Assembly (NCBI GenBank): GCA_965240325.2
Contig: OZ251223.1
Location: forward strand, 4,487,644 to 4,551,643
Direction of reading: 5' to 3'
DNA length: 64,000 nt
Origin: Rebecca billardiae RCC1528
Taxonomy: Eukaryota > Protista > Haptophyta
Shown here one piece after another: positions 1 to 64,000 of this stretch. The notes below the pieces were generated by a model, which had not been told where the DNA came from, did no database searches, and worked only from the letters and a program-made list of their open reading frames with translations. A program made the translations under genes and the position numbers. Position 1 is the stretch's first letter. The number at the start of each line of letters is the position of its first letter.

Positions 1-2566
1 CGGGCTGCTCGCGGACGCCGAGCCCGCCGTCGCGCGCCACGCCGCGCGCGTGCTGTGCGGCGTGTGCGTCGCGGCGGGCGTGGACGAGACCGGCTCGGTG
101 CTGGACGAGGCGGCGGCGCGCAACGCGGCCGAGCTGCTCGCGCCCGCCGCCGCGCAGCTCGGCGCGCGCCTGCTGCCGCTGCTCGCGCCCGGCGCGCCGG
201 CGGGCGTGGCGCACGCGGCGACCGACGCGGCGGGCCTGCTCGGCACCGCCGCGGGCGCGGACGCGCTCGGCGAGGCGCGCGGCGCGCTGCTGCGCGCGCT
301 CAGCGAGCGCATCCACGCGCCGGCCGGCTCGGCGCGCGCCGCGGCGATCGAGGCGGCGGGCGCACTCTCCGCCACCTCCGCCGCGCTCGCCGCCACGGAC
401 GGCTGTGCGCTGCTGGGCGCGCTGCCGCCGCTGCTCGCGGAGGCGGAGGCGCGCGGCGCGGACGACCTCGCCGAGCTCCACGCCGCGGCGTACGCCGCGG
501 CTGCGCACGTGGCGCGCGCGCTCGGCGCCTCCATCGAGCCATCGGTGCTGGGCGCGGCGCTCGGGCGCGCGCTGAGCGCGGCGGCCGCGCCGGTGGAGGT
601 GCGCGTGGAGACGCTGAGCGAGGAGGAGGCGGCGGCGGCGGAGGAGGCGGAGGAGGGCGACGAGGAGGGCGCGGGCGCGCTGGGCGGCTGGACCTCCACC
701 GTGCTCAAGTGCGGCGGTGGTGCGCGCGCGCTGCGCCCGAGCGCCGCACCTCCGCCCGTGTGCGCGCGCGCCCCCTCTCTCTCGCGCGGTGCGCGCGCCG
801 CCCCGCGCCTCAGCCGCCCGCGCTCCGCCGCGGCCCTGCCGTCGCCCCTGCGCCGCGGCGCAGGCGTGTTCAAGCGCGTCTGCGTGAACGAGGCGGGCGC
901 GGAGGCGAAGCAGGCCGCGCTGTGCGCGCTGCACACCCTCGCCGAGCACACGGGCGCGGCGTTCTGGCCGCACGCGGCGCGCGCGATGGCGGTGCTGATG
1001 GCGGACGAGGAGGGCTGCGCGCCCGGCTGCGGGCTGGCCGGGTACAAGCCGCTGCCCGCGGTGCGGCGCGACGCGGCGTTCGGCCACGCGGAGCTCAACA
1101 AGGCGGCCGCCGCCGCGCTCCGCGCCGGCGCCGCCTCCGCGGCCGAGGTTTGCGCGATGGCGGAGGCGTCCGCGCGCACGCTGGGCGCGCAGCTCGCGCG
1201 CGAGCAGGACGACGGCGCCGCGTGCGCGCAGCTGTACGCGCTCAAGGTGCGGCGCGCGCGCCGCCCAGCGCGCAGCGCGCGCGCACCGCGGCCTCGCCCG
1301 CGCTCACGCCGCGCGCCTCCTGCCCCCTGCTGTGTGCGTGCGCAGGAGATCGTGCTGGGCGCGCACGGCTGCGGCGCGCACGGCGTGGGCCTGGGCGCGG
1401 CCACGCTCAACGGCTGCGTGCTCGAGCCCGCGCGCGCGGTGCTGCGGCGCAGCGCGGTGGTCCGGACGCTCGCCACCACCGCCAAGCAGCTCGGCGCCGC
1501 CGCCGCCGCCAAGGCCGCCGGCGCGTCCGCGTCCGCCGCCGCCGCGGCGGGCGCCTCCGCCGAGCTGCTCGGCGCGGAGGCGGAGGGCGCGGGCGCGCTG
1601 GACGAGGGCGCGCTCGGCGTGCTGGAGGAGGCCGCGGAGCTCGTGTGCGCGCTGCTGCGCTGCCACGGGCTGGACGGGCTGGCGTGCGCGGAGGGCGTGC
1701 TGCTGCCCGCGCTCGTCTCTCTGCTCTCCGCCGACGACGCCGCCGTGCGCGCGGACGGCGGCGCGGCGCGTCTGCGCGCGGTGGGCGCGTGCGTGGTGCG
1801 CGCGCTGCTCGAGGGCTGCGCGCCGCACCACGCGGCCCTTGGCGCGGCGCCGGCGCCGAGCGGCGCGGGCGCGGCGCCGCGCGCCGCGCCGCTCGGCGCG
1901 GAGCACGCCGCGTCCAAGTACGTGCACGCCGCGCTGCCCGCGCTGCTCGCGATGGCGGCGCCGCCCGAGCGCCACGCCGCCGCGGCGCACGCCGACGCCG
2001 CCGCCGCCGCGCTGCGCGCGCTGGGCGCGGCCGCGGAGCGCGGCGGCAAGCTGCTCACCAACAAGGCGTGCGCGCAGGGCGCGGCGGCGGCGCTGGGCTG
2101 GCTGCAGCGGCCGGGCGCGTTCGACCGCACCTGCCACGCCGCGTGCTCCGCCGCGACGCTCGCGCTCGGCTCGCTGCTCGCGTGCCGCGGCCGCGCGCTG
2201 CCCGAGAGCGGCGGCGCGCTGCTCGAGTTTGGGCGCGCGCTGCCGCAGCTGCGCGCGCTGGAGGACGTGCCGTGCGGCGCGCGGCTGCTGTGCGCGCTGG
2301 CGGAGGGCGAGGAGGCGGGGCGCGCGCTGGCGGGCGCGCTCGAGGCGCAGGGCGACGCGCTGCTGCCGTGCCTCCTCGCCGCGCTCGCGCGCACGCTCGG
2401 CGCGTGCGCGGCGGACGACGCGCCCCTGTGCGCGCGCGCGGGCGCGCTCGCCAAGCGGCTCGCCGACGGCGCGGGCTCGGAGCGGCTGGCCGCGCTCGCG
2501 GCCGCGGGCGCGCTCAGCGCCGAGCAGCAGCAGCTGCTCGCCACCGCCGTCGCCGCGGCCAACTGA
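1..2566 (+). CDS. HEAT/ARM-repeat protein, importin-beta (importin-4/5)-like; 5' end lies outside the window; introns ~720-863 and 1247-1345
   Basis: Long Ala/Leu-rich helical-repeat frame with an acidic loop (EEEAAAAEEAEEGDEE) followed by EAKQAALCALHTLAEHTGAAFWPH, reminiscent of karyopherin-beta. Two in-frame GT..AG introns remove Arg/Pro-rich segments. Confidence 0.55.
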   Translation, partial: GLLADAEPAVARHAARVLCGVCVAAGVDETGSVLDEAAARNAAELLAPAAAQLGARLLPLLAPGAPAGVAHAATDAAGLLGTAAGADALGEARGALLRALSERIHAPAGSARAAAIEAAGALSATSAALAATDGCALLGALPPLLAEAEARGADDLAELHAAAYAAAAHVARALGASIEPSVLGAALGRALSAAAAPVEVRVETLSEEEAAAAEEAEEGDEEGAGALGGWTSTVLKCGGGARALRPSAAPPPVCARAPSLSRGARAAPRLSRPRSAAALPSPLRRGAGVFKRVCVNEAGAEAKQAALCALHTLAEHTGAAFWPHAARAMAVLMADEEGCAPGCGLAGYKPLPAVRRDAAFGHAELNKAAAAALRAGAASAAEVCAMAEASARTLGAQLAREQDDGAACAQLYALKVRRARRPARSARAPRPRPRSRRAPPAPCCVRAQEIVLGAHGCGAHGVGLGAATLNGCVLEPARAVLRRSAVVRTLATTAKQLGAAAAAKAAGASASAAAAAGASAELLGAEAEGAGALDEGALGVLEEAAELVCALLRCHGLDGLACAEGVLLPALVSLLSADDAAVRADGGAARLRAVGACVVRALLEGCAPHHAALGAAPAPSGAGAAPRAAPLGAEHAASKYVHAALPALLAMAAPPERHAAAAHADAAAAALRALGAAAERGGKLLTNKACAQGAAAALGWLQRPGAFDRTCHAACSAATLALGSLLACRGRALPESGGALLEFGRALPQLRALEDVPCGARLLCALAEGEEAGRALAGALEAQGDALLPCLLAALARTLGACAADDAPLCARAGALAKRLADGAGSERLAALAAAGALSAEQQQLLATAVAAAN

Positions 2567-2663
2567 GCGCCCGGGCCGGGGCGGCGGCCCGGAGCGCGCG
2601 AGCCGCCGACGCACCGACGCATGCAGGGGGGGAGCAGGGGGGGGCTGTAACGGGGAGGGCGCT

Positions 2664-2696
<33 letters not shown>

Positions 2697-3591
2697 AGCA
2701 CGCGGCGACGCGCGGCGCGCAGGGCGGGCGGCGGGTGGCGAGAAGTGGCGGGGAGAGGGAGTGTGCACACCTCAGGGCGGGCAGGGGGGAGCTGGCGGGA
2801 CACGGCCGCCTGGTCGCTCGTGGGCGGCGCAGGCGGTACCGCGCCCGCGCGGCCCGCATGTTTCGGCGCTGCGAGCTCACGGGCCTAATCGTCGGACCCT
2901 CGGGCTTGGGCCGCTCGGGGCTCGGGCGGCAGCCGGCCAGTTGGCGAATTATAGTACTACGACTACAGTCTACACTACGGACTCGTCACTCGTCACTCAG
3001 CAGTCTCAGCACGGGCGGTCGGACGACTGCCATTCCGCCCGCGCCGGGAGTGTGCGGGCCGGGCCCGGCCCCGTCGGCCCCGCGCCGGCCCCCGGGCCGG
3101 GCCGGGCCCGGGCGGCCCGGACGGACTCGGACGGGGCGGCCCGGGCCCCGGCGGCCCGCCGCCCCGCCGGGCCGCCGGCGCGGCCGGCGGCCGGCATCGT
3201 CATCGTGCTGATGCTGAGAGAGAGAGAGAGTAGAGAGAGAGATATGCAGCATCGTCATCATCAGCATCGACTCGTCTGCATGCAGCATGGCGACCTCGTC
3301 GGACGATAGCGTCGTCGGCGGTAGCGCGCATCATGCATCAGCGCGCAGGCATATGCTTATTGGCGCGTCACATCCGCCGTGATCCGCCGACTCCGAGGGC
3401 GGCTTCCGACTCCGAGGTGCCCAGCCCCACCGCCACCACCACCCGCCACCGCCCACCGGGCCCGGCAGCCGGCGCCGCCGCGCCGCGGTCCGCCGAGTTC
3501 GTGCTCCACTGATGGGGAGAGGCGTGCGAGCGGCTTTGCCAGCCGCTAGCACTCCCTGCAGGCCTGCAGCCGCTCCTCACCGAGGGCCCAG

Positions 3592-4413
3592 TCACGAGGG
3601 CGGCGCTGAGGCGGGGGCTGAGCCGGGGGCGGGCTCGTCGTGCGCGGCGGCGGCGTCGGCGTCGTGGGCCGCTGTGGCGACGGGCGCGATGTACACGGCG
3701 ATGCTTCGCCTCGGCGGCGCCGCCCGCGCCGTCTGCGCACCGAGCGCGCCCGTCGCGCGCGCTGCGGCGCGCGGCGTGGTGCGGTGCGCGCCCGTGTCCG
3801 AGCGCGCGGTCAGGCTGCCCGCGGGCGGCCGGCCCTCGACGCCCAGCTCCGCGGCGGTGGCGATCACGTGGTCGGAGCGCAGGAGGTCGATCGCGCTCCG
3901 CATGACGGCCTTTGCGTTGGACGCCGGCGACGTGGCGCGCGGCGGCGACGTCGGCGCCTGCCGCGGCGACGGTCTGCGCGCGCTGCTGCGCGGGTGTGCG
4001 GGCGAGACAAACACTCGCTGCTGCATCGGCCCTGGGGGGGCGCGCACGGCAGAGCCGGGGCGGAGGGGCTGGCGCGAGGCGCCCGGCTCGAGGCGGCGCG
4101 CTTGCAGGATGGCCAGGTCGCCACGCTGCATCGAGAGCCACGCCTGCCACTCGCTCACGATCTCGTCCTCGACGAGCGACTCGGCCTCCGGCTCGTCCCG
4201 CTCGTCCCAGCCGCGCTCGGAGCGCTGGGAGCGCTGGGAGCGCGGGGTCGAGGGCGGCGGCGCGGCCGGCGTGCCGTGCGTTCTGCCCTCGCGGTGTACG
4301 TACGGGGAGACCCAGGCGCTGCCATCCCGCGGCGTGCGCGCGCGCGACGAGCCCCCCGCGCGCGGGGGCTGCGACGACGCCCAGCGCGCCTGCCGCGGCT
4401 GGGCGGAGGCCAT
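3592..4413 (-). CDS. hypothetical protein (MASAQPRQARW...)
   Basis: ATG-initiated frame with a non-junk acidic/aromatic stretch (EPEAESLVEDEIVSEWQAWLSMQRGDLAILQ). Divergent from the selenoprotein gene. No recognisable domain. Confidence 0.4.
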   Translation of the reverse strand: MASAQPRQARWASSQPPRAGGSSRARTPRDGSAWVSPYVHREGRTHGTPAAPPPSTPRSQRSQRSERGWDERDEPEAESLVEDEIVSEWQAWLSMQRGDLAILQARRLEPGASRQPLRPGSAVRAPPGPMQQRVFVSPAHPRSSARRPSPRQAPTSPPRATSPASNAKAVMRSAIDLLRSDHVIATAAELGVEGRPPAGSLTARSDTGAHRTTPRAAARATGALGAQTARAAPPRRSIAVYIAPVATAAHDADAAAAHDEPAPGSAPASAPPS

Positions 4414-4569
4414 GGCGCCCAGCCGGAGCCGTTGCTGCGCTCGAACCGAGCGACAGCTGATGAACAGGTCTGCAGTTCTCCGCACACGGCCGGGGAGCGC
4501 CCGGACTCGCAGATTTTCACTCATCCGATCGAGGGGGGCGGCCACCCCTTCGTCGCGGCCAGCGTGGCC

Positions 4570-5283
4570 ATGCCGTACGTGGACAAGCACGGGCGCGTGC
4601 AGCAGGGCGCGGCGGGCTCGTCGCGCCGCGGGCTGACGAGCCAGCAGCGCACCGCGCTGAGCATCTGCGCCGTGCTCGTGCTGCCCTCGCTCGCGCTGCG
4701 CTCCTTCAACGCGTGGCGGCGCGACGAGAAGGTCGACCTCTCGGCGTTTGCGGTGAGCGCGCAGCCCTTCGACACGCCCGCCATCGAGAAGGTGGACGGC
4801 ACGGTGCGCATCGAGTTCTGCATGAGCTGACAGGTGAAGGGGCAGTTCGCTCGCGTCGCGAACGAGCTGCGCTCCGCGGCGCCGCAGGTGCCGCTCGCCG
4901 CCGCCGCGTACGTGCCGCCCGTGCGCGTGCAGGCGGCCGTCAAGGCCGTGCGCGCGGCGCAGGTGGTCGCGCTCACGGCGTACGTCTTCGGCGAGCAGCT
5001 GCTGCCCGCCACGCCGCGCGTGCACACGCTGCTCGCCACCGCGCGCGAGCAGCGCTTCCCCCTCGGCCTCGCCCTCTACGTCTCGCACCTGGGCTGCGAG
5101 CTCGCGTACTCGAGCTCCGCGTTCGAGGTCACGTGGAACGGGGCGGTGCTCTTCTCCAAGCTGAAGGAGGGGCGCTTCCCGAGGCCGGGGGAGATCGCGG
5201 AGAAGGTGGAGGCCGCCCTCGCCGCGCAGAAGGGCGCGCTCGTCGCGCTCGACGCGGGCGAGGACGACGCGGCCGCCGTGTAG
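4570..5283 (+). CDS. SELENOT: Selenoprotein T-like (Rdx family) protein; in-frame TGA at 4828-4830 read as Sec in a CxxU motif
   Basis: ...VRIEFCMS-TGA-QVKGQF... stays in frame to FEVTWNGAVLFSKLKEGRFP, the SelT/SelW C-terminal motif. N-terminal hydrophobic anchor, internal hydrophobic segment typical of SelT, and a SECIS downstream. Confidence 0.9.
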
Positions 5284-5377
5284 GCCGCTGTAGGCCGCGC
5301 CACGCCCGCGGCGCACGCGCCGGGGCGTGGCGCGTGCGCTAGGCGCGCGGGGAGAGGGGAGCGGCGCGAGACACGTG

Positions 5378-5458
5378 AGCGCCCGCAGACATGACGGGCC
5401 CGCCGCAAAGCGCCGATACGCGCGCCAGGCGGATGCCCTGACCGCACGAGCGGTCGCT
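5378..5458 (+). promoter_or_regulatory. SECIS element (type II) in the 3' UTR of the selenoprotein gene
   Basis: ATGA at 5391, stem GGGC-CCGCC, apical AAA, mini-helix GCGC..GCGC, return stem GGCGG-ATGCCC, then TGAC at 5439. This is the canonical AUGA-AA-GA geometry. Confidence 0.85.
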
Positions 5459-5862
5459 GCAGGCGCGAGGCCCGGCCTCGGCGTGCGCGCGGCGGCTGCG
5501 CCGTCCCAGGGCCCGGAGCCCGCGGGGGCGGCGCACGCAGCCGCGCGCGCGCGCCACGAGGCAGGGCCCCGCCAGCAGCACCGCGCGGGCCTCACGGGTT
5601 CGCCGCTCCCCGGCTGCTAGTGTTTGAGCCGAGCTCGGTCCTCCGGTGCTCGAGATACGCCATTCGCAGGACTCCCATTGCCACCGAAGTTGAGACACGT
5701 ACTACGTTCAGTGTACACTGAGTCGTACGTACCCGGTAATAGTGTGCTGAAACCGCCCGGACGGCGGCCGGTGGCGAGCGGCAGTCGGCACGTCCGCCGA
5801 GCCTCCGCGGGGTCTCACTTGGACCGCCAGCCTCTTGCGCCCGCGCCCGCGGCTGGATCAGC

Positions 5863-6774
5863 ATGGCGGCGACGCGCTTCGTGCTTGTGACGGGCGGGAA
5901 CAAGGGGATCGGCTATGCCATCTGCGAGCGGCTGCTGGCGGAGCACGCGGACACGCACGTCTTCCTGGGCGCGCGCGATGCGGCGCGTGGGCAGGCGGCG
6001 GCCGACAAGCTCGGCGCGAGCGCGGCTGGGCGGGTGGCGTTCGTCCAGATCGACGTCGGGTCGGACGCGTCGGTGAGCGCGGCCGCGGAGGCGGTGAAGG
6101 CCAAGCTCGGCGGCGAGAAGCTGTACGGCATCGTGCACAACGCCGGGCTCTTCACCGGCTCGAAGCTGAGCGAGGTGCTCTCGGTGAACGTGCGCGGGCC
6201 GATGCGCGTCACGCGCGCGTTCGAGCCGCTCCTGCGCGCCGAGGGCGGGCGCGTGGTGGTCGTGTCCTCGGCGTCGGGGCCCAACTTCGTCGCCGCGAGC
6301 AAGGTGCCCGAGACGGTGGCGCGCCTCACCGACGCCAAGCTCAGCCTGGCGCAGGCGAGTGCGATGGCGGACGAGTGCGAGGCGCTGGCGGCCGCGGGCG
6401 CGGACGGCTCCGCCTTCCTCGCCAAGGGGTACGGCTCGGGCATGATGGGCGAGATGGAGGGGTACGGGCTGTCGAAGGCGCTCGTCAACGCGTACACGCT
6501 CGCCCTCGCGCACGAGCGCCCCGCCCTGCTCGTCTCCGCGTGCACGCCCGGCTTCATCGAGACCGACCTCACGCGCGGCTTTGCGATCGCGCAGGGCCAG
6601 ACGCCGCAGGAGATGGGGATGAAGAGCCCGCACGAGGGCGCGAGCGCGCCGCTGCACTGCCTGATCGCCGAGCTGCCTGGCTCGGGGCTGTACTGGGGCT
6701 CCGACTGCAAGCGCTCCCCGCTGCACAAGTACCGCGGCCCGGGCGAGCCCGAGTACACGGGCACCGACCAGTAA
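5863..6774 (+). CDS. short-chain dehydrogenase/reductase (carbonyl reductase-like)
   Basis: VTGGNKGIG Rossmann motif, HNAG, VSS, catalytic YGLSK, PGFIETDL. No introns. Confidence 0.9.
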   Translation: MAATRFVLVTGGNKGIGYAICERLLAEHADTHVFLGARDAARGQAAADKLGASAAGRVAFVQIDVGSDASVSAAAEAVKAKLGGEKLYGIVHNAGLFTGSKLSEVLSVNVRGPMRVTRAFEPLLRAEGGRVVVVSSASGPNFVAASKVPETVARLTDAKLSLAQASAMADECEALAAAGADGSAFLAKGYGSGMMGEMEGYGLSKALVNAYTLALAHERPALLVSACTPGFIETDLTRGFAIAQGQTPQEMGMKSPHEGASAPLHCLIAELPGSGLYWGSDCKRSPLHKYRGPGEPEYTGTDQ

Positions 6775-7479
6775 TTAGTGATGCGCGCGCGCGGACCGTC
6801 CCGAGACGCTCTGAGGACAACTGGACAATCGTCTAGGCTGCTACGGACACGGTGCAGCAGTGGTCAACGGGCACGGACGTAAAAGACGGCGGACCGTGTC
6901 GATTGCCGCGGCGGTGTCCGCCGCATCATGCAGCGGGTCCACGGGCACGGCCCGGCGTCGCGGCGGAGCCGGAGTGCATGACGGCAGGCGGTGATGCTGC
7001 GGATGGCGACCGACGGTGACGGCACGGCCGTGCTTGAAGTTAAAGTGATGCTGATGATGATAATGATTACGTACTACGACTTGCTTACTGCGCGATTTAC
7101 GACGCGAGGTCGCGAGCAGCTATAGCAGGCCGGCGTGATCCGCGGTGATCGACAATCAGACCGGCGCGGCGCGATACCGTGATGTATCTGGTCACGGCGC
7201 CGGCAGTCGGCGGCCCTGCTCGCGGCGCCGAGTGCTGGTGACCGCACAGGCGGCACCCTGCCGCAGCACAGCCGTCGTAGGCCGTAGCTGAGCAACCTCG
7301 TGCTCGCAGACGAACCAACCTCCGAGCGGCAGGCGGGCAGGGCGGCTGCGCCTGAGGCGGCATGATCCGGGTCCGCAGCCTGATCCGGGTACAGACACTC
7401 GTCAGCACGCGAGCCGTGCGTCGGGCAGCGCCAGCTGATCGCGCCCCGATGGCACCGGCGCCCCGCCGCTGGCGCGCGC

Positions 7480-8319
7480 TCAGCCCTTGAGCTGCTTGCA
7501 CAGCCAGTCGAGCCCCTCGAAGAGCCCGTCGCCCGTGGCTGCGCTGCACGCCTGGATGTGCCACGCGTGCCCCTGGATCTCCTCCAGCCCGAGCGCCTCG
7601 CAGATGGCGTACACGTCGGCCGCGCCCGCCATGTCCTGCTTGTTGGCGAGCACGAGCACCGACGCCGCCTCCATCTCGGGAAGCGCGAGCATCTGCTGCA
7701 GCTCCGAGCCTGCGCGCCGCGCGATGCGCGCGCGAGCGGCGCCGCGTGAGGCGGGCGCGCGCTGGCCGAGCCCGGCGGCGCGCGGCGCGCACCAGCCTCC
7801 TCGAGGCGGTCCTTGTCGTTGGAGTCCACGACGAAGATGAGCGAGTCCGTGTTTCGGCAGTAGTGCCGCCACAGGGGGCGGATCTTCTCCTGGCCGCCCA
7901 CGTCCCACACCGTCATCTCGAGGTTGCGGTACTTGAGGCTCTCCGCGTTGAAGCCGATCGTGGGCGCGGTCGTGATGTACTTGTTGAGCTTCAGCCTGTA
8001 GAGCACTGCGCGGGGCGCGGCGGGGGAGGGGTCGAGTGGCCGCGGGCGTGTTGGCGCGCCGCGCAGCAGGCGTGCTCGCCGATGGGTCGCGCGCTCGACG
8101 TGCGCGCTGGCTCGCGCGCGCGCGGCGCGGGCGGGCGTGCGGACCGGTGGTCTTGCCCGAGCCGTCCAGGCCGAGCATGAGGATGCGCACGTTGCGGTTC
8201 AGGACGAGCGCGCCAAGGATCTTTGAGAACGCCGAGCCGCCCTCCGCCACGCCCGCCAACGTGGCGAGCGCGACGAACGTGGCGAGTATCAAGCGCCGCG
8301 CGACACGTGTCGTCGCCAT
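7480..8319 (-). CDS. ARF/ARL-family small GTPase with an N-terminal hydrophobic leader; introns 8006-8144 and 7710-7792
   Basis: Spliced product contains [35 protein letters not shown] and GLFEGLDWL. Both GT..AG introns restore the frame. Confidence 0.9.
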
Positions 8320-8634
8320 CGTCAATGACCGTCGTCGCGTGAACCACCGGACGCGTCATCGGCGGCGGCGGGCGGCGGTGCCTAGAAATGCTTTTTCTGC
8401 CATCAACAAATCGAATTCTGGGCAGATTGTCGATTCTTCCGGAGATGACGATTTCCCAGATTCCCTCCCTCCCTGGCCAGCGCGCAAACACTGAAACGCG
8501 GTCCGCGAAGACCATGATTAGAGCGAATGAACGCTTTGCCGGCCAAAGTTCAGCGTGACCCTTGTCATGAGGCGGTCCACTCCCTCGGCGACGCACGTCC
8601 TCCCAGGTCAAGGGGCTGCGTAGCGCACGCCCGG

Positions 8635-10101
8635 ATGCACGGCGGGCCGGATGACATGCCGCCGCGGCGGAGGGCGTTGCTGCTCCTCGCGGCGGCCGTT
8701 TCGATCGTGGCGCTCTCGGGGGCCGTCTTCGGCTGGCCCGCCATGCGCCGCATCGCGCGGCGCGACGGGCTGCTCGTGGACACGTGCGACGCCGCGCACG
8801 ACGCTGACACGGACGAGCCGTGCCCCGCGCAGGAGCTGGCGTTCGGCGTGATCTACACGGTGGGCTCGTGGGCCAACCAGGCTGCCCGGCTGCCCGTCGG
8901 CGCGCTCCTCGACCGCGTCGGCCCGAGGCGCACGGTGCTGCTCGCCGCGCTCACGTTTGCGGCCGGCTCGGTCGTGTTTGGGTTTGACAGCTCGCTCGGC
9001 GGGCTGGCGCTCGGGTACGGGCTGATCGGGATGGGCGGCGCGGGGATCCAGCTCGCGGTGCAGTCGACGTCGGCCCTGTTCCCGCGCAACCGCTCCGCCG
9101 CGATGGCGACCCTCTCGGGCGCCTTCCAGTTCTCGTCGCTCGTGTACTTGCTGTTTGAGGGCGCGCACGGCGCGCTCGGCCTCAGCCGCGCGGCGCTCAT
9201 GACGGGGCACGCGCTGGTGGCGACCGTCGTCGGGGGCGCGGGGCTGTGCCTGTGGCGCGACACGCCGTTCGGCCTGCGCGCGCCGCGCGCGGCCGCCGCG
9301 CCCGCCGCCGCCGCCGCGCCGAGCGCGAGCGCGGCGAGTGCGGCCCTGCTCGAGGCGGGCTCCTTCCGGCAGCAGGCGCTGTCCGCCGAGTACGCGCTGA
9401 TGCTCGCCTTCTTCTGCCTGCACATGCTGCCGGCGCAGTTCACCGTGGGCACGATGGGCACGCAGCTCGAGCTCAAGGGCGACTCGGACGGCGCCGCCAC
9501 GCGCGGGTACGCCACCATCTTCGCCGCGTCCGCGCTGATCACGCCGGGCGTCGGCCACCTGATCGACCGGCTCGGCTTCCCCGCGATGATGGTGGCGGTC
9601 ACGCTCGCGCTCGCGGGGAGCTACGCCATCCTGATCGCGCCGTCGCTCGAGGCGCAGTGGGCGGCGTTCGTGCTCTACGCGTGCGGCCGCGTCTCGCTGT
9701 GGGCCATCTTCTTCTCGTACGTCGGCGTGGCGTTTGGGTTCCGCCACTACGGCAAGCTGGCGGGCGGCGGTCTGTTTGTGGGCGCGTGCATCTCGCTGCT
9801 GCAGTACGCGGCGCTCACCGCGACGTTCGGCGAGAGCGGCGGCGACTTTGCGCCGGTGAACGCGGCGTGGTGCGCGCTCGCCCTGCTCTCGCTCGTGCCG
9901 GCCACGCTGCTCGGCCGGCGGATACATCGCGCCGCCGCGGCCGACCGTGCGAGCTCCGCACGGCAGCGGCCCGGCGCGGACAGCGAGCTCGCAGCCGGGC
10001 GGCAGCCCAGCGGCACGCAGCAGCCTGCCGACCTCGGCGGCGGCAGCGCGGACTGGGATGCAGCGGCGCCCGATCGCGCGAAGGCCGACCCGCGCAGGTA
10101 G
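8635..10101 (+). CDS. MFS transporter, SLC43/LAT3-like
   Basis: About 12 hydrophobic segments, the MFS motif GALLDRVGPR and GHLIDRLGF, and an SLC43-like N-terminus (SGAVFGW..C..Q). Confidence 0.8.
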   Translation: MHGGPDDMPPRRRALLLLAAAVSIVALSGAVFGWPAMRRIARRDGLLVDTCDAAHDADTDEPCPAQELAFGVIYTVGSWANQAARLPVGALLDRVGPRRTVLLAALTFAAGSVVFGFDSSLGGLALGYGLIGMGGAGIQLAVQSTSALFPRNRSAAMATLSGAFQFSSLVYLLFEGAHGALGLSRAALMTGHALVATVVGGAGLCLWRDTPFGLRAPRAAAAPAAAAAPSASAASAALLEAGSFRQQALSAEYALMLAFFCLHMLPAQFTVGTMGTQLELKGDSDGAATRGYATIFAASALITPGVGHLIDRLGFPAMMVAVTLALAGSYAILIAPSLEAQWAAFVLYACGRVSLWAIFFSYVGVAFGFRHYGKLAGGGLFVGACISLLQYAALTATFGESGGDFAPVNAAWCALALLSLVPATLLGRRIHRAAAADRASSARQRPGADSELAAGRQPSGTQQPADLGGGSADWDAAAPDRAKADPRR

Positions 10102-10664
10102 CCGCGCGATCCGCGCGGCTGGCCGCCCGCCAGCCCCCGCCTGCTCCCGGATTCGTCGCTGGCACACTCCGGTGTGAGAGCGCTGGGGCCTGGGCGAATG
10201 ACCGCGGGGTGACCGTGCCGCGGCGTACGACTCACATCTGCGCGACGGTCGGTGCGCCTGAGCCTGACGATGGACCCTGATGCATGATATGATGCGGCGA
10301 CGACAACGGACGGTCCATGAAACTCATGAGCAAGGCCGTCGTTGCCGTCCGACACGATCGCTGGCAGGCGACTCTGACAAAAACTAGTCAATAGGCCCTG
10401 CGGCATCAGTCGTCGCTCGGCACGGAGCCCAACCGCGGCAACCGTTCCGCCCCGGGCATTCGCGAACCAACCTGCTGGTCCGGCAGAGAGATTCGACGAC
10501 GACGTTCAGAAGCCTTGACGACGTTTCACCGCTCGAAGTAACGACGACGGCCGGCTTCGTGCCTATGATAAAAATCACATCACGCACGGTTTCGGATCGC
10601 TCCCCGCTTTTCTTGCTGATCGGTCGGGGGAACCAAGGAGTGCGGTGCAGCCGCAGGGCGGCCC

Positions 10665-13033
10665 ATGGCGAGCGAGCGCCAGGGCGTGATGGGCGTGCGC
10701 GACACGGACCCCGCGAGAGCGTCACTTCCGCCCATCAAGGCGCCGGCGGTGACGCCGCCGGGCTCAGTGCCGGGCTCCGCCCAGTTGCGTGCGACCGAGA
10801 GCGCGTTGAGCGTCGAGCCGCTCTCCCTCCGCAGCAGCATGGGTGCGGCCGAGCCGGGCGCCAAGCCGCCCGCGCGCTTCGAGCGCGGCTTCACGGTCGT
10901 GCGCACCACCGACGAGCCGGCCGAGCACGGCTCGGCCGACGGCAAGGCGCTGTCGGAGATGGACCGCAAGCGCGCGGCGCTGATGCTCAAGCGCAGCAAG
11001 GTGATCTCCGAGCTGGCCAACGTGGACCTGGCGGAGGTCGCCAAGCTGCTGCGCGCGATCGACTTCGACTCGGGCACGGTGGTGGTGCGCGAGGGCGACT
11101 GGGGCAACTGCTGCTACATCGTCGACGTGGGCGAGCTCGACGTCTTCCTCGGCGCGGGCGCGGGCGCCACCAAGAACCCGACCGGCAAGATCTCGCCGGG
11201 CGAGCTGTTTGGCGAGCTGGGCGCGCTGTACGAGTGCAGGCGCACGGCGACCGTGGTGGCGCGCACCAAGGTGCGCGCGTGGAAGCTGCGCCACGCCGAC
11301 CTCACGCGCGTGATCCGCGCGGACGCCGTGCTCAACCGGCGCGCCATCTTCGAGATGCTGCGCGAGGCGCCCTCCTTCCAGTCGCTCGACGAGAAGGCCG
11401 TCTCGAAGATTGCGGACGCGTGCGAGCACGCAAACTTCCCGTCGGGCGCCAACATCGTCGCCGAGGGGCAGGAGGGCGACGCGATGTACATCGTGAAGGC
11501 GGGGACCGTGCTCGTGACGCAGGACAAGGGCAAGGAGCAGAAGCCCGGCGTCGTCTCGGGCGCGCCCGTCTCGCGCGCGTCCAAGCGCTCGGTGCTGTGC
11601 CGCGTGATCGGCGCGGGCGGCTACTTTGGCGAGCGCGCGCTCATCACCAACGAGCCGCGCACCGCCACCGTGCAGGCGGCGAGCGACGTGGAGTGCCTGG
11701 TGATCAAGCGCGACCGCTTCCAGCAGATGCTCGGCCCGTACCACCGCTTCTTCAAGGAGCAGATGCACGCGATCGTCGAGGCGGACGCGGCCGCGGAGGC
11801 GGCGGAGGCGGGCGGCGGCCGCGGATCGGGCGGCGAGGCGGGGCTGTCGCGCGCGGCCGCGCTCGCCGCGCTCGCGCCGCCGTACAAGGAGCTCAAGGTG
11901 CTCAAGCCGCTCGGCGTGGGCACCTTCGCCGCGGTGGCGCTGGTCGAGCACGCGCGCACGCAGCGGCTCTACGCGCTCAAGATGGTCTCGCGCGTCGCCG
12001 TCAAGAAGGGCGTGGACGAGCAGCGGCTGCTCAACGAGCGCGAGGCGATGCTGGCCGCGCAGCCGCACCCGTGCGTGCTCGGGCTGCACGGCACCTACCA
12101 GGACCCGCACACGTACTACCTGCTGCTCGAGCCGTGCATCGGCGGCGAGCTGTACTCGCTCATCCGCGAGGCGGGCGCGCTGCAGCCGCCGCACGCGCGC
12201 TTCTACGCCGCCGCCGCCGCGCTCGCGCTGCAGCGCGTGCACCAGTGCTCGCACGTGTTCCGCGACCTCAAGCCGGAGAACCTGATGCTGGACGCGCAGG
12301 GCTACCCGCGCCTGTGCGACTTTGGGCTGGCGAAGCGGCTGGACGGCGAGGCGCGCGCGTACTCGTCGGTGGGCACGCTCGAGTACATGGCGCCCGAGGT
12401 GAGCGCGCCCCGCCCCGCGCGCCGCGCCGCGCCGTGCCGCCGCTGACGCGCCCCGCCCCCGCCCCCCTCTCCTGTGTGTGTCTCCTGCGTGTGCGCTCGT
12501 TGGTGTGTGCGCTCGTTGGTGCGCAGGTGCTGCGCCGCACGGGGCACACGACGGCCGCAGACTGGTGGTCGTTCGGCGTGCTCATCTTCGAGATGCTCGT
12601 CGGGCGCACGCCCTTCGTCGCCAAGCCGGCGCAGCGCACCGAGAGCGAGGCGGACGCGATGGCGCTGATGACCGACATCCTCGCGGGCAACGTGCGCTGG
12701 CCCGAGCGCCACGAGCCGCAGCTCGACGGCAGCGCGCGCGACCTGGTGAGCCGGCTGCTGCGGCCAGACGTGACGGAGCGGCTCGGCCACGGCGGCGCGG
12801 GCGTGGCCGACATCATCGAGCACCCGTGGTTCGCGGGCTTCGACTTCCGCTCCATCCCGATGCGCACGAGCGTGCCGCCGTACCGGCCCGAGCTCTCCGG
12901 GCCGACCGACACGTCGTGGTTCAGCGTGGACGTCGCCGACTTTGCGCGCAAGATCAAGACAGACAAAGGCTCGCCGGAAGGGCGCGCGCGCCGCTCGTCG
13001 ACGCTCAACTCGTCGCAGATCCGCCCGTGGTGA
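10665..13033 (+). CDS. cGMP-dependent protein kinase-like (2 cNMP-binding domains + AGC kinase); intron 12399-12526
   Basis: FGELGALYECRRTAT and FGERALITNEPRTAT (Thr after the Arg suggests cGMP preference); kinase motifs GVGTFA, YALK, RDLKPEN, DFG, YMAPE|V, DWWSFG. Confidence 0.9.
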
Positions 13034-14450
13034 CCGGCCGGCCGCGTGCCGCCGTCCTGGTGCTCGCCCACCGGCGCCGCAGCCCGCAGCATCACAGCAT
13101 CCTTGTCGAGGCGCACCACTTTGATGACCGTGGTCCGTGCACGACGTGGTCACATATGGCTTATTGGCGGCGGTGACCGGATCACGCCGCGCCTGCGCGC
13201 CGCCTGATTACGACTGCTGACGCCGCCTTAAGTTTGTCCCGTGTCGCATGCAATGTTGTTGAGCGCAGTGTATATATATATATAGTTATTGTTCGTCGAC
13301 TACTCGTCTGCTATATCGATTATTATAATTCCGGGCGGATGCAGCGCGCAAAATGCATATACACATATGCTGGGCATGCGCTGCCTGCGTGGCCAGGCCA
13401 AGATGCTCATCGCCCGCGCGCGCATGGCGCACGTGCGCCCGGGGGCACGCGCCCGCGGGGGCGCTGCATACGACGACTACTTCGAGACGACGGCTGACGA
13501 CGCGTGGCACCGCGACCACCGCGGTGGCGCGTGCGCGTCGACGCCAGACGGTGCGTCGAGCTTCCGCTCGGCGATGGAGTGATGGGCGACTATGAGGGGG
13601 GGGGGACGACGGCGAGGAGCGCTGATCCTGGTGTTTGTCTCTGCTGCTCGATCTGCTGCTACAGCTTGCTGACTCTGACGCCTGCCCGTTGCATACCACG
13701 TCGTTAATGGCGGGCCGTAGGTCCGCCCCTTGTAGTGCCCGGGAAAAAGATAAGAAAAAGAAAAAGAAAAAAGAAAATCGCCTCGCAGAGAAAAGAAAAT
13801 CGCCTCGCTCACTGCCAGGTCGCTTCGCTCACTACCGGGCGCCCTCGCAGCTCCCACTGGGGACGCTCGGCCGAAAACCATCTGCGGCCTGGCGCGGAGC
13901 GCGTGGGCGGCGCGCGCCAAATCCAACGCTAGCGCGGACATCGTGAGGGGATTCCCGAACGGTGTTTTCGCCCGATTCGCGATTGCTGCCCTCGTCGTCT
14001 CGCGTGCAGGTCGAACGGGGGCTAAATCGACGCGTTGGAGCGGTACGCTCGGCGCGTCGACACGATCGTGCGACCTGGGGCGATCCTCGCCCGACGTGCA
14101 CGTCGAGCGCTCGCACGGGCCATAGCATCATGCGCTGCGCAAGACAACCACCTCGCACGATCCACCGTCGCGCGTCGGGCTCGGTGCGGAAACGCATTCA
14201 TCACGAGGCGTCTCGCGGGCGGGAAGCGCCATCGCACGCGACGCAAGCTTTGGCGCGGCCTTCTGAACACCATAACCGGAATGCACACACCGGACTGTCG
14301 TCGCGTGACCCGGTTGGCAAGGTCGGGCGCATGCAAATCCGTTTGCTACGGTCGGTGGTGTTCCAGAGCGAGCGATCATCTTTCATCTTTCACGCTCGCG
14401 AGCTCGCGGCCAAGGATCGCTTGGCGCTCGAGGACCCACGTCCGGCCTGC

Positions 14451-15458
14451 ATGGCGTCGACGGTGGCCAATGCGACGGAGGGGCAGCGCGAAGCGGCGTA
14501 CGACGCGCACCGCACGCACCTGCCGGGTCTGCCGCCGTGGCAGGAACCGCGTCTTCGCGAGTCGGCGACTGAGGCGACAGCGCGCTATCACCGATCCCAG
14601 GGGCGCATTCGCGACGAGCTGAAACGTCGCGCGTGCAAGATCGCCGCACCATCCTTGCCCATGGCACGGGCGCTGCGGGACGAGGCCGACGTCGTGAAGC
14701 CAGTGGCACATGCGCTGCGCTTCGTGTGCCTGCTCGAGCAGCGCGTGCCCACCGTCGATCGCGAGTGGCACACGCTCTCGCACTGCGCGCGCGTACACCG
14801 CCAACAGCTCCTGATACCGCCGCACGTGCGAGTGCCGGACCTGTCGCGCGGAGCGGCGAGCGCCGACGAGCGCTTGGACCTGGACGCGCTGTTGCGCAGC
14901 GTGGCGGCCGTGCACGACGCCGACGCGACCTTCGCCGAGCCCATCGTGCCCGGAGCGGACATTGGCATCCTGGCGACACACGATCTCAGCTGGCGACACG
15001 AGGAGATGCTCACGATCTCCTCTGGCGGATTCGTCGGCGGCGAGGCGCTCGACTACGTCATCGCGGTCGAGATGCGGCACATGCAGCGCGTACGCGAGCT
15101 CGCGCGAAGCCACGGGCTGCCCGTCCCGCCCCGCGTGCTGCACGTTCCCTCGTGGGTGTGGACCTTGCTCATGGGCGCGGGCGTGTACGCGTGGGAGAAG
15201 GTGGCCGACATCTTTGCGCTCTTCGACCTGAACGAGTACGACGTGCTCTCCTTCATCATCAACCAGGACGGCAACCACTGGGCGCAGGGGGTCGTCGACT
15301 TGCGGCGCGAGATCATCGAGTACCGCGAGCCCCTGGGCGGAGGCGACATGATCGGCTTCGTTTCGAACGTGCAGCTGCTGCTCGCCGACGCGCAAGAGAC
15401 AGAGAGACAGAAATCGGTAGGATGCACTGAACATCACACTCCGGCCGCCACAACTTGA
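14451..15458 (+). pseudogene. Ulp1/SENP (C48) peptidase-like fragment, copy 1
   Basis: FVGGEALDYVI ... FIINQDGNHWAQGVVDLRREIIEYREPLG resembles the Ulp1 core (WL.D..I; HW; I.YYDSL). No QxxxxDCG catalytic-Cys motif follows. Confidence 0.6.
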
Positions 15459-16577
15459 ACTGTTTTCGTGTTTAGCTCCAAGGACAAACCGTCACCGTCA
15501 GGCGCACACGGGCACGCCGCCGTCGCACGCCAATCAGTTGGCAGTGCGTGCGCGCAGTCGCCAAGGCTCGGCACGATGACGAGTAGCATCACAGTGGGTG
15601 CAGGAATACACGCGCAATCACACTGTCGCTGAGCTCGCACCAGAGTCATCTGTCGCGTTATTATTCGTCAGTGAGTCGGGTAGCTCACAATCATCTCGGT
15701 ATGATGTCGCATTGTTATTCGTAGTCATCCTGCCCGTCAAACCGCTATAAATAAAAGGCGCGAACCCGCTGGGGAAATATTGCGACAGCACTGGCACGGC
15801 CCGCCGACCCCCCCGCCCGCCAGGGCTGAGTTTATGGCGGGCCGTAGGTCCGCCCCTTGTAGTGCCCGGGAAAAAGATAAGAAAAAGAAAAAGAAAAAAG
15901 AAAATCGCCTCGCAGAGAAAAGAAAATCGCCTCGCTCACTGCCAGGTCGCTTCGCTCACTACCGGGCGCCCTCGCAGCTCCCACTGGGGACGCTCGGCCG
16001 AAAACCATCTGCGGCCTGGCGCGGAGCGCGTGGGCGGCGCGCGCCAAATCCAACGCTAGCGCGGACATCGTGAGGGGATTCCCGAACGGTGTTTTCGCCC
16101 GATTCGCGATTGCTGCCCTCGTCGTCTCGCGTGCAGGTCGAACGGGGGCTAAATCGACGCGTTGGAGCGGTACGCTCGGCGCGTCGACACGATCGTGCGA
16201 CCTGGGGCGATCCTCGCCCGACGTGCACGTCGAGCGCTCGCACGGGCCATAGCATCATGCGCTGCGCAAGACAACCACCTCGCACGATCCACCGTCGCGC
16301 GTCGGGCTCGGTGCGGAAACGCATTCATCACGAGGCGTCTCGCGGGCGGGAAGCGCCATCGCACGCGACGCAAGCTTTGGCGCGGCCTTCTGAACACCAT
16401 AACCGGAATGCACACACCGGACTGTCGTCGCGTGACCCGGTTGGCAAGGTCGGGCGCATGCAAATCCGTTTGCTACGGTCGGTGGTGTTCCAGAGCGAGC
16501 GATCATCTTTCATCTTTCACGCTCGCGAGCTCGCGGCCAAGGATCGCTTGGCGCTCGAGGACCCACGTCCGGCCTGC

Positions 16578-17585
16578 ATGGCGTCGACGGTGGCCAATGC
16601 GACGGAGGGGCAGCGCGAAGCGGCGTACGACGCGCACCGCACGCACCTGCCGGGTCTGCCGCCGTGGCAGGAACCGCGTCTTCGCGAGTCGGCGACTGAG
16701 GCGACAGCGCGCTATCACCGATCCCAGGGGCGCATTCGCGACGAGCTGAAACGTCGCGCGTGCAAGATCGCCGCACCATCCTTGCCCATGGCACGGGCGC
16801 TGCGGGACGAGGCCGACGTCGTGAAGCCAGTGGCACATGCGCTGCGCTTCGTGTGCCTGCTCGAGCAGCGCGTGCCCACCGTCGATCGCGAGTGGCACAC
16901 GCTCTCGCACTGCGCGCGCGTACACCGCCAACAGCTCCTGATACCGCCGCACGTGCGAGTGCCGGACCTGTCGCGCGGAGCGGCGAGCGCCGACGAGCGC
17001 TTGGACCTGGACGCGCTGTTGCGCAGCGTGGCGGCCGTGCACGACGCCGACGCGACCTTCGCCGAGCCCATCGTGCCCGGAGCGGACATTGGCATCCTGG
17101 CGACACACGATCTCAGCTGGCGACACGAGGAGATGCTCACGATCTCCTCTGGCGGATTCGTCGGCGGCGAGGCGCTCGACTACGTCATCGCGGTCGAGAT
17201 GCGGCACATGCAGCGCGTACGCGAGCTCGCGCGAAGCCACGGGCTGCCCGTCCCGCCCCGCGTGCTGCACGTTCCCTCGTGGGTGTGGACCTTGCTCATG
17301 GGCGCGGGCGTGTACGCGTGGGAGAAGGTGGCCGACATCTTTGCGCTCTTCGACCTGAACGAGTACGACGTGCTCTCCTTCATCATCAACCAGGACGGCA
17401 ACCACTGGGCGCAGGGGGTCGTCGACTTGCGGCGCGAGATCATCGAGTACCGCGAGCCCCTGGGCGGAGGCGACATGATCGGCTTCGTTTCGAACGTGCA
17501 GCTGCTGCTCGCCGACGCGCAAGAGACAGAGAGACAGAAATCGGTAGGATGCACTGAACATCACACTCCGGCCGCCACAACTTGA
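16578..17585 (+). pseudogene. Ulp1/SENP-like fragment, copy 2
   Basis: Translation identical to copy 1. Confidence 0.6.
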
Positions 17586-18704
17586 ACTGTTTTCGTGTTT
17601 AGCTCCAAGGACAAACCGTCACCGTCAGGCGCACACGGGCACGCCGCCGTCGCACGCCAATCAGTTGGCAGTGCGTGCGCGCAGTCGCCAAGGCTCGGCA
17701 CGATGACGAGTAGCATCACAGTGGGTGCAGGAATACACGCGCAATCACACTGTCGCTGAGCTCGCACCAGAGTCATCTGTCGCGTTATTATTCGTCAGTG
17801 AGTCGGGTAGCTCACAATCATCTCGGTATGATGTCGCATTGTTATTCGTAGTCATCCTGCCCGTCAAACCGCTATAAATAAAAGGCGCGAACCCGCTGGG
17901 GAAATATTGCGACAGCACTGGCACGGCCCGCCGACCCCCCCGCCCGCCAGGGCTGAGTTTATGGCGGGCCGTAGGTCCGCCCCTTGTAGTGCCCGGGAAA
18001 AAGATAAGAAAAAGAAAAAGAAAAAAGAAAATCGCCTCGCAGAGAAAAGAAAATCGCCTCGCTCACTGCCAGGTCGCTTCGCTCACTACCGGGCGCCCTC
18101 GCAGCTCCCACTGGGGACGCTCGGCCGAAAACCATCTGCGGCCTGGCGCGGAGCGCGTGGGCGGCGCGCGCCAAATCCAACGCTAGCGCGGACATCGTGA
18201 GGGGATTCCCGAACGGTGTTTTCGCCCGATTCGCGATTGCTGCCCTCGTCGTCTCGCGTGCAGGTCGAACGGGGGCTAAATCGACGCGTTGGAGCGGTAC
18301 GCTCGGCGCGTCGACACGATCGTGCGACCTGGGGCGATCCTCGCCCGACGTGCACGTCGAGCGCTCGCACGGGCCATAGCATCATGCGCTGCGCAAGACA
18401 ACCACCTCGCACGATCCACCGTCGCGCGTCGGGCTCGGTGCGGAAACGCATTCATCACGAGGCGTCTCGCGGGCGGGAAGCGCCATCGCACGCGACGCAA
18501 GCTTTGGCGCGGCCTTCTGAACACCATAACCGGAATGCACACACCGGACTGTCGTCGCGTGACCCGGTTGGCAAGGTCGGGCGCATGCAAATCCGTTTGC
18601 TACGGTCGGTGGTGTTCCAGAGCGAGCGATCATCTTTCATCTTTCACGCTCGCGAGCTCGCGGCCAAGGATCGCTTGGCGCTCGAGGACCCACGTCCGGC
18701 CTGC

Positions 18705-19712
18705 ATGGCGTCGACGGTGGCCAATGCGACGGAGGGGCAGCGCGAAGCGGCGTACGACGCGCACCGCACGCACCTGCCGGGTCTGCCGCCGTGGCAGGAA
18801 CCGCGTCTTCGCGAGTCGGCGACTGAGGCGACAGCGCGCTATCACCGATCCCAGGGGCGCATTCGCGACGAGCTGAAACGTCGCGCGTGCAAGATCGCCG
18901 CACCATCCTTGCCCATGGCACGGGCGCTGCGGGACGAGGCCGACGTCGTGAAGCCAGTGGCACATGCGCTGCGCTTCGTGTGCCTGCTCGAGCAGCGCGT
19001 GCCCACCGTCGATCGCGAGTGGCACACGCTCTCGCACTGCGCGCGCGTACACCGCCAACAGCTCCTGATACCGCCGCACGTGCGAGTGCCGGACCTGTCG
19101 CGCGGAGCGGCGAGCGCCGACGAGCGCTTGGACCTGGACGCGCTGTTGCGCAGCGTGGCGGCCGTGCACGACGCCGACGCGACCTTCGCCGAGCCCATCG
19201 TGCCCGGAGCGGACATTGGCATCCTGGCGACACACGATCTCAGCTGGCGACACGAGGAGATGCTCACGATCTCCTCTGGCGGATTCGTCGGCGGCGAGGC
19301 GCTCGACTACGTCATCGCGGTCGAGATGCGGCACATGCAGCGCGTACGCGAGCTCGCGCGAAGCCACGGGCTGCCCGTCCCGCCCCGCGTGCTGCACGTT
19401 CCCTCGTGGGTGTGGACCTTGCTCATGGGCGCGGGCGTGTACGCGTGGGAGAAGGTGGCCGACATCTTTGCGCTCTTCGACCTGAACGAGTACGACGTGC
19501 TCTCCTTCATCATCAACCAGGACGGCAACCACTGGGCGCAGGGGGTCGTCGACTTGCGGCGCGAGATCATCGAGTACCGCGAGCCCCTGGGCGGAGGCGA
19601 CATGATCGGCTTCGTTTCGAACGTGCAGCTGCTGCTCGCCGACGCGCAAGAGACAGAGAGACAGAAATCGGTAGGATGCACTGAACATCACACTCCGGCC
19701 GCCACAACTTGA
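18705..19712 (+). pseudogene. Ulp1/SENP-like fragment, copy 3
   Basis: Translation identical to copy 1. Confidence 0.6.
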
Positions 19713-20100
19713 ACTGTTTTCGTGTTTAGCTCCAAGGACAAACCGTCACCGTCAGGCGCACACGGGCACGCCGCCGTCGCACGCCAATCAGTTGGCAGTG
19801 CGTGCGCGCAGTCGCCAAGGCTCGGCACGATGACGAGTAGCATCACAGTGGGTGCAGGAATACACGCGCAATCACACTGTCGCTGAGCTCGCACCAGAGT
19901 CATCTGTCGCGTTATTATTCGTCAGTGAGTCGGGTAGCTCACAATCATCTCGGTATGATGTCGCATTGTTATTCGTAGTCATCCTGCCCGTCAAACCGCT
20001 ATAAATAAAAGGCGCGAACCCGCTGGGGAAATATTGCGACAGCACTGGCACGGCCCGCCGACCCCCCCGCCCGCCAGGGCTGAGTTTATATATATGTGTA

Positions 20101-22058
20101 AACTTTTCTGAGGATAGCGCACCAGCAAAATCCCTTGACCGCCATCCGGATTTTACGGAGGCCGCGTTTGGACGCAGAAACGCGCGATGGCGAGGCCCGC
20201 CCTCGCACCACCGCTCTCGCGAGATCGCGACCGTGCGACCTGCGGCGTTGCGCTCGACGCGCTCTTTCTGCTCGGAGGCCGCGAGGTCTCCCAGGTGCGC
20301 CAGATCGCGAGCGCGCACCTTCCTCCTCGCCGCGCTCGCCGAGCACGAGCCGATCTGCAGCAGATGTGCAAGGAGCCGCATTGGCCGTGCTCGCGCGCGC
20401 GCGGCACGGGCGACACAAAATTTGTTTAGCGGGACCTTTGCACGCATTCCATTCTTTGATGATGGTACCCTTGAGCCCCGGACTAGGTCCCGCTAAACGC
20501 TTTCGCTCCTCGCCGTTGCGTGCACGCGCAAAGGAGCACTGCAAAGGGTGCGACTGGGAGCATTCCTTCTCCCGGGCGGCCACCACGGCCTCGGAGGTGG
20601 TGAGGAACGCGTCGGCGACCACGGCGTGGACCACCTCCGTCGCGCCGGACACTCCGGTCGCCCCTCGCCGGACTCCATCCTCGCTGCGCGCTGACCGTTT
20701 GCCGAGCGGGCTGCCCCCGCCGCCTGCCCGGCGTGTGCCCGCGTGGTGACACAAGATGGTCGAAGGCGTGGCAGCGCGGTGGTGCGTGCGATCGGGGGAC
20801 CCCACCTGAGCTACGACACGGGCGCGCGCGCTCATCCGTGCTCATCACGGTGGTGCACGCGCGCGTCGCGCGCTCGTCGGCTGTCGCGCGCTGACGGCTG
20901 GGCTGCTTTGGGGTGTCGGCGGCGGCCACAGCTCGCTGGTACGGGCGCGATGGTGGCTGCGAGTGGTACGCGGCGTTGCACCAGGTCCATGTGCGTCACG
21001 CACGACGCTCGGCCGGCTCGCCCTCGGACCATTGGCTGAGTTCTACTCGCCGCGCGCGCCGCGCGCGGGAGCCGCTCGGCAGCTGCTCGAGGCGCAAAGT
21101 GCGCCCCGCGCGCTGAACGTGGGCACGACGAGGTGGTGCGGCGAGCGTGCGCGGGTGTGTGTGCGTGATGGGCACCCCCATTGCGCTACTTGCCATGCAC
21201 ATCTGCCTCTCGCCAAGCCTTCGACACGATTGCTGCAAGCGCTGCTCGGAGGCGCGCTCGCGGGCTCGCGCGCGTTTGAATCTGGGCTCGGCGGCGATCG
21301 CGTAGACGAGGGGCAGTGCGGTGCACGGTGGCGGAGCGCGTGCGGAGCGCAGCCTACACCTCCTACACGCTCCATCCAGACACATCGCGCATGCTCGCGC
21401 GACCTCCTCGGTCCATCACGTGCGCGTGCGCGCGCGAGCAGGTGTGCATTCGCCGGGCGCGTTCACGGCGCGCCGCGTTGGCGCGCGCGCACCGATACCC
21501 GTGCGCAGCTCGACGAGCGAGCGCGGTGTGTTTCGATGCGTATGGGGAGGCTCGAATTTACGCGCGCGCACGCGCCGGCCCTCGCCGCCCCTTCGCTCGC
21601 CCACGCCTCATCTGCGCGCTCGGCGTTTGCACGCAGCTGCTCATCCTTTCCAACACGTGCACAAACGAGCAGATGGCGCTGGGCGAGGTCGATTGGTGCG
21701 TCAGATATTCGGCAACGACCAGCCCCGCTCGTGTGCCGCCGCTCGTGCTACTCTCGACGACCACCTCTGGCTCGGTCGCGCGCACGAGGCTGCTCGCGGC
21801 CCCAATCGTGCCGTGTACCGTCAAGCTGTACCGTGCGCAGCGAGGCGCACTCAGACGTCGGCATGGGCTCGCATGCGAGGGCCCGGCAGTGCGACGCGTC
21901 GATGGAGCATGCTCCGGATACGCTTCGGCGCACTTCCCGACGCGCACGAGCCGCTCGAAGGCGCGGAAGGGCGCCCAAACGGGGCAACCGCCATTTTGCG
22001 CCACTTCGGCCGGATGGCGGTCAAGGGAAATTGCTGGTGCGCTATCCTCAGAAAAGTT
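20101..22058. mobile_element. non-autonomous DNA transposon with ~50-bp TIRs and TA on both flanks
   Basis: Left end AACTTTTCTGAGGATAGCGCACCAGCAAAATCCCTTGACCGCCATCCGG; right end CCGGATGGCGGTCAAGGGAAATTGCTGGTGCGCTATCCTCAGAAAAGTT (2 mismatches). TA at 20099-20100 and 22059-22060. No transposase recognised. Confidence 0.85.
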
Positions 22059-23012
22059 TAATCATATATCGTCATCATATATATATTTAACGACGTGGCA
22101 GCATCGGACAAGCGTCAGGCTCAGAGTGCAACAGACACATATATATTATTTATATAGTTATATTAAATATTATTATTATACGAGTATATGATGCGCTGCC
22201 CATGCAGCATTAATATTATCCGCGATGATCGACTCACACGGTTCTGTGTCACATCATCAAGCCTTCCTCATCATCATCGTCGATCGTCGCGGTGCGATAT
22301 GATGCGCTGCTGCCATCATCACCGTGTGCGAGCCTTCCTCAACGGAATCAGTGCGAGCCTATCTCATCGTCAGACTGGTCCCGGACGGCAATCGCGTCAC
22401 CGCAGCATGCTCGAGGCCACTGATTCCGCGTTGATGGGCGGCACCGCCGTTAGCCAATTAGGCTCGCGTACTATAACTACTACTACTAGGCAGTCGTACC
22501 GGTACAGCGCATGCATGCGCACTACTAAAACTGCGCGGCCGCCCGCGGGCAATGCACTAGGTCGTAGTAGTACGGCGGTATACATCATCATATATATATG
22601 TGCACGTTCCGGGCCTCGTCTGATCAGCCGTGCCGCGTCTGGCGGGGCTGAGTCGACTTGTCGACGGACGTCGCGGACGAGTGTCGTTCATTCATACTAG
22701 CGTTGAAGCCGCCGACGCCTGACTGCGCATCATGCCTGACCATTGACCCAGCCCGTTCTCATGCTGACAGTACAGCTACAGTACAGAGAGCAAGGCAGCT
22801 CAGGCAGCAGGCAGCATTTAGGTTCGTCAGCATGACCGATGACGACTGACGAGCACACCAGGTCCAGTCACGTCGAACCACTGCTTGCTGCCTTGCTCAC
22901 CAGTCGGAGTGGCACCGCCGCACCTCTTCGTCAGTCGTCACTTCCGGGAATTCGTAGAGTACCGCAGCGCTCGCCTTGGCGTGGCCGCGGGCGCTTCCCC
23001 GCCTCCCGCGAG

Positions 23013-23789
23013 ATGGCTCGCGCGTCTTACAGCTGCCTGGAGGCTCTGCCGGCGGACGTCAAGATGATGGTCCTCACCCGGCTGGCGCCGTCGGCCCTGG
23101 TCGCGCTCGGCTCGACGTGCCGCTCGTTCCGCCGGATCTCGTGCGCCGGCGCGCTCTGGCGGCCGCTCATCAAGCAGCACTGGGGCCGCGCGTACTCGGA
23201 CGGCCCCGCGCCCCACCTGCGCGGGTGGAAGCAGGTGTTCCGGCAGTGCTGGCTGGAGAGCTGCTACACCGAGCTGTGGGAGCTCGACAAGCGCCGCGTC
23301 GAGGCCGCGCGCACCGCCGACCGCGTGCGCACGCTCGCGCTCAACCTGGAGCACCGCGCGCACGTGCTCTCCACGCACGAGCGCGGCGCGCACAGCGCGG
23401 CGAGCGACCTGCTCGCGACGCGCGCGCGGCTCGCGGCGGCCGAGCGCGAGCTGGCCCTCGCCAAGTCGCGGCTGCACAGCGTCAACGCGCGGATCGGCGC
23501 CGTGCGCGCGCGGATCGGGCTGCTGAGGGACAGCGGCGACGCGGCGCGCGCGCGGCACCAGCCCGCGCACTGGGCGCGGCCGCCGAGCGCCGCCGGCCAG
23601 CCAGGGCACGTTCGGCGGCCGGGCATCGTCCAGCCGCCCGCTTCGTCGGCCCGGCCGTGGAGCACGAGCATGCTGCAGCCCACCGTGCGCCACGCGCCCT
23701 ACTACGTGCGCACCGCCGATGGGCTGCTGATGGCGGCGGCGTCCCAGCAGCTGTCGCACGGCGCGCGCCGCCGCCGGCTCACCCGGTGA
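23013..23789 (+). CDS. F-box protein with coiled-coil
   Basis: LEALPADVKMMVLTRLAPSALVALGSTCRSFRRISCAGALWR is an F-box consensus, followed by WKQVF and a heptad-rich region. Confidence 0.8.
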   Translation: MARASYSCLEALPADVKMMVLTRLAPSALVALGSTCRSFRRISCAGALWRPLIKQHWGRAYSDGPAPHLRGWKQVFRQCWLESCYTELWELDKRRVEAARTADRVRTLALNLEHRAHVLSTHERGAHSAASDLLATRARLAAAERELALAKSRLHSVNARIGAVRARIGLLRDSGDAARARHQPAHWARPPSAAGQPGHVRRPGIVQPPASSARPWSTSMLQPTVRHAPYYVRTADGLLMAAASQQLSHGARRRRLTR

Positions 23790-24468
23790 CGCGCACTCAG
23801 TCGGAGAGATCGGCACCGAGGCTTGGACTCCGGGCTCGATCGGATGGCCGGGCCTGGCCGGCCGCGAGCGACCTCGAGTCTGCTGGGCCGGCGGACCGAA
23901 CCGCATACACACTATCGTCTATCATCATCGTCGATCGTGTAACCGGCGTTGTCCGGTGACTCAGTCCGCCGGTCTCACGGTCTGTGTGACAGTCCGCGGC
24001 CTACCGGCCTAGCCTACCGCGATCTGACGGGCCGTGTCACCGACTGACTGCGACCGACTCACGACAGCGGCGGTCAGTCACAGTCACACCATCGTGTTGT
24101 CACCCGGCCTGTAGTACTCATCATTACGTAGTGAAACTGCTGACGCGAGCCGAGTGAGCCTCGGCTCTGCACCAGTGCCAGCGCCGGCAGCTCGGAATCG
24201 GGGCGCCAGCGCTGAGCGCAGTGTGCAGCTTGAGCTGCAGGCACGCGCCCGGCATTTGTCGCGGTGAGCACGAGTGTGGAGCCACGCGGGCCAAGCCGGC
24301 GGCGAGACGAGGGCGAGAGCGCGCACGGCGACGCAGAGCTTGCTGCACCCGCCCCATGCCTGTCAGCCCGACGGGCAGATGCGTCGGGATGCTCGCCGGC
24401 AGCTGCGCCCCCGGCCGCACGCGGCGGCGGTTGGCGCGCGATGCGCCGTCGGCGCGTCGGCCTGGGCC

Positions 24469-27276
24469 TCAGTCGCGGCGGCGGCGGTCGTAGCGGTCGT
24501 AGTCGTCGTCGTCGCGCCGGCGGCGATCGTAGCGGTCGTAGTCGTCGTCGTCACGCCGGCGGCGATCGTAGCGGTCGTAGTCGTCGTCGTCGCGCCGGCG
24601 GCGGTCGTAGCGGTCGTAGTCGTCGTCGTCGCGGCGGCGGTCATCACGGCGGTCATCGTAGCGGCGGTCGTCGTAGCGGCGGTCGTCGTAGCGGCGGTCG
24701 TCGTAGCGGCGGTCGTCGTACCTGCGGGGGCAGGGGCGCGGTGGGCGGCGCGGCGCGGCTCAGCGCGGCCACGCCTCGCGGCGGGCGCGCGGTGCGCGCG
24801 CGCTGCCGCGCACACCGGTCGTAGTGTGGCGGCGGCGGCGGGTGGCGGTCGCCGTAGCCGCCGCCGTGGCTGGGCGGGCCCCGGCGCTCGTTGAGCTTCT
24901 CGTCGACCAGGCCCTTGACGATGTGCTCCGCCTTGGCGCGGCCCGACTTGTCGTGGCCGAAGATGAGCAGCTGCTCGTCCGCGCCGCGGCCGCCGCCCTC
25001 GAGGAAGCAGAAGGTGCCGCTGTCCTCCTCCACCTGCCGCAGGCACGAGCCGCGGTTGCCGGTCACGTAGCCGACGCAGTCGGGCGGCACGCGCACCACG
25101 CTCACGTCGGTGCGCTCCTCCAGGCCGTCGACGCGCACCGGGCCTGCACGCGCGCGCGCGCGCGGCGGCGGCGGGCGTGAGCGCGAGCGCGCGCGGCGGC
25201 GGCGGCGGCGGCGGGTGCGCGGGTGCGCTGTGCGCCGCGCGGTGCGCGCGCACCTTGGCGCTGCTTGAGCAGCCACTTGAGATAGTCGCGCGCGCGCTCG
25301 CGCTCGGCGCGCGTGCCCGCGAGGTGCGCGATGTGGCCCACGTACTCGACGACGCAGTGCGAGGCGCGCGCGAGCTTCTTGCGCGTGCCGCCGTCCTTGC
25401 CGAGCGCGTACGAGAGCTCCTGGTCGGTGAGCGGGTACGTGTCGGTGCCCCACTCCTCGTCGCACACCGCCTTGCCCGCCTCCTTTGTGAAGTGGCCCGG
25501 GTTCTTGGTCTCGACCGCAGACATGACCTTGAGCTCGGCGCCGCGCCGCCCGCGCGTGGGGCCGAAGATGGCGAGCTTCTCCGTGCCGCCCGCCTCGCGC
25601 GCCGTCTCGCGCGCCTCCTTGCCGTCGCGCTGCATGCGCGTCTCCATGAAGAACATGAGCGTGCCTACGCGCGCACGCGGGGCGGGGCGAGGGCGGCGCG
25701 TGAGGCGAGCGCCGCGCGTGTCGGCGCGCGTGTCGGCGCGCGTGTGCGCGCCCGCACCCCACTCCTCCTCGATGCGGCCGAGCGTCGCGCGGCGCGCGCC
25801 CGTCACGTAGCCGACCGTGTCGCGCGGCACCTCGACCACCGTGCAGTCGTCGCGGCCCTGGGCGGGCAGCGAGTGCGCGGAGCGAGTGCGCGGAGCGAGT
25901 GCGGGCGTGCGTGCGTGCACGCGTGCGTGCGTGCACGCGGCCGTGCCGGGGCGGTGCCGGGGCGTTGTGAGCGGGAGGGAGATGAGCGCGAGGTCAGCGG
26001 CAGGGACACGGACACCCAGCGGGAGGGACACCGGGACGGTCGGCAGCACGGACGCGAGAGGCCGTGCCGGGCGTGGACACGGGGCGGGGCCGTGCCCATG
26101 GCGTTGTACACACCTTGTAGTCCACGTACACCGGCCCCTTGAGCTGCTCAAACAGCCACGAGAGGTACTGCCGGGCACGCGCGCGCTGCTCCGGCGAGCC
26201 GCACCTGCGCGCACGGGGGCAGCCGCGCGCGTGAGGCGCCGCCGCCGGCGCGCGCGCACGCCGCGCCGCGCGGGGCCGCGTGGGCCCGCGCGCGGCCGCG
26301 CACGGGGCGCCTCGCTGCGTGCGCACATGTAGACCGTGTTGCCCACGTACTCGACGATGCACTCAGACGAGGCGGCCAGCTTCTTGCGCGTGCCGCCCTT
26401 CTTGCCGAGCGCGTACGAGAGCTCGTTGTCCTCGAGGCGGCGCGTGTCCGTGCCGAAGGCCTCGTCGTCGTCGGGGAAGGTGATCACCTCGGCAAAGTGG
26501 TTGCGCACCTTCGTCTCCACCGCAGCGAGCACCTGCGGCGGCGCGCGCGCGTGCGGCGCGCGCGCGCAGAGCGCGCGTGAGCGCGCGCGCAGAGCACGCG
26601 TGAACGCGCGCGCAGAGGGCGGTGGAGCCGGCGCGCGGCGCACCTTGAGGTGCGCGCCGCGGCGCGAGCGGCGCGGCCCGAAGATGGCGAGCTTCTCCTC
26701 CGCGTTGCCCGCGCTCGGCCCGCGCCGCCCGCGGTACTCCGCAAAGAACATGAGCGTGCCCCACTCCTCCTCGATCGAGCGCAGGAAGTTGCCCTGGCTG
26801 CCGGTGACGAAGCCGACGGCCTCGTGCGGCACGAAGACGACGGTGAGGTCGTCGTCGCCATCGTCCTCGTCGATCGACACCGGGCCGACGCGCTGCGCCA
26901 TCACCGCCTCGACGTACTTCTTGGCGCGCGAGCGCGCCTGCGGCGGCCCCATGATCTCGAGCGTGCGCGAGCGCTCAAGCAGCTCGATGCGCGCGCCGGA
27001 CACGCGCGCGATCTTTTCCTTGGTGCGGCCCTGCTTCCCAAGGATGAAGGCCGCGTCGTCGTCCGAGATCTCCAGCACGATCTTGTTCTCGTACTCGCGC
27101 GCGCCGCCCGCGGGCGCGGGCGCGGCGTCGTCGCGCTCGCGCGTGCGGCCGCGCCCGCCCTCACGGCCGTCGTCGTCGTCGTCGTCGCCGCGCGGGCGCG
27201 CGTCCACCTGCCCGAGCTCCTCCTCGTCGTCGCGCGCCGCGCCGCCGTCCACCATCCCGACGTCCTCGTCCGCCAT
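24469..27276 (-). CDS. multi-KH-domain RNA-binding protein with an Arg/Asp/Tyr repeat tail; introns 26533-26643, 26205-26326, 25858-26113, 25665-25757, 25144-25253, 24722-24815
   Basis: GxxG-type loops ILGKQG, VTGSQG, ALGKKGG, VTGARR (degenerate), ALGKDGG, VTGNRG. Six GT..AG introns give a continuous frame ending ...YDRRRRD-TGA. Confidence 0.85.
24472..24720 (-). repeat. coding tandem repeats: 15-bp (YDDRR) and 39-bp (RRRRDDDDYDRYD) units
   Basis: gcggcggtcgtcgta repeated ~4 times and cgtagcggtcgtagtcgtcgtcgtc repeated 4 times on the + strand. Confidence 0.9.
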
Positions 27277-27528
27277 CGGCCGCGGGCCCGCTCGCACGGC
27301 GGAGTGACACCCGACCCCCTCGTGTGCTCGCGCCGAGGGCGAGCCCGCGACGAGGCCGAGGCGCACTGCCGTCAGCGGGGGCTGTCCGGGGTGGGGCAGC
27401 GGCGCTGCAGCCGCTGCGGCGCACACCGCCCGGATCGGACTCATCGAAGCCGCGTGGATCCCGATGGACAACAGAATCCCCGTATCATTTAACGGCCCGC
27501 CATAATAAAGACTGCTGCGCATGCTATT

Positions 27529-29056
27529 AAACTGTGCCCTGGCGGGCGGGGGGGTCGGCGGGCCGTGCCAGTGCTGTCGCAATGTATCCTCTGCGGGTTC
27601 GCGTCTTTCCACAGCATTCGCTCGTGGCCGTGGGTGACGGACAGTCCGAGGACCAGTGACACCTGTGACCTGAAGTTCCCCGGCCACGTGCACACGTGAC
27701 AGTGTCGACGTGACACGTCTCGGTGCGCATCAGGCAAGGCCCGCACACCCACGAGGGAATGTGCAGCACGCGGGGCGGGGCGGGTAGCCCGTTGCTCCGC
27801 GCGAGCGCGGGTACGCGCTGTATGTGCCGCATCTCGACCGCGATGGCGTAATCGAGCGCCTCGCCGCCGACGAAGCCGCCAGAGTAGATCGTGTGCATGT
27901 CCTCCTGCCGCCAGCCGAGAGCGGTCGTCGCGAAGACGCTTGCCGATGTCCGCTCCGGGCATGATGGACTCGGCGCAGGTCGCGTTGACATCGTACACTG
28001 CCGCCACGCTGAGCACGAGCGCGTTGACGTTCACGCGGTCGTCGCTCTTCGCCTTTTCGACAGGTCTGGCGCCCGCGTGTTCGGGCGGCACGAGGAGCTG
28101 TTGGTTGTGCGCGCGCGCGCGCACAGCGACAGCGTGTGCCACTCGCGATCGAGAGTGGGCACGAGCTGCTCACGCAGGCACATGAATCGCAGCGCATCCG
28201 TCACCGGCGTGACGACTTCCGCCTCGTCCCGCAGCGCCTGCGCCATGGACGAGGATGGCGCGGCGATGTGGCATGCTCGACGTTTCATCTCTCTGCGGAT
28301 GGCATCACGGGCTTGTCTGGGTCGCCAACTCGCGAAGACGCGGTTGCTGCCACGGCGATAGACCCGGGAGGTGCGTCCGCTGCGCGTCGTACGCCGTTGG
28401 CGCTGCGCTTCCGTCGCATTGGTCACCGTCGACGCCATGCAGGCCGGACGTGGGCTTCGAGGGACCGCGAGCGACGACTGAGTCCGGTGCGCGGATTCCG
28501 GCGATCGAGTTCAGAAGGCCGCGCCAAATCTTGCCTCGCGTGCGATGGCGCTTCGAACCCGCCCGCGAGACACCTCGTGATGAATGCGTTTCCGCACCGA
28601 GCCCGACGCGCGGCGGTGGATCGTGCGAGGCGGCCATCGTGCGCAGCGCTTGCTTCTATGGCCCGTGCGAGCGCTCGCCGTGCAAGTCGGGCGAGGATCG
28701 TCCCAGGTCGCACGATCGTGTCGACGCGCCGAGCGTACCTCCAAACGCGTCGACTTTGGCCCCCGTTCGACCTGCACGCGAGACGACGAGGGCAGCAATC
28801 GCGAATCGGGCGAAAAAGCCGTTCGGGAATCCCCGCGCGATGTCCGCGCCGGCGTTGGATTTGGCGCGCGCGGCCCACGCGCTCCGCGCCAGGCCGCAGA
28901 TGGTTTTCGGCCGAGCGTCCCCAGTGGGAGCTGCGAGGGCGCCCGGTAGTGAGCGAGGCGATTTTCTTTTCTTGGCGAGGCGATTTTCGTCTTTTTCCTT
29001 TTCTTTGTCTTATCTTTTTCCCGGGCACTACAAGGGGCGGACCTACGGCCCGCCAT
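27529..29056 (-). mobile_element. diverged, internally deleted solo copy of the 2127-bp Helentron-like unit
   Basis: Both termini are conserved (5' ATGGCGGGCCGTAGGTCCGCCCCTTGTAGT; 3' GGCACGGCCCGCCGACCCCCCCGCCCGCCAGGGCACAGTTT). Frameshifted homologues of the MASTV.NATE and GGFVGGEALDY peptides are present. Confidence 0.85.
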
Positions 29057-29134
29057 ACGGCCCGCCATATACGGCCCGCCATATATGCTGTAATAGCAAC
29101 GGCCCGCCCGCGCGACGTGACGCCGCGCGTGCCG

Positions 29135-32100
29135 TCAGCCGCCAGCGGCACCCCGCCGCGGGCGCTCGCACACGTAGTGCTCGACGGCCGTGCTGCACGG
29201 GCGCGCGAGCCAGCCGCCGCCGTCCATCACAGCGCAGTACGCGTCCGCGCTGAACACGGGGAACAGCACGCCGCCGCGCGTCTCGGGCTGGCCCGGCGCC
29301 CAGTGGGCGTACGCGCGCGCGCCGAGCGCGCGCGCCGGCTCGGCTGCCTGCCCCGCGTCGCCGAGCGCGTCCGCGCCGCGCAGCCACGCGCTCCCGTTGG
29401 CCGCGTCCACGCCCTGCGGCGCCACCAGGTCGATCCACACGCCGCGCATGGCGCGCGCGCCGACCAGGCAGCCCAGCCGCGCCTCCTGCGCGGCCGAGGC
29501 GGGCAGCGCCAGCCGCGCGCCCAGCCGCGCGCACGCGCTCGCCGCGTGCGCGTGGTGCACCGGCCCCAGCTGCCCCCCCGCCGCGTGGCCGCTGCCGCCT
29601 CTGCCGCTGCCGCCTCTGCCGCTGTGGCCTCTGCCGCTGTGGACGCTGTTGGAGAAGAGATACTCGGAGGGGCCCTCGGGCGGGGACAGCCAGCCGCCGC
29701 CCACGTGCGCCAGCTGCGCGTTCGACGCGGCGCACGCGTCGCACGCCGCGCGCGCGGGCTGCACGTGCTCGTGCCGCACGTAGAGCGCCACGGCTGCCAG
29801 CAGGCAGAGCCACGCGCACGCCCACGGGCCCCACGCGAGCAGCAGCGTGCGCAGCCCCACCAGCGCGCGCGCGCGCGGCGTGTCCGCGGTGCTCGCGCGC
29901 GCCAGCACGGCCGCGTCCGCACCGCGCCAGCCGGGGCTGCCGGGCGGGCGCGGCCGCGTGCTGCTGCTACTGGCTGGCGACTCGGCCGCGGCCGAGCGCT
30001 CGGCCAGCTCGACCGCGCCGCCGCCGCCGCCGCCGCCGAGCGCGTGCTGCCGCTGCGCGTGCTCGGCCGCCGTGTACTTTGCGCACCCCCTGAGCAGCGC
30101 GCGCACGCGGCGGTTGAAGTTGGGCAGGGTGCCGCACGCCGCCTCGACGCAGCCGAGCAGACGGTCGTAGTCGGTGCGCAGCCGGCACTGCGCGCGCACC
30201 GCGTCGAACTCCGCGAGCTCGGAGGGCTCGAGCCCGGGCAGCAGCATCATGCTCACAGACTCGAGCCCCAGCCCGCCCATCAGCGCGCGGTCCACGGTCG
30301 AGGGCATCGCGCCCCGGCCCAGCGCGGCGCGGGGCCGAGCGGACGAGGCGGCCAGGCTGGGCGGCGGCACAAACGGCGTGACGGGCGTCGGCTGCAGCCC
30401 CTCCGCGGCGGCCGCGACCGCGCGCTCGGCGGCGGGCGACTCGGTGGACGCGCGCCCCGTGGCGCCGCGCCGGCCTGCTCGCGCGCCGAGCACCGCGCTG
30501 GGCGGCTCCTCCGCCTCGTCCTCCTCCTCCTCCTCCTCCATCTCCACGGCCCCGCGCATCTGCTCAAACGTGAAGAGCTCGACCACGCTGAGGGGGGGGA
30601 GCGCAGGGGCAGGGGCAGGGGCGCGGCCAGAGGCGCGCGTCTGAGCGCCGCATGCGTGGCGTGCGCGCGGCCCCGGCCCGGGGCGGGGTGCCCTGCACTG
30701 CCCTGCACGCAGCGCACGCAGCGCACACTGCAGCGCGCAGTGCAGTACGCACCACCACAGCCGCTCGAGGTAGGTCGGCCCCGCGAGGATGAGCAGCTCC
30801 CGGCTGGCTGCCAGATAGAAGGGCAGCAGCGGCAGGTCCGTCTCGACGTCGCCCTGGTCGATGCACGCGCGGTCTGAGGCGCGCGCAAGGGGCGGCGGCG
30901 CGCGCCCAACGCGCGTGAGGTGGCCTCCCTCCGCGCGTGCGCGTGCGCGCGGCCGGCTGGGCCGCACCAATCCAGAGCAGCGGCTCTCGCGCCGAGTTGA
31001 GCGACTTGAAGCGGCGGCGCCACGCCTGCAGCGCCTCCCACTTGTGCTCGGGCGGGTCGTGCCACCTGCGCGGCGCGTGGCGAGCGCGCGAGGCGGGCGC
31101 GCGCATGAGCGCGGTCGGCGCGTGCCGCGCGGTCGCACGGCCGCGCGCGCTGCTGGGCGCGCGGCTGCGCGCGGCTGCGCGCACGAGTGCGAGACGAACG
31201 CGTCGATGTCGTCGACGTGCACGGGGACGGAGCGCTCGAACCACGCGTTCGCGCCCACCGCGTCCGTCGCGTTCGTCTCGAAGAGCGCGCGCGTGAGCAG
31301 GTCGCACCGGATGGCGCGCAGCCGCTTGCGCCCGCTCGCGATCGCGCTCGCCGGGTCGGCGCCGCCCACGAGCGAGGCGATGCCCGCCGCGGTGGCGAGG
31401 CCGGTGCCGCCGGTGGCGAGGCGCTCGCGCGCGCGCAGCCGCACCGCGGGCGTGAGCATGAGCACGCCCAGCGCCGCCCACACCACCCCCGTCGCCGCCA
31501 TCAGCGGGAACACCGGGTCGGTGCCGAAGCCGACCGTGAGCGCGGCCGGCACAATGTCGACGCCGAGCGCGAGCGCCGCGCCGAGCACGTGCAGCCCGTG
31601 CGTGCGCCAGATGCGGTCGACGTGCCGGCGCGTGTCGAGCGGCTCGAGCCAGCGCGGCCCGGCCGCGCCCGCCGGCCCGCGCCGCGCGCCCACCACCCAG
31701 CGCGCCAGGCCGACGGCGAACGAGCTGCCGGTGACGAGCGCGATCGAGGCGGTCGCCAGGTTGCTCAGCGCGACGTACACGCGCGGCGAGCCGAGGCACG
31801 TGCCCGCGCCGCTCGCGCGCAGCTGCGCGACGGCGATGCGGACGAAGAGGCTGACGTACACGCACTCGAACAGCGCAAAGATCGCCGCCGCCGCCGCCGC
31901 CGCGGGCCCGTTGGTCGTGGGCAGCGCAAACAGGATGAGCGGGTACGAGCCCACCGCCACGATCAGCCCGACCCAGTAGAGGCGGTCGGCGTCATCCCAC
32001 GCGGACGCGGCGATGAGCGTGCCGGACGCGATGAGCACCAGCCCGCTCGCCAGCGGCAGCACCGTCGTGCGCATCGTGTACCGCCGGCCCTGGCGCCGCG

Positions 32101-32317
32101 CGGCCGCCAGCAGGCCCGTCACGCGCTCCGCCGACATCTGCCGCCGACGGCCGGCGACGGAGCTCAGCCGCCGCCGGCTGGGCGTGTGGCCGGCGGCATG
32201 CAGCTCGGGCACGCGATCGGCCGCCCCGGCGTCCTCGTCGCCCAGGCGCTCGTGCGCGCCGTGCGGCGGTAAGCTGGGGTGGACGCGCGCAGCCCCCGCG
32301 CCTGGAGGGCGGGCCAT
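29135..32317 (-). CDS. multi-TM / TIR-like domain / TM / C-type lectin domain protein; introns 31066-31184, 30874-30967, 30588-30752; start uncertain (32317, 32137 or 32074)
   Basis: Spliced: about 6 hydrophobic helices, then DAFVSHS|WHD...LLWI|DRACIDQ...LAGPTYLERLWC|VVELF (TIR-like), a TM segment (LLLAWGPWACAWLCLLAAVALYV), then CTLD motifs (C...GARLA, VWIDL, WAPGQPE, CAVM, W...PC, YVCE). Confidence 0.75.
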   Translation of the reverse strand: MARPPGAGAARVHPSLPPHGAHERLGDEDAGAADRVPELHAAGHTPSRRRLSSVAGRRRQMSAERVTGLLAAARRQGRRYTMRTTVLPLASGLVLIASGTLIAASAWDDADRLYWVGLIVAVGSYPLILFALPTTNGPAAAAAAAIFALFECVYVSLFVRIAVAQLRASGAGTCLGSPRVYVALSNLATASIALVTGSSFAVGLARWVVGARRGPAGAAGPRWLEPLDTRRHVDRIWRTHGLHVLGAALALGVDIVPAALTVGFGTDPVFPLMAATGVVWAALGVLMLTPAVRLRARERLATGGTGLATAAGIASLVGGADPASAIASGRKRLRAIRCDLLTRALFETNATDAVGANAWFERSVPVHVDDIDAFVSHSCAQPRAAARPAARAAVRPRGTRRPRSCARPPRALATRRAGGTTRPSTSGRRCRRGAAASSRSTRRESRCSGLVRPSRPRARARAEGGHLTRVGRAPPPLARASDRACIDQGDVETDLPLLPFYLAASRELLILAGPTYLERLWWCVLHCALQCALRALRAGQCRAPRPGPGPRARHACGAQTRASGRAPAPAPALPPLSVVELFTFEQMRGAVEMEEEEEEDEAEEPPSAVLGARAGRRGATGRASTESPAAERAVAAAAEGLQPTPVTPFVPPPSLAASSARPRAALGRGAMPSTVDRALMGGLGLESVSMMLLPGLEPSELAEFDAVRAQCRLRTDYDRLLGCVEAACGTLPNFNRRVRALLRGCAKYTAAEHAQRQHALGGGGGGGAVELAERSAAAESPASSSSTRPRPPGSPGWRGADAAVLARASTADTPRARALVGLRTLLLAWGPWACAWLCLLAAVALYVRHEHVQPARAACDACAASNAQLAHVGGGWLSPPEGPSEYLFSNSVHSGRGHSGRGGSGRGGSGHAAGGQLGPVHHAHAASACARLGARLALPASAAQEARLGCLVGARAMRGVWIDLVAPQGVDAANGSAWLRGADALGDAGQAAEPARALGARAYAHWAPGQPETRGGVLFPVFSADAYCAVMDGGGWLARPCSTAVEHYVCERPRRGAAGG

Positions 32318-33338
32318 CGCGCGAGGCTTGTGTGAGTGGCATGCGCTATGATTCTTCGCGCGGGTTCGGCGGGCTGCTCGCGCGCGCGTCTCTATTCATC
32401 ACGCCCCGGGCCCCGACCCGGGCGTCGGTTGATCACTTACACTTTTCGTCAGCTGGCGCCAACCGATTTCAATAAACTTGTTGCCACTGATGGACGCTTA
32501 AAACATCTCGAGGCCATCTCGGCCCACGGAAAATACCGCCGAGGCCGTTCTTGCCTCTTGGCAGTGTCATCAAGGTATGCCAACCGGTCCAGACCTCAGG
32601 ATTTGGGAAACTCGGAAATTCAAAACCCGCCGCGTGCGCCGCGTGCGCCGCCACAGCCATCCGCCGCGAGGCGCCGCCGGCTGCCGCGCCGCCGCGGTCG
32701 TAGACGTGCACGCGGCGATGGCGCACGCCGTCGGGCAGAGGCATAGAGCCTTTCTGCGCCGCCCTGCGCCGGGCGACTCGCGTCTGCCCATCTTCTCCGC
32801 GCCTTGAGCCCGCACGGACGTGTGCGCCGCCTCTCACTTCAGCCGTGCTGTCATCCCCGCAAAGTATGCGCGCGCTGAGAGCAACCCGAGGCGCGCATCC
32901 CAGGAAGGCGTGAGCCATGTTACAGTACGGTCGTAGGCGCGCGCCATGGTGCCCAGCGGCTTCCCGCGCGTGCGTGCCTCTCTGCTGCCTCGGCAGGCAA
33001 GGCGCCCATGTCTCTGGCTGCACGTGGCGGCGGCGCAAGCTCGCGCTCGCGCGGGCCTCAAGCTGACCTTCCAGGTGCGAGGGCGCGAAGCGCTGCGCCA
33101 CGCGCAAGCTACAGTAGTTCACCGCCTCGCTACCGCCCCGCTGCGTCCCATCGGAAGCTCTACTGGACATCGCGCGGCCTCGCCCTGGCGGCGGTAGGCG
33201 CGAGCGAGGTGGCGGGCGGCGGCGGCGTTCAACTGAGTCCGGGAGCGCGGCGCCCAGATTTCCACCCGGAAACCCACCTGGGGTGGGTTTTGGTTTTGGC
33301 TGGCAAATCCCGAGGCAAGGGAGTCGTTAAATCAAACA

Positions 33339-34833
33339 GCGGGGGCCTAGCGGCCTTGTCCCGGTGGGGCTGGTCGAACACAGCGCGGCGACGGGCGCCG
33401 ATTGAGACTATTAGATTCTGCGCGCTGCTTAAAAAGTGCTATAATATGGCGTATTAATCTTTAATATAATCTTATAATATATTCAGGGGGCGGCCGCAAT
33501 GTGTTGTGTGAAGTTCCGATCGTCTTGTGGTAAGTTGTGGTACGACAGTTACGCGAGCCGGGCCGTGACTGACGATGAGGGGGTGGCATCGCACATCTGT
33601 GGCTAGCGGCTATTTCCTGCAACGGAGCCGCTGCGTCGCGGAATGCATACGTGCTGTGAAATATATGGATGCCGATATTCAGGATTTGCGCCATTATTTG
33701 TCGCCTGATGAGGAATGGGTGGCCTGTTTTATTTCTACCAGATTCCATTTACTATGTCACGGCGACAAACCCGTGCTCGCCAGTGGGAATCGGTGTCACG
33801 CTCCGTTGGGTGTACCTCTCACGGCCGATGGCGGCCCCCACGTGCGCAAGGAATGCGATTCGTGCACTCCTCGGTGACCGGTGAGTGCACGAATCCAGTT
33901 GCGGCGCTCGTCCGCCTCGTCGTTGTCGCACACGAGGTACACCCAACACCATGGGTCGGATCCCAGAACTCTCCGCGCGCTCGCGCCTGCGCGGCACTGG
34001 CAGGCTTGTTCTCATCATCTTGGCCAAGACTGCAGCCTGAAAGATGCGCGAGGACGCGTGTGCACGCCTTTCCGCGCGTCATGGGTGCGCGTGGCACGCA
34101 CCTTGTAATATTATACGCCGAGGAGGCCTGAGCATCCGGCCTACTAACCTTCCGCGATCACGTTCAAATGCAGGCAGCAAGCTGCAAGCAAGCGCACGCC
34201 GAACGGAAGCATCTCAAGCTCGACAAGGTAGTGGCGGCGGAGCGTTTAGAGCTGGTGGCGATTGCAGTCCATCTGGCTGTGAACTGGTCGCTAACTGACA
34301 CGGGTGCGACGCAGCAGCCAAGGCAGAGTGCTTGCAGCTTGCAGAGGGCCTCCAGCTGCAGCGCCGGTTTGCCGCCGCTCGCCGCCGCTGCATCGTGCAC
34401 ACTGCCGTGCACCGCGAGTGACCCCTGTGTCAAGGCGAAGCACCACGGCAAGGCGAATCAGCATGTCTGACAACATCCTTCGCCACAGCGCAGCGCCTCA
34501 ACACGAGAATGCGCGAATGACGTGCCATCACTTCTCCGGACTAGCTCCGGGGCCCGCACCAGCGGGCAAGCCGCCATTGTACCGCGTTTTGGCGAATGTC
34601 GCCTTTGGGCTCTCGTAGAAATAAAACAGGCCGGGTTGGATGTGATGGGAGCGAGTGAGTGCGTATTCTGTGAGCGCCGCGACGGTGTGCCGGGGATCGG
34701 ACGATCACATTGTCCCGGTGCGCCAATCTACAGCGACTGCATGCAGGCTGATGTGCGCCGTGCGTGTGCGTGCCGTCACACCGTGCGGGGGCCTGGCGGC
34801 CTTGTCCCGGTGGGGCTGGTCGAACACAGCGCG
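33339..34833 (+). repeat. 49-bp direct repeat pair (33339-33387 and 34785-34833)
   Basis: GCGGGGGCCT[A/G]GCGGCCTTGTCCCGGTGGGGCTGGTCGAACACAGCGCG occurs twice with one mismatch. Confidence 0.85.
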
Positions 34834-34988
34834 TGTAGGACGCGACGGAGAAGCTGGTTAGGGCCGGCAGACCCGACGACGATGGGACGAGTTGGCCGTT
34901 CAGCGCTGACTATAACGGTATCATCCGGTGGCGCGCCGCAGGCGCGCGCGCGCGGCGCCACAGCACGGTACCGCACCGCCACCGCGGT

Positions 34989-36245
34989 TCATTGCACGCA
35001 GCCCACCGAGGCGCACGGCGAGGCGCGCGTCGATGCAGTCGTCGCTGCGCACGGCCGCTCGGGCACGACGGCGCGGCAACGGCACGCACAGCGGATGGCC
35101 CACCGGTCTCGGGTCTGCACGGGTGCGGGGCGAGCCGGCACGACGTGGTACGAGCGGCTCGCGTCGGTGTACATGTTGTGCAGCTCGCGCCGGCGCACGC
35201 GCACCTCCTCGTACCGCGGCTCGAGCGGCGGCGGCTGCGCGTCGTCGGACGGCGGCGGCGGCGCGCGCGGCGCGGGCGGCCGCTCGGCGAGCAGATGGAT
35301 GTGCGGCAACGCGTCGAGGTCGGCGAGGCCCGCGGGGGTTATGACGAGCCAGTGCGAGTCGGGCAGGTCGGCGAGCGGCACGCTGCGCGTGTACGCGATC
35401 GTCGGGTCGCGAATGCCGCACGCGCCGCACACGTGCATCGTGACCGCGCCGTCCGCGCGCGCGAACGCCCCCGTGACGCGCGCCACGTCCGCGTCGGTGA
35501 GCTCGGCGCACGCGCGAATGTCCGCCTTGACCTCCACGACCGTGGCGGCGTGATCCGGCGCGTCGGGCGGGCGCGCGGCGAGGCGCATGCTGTTCGCCAC
35601 GCGGAAGCCGCCCGTCGACGCGTGGTAGTCGTGCAGCAGCTGCAGCTCTGGCCGGCGCGTGGGGTTGCCCGCGCGTCGTGCGCGTTGCTGCCGCCGCGCG
35701 CCGTGTTGGCGCGCGACCGCGTCGGTCGCGGCGGGGTCGCGCGCCACGCGCGGGGCGGCTCGTTGCGCGCGGCGTGTGTCGCGACGCTCCGCGTTGCGCG
35801 CCTCGTCCACGTCGTTCAGCGTGCTCGCCAGCCGCGCGCGCAGCTGCGCGAGGCACGCGTCGAGCGCCGCCGGCGTCTCGCAGCTTGGGTGCGAGGCTGC
35901 GGGCGCGCGCGCGCCCGAACGCGTGGCGTCGTGCGGCTGCACGGCGAGACGCGCCAGCTCGACAAACGGCTCGTCGCGCAGTTCGGACGCGCGCAGCCCG
36001 GCGACGCGCTCGTCCCAGCGCGCGACGTGTTTGGACAGCGCGTCCGAAATGCGCGCGCCGCCCGCGTCGCCCACGCCGCGGTACCGGCGGATGAGAATGG
36101 CCAGGGCTGCACGCACGTTGGCGAACTGCGCGCACGCCGCCGCGCTCCGCTTCCTCATCTGCACGACACACGCCGCGTACAGCACGAACAAATCGATCTC
36201 GTGCACGACATCGCCAGCCGACGCGGCCATGTCGAGCACGGTCAA
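34989..36245 (-). pseudogene. probable truncated N-terminal part of a Helitron/Helentron Rep-helicase protein
   Basis: HVCGACGIRDP...LHNMYTDASRSYHVVP resembles, from recall, the Cys-rich region that precedes DUF6570/Rep in such elements. No HUH or helicase motifs follow. Lies in a repeat-rich desert. Confidence 0.4.
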
Positions 36246-36671
36246 GACAACCCCTCGGCGCTTCTCGAGGCGGGAGTTTGGGGAAGGGCGTAAGGCGGTA
36301 CCGGGTAAGGGGGTACCGGTAAGATCGCCACCAGATTTGTGGGAATCGCAACGACATCCCTATAGCGCGCGCTCAAAAAGGTAACGACATGCGTTCTCGA
36401 TTCCCGAGGCGTGCCTAATAAAAAAACGTTTGAGGCCCCATTGTTCGTATTCCTACTCCGGTATTACTTTGGACAGCAGTAGGTGACACCCAATTAAAGG
36501 GGGTCGGAGCTGGGTCTCCCAGGGCTTTGTCACGAATTAAAATTGTTTAAAGCTGTGTTCACCAGAATAGAATATGAGCAGCTCAAGGCCGCGCTCAAGC
36601 CATTCGATCGCGGTTCAGGCTATGCTCTGCCACCAGCGCCGACTTCGTGTCGACGATCGGGCACTGCCGAC

Positions 36672-37900
36672 GACGAATCAGGAGACCTGCGCCGTCCTAC
36701 CTGTGTCGTTAAATCATAGAATGAGTCAAGGGTGCCCGCGCCCCAGTGGCGCGCTCGGCGGATGTTGGGATACACCTTTTTGCCCGGCGCCCTGCGGCGG
36801 CGGCGGCGATGGCGTGCTCCGCTGGCGGGGCGAGCGCACGGGGCACGGCGCTGCGGGCGCGGATGTGCCCGCGAAGCCGGCGCGTGCGGACGGGCTGTTG
36901 CGGGAGAGTATCGGGCGCCCTCCTGCGACGCGCGACTTGCGCCACGCCTCTTTCGCCTCGGCTCAGAGCAGCGCGCACGCACGCGCCGCCTCAAGGCCAG
37001 CCTTGCCGCGCCGCAGCCGACCGCGCGCGCGCCGTGCGCGGCGTGGTCGGGAAGGAACGGGCGCTGCTGCCGGGCGAGATGGCGACGTCATGGGCGCACG
37101 CCATGCCGCCCCGCGGCGCCGCGAAAGAGCACGAGAACGGATCCGCACAGCTGTTGACGAGTGCTGATCTCTTGCCGTGCCTGAAGCCAGACCTGAGCTC
37201 GAAGAAGATGATGAAAGAGCATCAGCGCGAGGAAAGCGTCGCACCCAGCACTTCTACATGACCACGCGGTGATGAACATTCATGTAAGAGTAGCCCGCGT
37301 GCCCGTCTGGCACTGTTCTGTGTCTCAATGATCGTCCCGACAACGGTCACGACCGCGAGGCAGTGCACACCATTTGTGACAAGTCGAAAAGGCGTGCAAA
37401 CGGACCGACGACACTCTCGTCAAGGCGTGGCGGGGCGGCATGGCGTGCGCCTATGACGTCGCCATCTCGCCCGGCAGCAGCGCCCGTTCCTTCCCGACCA
37501 CGCCGCGCACGGCGCGCGCGCGGTCGGCTGCGGCGCGGCAAGGCTGGCCTTGAGGCGGCGCGTGCGTGCGCGCTGCTCTGAGCCGAGGCGAAAGAGGCGT
37601 GGCGCAAGTCGCGCGGCGCAGGAGGGCGCCAGATGCTCTCCCGCAACAGCCCGTCCGCACGCGCCGGCTTCGCGGGCACATCCGCGCCCGCAGCGCCGTG
37701 CCCCGTGCGCTCGCCCCGCCAGCGGAGCACGCCATCGCCGCCGCCGCCGCAGGGCCGCGGGCAAAAAGGTGTATCCCAACATCCGCCGAGCGCGCCACTG
37801 GGGCGCGGGCACCCTTGACTCATATCTCCCTTGCCCGATGTCTGGACCAATTCTATGATTTAAAGACACAGGCACGAGGGCGCAGCTCTCCTGATTCGTC
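36672..37900. repeat. long inverted (fold-back) repeat: arms 36672-37114 and 37430-37900, ~315-bp spacer
   Basis: The ORF track gives near-identical peptides on opposite strands (MSQGCPRPSGALGGCWDTPFCP...). The right arm has an extra ~28 bp near 37823-37850. Confidence 0.9.
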
Positions 37901-38191
37901 TGTACCATAGTGGTACTGGTCGAAGCTTGCAGCAGTTGCAGTGGTGTGAGCGCGTTGATGTTGGTCCCCATGGCGGATGTCGTTGTTGTCGTCGTCCGGA
38001 CGTCGTCAGGCCCACCAGGAAGTGCATGGGTACGAAATCAAAGGCGAGTGAGCATGTTGGCGTCGGCCAGGCCGTCCCCTACTTGGTCAGCAGCTGGTGC
38101 GGATGATGTCGTCGCCTACTTGGTCAGTGGCAGGTCATGGTGGACGATGGTGTAGCCTGTTCTTGGTCAGCAGCTGGTGGATGATGTTGTG

Positions 38192-38465
38192 GCCGAAGTT
38201 AGTAGTAGTTGGACTTGCCTGAGTTAGTAGTAGTTGGACTCGCCGAAGTTAGTGGTAGTTGGACTCTCCGAAGTTAGTAGTAGTTATTGGACTCGCCGAA
38301 GTTAATAGTAGTTGGACTCGCCGAGGTTAGTAGTAGTTGTTGGACTCGCCGAGGTTAGTAGAGTTGGACTCGCCGCAGTTAGTAGTAGTTGGACTCGCCT
38401 GAGTTAGTAGTAGTTGGGCTCGCCGAAGTTAGTAGTAGTTGGACTCGCCGAAGTTAGTAGTAGTT
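38192..38465. repeat. ~25-bp minisatellite (AGTTAGTAGTAGTTGGACTCGCCGA)n, left part
   Basis: About 11 imperfect tandem copies with no spacers. Confidence 0.9.
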
Positions 38466-39308
38466 GACCTGTTGCACGGGTGAGTGACCGTAGGGCGGTG
38501 AAAATGAAAAATACGGTTTTGCAACTAGCGCTGGGCGATGGCGGCCGGGCGCGACGAACCGAGCGGATTGGTGCACGGGGAATCCAATTCCCCGTGCACC
38601 AATCCAATCCGTTCGTCGCCAGGTGGTGCCGTTGCCGAGATCGAGCTGCAAAACCCTCAGCAGGTGGTCAAGAGAAGCCAAACGGGGAGGGCTGTCACAA
38701 CGCGCGCGCCGCGGTGGGAAGAGAGAAGGACTTGCCTCCCAACTGCAGCTTTGGCAGCGTTCCCTCTTGCGGCAGTGGAAGCCGACGACGAGGAGGATGA
38801 CGACGCAACTGCTGACGACTGCTGCGAAGCAGCAGCGGTGACACTCTGCGGTGCACAGCTGCCACCGCGCGCGCCGCGCGACCGCGGACTCGGGTCGGAT
38901 GGCGACAGCAGCACCGAGCAGTCCTCATGAAGACGATGAAGCTGCGTGCACGGGTTCGCGAGGTGGCAGGCGAAGCGCGCCGACGACACAGCACTTGACA
39001 CGCCTGAGCGCACGCCCATGCTCGCTGAGCGCGAGCGCTGCAAGTGCAACTACAGTGCGCGCCGCGCTGCAAGTGGATGCAGGCTGTACTGCGGCGCTGC
39101 GTCCGCGGTCATCGTCTCTTCACTACTTGTCGACTGCTGCTGCGGCGGGCCGGGGGCACTACCCGGCACGCGCGGCGTAGCGCGCTAAACGGAAGGTGAT
39201 GGTAGACGCACTGTCACGCTCCCGCCGCCGCCGCCGCCGCCGGCAAGACTATCGGCACTCTAGGCCGCAGAAGTGTCGTTTTTTCGGCGCTCACGCTTGC
39301 AACGGGTC
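38466..39308. mobile_element. 843-bp non-autonomous TIR element with 4-bp TSD (AGTT) inserted in the minisatellite
   Basis: Left end GACCTGTTGCACGGGTGAGTG; reverse complement of right end GACCCGTTGCAAGCGTGAGCG. AGTT is duplicated at 38462-38465 and 39309-39312, and the satellite phase resumes afterwards. Confidence 0.85.
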
Positions 39309-39476
39309 AGTTGGACTCTCCGAAGTTAGTAGTAGTTATTTAGGACTCGCCGAAGTTAATAGTAGTTGGACTCGCCGAGGTTAGTAGTAGTTGGACTCGC
39401 CGAGGTTAGTAGTAGTTGGACTCGCCGAAGTTAGTAGTAGTTGGACTCGCCGAAGTTAGTAGTAGTTGGTCTCGCC
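39309..39476. repeat. ~25-bp minisatellite, right part
   Basis: About 6-7 further copies of the same unit. Confidence 0.9.
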
Positions 39477-39651
39477 GTCGGGGACTGGTTCCGGTACTTG
39501 TGGGGGATGGCCGCGTCTCTGCTGGGCCTGGTGGTGTTGAGCTCGTCCTCCTCCTCCCCCCCCCCCCCCCCCCCCGGCGCTTGGGCAGTTCCCCCACCCT
39601 CCCCAGCAGGGGCCTCTGGCCAGCCTGAGTTCTGCCTGCGGGCCAGTGGCC

Positions 39652-40392
39652 TCAGTGGGCCTGACCTGGCAGTGCCCTTGGGACTGTGGTCCTGTAATGG
39701 CCTCTCCAGTGAGAGATGACCCTGGTCTGTCCGAGTGCGCCCGCTGCCAGCCTGGTGGCCACTTGGGGCCAGGGTAGCACCTCAATGTGCAGCGGGTCAT
39801 GCCGGTTGTACTGGGGGGAGCCTGGGCTGTGGAAGACCTGGACCATACGAAGAGGGGCGCCGGTGTGAGGGTCTCTGGTGACCAGGACGACTGTGGTGTT
39901 CGCCCCTGCTGCCACACAGGGGAGGAGTGCATCTGCCAACGGGGTGCCAGCCTCTCGAACCGTGCCCAGGGTGGCAGCCGCTGCTGCTGCCCTCTGTGCG
40001 CTCCCGTCGGGCTCGAGGTGGGCCGGCTGGGGGGCCACTGCGGCCGCCAGGACCCCCTGGTGCTGCGCGCTCAGGGACAGGGCGTGCTGTACGGTGGCTT
40101 GCCTCAGTGCCTGGGCGCTCCTGGTTGCCCCTGCTGGGTCTTCACGGGCCCCTGCTCGGGTGACGCCCAGTACCGCAAGGAACCCGCAGTTGGCACCAGT
40201 GCCATCGACGTCAGCATCCTGCAGTTCAGCTGCTGCAAAGTAGGCATTGAGGGCCTGTTGGCCAGGTTCCTGCTGGGCCAGTGGTTGGTTGTAAGCCCCT
40301 TGGTTTTTTTTTTTCCCCTTTATAACGGGCTCCGGGTGATCAGGCTGGCGGCCGAAGCCTCCAGCCCTACCCTGGCCACTTGGCCAGCCCCG
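39652..40392 (-). pseudogene. OTU-like cysteine protease domain in an ATG-less open frame, probably TE-borne
   Basis: Manual translation upstream of ORF 39652..40038 gives DVDGTGANCGFLAV (Cys codon 40188-40186), ALRQATVQH, GTPLADALL, and RVISHWRGHYRTTV (His codon 39699-39697). Confidence 0.65.
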
Positions 40393-41489
40393 TCATCACC
40401 TCAGTTTCGAACATGTCCTGCAGTACGCTTATTGAACGTGGTCATATTCATCATCCGGGTTTAGAGCGCCGCGCCGTTCAGGTGGATACGTACGGGCTAC
40501 CTGGACACGGGCGGGGCTATCTGGACACTCAGCGGGCGGCGGCCTCGTGGCGAGGGCTCGTGGGCGAACGAGCACGTGCGCCCACTGGCGGGTCGCCACG
40601 ACGGCGCACAAGCGGTTCGCTGAACTCACCTGGTCGTGGGACGTCGTCTGGCACGTGACACGTCTGCGCACGCGCCAGGTCCGCGCGGCGCGCCCAGCGG
40701 CGGCCTCTCTGACTCTCACTCTGTAAGCCGCCCGCGCTTCGCCCTTGTTTCGTGACGAACACAGTTATGAGTTACTAGCTCGGCGCAATTAACGCATTGT
40801 CTCACTCATCATCATGCCGCCAATGTGAATGCCGGCGCGGACTCAGTCGGAAGGGCGGACTCCGAGGCAAGGCACCGGTTGCGCTGGCGTGGCGGTAGGT
40901 ACTAGCCACTAGGTAGGTCCCACGCGGAGCTGAACCGTCCGCGTGCTGTCTCACTGGCCAGAGTCTCACGGTCCGTGTCCGGGGCACGGGACTCTCCGAC
41001 GGCCGCTGCGACACGCGTTTCGGTTTTCCTCGGCGTGCGCGTGTCTCTGAGCTCGATAGTCCCATGCCTCAGCCAGTGCTAGGGGCTAATAGAGTCGGAC
41101 AGTGCCCGTGCATTGCGTCCGCCACGGCCCGCACGCGCGGAGAGTGGAGACGGGCCCACAGGGCAGAAAGCGCGCTGCGGCGGAACTCCAGGGAGCCCCT
41201 GAAGTCCATCCCTGGCGCCCCTTCGACCCCAATGCTCCCAAAGAGGCCTCCGCGTGAGTTGGGCCGGCCACTGTCCAGTTCACCCGTATCCACCTGTATA
41301 GTCCGGAGAGGAAATCCGGGCACGTCATCTGGCCAGACCTGCCGCCCATCGCCATCGGACTCCGCCTCCAAGCCCGTGTCACACGCACAGCGCCTCGCGG
41401 CCTGCATCCCGCGCGCGAGCCCCGCGCGCGGCGCGCGGCGCGCGGGGCCGCCCTCCGACGCCGCGGCCGCGCGGCGCCGCGCGCGCGCC

Positions 41490-42959
41490 TCACGCGCTCG
41501 CGCGGACGAGCTCGCGCGCGAGCGCGAGCGCGGCCGCGGGCACGCACTGCGCGGCGCTCGCGCCGCCGCCGGTCGCGAGGCAGGCGGAGGGCGGCGCGCG
41601 CTCGGCCGCGTCGGCGGCTTCGGCCGAGGCGTCCTTGGGCGGCATGTCCGGCGTGATGCCGCGCCCGTTGATGTCGTTCCCCTTGGGCGTGGCGTACCTC
41701 GCTGTGGTGAAGGCGACGCCGCCGCCGCCGCTCTGCTCGAGCTTGGCGAGCGTCTGCACCACGCCCTTGCCGTACGTGCGCTCGCCCACCAGCGCCGCGC
41801 GCCCGTTCTCGCGCAGCGCGGCGGAGAGGACCTCCGCGGCGGAGGCGGTGTCGCGGTTGACGAGCACGACCGCGGGCGTGCGCACGTCCAGCGCGCCGCC
41901 GTTCTCCGCGTCGAACGCGCGCGCCAGCCCCGACTTGTCGCGCGTGCTCACGATGCGCGCGCCGTCGGGCAGCAGCAGCCGCGCCACGTCCATGCCGCCG
42001 AGCAGGGAGCCGCCGCCGTTGGCGCGCAGGTCGAGGACGAGGGCGGAGGCGGCGGCGCCGTCCTTCTTCAGCGCGGCGGCCACCTGCGCCGGCGTCTCCG
42101 ACGAGAAGGAGCGGATCTCCACCACCAGCGCGCGCGCGCCGCCGTCGAGCGTGGCCGTGCTCGAGCGCACGCTCTGCAGCTTCACGGCCGCGCGCTCGAG
42201 CTCAGCGTTGCCGCCGCCGCCGCCGCCCGACGGCCCGCCGTCGCGCTCGGTGGTGAGCACGACGCGCGACTTGGGTGGGCCGCGGATGCGCGAGGCGATC
42301 TCGTCCGACGTGAGCCCCGCCTCGAGCGGCTGCTGGTCCACGCGCACGATCAGGTCGCCCGGCCGCAGCCCACCCTTCTCGGCGGGCGAGCCCTCGGCCA
42401 CGCGCGTCACGCGCACGCCCACGCCGCCGCCCGCCGCGGGCTGCGGGAGCGGCGAGAGCTCGATGCCCACGCCGACCACGCCGCCGCGCGCGACGGACTC
42501 GATCGACTCGAACTGCGCGGGCGTGAGGAAGCGCGTGTACTTGTCGCCCAGCGGCGCGAGCATCGAGCGGATCGCCTCGTGCGCGTCCTCGTCCGAGGCC
42601 AGTTTGGCCTTCACGCGCTCCTGCCGCAGGGCGAACCAGTCGGCGCCGTTGAACGTGCGGTCGGCGAAGCCGCGGTCGACCACGCGCCACGCCTCCGCGA
42701 CCAGCGCGTTGGGCGGCGGGAGCAGCGCGCCCGCCGGCGCCGCGCCGCCGCCGGCGCCGCCGAGCGCGAGCGCGATGGCGGCCGCCGCGCCGAGCGCCGC
42801 GCCGAGCGGCGGCGGCGCCGCGCGCCCCGTGCGCGCGCGCGAGGCGGGCGCGGTGGCGGCGGCGGGCGGGCGCGCCGGCACGCGCGCGCCGCCGTGCGCG
42901 CCGCAGGGCGAGAGCGCGAGCGCGAGCGCGCCGAGCAGCAGCGCGGCGCGCCTCATCAT
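41490..42959 (-). CDS. ctpA: C-terminal processing peptidase (S41A, CtpA-like), plastid-targeted
   Basis: LGDKYTRFL, PDZ (GVGIEL, GSPAEKGGLRPGD), DLRANGGG, TASAAEV (catalytic Ser), GERTYGKG (Lys). Signal peptide plus a second hydrophobic, lumen-type segment. Confidence 0.9.
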   Translation of the reverse strand: MMRRAALLLGALALALSPCGAHGGARVPARPPAAATAPASRARTGRAAPPPLGAALGAAAAIALALGGAGGGAAPAGALLPPPNALVAEAWRVVDRGFADRTFNGADWFALRQERVKAKLASDEDAHEAIRSMLAPLGDKYTRFLTPAQFESIESVARGGVVGVGIELSPLPQPAAGGGVGVRVTRVAEGSPAEKGGLRPGDLIVRVDQQPLEAGLTSDEIASRIRGPPKSRVVLTTERDGGPSGGGGGGNAELERAAVKLQSVRSSTATLDGGARALVVEIRSFSSETPAQVAAALKKDGAAASALVLDLRANGGGSLLGGMDVARLLLPDGARIVSTRDKSGLARAFDAENGGALDVRTPAVVLVNRDTASAAEVLSAALRENGRAALVGERTYGKGVVQTLAKLEQSGGGGVAFTTARYATPKGNDINGRGITPDMPPKDASAEAADAAERAPPSACLATGGGASAAQCVPAAALALARELVRASA

Positions 42960-43296
42960 CGGCGGCGCGGGCGTCATCACAAGCGACGATGAGTCGATGA
43001 CTACCGTGATTTCGCGCGTCAATTACTGTGATTTTACTGCTGATTCGATTTTCGACTTTTAAATTACGACGACGACCGACGCGCGAAAACACGCATACTG
43101 TATCAGTTATCACACGCTGCACGTTCGTCAGTCTCCGCGAGGAGCCGCGTTCCCTTAGGTCTAGGAGGTGCGCGCGCTAACGCGAGAGCCGAGCGGGTGC
43201 CGACGGCGGCAGCCACGCGCCGGACCGCGCGCGCGCGCGCTCGGGCCATCAGTGCGGCTCGGTGTTGAATCGGCGCACGCATCCTCTCGTGACTCG

Positions 43297-44126
43297 TCAG
43301 TCGGGCCTGACCTTTGCGCTGAGCGTCGTCTTGGCGAGCACCTTGCCCTTCATCGCGCCCAGCACCTCCTCGCGCGTGGCGCCCGGCGGCAGCGTCAGCC
43401 GCTCGTTCAGCGCGTACAGCTTGAAGCTGAGCGCGCCCTCCTTGACCGGCCCCTGTGCACGCCGGCCGCGCGACGGGCGGCGCGCCGTGAGCCGGGCGCG
43501 CGCGGCTCTGTCCGCCTCGCCCTGGCGCGCGCTCCGCGCGCGCGCACCTGCCACTGCGTGCCGCCCGCCGAGTGCGTGCCCTCCTTGGCGCGCATGCTCG
43601 CCTCGAAGGAGGCGTCGACGACGCCCGAGATCATCGATCGCATCTGCGCGATCTCCGGGTCCTCGTACCCCGTCATGCCCATCATCCCCTCCATCGGGTC
43701 GACGACGATCGGCTCCTGCCCCGCCTCGTCCTTCATGCCCAGCCGGCCCACGTCGGACGTGCCGCCGCCCGAGAGCTCCTCGCGCAGCTCGGTGACGCTG
43801 GAGGGGATGTCGTACACGATCCAGTGCGTCTGCCGCCCCGCCGAGCCGCCGCCCTCCTCCCCCGCGTGGTCGACGATCAGCACGAAGCTCTCGGTCGCGT
43901 TGGGCGCGCCCTCCCACGTGAGGTGCGGCGACACGTTGTCCTCGTGCCCCAGGTGGTCGACCGGGATGGGCGAGCCGTTGGCGAACGCGGCGGACTTGAG
44001 CGCGAACGGCTTCTTGCCCTTCTCCGGCTCCTTCGCGAGCGAGGGCGCCGACAGCCCCGCCGCCGCCGCCAGCAGCACGAGCGCGGTCGGCCAACGCGCG
44101 CGCGGTCGAGACATCGTCGTCGCCAT
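43297..44126 (-). CDS. PEBP/YbhB-YbcL family protein with signal peptide; intron 43453-43547
   Basis: LKSAAFANGSPIP, NVSPHLTWEGAP, SFVLIVD, HWIVYDIP, WQ|GP, FKLYAL. Confidence 0.85.
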
Positions 44127-44393
44127 GCGCCCAGGACCGGCCCGGACGTTAAATCCGGGAGGCCGGAGGCGGGCGGCGGGCGGGGGCGGGGATCCGGCTT
44201 TGCGCTCGCATGGCCATGCGTCGGCGGCGGACTGATCGAGTGATCGGCGTGATCGGCACTGCCCGTGGAGTGGGCGGCCCCGTGCCACGGCGAGACGGCC
44301 TGCCACCCTGTACAATCTGCGGTCGCGGGCCACGCTCAGCGCAGTGCGCGACACGCCAGTGACAGTCAGTGCGTCAGTGTGCGTCAGTGTGCG

Positions 44394-45793
44394 TCAGTGT
44401 GCGTCAGACTCGGAGTCTGACGCGAGGTCTACCGAGTGCGAGTCGTCGTCGTCGTCGTCGTCGTCGTCGCCTCCCTCCTCCTCGCTCTCCTCGCCCTCGC
44501 TGTCCTCCTCCTCCTCGCCCTCCTCCTCCTCCTCCTCCCCCTCGCCCTCCGCCTCGTCCACCGCGACATCGGCACTGCTGTCGTCCTCGCCCGCGCACGC
44601 GCCGCGCCCGCGCGAGTCCGACGCGGCGCCGGAGCGCGCGTCCGCTCCGCCGGCAGAGTCTGTGCCGCCGCTGCCGGTGCCGTGCTGCCGCGCACTCGGC
44701 TGGCGCGCGCTCGGCTCGTGCTTGTACCGCTGCGCAAAGCGCTCGCGCAGCTGCGCCTCGCGCGCGCGCTCGCCCTGCGCGCGCCGAGCGCGTGGGGCGC
44801 GCGCGTGGCCGGGCGGCGCGTGAGTGCCGCCCCGCGTGCGCGCTGCGCGTGTGCCCCGTGCGTGCGTGTGCTCACCTCGCACAGGTCGCAGTACCACGGC
44901 TGGGCGGCGCTGGGCGGCAGCTCGAGCCCGGCGCACTGCGCGTGGAACGCGGCGGTGCAGCCTGGCGCGCGCAGCGCCGAGGGGCGGGGCGCGCGCGCGG
45001 GGCGGCGGGTCACGCCTCGGCCCGGCGCGCGCGGTGTGTGCGTGCGCGCGCGGTGTGTGCGTGCGCGCGCGCACCGTCGCAGCACAGCAGCAGCCCGCCG
45101 TCCGCACACGCCGCGCACACGCTGTCGTGCTCCAGCTCATGCGAGGGCGCGCGCCCGGCCGTGCCGTCGGCGGCGCGGCGCACGCGCCCGCCCTCCGCCG
45201 CGCGGCGCACGAGCAGCGCGCCCGCGCGCGCCTCCACGGCCGCGCCGAGCTGCGCGCCCAGCCTCGTCTCGAGCGAGAGCGCGCGCCCACCGCCCGGCGC
45301 AAGCCCGAGCCCAAGCCGAGCGGCCCACGCGCCCGCGCACGCCGCGCCCCCGTCCGCGCCGCCCTCCGCGCACCCCTCCGCGCACGCGCGCTCGCACGCG
45401 CGCGGCGGCAGCAGCGGCGCGATGCGCGCGTGCAGCGCGCCGACGGACGCGCGGTTCGCCGCGCTCTGCGCGCGCAGCTCGGCGCCGAGCAGCGCGATCT
45501 CGTCGTCGAGTGCGCGCGTGCCCACGTGCGCCATCCAGTGGCGCAGCTGGCGCTCAGCCACGGGCAGCTGCTGCACGCCCTTGTCACGGTCGTGCACGGA
45601 CGTCACGTCGCCGCCCTCGCCGCCCGCCTCGTACGCGGCGAGGGGCCACCACGCCTTGGCGTGCGCGGGGGGCGTGCGCGCGGGCGGGCCCTCCACTGCC
45701 CACGCGAGCAGCTCGCCGCGCGCCGCCTCGTCCGCGCGCAGCACGCGCGCACGCGGCGACGCGGCGGCGCGCGCGCGCTTGCCGCGCGGCGTC

Positions 45794-45829
<36 letters not shown>

Positions 45830-47079
45830 AAGCGCACGCGCACGCAGGGCGGCGGCGCGCCCGCGTGCGGCGCCCCCTCGCCCTCCTCCTCCTCCTCCTC
45901 CGCGCCGCGCGTCGCGACGAGCTCCGCGTGCACGGCCAGCGCCTCGCCGTGCGGCAGGAGCGGCGGCGGCCCGTCGTGCAGCAGCGCGCGCGCCGCGGCG
46001 GCCGCCTCCGCCTCCGACCACGGCGCGGCCTCCGCGCCGCCGCCGCCGGCGTGCAGCGCGCGCGCGAGCGGCGGCAGCGCGCGCAGCGCGGGCAGCACCG
46101 CCGCGGGCTGCAGCGTCATCGCGAGCAGCGCGTCCAGCGTGCCGTGCTCGAGCGGCTGCATGAAGGCGCCGTCCAGCGCCTCCCACAGGCAGGACAGCGC
46201 GGCGAGGTCGTCTGCGTCCGCGCACCCGCCGCCCGCGGAGACGCGCGCGCCGCCCGACGCGGCGGGCGTCTCGCTCGAGCAGTCGGACTCGTACCCGGCG
46301 GACGAGTCGTCGTCCTCGTCGTCCTCCTCCTCCGACTCCTCCTCAGCCTCCTCCTGCGAGTCGCGCGAGCCCGCCGCCTCGCGCCGTCTGTGCGGCGGCA
46401 GCGGCAGCAGATCGGCCGAGTCGTCAGAGCGCTCCGACGCGGCCGCGGCGCGCGCGTCCGCGCGCACGTGCGCCGCGGCCGCGCGCGCCGCCTTGCGCTG
46501 GCGCTTCTTGCGTGGCCGCTCGTCGCTGCTGCCGTCGGCGCCCGCGGCCGAGCTGCCCGCGCGGCCCCGCCGCGCGCCCGTCGGCACCGGCGCCACGCGC
46601 CGCCGTTGTCCTCGCGCGGGGGGCGGCGCGCGGCCAGCGCCCGGCGCGCGCGCGGGCAGCCGCTGCGCGAGCCGCACGCACGCGGCGCACGGGCACACGC
46701 CGTCGCACACCGGGCAGTCCCACGCGTCGGGCACGGCGCACACGGCCTCGGCGTCCTGCGCGGTGCTCGAGCTCACGCACACCTCGCAGAACGGGTGGGT
46801 GGGCGCGCCGTGCCGCACGCCGCACGCCACCCAGCGCAGGCCCGCGCGCGGGTGCTTGCACCGGTGGCAGTTGGGCACCACGTCGTGCCAGCCGGCGCAG
46901 CCGCGGCTGATCGGGCCGCCGCCGCCGCGCGCCTTGCCGCCGCCGCCCTTCGCGCCCGCCGCCGCCGCCACGCCCTCCGCCGCCTCGAGCGCGCGCTGCG
47001 CGGCGTGCGGCGCGCGCTGCAGGCCTGCGGGCGGCCGCACGATCACGACCGCGTACGCGCACGCGCCGCGCCGCGCGCT

Positions 47080-47115
<36 letters not shown>

Positions 47116-47703
47116 GGGGGGCGGCGCGAGGGGCCGCGCCCCCGCGCGCGCCGCGCCGCCGCCGCCGCCGCCGCCCTTGTGCTTCTTCGGCGGCGGCGGC
47201 CGGGCGGGGCCGCACAGCGTGCGCGGCGGCCGCACGATCACGCGCAGCAGCGGGCTGCTGGCGGGCGGCGCGGGCGGCGAGGCGGGCGGCGGCGCGGCGG
47301 CGTTCGCCACCGCCGACGCCGCGCGCGCCGCGCGCGCGCGCGAGCCGCCGACGCCGCTCGGCGCGGCGGGCGTCTCGGCCGCGCCGGCGGGCGCGGGCGC
47401 GGGCGCCGACGCGCGCCGCGAGCGCCGCGCGGACATGCGGCAGTCGGTGCACGGGCCGAGGCGGCACTTGGGGCAGCCGCCGAGCTCGTCCGGCTTGGGC
47501 GTCGCGCAGAGCAGCGACGCCGCGCCGCCCACGCTCGCCAGCTGGCCGGTCGGCACGGGCGTGAGCACGTGCAGCCGCACGCGCGCGGGCGGCGTCGGCG
47601 CGGGCACGCGCGCGGGCGAGCGCGCGGCGGCGCCGGGCGCGGCCAGATCGGCGGCGCCCGCAACATCCGCCGCCGCGCGGCGCGGGTGGCGCATCGGGGC
47701 CAT
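44394..47703 (-). CDS. chromatin protein with zf-4CXXC_R1-type zinc finger, PHD finger and acidic tail; introns 44962-45074 and 44775-44875
   Basis: CHRC..C..FCEVC..WDCPVCDGVCPCAAC; spliced PHD CAACADGGLLLCCDG|CTAAFHAQC...WYCDLC. Confidence 0.75.
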
Positions 47704-47954
47704 CGCCGCGCTCCGAGCCCGCGCGCGCGCGCCGAGGCGGGCGCGCTCAAACGAGGGGCGGCTGGGGCGACCAGTGGCGCTTCCCCTTGGCTCCGCACGC
47801 GCGCCGCCCGCCGGCCGCCTTGGCATTTGAGTTGGGCTCTGGCACGATGGCGCCCGGCGTTCGAGCGCTCCCGGCGTCCGGGCTGGGGCCTGGCAGGGCG
47901 GTGGGGGCGCGCGCGCCTCTCCCGGACGCACGCGCGCCACCTGCGCTCTCGCCC

Positions 47955-49184
47955 ATGGTGCACGCGGCGAAGCGCCCGCGCCACGCGCTGCGGCTGGACA
48001 AGGCGCTCGAGGGCGTGCGCGCGGCGCGCGTGGTGGGCTCGCTCGTCGCGTCGAGCGCGGCGATCGGCACGCACGACGGCACCTTCCACTGCGACGAGGC
48101 GCTCGCGTGCGCGATGCTCAAGCTGCTGCCCGCGTTTGCCGAGCACGCGGTCGTGCGCACGCGCGACGAGGCGGTGCTCGCGCAGTGCGAGCCCGTGGTC
48201 GACGTGGGCGGCGTGTATGACCCGTCGGCGCAGCGGTACGACCACCACCAGCGCGGCTTCACGCACACGCTCGACGAGCTCGGCTTTGGCACGAAGCTGT
48301 CGTCGGCGGGGCTGGTGTGGCGGCACCACGGCAAGGAGGTGCTGCGCGCGATCGGCAGCACGCTCGACGCGCCGCCGGAGGACGCGGCCATCGACGTGCT
48401 GTACAAGAAGGTGTACAAGGATTTCGTCGAGCACATCGACGGCATCGACAACGGCATCGAGGCCGCCGACGGCGCGCCCAACTACGCGGTGACGACGACG
48501 CTCTCCCGGCGCGTCGGCCGTCTGAACGCGCCGTGGAACGAGAGCGCCTCGGCCGAGGAGGTGAACGCGCTCTTCAAGCACGCGATGGAGCTCACGGTGC
48601 GCGCGCGCACCGCGCGCCCGCCCGCGCGCGCGCGCGCGCCCGCGTCGTCCGAGCGCGCCCCTGCGTGCGCCTGCTCCGTGCGGCTGTGCGTGCGGCGGTG
48701 CGCGCTGCAGGGCGTGGAGCTGGGCGAGTGCGTGCTCGGGCTGCTGGCCGAGTGGTGGCCCGCGCGCCAGCTCGTCGTGCAGGCGCTCGACGAGGCGGAG
48801 GCGCGCGCCGCCGCGTCGGGCGCGGCGGCGGACGAGGCGTCCATCGTCGTCCTGCCGCACTTCTGCCCGTGGCCCGCGCACCTGCTCGAGCTCGAGGCCG
48901 AGCGCGGGTGCGTGGGGCGCAGCGTGTACGTCCTCTTCCAGGACTCCAAGGGCGGCTGGCGCGTGCAGGCGGTGCCGCAGGCGGAGGGCTCGTTCAGCTC
49001 GAGGCTGCCGCTGCCGGAGCCGTGGCGCGGCGTGCGCGGCGCGCAGCTCTCCAAGCTGCTCGGCCTCGAGGGCTGCGTCTTCGTCCACGCCGCCGGCTTC
49101 ATCGGCGGGCACGAGACCAAGGAGGGCGCGCTCACGATGGCGCGCGCCGCGCTCGCGCACGCACGCGATGCGCGCCAGCAGTAG
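47955..49184 (+). CDS. MYG1: MYG1 exonuclease (UPF0160); intron 48597-48710
   Basis: IGTHDGTFHCDEALA, VDVGG, YDHHQ, KLSSAGL, IDGIDNG, PLPEPWRG, FVHAAGFIGG. Confidence 0.92.
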   Translation: MVHAAKRPRHALRLDKALEGVRAARVVGSLVASSAAIGTHDGTFHCDEALACAMLKLLPAFAEHAVVRTRDEAVLAQCEPVVDVGGVYDPSAQRYDHHQRGFTHTLDELGFGTKLSSAGLVWRHHGKEVLRAIGSTLDAPPEDAAIDVLYKKVYKDFVEHIDGIDNGIEAADGAPNYAVTTTLSRRVGRLNAPWNESASAEEVNALFKHAMELTVRARTARPPARARAPASSERAPACACSVRLCVRRCALQGVELGECVLGLLAEWWPARQLVVQALDEAEARAAASGAAADEASIVVLPHFCPWPAHLLELEAERGCVGRSVYVLFQDSKGGWRVQAVPQAEGSFSSRLPLPEPWRGVRGAQLSKLLGLEGCVFVHAAGFIGGHETKEGALTMARAALAHARDARQQ

Positions 49185-49912
49185 CGCCCGCCCGGCGCCG
49201 CCGCCTGCGCCCGCTGCGGCCGGCGCGCACGGGCCGCGCGCACGGGCCCCGCGCGCGCGCCCGTGAGTCGTCGCCTCGCGCCCTTGCCGCCGCCGCCGAG
49301 TGCGGGCCGGCGGCGGTCCTCTGACTGTCGTCGAGTGGGAGCCTGGCGCATGACCAGACGTGTCGTGCTGATCATGATCACTCGGTGCAGCGGCGCGGCG
49401 CGGCCTTGCATGCTCACAGTCGGTGATGATTCTTGTCTATGATGACGACGCGGATGATTCTGAGTCGTGGCGGTGCATGCATCATGGCGCTATATATACT
49501 CAGGGCACGCAGCTGCAAGCATCATCATCAGCGCGTCGTAGCAGCCATCAGAGTCGTATCGCGTTACAGCAGTAGTCATCGCGTCATGAGTCATCGTCGT
49601 ACCCATCATCAGTCAGCAGCGACAGCGCGCGATGCTCAGCGTCTGCTGCTGAGATGACGGACGGACGATGAGACGGCTCGGACGACGGCCGGGGGCTGGA
49701 CGCGCGAGCTGCCGGCAGCTCGGCCCGACGGGGTGTGCGGTGGCGACTGGGTGTGCGTGCGTGCGGCGCAGAGCCGCGCGGTAGTGGACACGGGTGCGCA
49801 CGCCCGCGTGCGCGGGGCGTGCGCGGCGGCACACGGTGCCGCGGCGCGGCGTGCGGCGGGGCGGCCGCACGCCGCGCGGGGGCGCGCGGGGCGCGAGGCG
49901 CGCGCGCCCCGC

Positions 49913-51492
49913 TCAGGCGATGTGCGTGCCCTTGAGCGTGTCGCCCTCGTTGAGCGTCTCCGTCGGCACGTGCTTGAGCAGCTTGAGCTTCTCGAGGATC
50001 GCGAACGTGTTGGGCGACTGGTTGAGCGTGTAGAAGTGCAGGCCTGCGCGGGGAGGCGCCGCGGCGGCGCGCGGCGCGTCAGCGGCCGCTCGGCGCGGGC
50101 TGCACGGCGGCGCGCGCCGCGCGCCGCGCGCCGCGCACCGTCGACGAGCCCCGACGCGAGGAGCTTGGCGCACAGGTCGGCGACGTACTGCAGGCCCATC
50201 GCCTTGAAGCCCTCGGCGTCGTCCTTGAGCGCGTCGCACTTCGCCTTGAGCTCGTCGGGCACGCGGCTCTTGCAGAAGGCGGTCATGCGCGAGAAGCCGC
50301 CCGCGTTGGCGATCAGCATCATGCCGGGCAGGATGGGCGCCTTGATGCCGCGCGCGCGCACGGCGTGGACGAAGGCCTCGAACACCTCGAAGTCGAAGAA
50401 CATCTGCGTGATGATCGCGTCGCCGCCCGCGTCGATCTTCGCCTTGAGGTAGTCGAGCTCGCGCTCAAAGTCCGCGTCGGAGCAGACGAACTGCTTGCCG
50501 TCGACCGTGACGAGCCGCTTCTTCTCCGCCTCAGACAGCGGCCGGCCGAGCGCCTCGACCGGCTTGATCACGTCCGGGTGGCCCTCGGGGTAGCCCGAGA
50601 CCTGGATGCCGAACCAGTCGCCGAAGCCGGCGCGGATGTACTTGACCAGGTCGAGCGCGCACTCGAAGCCGCCCTCGACCGCCTCCCACTTCTCCTGCCC
50701 CTTGGGCGGGTCGCCGCGCAGCGCCACAATGTTGCGGATGCCGTGCCGCTTCGCCTCGCGCAGCGCCTCGCCGCACAGCGCGGGCGCCTGGTTGGTGCAC
50801 GTGAGGTGCATGTTGATGTCGAGGCCGAAGCGGCGGTACGCCTCGACGCACAGGTCCATCGTGAGCTGGCTCGTGCTGCCGCCCGCGCCCCACGTGAAGT
50901 CGAAGAAGAGCGGCTGCTGCTTGGCCATCACGTCGAGCGTCTTGTACAGCGTCTCCACGCCCGCGGCCGTCTTGGGCGGGAAGTACTCGAAGGAGACGTA
51001 GGGCTCGCCCGGGTGCTGCTTCGCCCAGACGGCGAGCTTGTCCGAGATCTTCTCGCACTTGTGCAGCACCGGCTCCGTCAGCTCGGACGGCGCGAAGAAG
51101 GCGCTCGCCTCCGCGCGCGCGGCGGCCGCGTCCGCGGCCGGCTCGACGACCGCCGACGACGCCGCCGAGCCGAGGTCGCCGCGGAGCGTGCCGGGCGCGC
51201 ACTCGAGCGGGGCGGTCGAGGCACCGGCCATCGAGAGCGCCGCGCGCACCGCGCCCTCGCCCATCACGACGAGCGACACCGCCGCGCCCGCGATGAGCGC
51301 GCTGACGCGCGCGTCGTTGTCCGCGTCGGCCGCGCCGTACCGCTCGGCCGCCTGCGGCTTGGTCACGTGGACCATCTTGAGGCCGATCACGGCGAAGCCG
51401 CGGCGCTCGAAGCGGCCGACCACCTCGGCCACCTGGCCGCGCGCCACCACGTCGGGCAGCACCAGGATCGTCGTGAACTCGTCCGCCGGCAT
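49913..51492 (-). CDS. MTHFR: methylenetetrahydrofolate reductase with an N-terminal degenerate NDP-kinase domain; intron 50044-50138
   Basis: MTHFR motifs SFEYFPPKT, TWGAGG, MHLTC, ALRGDPP, GYPEGHP, ITQMFFD, G|LHFYTLN. The N-terminal part (TTILVLPDVVARGQVAEVVGRFERRGF...APGTLRGD...SAFF) is NDK-like. Confidence 0.9.
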
Positions 51493-51762
51493 CGTCGTCG
51501 CTGTGCGTGCGTGGGGATGAGATGCGCGTCCAACCGAATTGCACGGCGACGGCAAGCAAAGCCGGGCGTGGGATTTCGCGTAGATTCTTTCCGCGCGGCC
51601 ACGCGGCCGCGGGGCAGTGCCGCTGAGCAGCGGCGGTGCCGCTCGCAAGCCGCAAGTCCGTGCCGAACGGTCGCCCGGCCCGGACTCGCGCCCCCTCGCC
51701 CCTCGGCGTGCGCGCTGAACGGGCGCAGCGGCAGCGCGGGCCGACGACAAAGCGCGAGCAGC

Positions 51763-52750
51763 ATGGGCGTCAGCGCCGTCGCGGCGGCTCTCGTGGCGTG
51801 CGCGGGCGTGGCGTCGCCGCCGCAGCGGCTGGCGCTGCCGCGCGCGGCGGCGCCCAGCCGCGCGCGCCCCGCGATGGTCTCCGCCGGCGCGGCCTCCAAC
51901 GTTGACGGCGCGCGCATCGGCCCGCCGCCCGACCTGCCCTCGCTGCTGCTGCACAACCGCATCGTGTACGTCGGCACCGGCCTCGTGCCGCAGGTGACCG
52001 AGCTGATCGTCGCGCAGCTGCTCTACCTGCAGGCACGCGCGCCCCGCCGCGCGCCTCGCCGCCGCGTCGACCGCCGCCGGCCGGCCGCGGCCGCGCGCGC
52101 GGCGGCTCCTCACGCGCGCGCGCCGCGCGCCGCGGCCGCGCGCGCGCGCCCGGCGCGCGCGCAGTTCGAGTCTGCGGAGAAGCACTACTTCATGTACATC
52201 AACTCGCCGGGCACCGCCTCGCGCGACGGCATGTCCGGCTTCGAGACCGACGCCTTCGCCATCGCCGACACCATGCGGTACATCAAGCCCGAGGCGCACA
52301 CCGTCTGCCTGGGCATGGCGTACGGCACGGCGGCGATGCTGCTGGCGACCGGCGCCAAGGGCAAGCGCGCGTGCCTGCCCAACTCGGTGATCATGCTGCA
52401 CCAGCCGCGCTCGCGCACGCAGGGGCAGGCGTCGGACATCGCGCTGCGCGCCAAGGAGGTGCTGTACAACCGGCGCGTGCTCGCGCAGATGCTCTCCGAG
52501 CGCAGCAGCCGCGACGTGGAGCGCGTGCTCGCAGACATGGGCCGCACCAAGTACCTGAGCGCAGCGCAGTGCGTCGAGTACGGCATCGTCGACAAGGTGC
52601 TCGAGACGACGCAGGTGCGGGCGGACGGCGCCGCGCGGGGCGGGCGGCCGGGCGGCGCGGCGTGCCGACGCGCGCCACCCCGCCCCCGCCCCCTTCCGCG
52701 CGCGCGCGCAGGAGCTGCCGGCAGTGCCCACCTTCCTCGACAAGCTCTGA
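51763..52750 (+). CDS. clpR: plastid Clp protease non-catalytic subunit (ClpR-type); introns 52033-52164 (GC-AG) and 52615-52711
   Basis: PPPDLPSLLLHNRIVYVG, IVAQLLYLQ, MYINSPG with ClpR-type insertion. GMAYGTA lacks the catalytic Ser. Signal/transit leader ending RARPAM. Confidence 0.88.
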
Positions 52751-53607
52751 CTCTGAGGGGCGGACTGCGGCTGTGCCTGTCTGCCCGAGGCTTGCGGGAG
52801 GGAGCCGCGCGCGCGCACACACCGTCCGCGCCGGGGCGCACGGCAGCACGGCGCCCTGCCGGGCGCTGCCGCCGCCGCCGTCGCCGGCCGCACCGGCCCG
52901 CGCGCGCGCGTGGCCCGGTGTCGAGCTACATGGCATTCGGCGGCGGAGTCCTCGGCATCGTCAGAGCGCGAGATCTATCGTCCTGCCGTCGCGACGGCTG
53001 GACCTCCGCGCAGCAATCGGACGGCGCGGTGACTAGTGGCCCGGCGACGATTAAGTATGATGGGCGGCCGTCAGTGGCTGACAAGGCCCGCTGCGCCGTT
53101 TCGGTCGATTGATGCGTGAGCGACCCTGGCAGGCGGTGCGCCAGTCGTGGCGTCGCGGCAAATATATTATTATTATTCATATCTGCTTGCTTATTCGCGG
53201 CATGCCGCGCGTCGATCTCTAAGAAAATAATACATACTACGACTAGATCCGTCAGACTCGCAGCCGCCGCAGGCTGAGGCAGCCAGTCTGCGCGCCGCCG
53301 GTGCCGGCCGCGCCGCAGTTGTCAGCTCAGACTGCGGGGGCGGGCACACGATCGGCGGCGTGGCTGGCACGCCGCCGGCGACGCGGGCCGCACCACGGCG
53401 CCGAAGCACGTCGCGAGCGGCCACGGCGCGTGCTGGAGCCGCGGGAGTGCGGGCGCTCGGCCCGGCGGCGCGCGCCGCGCGCAAGCGCGCTGCGCCGCGC
53501 AGCTGCGCAGCGGCGGCAGAGCTGCCGGCCGCGGCGCGTCATGCTCGAGAGGGCGTGCGGCGCGTCGCGCGAGGCGGGCGGCGCGCCGGCCGCCCCGCGC
53601 GCGCCGC

Positions 53608-55424
53608 TCAGTAGAGTCCGGGGATGAAGGTGTACGGCACCTGCTCGCAGTAGCGCACCCAGTCCTGCTTGTACTTGGCCGCGCACCGCTGCTGGTCGCG
53701 GTGCGCGCGGTGGATGATCATCGCGAGGAAGAAGACGAAGTAGAAGTACGGGATGAACGAGTCGAAGCCGCAGATCAGACCCCACGAGAGCGCCTGCACG
53801 CCGAGCGCCGCGCGTCGCGTCGCGCGTCGCGCGCCGTCAGCCGGGGCGCGCGCGCGAGAGAGAGAGCCGTGGGCGCGCGCGCGCGTGATTGGTCCTCTTT
53901 TGCGCGCACCATGCCAATGTCTGCGCTGTAGTTCACCTTCCGCGCCACACCCCACCAGCCGCTCACGAGGAGCTTGGGCCCCGCCTCGGTCTGGATGTAG
54001 CGGGGCTCCTGCGCGCACGCCGCCGCCGCCGCCGCCGCCGCCGCCGCGCGCGGGCATGTGAGCGTCGGCAGCCGCGCGCGTGCGCGCGTGGCCGGGCGCG
54101 GCGGCGGCGGCGGCCCTCCGCTCGGCCGAGCGCCGCAGCGCCCACCGCCGCGCGTTCCGCGCCGCGCGCGCGCCGCGCACCTTGATGACGCGCCACGGGA
54201 GCCACGGCAGGTAGAGGCCGATTCGGTCTCTGAACGTGCCCTCCCGCTGCATGCGGAAGTAGCAGCGCTGCGAGTTGCTCGTGTCCCACACGTAGTAGGA
54301 GAAGAGCAGCAGCGCGAAGCAGCCCGCCGTGTACCACGCAGAGTGCTCAAACGGCGGGCGCGACGCGAGGTAGACCGACTGGTAGCAGTAGGTGAAGGGC
54401 ACGCCCGCGAGGTTCCAGAAGATGAGCATCCAGCCCCACTTCTCGTAGAAGATGTCCCACGTGACGGGGATCCCCTCCTCGCCGCGCATGATCGTGTGCG
54501 TGTACAGCCCGTGCGCGAGCACCATGAAGGCCATCGGCCAGCTCACGGTGCCGTGCTGCTCGAGCTGCCGCAGCGCCGCCGAGAGCGTGAGGAGGAAGAG
54601 CACGATCCACGAGACGCGCGCCTCGGTGAACATCTTGAGGTCGAGCGGCCCGATCCGCGGGTTGAGCGGCGCGCCCATGAAGAAGTCGTACAGGTGCAGC
54701 CCCGTCATGCGGTGCGTGGTGCCGCAGAGGAACGCGCCCGCGTACGCGCCCAGCGCGCACACGTCCGCGACCACGATCGCGCTCGTCATGTACCCGCCCA
54801 GCTCGTGCATGATGATGGAGAGCTCGAACGTCTTCGAGGTGTGCAGCCAGTACAGCGCGAGCAGCGACGCCGTCCAGCAGCCCAGGCCGTTGCAGCAGTA
54901 CGACAGCCGCTTGCCCCCCAGGTGCGCGAGAGGGTAGCCCTGCACCATGTGCCCGGGCATCAGCGCGCCCAGCACGCCCTGCGCAAAGATGAAGGCGACG
55001 TACGCGCCCACCGCGCGCCATGTGGGCTTGCACTCCGCCAGCACCTTGGTCCACATGTCGCCCCAGTCGCTGATCACCAGCGACGACCCTGCGTGGCCGC
55101 GCGCGCGCGCGGCGGCGGGCGGCGGGCGGCGGGCGGCGGCGGCGGCGGGCGAGGTGAGCCGACCGCGCGCCCGCCGGACCGCGCGCGATCGCGCGCGCGC
55201 GCGCGCAGCGCCGAGCGGGCGTCGCGCGCACCGTTGTGCACCATGCAGTACCAGAAGTAGTAGAGCTGCAAGTGCGACCACACCATGATGGCGATTGCGC
55301 CGGGCGTGCCGCCAAACTCGAGCCCCTCCACCTTTGCCTCGGCCGCGGCAGCCTTCGCGCCGCCGTTGCGCGCGTCGGCCCCATTCTGGGCGGGCTGCAC
55401 CCGCTGCTGCGCGCCGTTACTCAT
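53608..55424 (-). CDS. ERG4: Delta24(24(1))-sterol reductase (ERG4/ERG24 family); introns 55089-55231, 54009-54180, 53794-53909
   Basis: EFGG, LNPRIGPLDLKMF, GEEGIPVTWDIFYEKWGWMLIFWNLAGVPFTY (ERG4-type), LLVSGWWG, HRAHRD..C..KY..W..YC..VPY. Confidence 0.85.
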
Positions 55425-55860
55425 GCTCGCCGCCGCGCAGCCCCCCGCCGCGCGCCCCTGCCGGTCGCTGTCGCGTCGGCGCGCGACGTGCCGCGGTGAT
55501 GAGTATGGCACGCTCGGGATGCGGCCACCGCTGCGATGCTCCTGCGGATTCTGGCGCGAGTAGACCTTGCGCGCACTCGCGCGACGGAACCCAATTGCGC
55601 TCGTCTCTTCGCCCCTCGCCGCTTCGCGCACAAGGGCGGCGTCCGGCCGGAGCAGCCGGAATCTCCTTCTGCCTGCAAGAGCGCGCGCTTTTTTTATCTC
55701 GCGCGCGGCGCCATTTCTTTTACCGCCGCGCGTTTATTCCGGCTGCTGCGCTACGCCTCCCGCAAGTGCTTTGCTGCTGCCGCGCGCACCCATCCGGCGC
55801 GCCAGGGCGCGCGCGAGCAAGAGGGCGCCGCCCGCGCCGCAGCGGCATCGCCGCCGTCAC

Positions 55861-57592
55861 TCACTCCGCGTCGGAGCCGCCGCCGTCCTCCGCCGGCTGC
55901 GGCTCCGGCTCTGCGTCCGGGGCGGCAGCAGGCGGAGCAGAGTGAGAGGGCGTGGAGTTGTACCCGATCAGCTCGCGCGCGGGCCCGGCGGCCACGAGCT
56001 GGTGCCGCGCCTCGCGCGCGCTCGCCTCGGCCTCGTTCGCCGCGCGGCGCGTGAGCGTGAGCGCGCTCGGCCGCAGCTCGTTCAGCCCCGAGGCCGCGCG
56101 CTCTGCGAGCGAGCGCCTGGTGAGCTCGAGCCTGCCGCTCACCTCGTTGTACAGCGCAGCAGCGGAGCCCCCGCCCCCGTCCTCGGGGCCCCCGCCCTCG
56201 GGCGCGGAGAGGACGAGCAGGTAGGTGGAGCCGTCGAGCGGCTTGAGCTCGTGCGCGTACTCGCGCACCCACTCGAGCGGCCGCGGCGCGCCCTCCGCGC
56301 CGCCGCCCGCGCGCGGCACCATGTAGGCCACGATGCCGCCGCCCGCGCCGCCGTCGGCCGCGGGCAGAGCGTACCCCTGCGGCCGGGCGGCAGGGCGGCG
56401 CGCACACCCACCACGCGCGCGGCGCGGCGCGGCGCGTGAGGGCGGCGCGGCGGGCGGGCACGCGGCGCGGCGGGGCCGCGCGCGCGCACCTTGGCGAACG
56501 CGCGCGCCACGTCGGCGGGCGGCTTGCCCGGCGCGTCGAGCCCGTCGGCGGGGTCCCCGTCGAAGCGCACGTGCGTGTACGCGTTGGGCCAGCAGCGCGC
56601 GTCTGGCAGCACGGGCATCACGCTCAGCGGGCGCAGCTCGGGGTGCAGCGGGTGCGTGGGGCCGGCGCCGTCGCACTCGCGCGACACCGCCTCGAACGAG
56701 GCGTCGATCGCGTCGATCCGCGCGGCGAGCGTCGGCTTGGTCAGCTCGGCGAGCGCGCCGCCCGCCGCCGCCGCCTCGGCCGAGCTGCGCGCGCGCGCGC
56801 GCGCGCGCGGCGCGCGGCGGCGCGCGTGAGCGCGGCGCGGCGGCGCGCGCGGCGCGCGTGAGCGCGCGCGCACCTCTGCTGCTGCAGCGCCGGGTGCACC
56901 CCGCGCTGCTGCGTGTCGTACAGGTTGTTCCCCAGGTACACGTGCCGCCGCAGCCACGGCACGTGCAGCTCGCCCAGCGCGCTGCGGCCGCGCGTCGGCC
57001 CGCCGCCCTTGGGCGCCGCGCCCGCCGGCTTGTCGTCCAGACCGCCGATCGGCGCGAGCAGCGCGGCGTCGGCGGGCGCGAGGTGCGCGGTGGACGCCGC
57101 GCGCTCGTCCGCCGCGCCCGGCTCGTTGCGCAGCTCGGGCCTCGGCGCGAACGCGTGCGGCAGCACGAGGTCGGCCGCCACGCCCAGGTCGGGCTCGGGC
57201 AGCACCTCCCACGCGTGCGACGCCTCGAGCGAGGTGGCAAAGTCGTACGCGGAGAGGCGCTCGGCGTCGGCGGGGGCGCGCAGCAGCTTGAGCTCGGCCG
57301 GCGGCGGCGGCAGCGCGTTGGCGAACGGCATCGGGCACAGGAAGTCGGAGCGCGGCCGCGTGGCCGAGCCGTCGGCGGACGAGCGCGCGGGCACCGTCTC
57401 CGACGACGACGCGCCCGGCCGGCGCGCGCCGCCGCCGCCGCCGCCGCCGGAGGCGGAGGGGCGCGGCGCGGCGGACGGGCGCGGCGGCGCCTCCTCGCGC
57501 GGCCGCTTGCCGCCCGGCGGCGGCGGCGGCGGCGGCGCGCCGCGCGCCGCCGCGGCGGACGCGGACGCGGCGGCGGCGGCGGCGGCGGCGGC

Positions 57593-57623
<31 letters not shown>

Positions 57624-57736
57624 AGCGCGGTCGGCGGCGGCGCGCCCGGCGGCGGCGGCGGCGCGCCCGGCGGCGGCGGCGCGGACTGCGGCGGCCGTGG
57701 CGGCGGCGGCGGCGGCGGCAGCGCCGTCGACGACAT
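55861..57736 (-). CDS. PAF1: RNA polymerase II-associated factor 1 with Pro-rich N-terminus; introns 56785-56873 and 56377-56489
   Basis: FLCPMPFANALPPPP, TSLE, DLGVAADL, VPWLRRHVYL, IDASFE..HPLHPELRPLSVMPVLPD, WVREY. Confidence 0.8.
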
Positions 57737-57934
57737 GCCGCCGCGCGCTCCTCGGGGGGGGGGCTCGGCGCGCGCTCGCGGCGATCGAGCTCGGCGGTCG
57801 GCACGAGGGCCGCCCCTGCTTGGGGTCAGCACACACGCAGCCTACCAACAGTACAAGAGAGCAGGGTTTCGTCGGCCCCGTACTGTATATCGTCGTCTTG
57901 ATCCCGAGCGACGGGCGGCGCGCGCGCGGGCGCC

Positions 57935-58678
57935 ATGCCCAAGGCCGCCGCCGCGCCGGAGCCGCCGGCCGCGCCGCGCGCGGCGACGATCCACGACCTC
58001 GTCGCCAACCCCTTCTACGTCGACGAGGCGTCGGCGAGCGAGAGCGAGCGCGCGGCGGGCGCGCGCGACCAGTGGGCGCGCGAGCTGTACGAGCACAACC
58101 TGCGCGAGCTCACGCGCATGATGAACGGCGGCCGCGCGATGTGGTGCGTGCGGCTGAACGCGGTCGGCGCGATCGAGGAGTCCCGGCGCTGCCGAGCGTC
58201 CGACCGCGCCGGGCGCGACTGCTTCACCCTCTTCATCCCGGGGCAGGGCGGCACGCCGCGCTTCGGCCACCCGAACAACCTCAACCCGTCGCAGATGAAC
58301 GTGTACCCGATCATGAAGGCGGACGCGCTCACGATCGCCACGGCGCAGGAGCGCGCGCACACCGCGCAGCGCGACGGGCTGCTCACGCCCGAGGCCGCCG
58401 AGGCCACGCTCGCCGAGCTGCGCGGCCGCTTCGACGCGCTGCCGCCGTCCAAGTCGGCGCTCGACGAGGCCGCGCAGCGCGAGGCGGCGGCCGCCGCCGC
58501 GGCCGAGCGCGAGCGCGAGCGGCGCGAGCTGCAGGCCGCGGACGACGAGATGCCCTCGTTCGAGGGGCTCGTCGCCGCCTTCCGCGACGAGGACGCGGGC
58601 GGCGCGGCCGCCGGCGCCGCGCCGGCGGCCGCGGGCGGCCGCGCCAAGGCGAGGCGGCGCGGGCGCAGGCGCAAGTAA
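57935..58678 (+). CDS. hypothetical protein
   Basis: Clean ATG..TAA frame with strong GC3 bias and a globular-looking core. Divergent from PAF1. Family not recognised. Confidence 0.7.
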   Translation: MPKAAAAPEPPAAPRAATIHDLVANPFYVDEASASESERAAGARDQWARELYEHNLRELTRMMNGGRAMWCVRLNAVGAIEESRRCRASDRAGRDCFTLFIPGQGGTPRFGHPNNLNPSQMNVYPIMKADALTIATAQERAHTAQRDGLLTPEAAEATLAELRGRFDALPPSKSALDEAAQREAAAAAAAERERERRELQAADDEMPSFEGLVAAFRDEDAGGAAAGAAPAAAGGRAKARRRGRRRK

Positions 58679-59859
58679 CTATAGCGTCGCCCGAGTATTA
58701 GAGCGAGCCTGTGGCGTGCATGGCGGGGCGCGGCGTCAGGCCCCTCCTGGGCGCGCCCCAGCGTGTAGATCGGCCGGCCCGGCGCCGCCGGGCACTCGGA
58801 ACCGTGCCACCGTTAGGCGTTAGTCAGTCAGCCTCCGGCTCGGGCATCAGATTGATATAATATATATATATATATATGTCTAACCACTCATCCGCCATGC
58901 CCTGCTCGCTCGAAGCGTCAAGCACGACCGAGAGCTGCATGGTCGTGGCGTGAACTGCGTCTTGGGACAGTCCCACAGTGCAGGATTGGAATTTTCCGTG
59001 ACGCTTCGGACGGTCCGCAGCTCGAGTCAGCGAATCCGGTCTCGGCCGGACAGTGGAACTCGGGTGGAAGCCGCGACTTCGCGGCGGACGGAGCCTCAAA
59101 CGAGCGGTGCCTCGGCTCGCGGCGCGATCTACTCGGCGAAGACCGACGAGGCTGCTCGCGGGCCCGACTATGCGTCGACGCGGGCTGGGGTCGTCTTCCG
59201 CGTGGCGCTGGGCAAGTTCCTCGCCGCCCTGACGGGTGCTCTCCTTTCGCCCTCACGGCGCGCGCGGTGCGTTTCGCGAGCTTCTTGCATGCGCCGCCCG
59301 CGGTTGCGCCCGAGCCTGATGCTTCAGTCGACACGGCAGGTGGCTCGCGCAGGGTGGGATTGTGTGCGGGTGCCGCTGGCGGTGCGTCTCACCCTCCTGA
59401 AATTGTGTGGGAGGCTGTGACATTGCACGCGTACACCCCGCCACGCCCGCGCAAACGCCGCGCCGCGCAGTTGTCTTTGACCTCGAGCGAGCCTGAGGCG
59501 TGGAGGCGACCGACGGCGGGGTGCGACTTGCCCACCGACCCGAGCCGCATCACCCAGCGCAGCCTCGCCCGCGACGACGCTTCGCCTGGCTGCCACTGCT
59601 CAGCCGCGTGCAAGGCGGGCTGGGCGACGTCTTTGCCGAGCGCGGCTGCAGCGCTGAGCGCAGCACGCGAGAGGCTGGAGCGCCATGACGCGGATGGCGG
59701 AGCGGGCTTTGGGCTGGCTGGCATGAGCCGCCAGGCTGTACCGTCCGCGCAGATCGCGCTCGGCCCGGCCGCAGCCCTCCTGAGCGCGCGCCTCAGAGCT
59801 GAGACTGATCACGGACAGGGCGCACAGCACTACTGCAGTGGCTGTGTCGAGCAGCTGCG

Positions 59860-60700
59860 TGTGCTCGAGGCGCGGCGCTCGCACGGGCCACGCGGGCGCA
59901 GCGGGTGCGCGCAGCTGGCGCACGCAGTGCCACGTCCTGCCGCGCCAGTTTGGCTTCCGTCCGCCCCCCCGAGCTCGAGTTCTGCGCGCTTTGCGACGGC
60001 GCGGCCGGCCGCGCCCATCTTCATGCTTGGGCACGCCAGCATGGCCGCCGCCGGGCCTGCTGCGCGCGCCGAAGCTGGAGGGCGGAGGAGGGCGCTGGGC
60101 TGCTCCTACGGCGTGCTGCAGCCCGGGCAGGCTTTTCCGCGGCGCGGCGAGGCCGTCGCGCCTGCTCGCCGCCGTCGAGTCGCCCGTGCTGAGTGACCGT
60201 CGGCCGCATGTGCTCGGCGGCACCGCAGGCAGGCGTCCCATACCAGTGTGCTCGAGCCGCTGCGCGCACCCAAGGCGAGCTGCTCGAGCGGGCTAGGTGG
60301 GCCCACGGAGTGCGCGCAGCTGGCGCACGCAGCCCCGCGTCATGGGGTGTCGGTTTGACGGTCGCCAGCCCCCGTGGGCTCGAGCTCTGTGCGCTTCACC
60401 ACGGAGGTGCCGACGGCGCCCCGCGGCGCGCAACGGCGTGGCAGCATGGCCGCCGCCGGCGCCGCCGCACATGCCGCCGCTTACGGGCAGTCGAGAGCTT
60501 GGGGCAGCACCTACGGCATGCTGCAGCTCGGGCGGGCTCTGCCAGCCTGCTGTGGCGTGATCGCGCATTTTCCAGACCGTCGACTCGCCCGCGCTGCATA
60601 TTTGTTTGCTGCGCGTGCTCGACGGCGCCGCTGCTGCCGCTACGGCCGCGCGTTGCTGCGTCGCGAGCGAGCCCGATGCGAGCTGAACGGCGGCGTGCTC
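59860..60700. repeat. diverged ~400-bp tandem duplication
   Basis: GTGCGCGCAGCTGGCGCACGCAG, GCTCGAG.TCTG.GCGCTT, CAGCATGGCCGCCGCCGG and CCTACGGC.TGCTGCAGC recur at a ~404-bp offset. Confidence 0.7.
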
Positions 60701-62325
60701 ATCGCTGCTGGCGCAGATGGGCGCGTCATGGTGGCCACGCACGATGCTGAGTGCTCGCGCGTGCCAGACGAGGCGCGTGCTCGCGCTGTGGCTCAATGTC
60801 CGGCAGTGCGCGTGGCAGGCCGCAGCTGCTCGACAACAGAACCAGCGGGCAGTGATCGGGCTGCGCGCGCGCAGCTGATGGCGGCGAACGAGCGAGCCCG
60901 CACCGCCGCGCAAGGGCTGGGCGACTGGCGCCGAGGTGGCGCGCACGTCGTCCGCTGCCGTTGGCATCGCGGCGGACGCTTCAAGCTCGTTCGGCCGGCG
61001 TGTTTTCTCCGACGCCCACCTGCGAGCGCTGCCGGCACCGTGCTCGGGCGTCAGTATCGGTGGGCTCGAGCACGCGTGGTGAGGCGCTCGGAGCGGTCGA
61101 CGGCCATGATCGGGCAGCGCACGGTGGGCGCAGGCCACGCGCACGCCAGCGCCCCGCGTGGCGTGGCTTCACGGGGCGCAGCCACCAGGAGACTGTGCTG
61201 CGACGAGCTCGGGCGCGCTCGGGCGCCGCTGCTCTGCATTTTCCCGAAAAATCGGTTTTCGTGCCCTCGACCGGCGGTATGCCGCCGGGGTGGCCGCAGC
61301 TGCGCTCGGAGCAGCGCGCACGGGCACCGCCGTGTGCGCCCGCCCGCTTTCGCCGCCGCCGAGCTCGAGCACAGCGCTGCGCGGGGCTGCGTAATGCCAA
61401 CGGCGCATGATTTTTTGCCCGCGCCGAGCGCGCGTCGGCGCGCGCAGCGCGCTCAGGTGTGGCCTGCTACCAAGGTCTGTGCCACGATTCGACGCGCCTA
61501 TGGTGCGCCGAATTTAGGCGCACCGCTTCAGAATTGTCCGATGATTCGACTAGTGGTGCGGACAACTTAAAACGTCACCCTGATGAGCAGTTTTCCGGCA
61601 CTGTGCCACGATGATGATATCATGATTGGGACACGATCATGTTACATAGGTCGGGATTTTACCAACGAACGACGGGCGCGGGCAGTGCGGAGGCGCAGCT
61701 GCCCGTGGTCGAGAGGGCGCCCGTGAGGTCCGTCAGTCACGGAGGTCGACGGCCGATCTGGCTGACCAGACAGCACGGGTTGCACAGCACCGTTATCCCA
61801 GACAGAGGGTGGGAGGGTGGGCAAACAGTGAACCGCCGCCGCGGAGCTGACGCGGCAGCACGTGAGCTGCTGGACGAGAATGTGATGCCGGACGAGCGAC
61901 GACGCGGCTGCGGTGCGGCGCTGCAGGGCGGAGGCGCTGACAGCAGCAACCTCACCGAGCAGAGGGGACTACCAAAGCAGCGTATACACCTCCTGTGTGC
62001 AGAGCTCACAAGAGTGGTGGCGGAGGAGAGTGTAGCGTGCGGTGTCGTGGGCCCCCTGCTCAGCTCGGCGCCTTGTGTCATGGCGCCCCCGTACCTTGGG
62101 CCGAGCCGCGCCGAGGCCAGAAGAGTCGCCTCGGATGGAAAAGGAATCGCCGAGCAAGTCCTGCAGGCGGTGCCCGGTGCCGACCGGATTGGCTGCCGAA
62201 AAGGGGTCCGACCAGGACTGCGCGCGCTGGGCGGCGGGCGCCTCGGCCGGACAGCTGGTTGATGATGCCAAGCGAGCCGGATCTTGGTGTCGCTCTTAGA
62301 CACTCAGTTATTGTGCCAATAACGC

Positions 62326-62328
<3 letters not shown>

Positions 62329-62414
<86 letters not shown>
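62329..62414. repeat. (AT)n microsatellite
   Basis: About 43 perfect AT units. Confidence 0.97.
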
Positions 62415-62420
<6 letters not shown>

Positions 62421-64000
62421 TACGCTATAATAATGTCAGAACGGTCGCATGACGAGCGCCACGTACCGCCACCGCCGTAGTTATAAGTACTCACGACCGC
62501 GGTATCTGACGATGCTAAACGCGGGCGCTGACAGCAACAGCCAACAGGGCCGCTGGGGGCGCGTACGTCGGCTGAGAGGGCGCCCCGACTACCCAAGTAC
62601 TGTAAGCGCAGTGGTGATGCACGACTCTTGATCAGCAGCATATATATATGCGACGACATCATGATTGATTGTCATCATCCGCGGAGTCGGGCCGAGTCTG
62701 CCATCAGGCATTCAGGCGTCTCAGCGCGGCACGGCAGTCGGCCATCGAGCTGAGCTCCCGCGAGCAGCAGCGCTGCCGCCTTGCTGATGGCGCTTGACGC
62801 TATTGCGCTAACAGTGCTGCAGGCGGGTCACGTCTGAGACGGTCACTCAGTCATTCATACTGTAGTGTCGTATAGCAGTCGTGATAGTTAATCGACGGGT
62901 CGCGGTTTAAGTTTTATTATTAATGGCTGGCGCGGCGGCGGATCCGAGCGACGACGACTACGATGACGACGGGCGTCCGTACTGTCGAGTCGTGCCTTGG
63001 CCGCACCAGCATGCGCATCGTCTAGTCGTCATATAGTCGTCTATAGTCAAGCGGCCATCGCCCGCGCCCGCGCCCGCCGCCGCCATTTTAGTCCGCGCAT
63101 CGTCATTGCCAGTGCGAGTGTCCTGCGCCCACGCGGCAGCTGCTGCGCGCGGCTTCTGCCTCACCGGCTGGCGAGGTGCTCGGAACTGCGCTGCGCAGCA
63201 CGCGGCGGTCAAGCCGAGCGCGACGAGTGGAGCCCCGCGGGCGGCTACGAGGGCGCACACGACTACCGCGAGCCAGGCTCGGGCTGCGGCTGTCTGGAGC
63301 CGTGCGGCGGCTGCGCCGAGCGCGCGCGCGTCGGACCTCGTCGCAGCACACGGCGCCGCGGCCGAGGTCGAGGCGTGACACCCCGCGGCTTGCCCGCGCG
63401 CGCCCGCGCTAGGCTTGGGCTGTCGCGGCCGTGCCGACGCTGCGTCAGGGGCAGTGCGCGCGCGGCCGCCGCCACCTGCCGTTCATCGCGCGCCCGCGCG
63501 GGCGCGACGGCAGCGCGTGGGGCGGTGCAATCCAGCCGAGCGACCACAGCGCATGCTGCTCGGCGGCGCGTGGCGCGAGAGCGTCGCGGCCGTGGCTGGC
63601 GTAACGCACCAGCCCAGCCTGCCCCCGCCCCCGCGCCCCCATCTCCCACCTCGTCCGAGCTGCCTCCAGCGCGCGCCATCACGGCCGTGAGCGGCCGATG
63701 CGCAGCTGCTGGGTGCCGCTGCTCGTCCGCGCGCCTCACAGGCAAGGAACGGCCACCCCTTGCCGTGGCGCGTGCGCGTGCCGGTCGGTACGAGCCCACT
63801 CGAGCGCGGTCAGCGTGTCGGCGGTGGCGAGCAGGAGCCGCGCAGCCTTTGTGTTGGACGGCCGCGCGCGCGCCGCGGCCGAGCTCTGCGCGCAGACTTG
63901 GCAGCTGCTCGCGCGTTGCTGACGGGCACCACGCACTGCGCGGCGTCGTGCGATGGATCGAGACGCGAGTGCATCCTCCCAGCACGCGCGCTCGACCGCT

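What the first reader, a model, noticed from the sequence alone, without database searches (positions are those of the whole stretch)
49913..51492. MTHFR lacking its SAM-binding regulatory domain but fused to a catalytically dead NDP-kinase fold
Seen: one exon encodes ~130 aa of NDK-like sequence running straight into the MTHFR barrel, and the protein ends ~30 aa after HFYTLN. Known: typical eukaryotic MTHFRs have a large C-terminal SAM-binding domain; NDKs need the KPD Lys and the phospho-His of NxxHGSD. Here KPD reads LPD and the His region reads AVVEPAAD. Inference: a pseudo-NDK acting as an alternative ligand sensor (nucleotide or CoA) or oligomerisation module, possibly linking nucleotide status to methyl-group flux in an alga.
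Basis: partly seen in the sequence, partly recalled or inferred. Interest (0 to 1): 0.8.

Follow-up and report, generated by a model that had tools for sequence, protein, structure and literature searches.

The report
Dead NDP-kinase domain fused to MTHFR
A haptophyte alga makes its folate enzyme MTHFR as one protein with an inactive nucleoside-diphosphate-kinase domain at the front; the same kind of inactive domain is also found attached to two tRNA synthetases, so it looks like a reusable add-on whose job is not yet known.

Summary
On the minus strand, 51492..49913, two exons separated by a 95-nt GT..AG intron encode a 494-aa protein. Residues 6-137 match Pfam NDK (E 1.7e-19) and fold like solved NDKs (TM 0.89). 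The rest is a complete eukaryote-type MTHFR barrel that stops 35 residues after HFYTLN. No SAM-binding regulatory domain is encoded.

The NDK part cannot be a kinase. The phospho-His is Glu117, and Lys12, Phe60, Arg88, Asn115 and Ser120 are lost.

The fusion is real and conserved. It occurs in Diacronema lutheri, Pavlovales sp. CCMP2436, a third Pavlovales-like transcript, and a prymnesiophyte-nested group from marine metatranscriptomes. Every copy has Glu at the His position. Relatives' transcripts carry both domains in one ORF.

Many protists, including unfused haptophyte orthologues, have MTHFR without the regulatory domain, so that absence is ordinary. The nucleotide pocket is too degraded to make a nucleotide or CoA sensor likely.

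New here: the domain belongs to a well-supported clade (97/93) of His-to-Glu NDK-like modules. The members whose full sequence I could read are N-terminal appendages of MTHFR, HisRS or MetRS. A non-catalytic assembly role is my best guess, and it is inference. I found no publication describing the fusion.

The parts
50139..51492 (-). Exon 1: start codon, whole NDK-like domain, linker and MTHFR barrel up to the first base of codon 452
   Evidence: One open frame from the ATG at 51492. It aligns without gaps to the orthologue P0001. Pfam finds NDK and MTHFR in this one piece.
51082..51477 (-). NDK-like pseudoenzyme domain (aa 6-137)
   Evidence: PF00334 at 70.5 bits, E 1.7e-19. Best PDB sequence hit is an NDK at E 6.5e-20. 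The AF2 model has pLDDT 93.3 and matches human NME4 1ehw with TM 0.89, rmsd 1.8 A. It scores 74 bits against NCBIfam NDK equivalog models whose cutoff is 155.
51142..51144 (-). Codon GAG = Glu117, at the position of the catalytic phospho-histidine of NDKs
   Evidence: Alignments to Dictyostelium and ancestral NDKs and to 115 His-bearing NDKs. All MTHFR fusions have Glu here.
51457..51459 (-). Codon CTG = Leu12, replacing the KPD lysine of NDKs
   Evidence: The residue is Leu or Met in the four Pavlovales-type fusions and Lys or Arg in the prymnesiophyte-type fusions.
51013..51081 (-). Linker and N-terminal helix of the MTHFR domain (aa 138-160), with no in-frame Met
   Evidence: Met residues lie at 1, 40, 77, 88 and then 189, after the catalytic Glu169. 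A functional barrel can therefore only be translated as the fusion. This stretch is homologous to the N-terminus of unfused prymnesiophyte MTHFRs.
50139..51012 (-). MTHFR catalytic TIM barrel, exon-1 part (aa 161-452)
   Evidence: PF02219 at E 1.9e-85. Best NCBIfam model is TIGR00677 fadh2_euk. Full-length orthologues pass its equivalog cutoff at 321-328 bits against 310. The orthologue model matches solved MTHFRs with TMt 0.94. Glu169, Asp261 and Gln363 are present.
50476..50571 (-). Insertion of about 32 aa after GYPEGHPD (aa 308-339), typical of the short protist MTHFR clade
   Evidence: It splits the match to solved MTHFRs into two stretches. It is present in the consensus of 48 short MTHFRs. 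It is modelled with pLDDT 96-98 in the orthologue.
50044..50138 (-). Intron, 95 nt, GT..AG, phase 1
   Evidence: Splicing joins VDG to LHFYTLN, exactly as in the intron-less transcript L001 of the closest relative.
49913..50043 (-). Exon 2: last barrel strand (HFYTLN), C-terminal helix, conserved tail EGDTLKGTHIA and TGA stop
   Evidence: The tail and the stop position are conserved in P0001 and P0003, and in slightly altered form in P0296.
51874..52620 (+). Divergently transcribed ClpP gene (two exons, roughly 51874-52032 and 52165-52620)
   Evidence: PF00574 at E 1.2e-43. D. lutheri has the same head-to-head ClpP / NDK-MTHFR pair in L006.
47787..49184 (+). Convergent MYG1-family gene, which bounds the 3' side of the MTHFR gene
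   Evidence: PF03690 at E 2e-112. Minus-strand ORFs between it and the stop codon have no Pfam hit.

Best explanation
The window encodes a 494-aa cytosolic-type protein of a Pavlovales haptophyte with two domains.

The C-terminal domain is a complete eukaryote-type MTHFR barrel. It most likely carries out the normal NAD(P)H-dependent reduction of 5,10-methylene-THF to 5-methyl-THF. It has no SAM-binding regulatory domain, so it should not be feedback-inhibited by SAM. This is the ordinary state of a large clade of short protist MTHFRs.

The N-terminal domain has the NDK fold but is not a kinase, and probably not a canonical nucleotide binder. It belongs to a distinct clade of NDK-like modules in which the phospho-His is Glu. 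The members whose full sequence could be read are N-terminal appendages of other enzymes: MTHFR, HisRS and MetRS.

My best guess for its role is a non-catalytic assembly module, for homo-oligomerisation or for docking to other proteins that carry the module.

Shown here: gene structure, both domain identities, the dead active site, conservation of the fusion, and the module clade. Inferred: enzyme activity, lack of SAM control, and the assembly role.
For: - Gene model and domains.
- NDK fold of the window's own domain: pLDDT 93.3, TM 0.89 to 1ehw.
- Barrel fold of the orthologue. The catalytic Glu aligns with the residue mutated in 8uy1.
- Orthologues pass the TIGR00677 cutoff.
- The same architecture is found in D. 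lutheri P0003, Pavlovales sp. CCMP2436 P0296, P0001, and group B (P0012, P0013, P0015, P0271, P0281).
- Transcript contigs hold one ORF with both domains and a stop after the barrel. L003 and L005 have an in-frame stop upstream of the ATG.
- Both domains lie in one exon in three genomes.
- Glu at the His position in all fusions, with Phe60, Arg88 and Ser120 gone.
- The His-to-Glu modules form one clade against 20 His-bearing NDKs, with support 97/93. That clade also holds the HisRS- and MetRS-borne modules.
- The core and the alpha1/beta2 region (RFE.RG...K) stay conserved while pocket residues vary.
- The two-domain model has pTM 0.80.
- dN/dS of the NDK part is below 1: 0.52, against 0.30 for the barrel.
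Against: - There is no direct evidence of oligomerisation or docking.
- The Kpn loop, which forms the trimer contact in hexameric NDKs, is modelled at low confidence in the full-length model. It is 4 residues shorter in two group-B proteins.
- The C-terminal extension that stabilises NDK hexamers is replaced by the linker.
- Orthologues in E. huxleyi, Chrysotila, Calcidiscus and Haptolina lack the module, so it is dispensable for the enzyme as such.
- Tyr52, Arg104 and Asp106 are retained, and could equally serve a non-canonical ligand site.
- GC3 of 0.99 makes the dN/dS estimate unreliable.
- Whether the aaRS fusions occur in the same organisms as the MTHFR fusion was not established.
Confidence: 0.55

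Rival explanations
1. The pseudo-NDK is an allosteric ligand sensor for a nucleotide, CoA or another adenosine-containing metabolite. It replaces the missing SAM-binding domain and tunes methyl-group flux.
For: The fold is intact and confidently modelled. Tyr52, Arg104 and Asp106 are retained in most fusions. The aaRS-borne members of the clade also keep Lys12, Asn115, Ser120 and Glu129. The domain has been conserved across Pavlovales and a prymnesiophyte group.
Against: The base-stacking Phe60 and the phosphate ligand Arg88 are lost in every fusion. Thr94 is lost in all but the window protein. Group B deletes the helix-hairpin segment outright. Lys12 and Asn115 are lost in the Pavlovales group. 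The surviving residues differ between groups A and B, so no common pocket is conserved. CoA uses the same pocket in NME1 (title and abstract of PMC10253429). Unfused orthologues also lack any regulatory domain, so no replacement is needed.
Confidence: 0.2
2. The module is a decaying relic of an old fusion to an active NDK. It is kept only because the start codon and folding of the N-terminus depend on it, and it contributes no function of its own.
For: It evolves about three times faster than the barrel at non-synonymous sites (dN 0.34 against 0.12). It is absent from many prymnesiophyte orthologues. Its active-site residues are eroded irregularly.
Against: It has been retained as a full-length, well-folding domain in four Pavlovales-type and at least five prymnesiophyte-type sequences, with no frameshift or truncation. 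The His-to-Glu state is shared with modules on HisRS and MetRS. That points to a selected, reusable non-kinase form rather than independent decay.
Confidence: 0.15
3. The module is still a phosphotransferase and uses Glu (Asp in one relative) as an acyl-phosphate acceptor in place of His.
For: The carboxylate is strictly conserved at the His position: 15 Glu and 1 Asp in the clade. Acyl-phosphate intermediates exist in other enzyme families (general knowledge).
Against: Several phosphate and ribose ligands are missing: Lys12, Arg88 and Asn115 in the window protein, and Thr94 in the other fusions. NDK equivalog models are missed by a wide margin, 74 against 155 bits.
Confidence: 0.03
4. The fusion is an artefact: two adjacent genes, a mis-assembly, or a transcript that starts downstream of the NDK part.
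For: None was found. There is no transcript evidence for the window organism itself.
Against: Both domains lie in one uninterrupted exon in the window, in D. lutheri and in CCMP2436. Independent transcript contigs of relatives carry the whole ORF. No in-frame Met lies between residue 88 and residue 189, which is beyond the catalytic Glu169.
Confidence: 0.02

Closest known systems
Short eukaryote-type MTHFRs of protists (for example E. huxleyi P0047, Chrysotila carterae P0026, Monosiga brevicollis P0108, Cafeteria P0120)
   Same: The barrel is the same, at 55-62% identity. All match TIGR00677. They share the ~32-aa insertion after GYPEGHPD and end shortly after HFY(T/A/C)LN with no regulatory domain.
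   Different: They start at the linker helix and carry no NDK-like domain. No NDK-like sequence lies within 6 kb of the E. huxleyi gene.
Canonical eukaryotic MTHFR (human 6fcx/8qa4, Chaetomium thermophilum 8uy1/8uy2, yeast Met12/13)
   Same: The catalytic barrel is homologous (E 1e-53 to 1e-68, about 40% identity). The catalytic Glu, Asp and Gln are kept.
   Different: Those enzymes have a C-terminal domain of about 300 aa that binds AdoMet and mediates allosteric inhibition (PMC8040968). From my own knowledge of the 6fcx paper, that domain also forms the dimer. Here it is absent, and an NDK-fold domain sits at the N-terminus instead.
Nucleoside diphosphate kinases (NME1-4, Dictyostelium NDK, bacterial Ndk)
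   Same: The fold is the same (TM 0.85-0.89), identity is 30-40%, and the PGT.RGD Kpn-loop motif is kept.
   Different: The phospho-His is replaced by Glu. Lys12, Phe60, Arg88, Asn115 and Ser120 are lost. There is no free C-terminal extension. NDK equivalog cutoffs are missed.
Group II NME proteins and NME10/XRP2 of animals (NDK-like domains fused to Dpy-30, thioredoxin or TBCC domains)
   Same: These set the precedent for degenerate, kinase-inactive NDK domains used as parts of multidomain proteins. NME10 lacks the catalytic histidine and NME5 lacks three crucial residues (PMC2777172).
   Different: The partners are different (cilia and tubulin-related), and the NDK part is often C-terminal or repeated. 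No relationship to the His-to-Glu clade was tested. None is fused to a metabolic oxidoreductase or an aaRS.
Appended assembly domains of eukaryotic aminoacyl-tRNA synthetases (for example the GST-like domain of MetRS in the multi-synthetase complex)
   Same: Both are non-catalytic N-terminal domains derived from enzyme folds and shared among several enzymes. In the aaRS case they drive complex assembly (abstract of PMC8216282; introduction of PMC13215547).
   Different: The fold is different. Assembly by the NDK-like module is only a hypothesis here.

Membership tests
MTHFR, eukaryote-type catalytic domain (PF02219 / TIGR00677) | Sequence match above the curated cutoffs | tested here: met
   PF02219 scores 287 bits against a cutoff of 24. 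For TIGR00677, the exon-1 piece, which lacks the last 43 aa, scores 297.8 against 310. Full-length orthologues score 320.7-327.8, above the cutoff.
MTHFR, eukaryote-type catalytic domain (PF02219 / TIGR00677) | FAD-binding TIM-barrel fold of solved MTHFRs | tested here: met
   The model of orthologue P0001 (77% identical, pLDDT 88) matches 8uy1, 3apy and 6fcx at E 1e-27 to 1e-30, with TMt up to 0.94.
MTHFR, eukaryote-type catalytic domain (PF02219 / TIGR00677) | Catalytic residues: the Glu of SFE(F/Y)FPP, the Asp of ALRGD and the Gln of ITQ (E. coli Glu28, Asp120, Gln183, from established knowledge) | tested here: met
   Glu169, Asp261 and Gln363 are present. Glu169 aligns with the Gln of the E-to-Q mutant 8uy1.
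MTHFR, eukaryote-type catalytic domain (PF02219 / TIGR00677) | NAD(P)H-dependent methylene-THF reductase activity | not testable with these tools
   This needs an enzyme assay or complementation of a metF/met13 mutant.
Canonical SAM-regulated eukaryotic MTHFR | C-terminal AdoMet-binding regulatory domain of about 300 aa | tested here: not met
   The stop codon falls 35 aa after HFYTLN. The stop and tail are the same in four species and in transcript L001, which has a 278-nt 3' UTR. Downstream minus-strand ORFs have no Pfam hit, and a convergent MYG1 gene begins 730 bp away.
Nucleoside diphosphate kinase (PF00334, EC 2.7.4.6) | Homology and fold | tested here: met
   PF00334 scores 70.5 bits against a cutoff of 27. 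Foldseek gives TM 0.89 to NME4.
Nucleoside diphosphate kinase (PF00334, EC 2.7.4.6) | Catalytic phospho-histidine in NxxH(G/A)SD | tested here: not met
   The window has Glu117, in the motif AVVEPAAD.
Nucleoside diphosphate kinase (PF00334, EC 2.7.4.6) | Nucleotide ligands Lys12, Tyr52, Phe60, Arg88, Thr94, Arg105, Asn115 | tested here: not met
   At these positions the window reads L, Y, D, L, T, R, A. Only Tyr52, Thr94 and Arg105 are retained. NCBIfam NDK equivalogs score 74 against 155 bits.
His-to-Glu NDK-like appended modules (clade defined here) | Glu or Asp at the His position, loss of Phe60, N-terminal position on another enzyme, and clade membership | tested here: met
   All 16 members carry E or D, and none of 115 other full-length NDK domains does. 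The clade has support 97/93. Partners are MTHFR, HisRS and MetRS.
Animal group II NME / NME10 pseudo-NDK proteins | Orthology to NME5-10 and their partner domains (Dpy-30, thioredoxin, TBCC) | not tested
   No partner domain of that kind is present. No phylogeny with NME5-10 was made. The resemblance is functional only.

The most novel reading that the evidence does not exclude
The His-to-Glu NDK-like module is a shared docking domain. By homo- or hetero-oligomerising in the way NDK subunits do, it would bring together the enzymes that carry it (MTHFR, MetRS, HisRS) into one complex in marine algae. That would physically couple methyl-group and methionine supply to aminoacylation, as an analogue of the GST-like domains of the multi-synthetase complex. 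The Pavlovales MTHFR module is sister to the MetRS-borne module (95/87).
Probability: 0.12. Interest if true: 0.8.

Novelty: new variant of a known kind. Interest (0 to 1): 0.5.

Why it matters
MTHFR is the committed step that sends one-carbon units to methionine and SAM. How protists control it without the SAM-binding domain is not known. Haptophytes run very large methionine-derived fluxes, for example to DMSP (general knowledge).

A conserved, catalytically dead NDK domain on this enzyme is a clean natural example of a pseudoenzyme domain recruited as an accessory module, and the same module sits on two aminoacyl-tRNA synthetases. If it proves to be an assembly or regulatory device, it would add a new appended-domain type to both one-carbon metabolism and aaRS biology.

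If it proves inert, the finding is still a useful annotation correction. These proteins are currently named 'hypothetical protein', 'NDK-like domain-containing' or 'nucleoside-diphosphate kinase' in databases.

Tried and rejected
- A region-limited protein search with the window's NDK part found only the four closest fusions.
- The same scan with the aaRS-type modules returned 80 loci. All were ordinary His-bearing NDKs, by their sources (soil, freshwater) probably bacterial, so no new partners were found.
- I could not name the organism of group B, or of the HisRS and MetRS fusions, from cluster members or contig neighbours. Group B can only be placed inside the prymnesiophyte MTHFR clade.
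- Single versus double origin of the MTHFR fusion is unresolved. Holding groups A and B as one clade is not rejected (p-AU 0.56), but the free tree puts group A next to the MetRS module.
- dN/dS is of little value because GC3 is 0.99, and the YN00 method failed.
- Eight literature searches found no description of an MTHFR-NDK or aaRS-NDK fusion. The Leishmania short-MTHFR paper I recalled was not in the searchable library.
- The spliced 494-aa protein has no reference form. Exon 1 (451 aa) and the full-length orthologue P0001 were used for searches and for the two-domain model.
- The model's coordinates and PAE are not returned, so the inter-domain interface could not be examined.
- I rejected three ideas: hidden regulatory-domain exons, a second NDK-like sequence in the window, and an unannotated NDK exon upstream of the E. 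huxleyi gene.
Full report
**Observation.** The minus strand between 51492 and 49913 holds a two-exon gene.
- Exon 1 runs from the ATG at 51492 to 50139.
- A 95-nt GT..AG intron (50138..50044) follows.
- Exon 2 (50043..49913) ends in TGA. Splicing joins ...LVDG to LHFYTLN... and gives 494 aa.
- Exon 1 alone contains a Pfam NDK match (aa 6-137, 70.5 bits, cutoff 27, E 1.7e-19) and a Pfam MTHFR match (aa 161-448, E 1.9e-85).
- The best NCBIfam model is the eukaryotic MTHFR equivalog TIGR00677.
LPD replaces KPD (Leu12). AVVEPAAD replaces NxxHGSD (Glu117). The protein ends 35 residues after HFYTLN.

**Is the gene model right?**
- Both domains lie in one uninterrupted exon here. The same is true in Diacronema lutheri (L006) and in Pavlovales sp. 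CCMP2436 (L007), where exon 1 covers aa 1-165 of a gene with at least 11 exons.
- Transcript-like contigs of relatives carry the whole fusion as one ORF with a stop after the barrel: L001 for P0001 (77% identical) and L002-L005 for P0012. L001 has a 278-nt 3' UTR. L003 and L005 have an in-frame stop just upstream of the ATG.
- The window protein has no in-frame Met between residue 88 and residue 189, and residue 189 lies beyond the catalytic Glu169. A working barrel can therefore only be made as the fusion.
- Downstream, a convergent MYG1 gene (47787-49184, +) begins about 730 bp from the stop. The minus-strand ORFs in between have no Pfam hit.
- The C-terminal tail EGDTLKGTHIA and the stop position are conserved in P0001 and D. 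lutheri, and in slightly altered form (EGDTLKGTFISA) in CCMP2436. No regulatory domain is encoded.
- Upstream, a ClpP gene is transcribed divergently. D. lutheri has the same gene pair.

The window's 65-83% GC and the 69-77% identity to Pavlovales proteins place it in a Pavlovales haptophyte other than D. lutheri, whose genome is 73.25% GC (PMC8379373).

**The MTHFR part.**
- It is a complete eukaryote-type barrel. Full-length orthologues exceed the TIGR00677 equivalog cutoff, at 321-328 against 310 bits.
- The AF2 model of P0001 (pLDDT 88.3, pTM 0.80) superposes on Chaetomium, human, yeast, Thermus and E. coli MTHFR, with E down to 1e-30 and TMt up to 0.94.
- The catalytic Glu of SFEYFPP aligns with the residue mutated in entry 8uy1. 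The Asp of ALRGD and the Gln of IITQ are kept.
- A ~32-aa insertion after GYPEGHPD (aa 308-339) is absent from solved MTHFRs. It is part of the consensus of the short protist MTHFRs.

Lack of the SAM-binding domain is not a peculiarity of this gene. The protein search returned well over 100 MTHFRs of 330-400 aa that end soon after HFY.LN. They come from prymnesiophytes (E. huxleyi, Chrysotila, Calcidiscus, Haptolina), chlorophytes, Rhizaria, Cafeteria, Chrysophaeum and Monosiga.

**The NDK part.**
- It is a true homologue with the NDK fold. PDB sequence hits reach E 6.5e-20. The AF2 model of the window's own domain has pLDDT 93.3 and matches human NME4 with TM 0.89 and rmsd 1.8 A.
- It cannot be a kinase. 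At the ten canonical NDK active-site positions (K12, Y52, F60, R88, T94, R105, N115, H118, S120, E129; the list is from established knowledge), the window reads L, Y, D, L, T, R, A, E, A, E.
- It misses the NCBIfam NDK equivalog cutoffs by half, at 74 against 155 bits.

**Distribution of the fusion.** There are two groups.
- Group A: the window, P0001, D. lutheri P0003 (with its intron-retaining transcripts P0009 and P0282), and Pavlovales sp. CCMP2436 P0296.
- Group B: P0012, P0013, P0015, P0271 and P0281, plus fragments P0289-P0294. These come from marine metatranscriptomes and metagenomes.

In an MTHFR-domain tree, all haptophyte sequences form one clade (SH-aLRT 99). Group A is sister to the prymnesiophytes, and group B is nested among them.

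Every fusion has Glu at the His position and Ala at Ser120. Every fusion lacks Phe60 and Arg88. Group B keeps Lys12 (Arg in one member) but deletes six residues of the base-binding hairpin.

Unfused prymnesiophyte orthologues start at the linker motif that follows the module in group B. The E. huxleyi locus has no NDK-like sequence within 6 kb. The module has therefore been lost, or was never gained, in several lineages. Whether groups A and B descend from one fusion event is unresolved (p-AU 0.56 for one clade).

**A wider family.** An exhaustive search with the window's NDK part gave mostly ordinary NDKs at 30-44% identity.
- Among the 150 best hits plus the fusions, the carboxylate substitution occurs in only 16 sequences: 15 Glu and 1 Asp.
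- These 16 form one clade, with SH-aLRT 91 in the large tree and 97/93 in a careful tree against 20 His-bearing NDKs.
- Besides the MTHFR fusions, the clade holds P0256/P0284. This is the module joined by a Lys-rich linker to a complete HisRS of 647 aa. It lies on intron-less genes in Tara Oceans scaffolds of 64% GC, next to LHC and IFT81 genes.
- P0262 and P0175 are fragments of the same architecture.
- P0295 is the module joined to MetRS, 729 aa.
- P0253, P0148 and P0170 have C-terminal parts of unknown nature, and P0254 (127 aa) is a short near-copy of P0262.
- The aaRS-borne modules keep Lys12, Asn115, Ser120 and Glu129 but also lack Phe60 and, in most, Arg88 and Thr94.
- The Pavlovales MTHFR module is sister to the MetRS module, with support 95/87.

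The dead NDK of this gene is therefore not a one-off decay product. It is a member of a recurrent, non-kinase, N-terminally appended module.

**Mechanism.**
- Shown: the protein is a two-domain fusion whose barrel has all the sequence and fold hallmarks of an active MTHFR. Its N-terminal domain has an intact NDK fold and a dismantled active site.
- Inferred: the barrel does the normal reaction and is not inhibited by SAM, because AdoMet acts through the C-terminal domain that is missing here (PMC8040968).

For the module, I favour a non-catalytic assembly role (oligomerisation or docking), for four reasons:
1. The pocket residues are lost, and lost differently in the two groups, while the core and the alpha1/beta2 region stay conserved.
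2. The one thing the partner enzymes (MTHFR, HisRS, MetRS) share is not a ligand but the benefit of being assembled.
3. NDKs are obligate oligomers (general knowledge).
4. From my own knowledge of the 6fcx structure, canonical MTHFR dimerises through the very domain that is missing here.

Against this: there is no direct evidence. The Kpn loop is poorly modelled in the full-length model and shortened in two group-B proteins. The hexamer-stabilising C-terminus is gone. Unfused orthologues do without the module.

Rival readings are a ligand sensor (0.2), an inert relic (0.15), a carboxylate-based phosphotransferase (0.03) and an artefact (0.02).

**Comparison with what is known.**
- Pseudo-NDK domains inside multidomain proteins are known from animal NME5, NME8, NME9 and NME10/XRP2. 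These lack kinase activity, and NME10 lacks the catalytic histidine (PMC2777172).
- MTHFRs without a regulatory domain are known from bacteria (solved structures). Here they are shown to be common in protists.
- Appended non-catalytic domains that assemble aaRS complexes are well known (PMC8216282; PMC13215547).

What I did not find in eight literature searches is any description of an MTHFR-NDK fusion, or of NDK-like modules on aaRSs. In databases the proteins carry only automatic names.

**Verdict.** This is a real, conserved and apparently unpublished domain architecture. I class it as a new variant of known kinds. It is moderately interesting in itself, and more so because of the module family. 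The module's function remains open.

Noticed in passing
P0256/P0284 (loci L008:1014-2957, L009:8001-9944, L010:4235-6178); fragments P0262, P0175: A complete histidyl-tRNA synthetase carries the same His-to-Glu NDK-like module at its N-terminus, joined by a Lys-rich linker. It lies on intron-less genes in Tara Oceans scaffolds of 64% GC, next to LHC and IFT81 genes. The host was not identified.
   Followed up: partly
P0295 (L011:940-3129, L012:945-3134): A methionyl-tRNA synthetase (729 aa) carries the His-to-Glu NDK-like module at its N-terminus. In the careful tree, this module is sister to the Pavlovales MTHFR modules (95/87).
   Followed up: partly
P0002 (Chattonella subsalsa), P0004-P0008, P0010, P0011: Proteins of 625-723 aa contain two complete short MTHFR barrels in tandem.
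   Followed up: partly
P0049 (Haptolina brevifila transcript, 655 aa): An MTHFR barrel is followed by S-adenosylhomocysteine hydrolase in one ORF. This is either a genuine methyl-cycle fusion or a transcript-assembly chimera.
   Followed up: no
P0081 (459 aa): A short MTHFR has an N-terminal EF-hand region. Other haptophyte MTHFRs (P0016, P0035, P0025) have unrelated N-terminal extensions, so the N-terminus of this enzyme is a hotspot for add-ons.
   Followed up: no
window 50476-50571 (-), aa 308-339: A ~32-aa insertion after GYPEGHPD is shared by the short protist MTHFR clade and absent from all solved MTHFRs. It is modelled with very high confidence as a small helix/hairpin element. Its function is unknown.
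   Followed up: partly
window 49916-49948 (-), last 11 residues: The C-terminal tail EGDTLKGTHIA is conserved in the Pavlovales-type fusions (as EGDTLKGTFISA in CCMP2436). It is absent from prymnesiophyte fusions and from unfused MTHFRs, and it is modelled with low confidence.
   Followed up: no
window 51493-51873 and L006:5920-6000: The head-to-head ClpP / NDK-MTHFR gene pair is conserved between the window and D. lutheri. The two start codons are 381 bp apart in the window and about 81 bp apart in D. lutheri.
   Followed up: partly
window 49913-51492 and the whole window: Composition is extreme. GC3 of the gene is 0.99, and 2-kb windows reach 82-83% GC at 1-2000, 46001-48000 and 56001-58000. 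This produces very long spurious ORFs in all frames.
   Followed up: no
P0009 / P0282 (D. lutheri): These transcript-derived proteins retain an intron inside the barrel and read out of frame at the 3' end. They are mis-spliced or unspliced forms of the D. lutheri fusion gene.
   Followed up: no
P0122, P0123, P0134, P0155, P0195 (1400-1500 aa); P0166: Very long proteins contain 3-7 NDK repeats, some with Tyr at the His position. P0166 is an NDK-GGDEF fusion.
   Followed up: no
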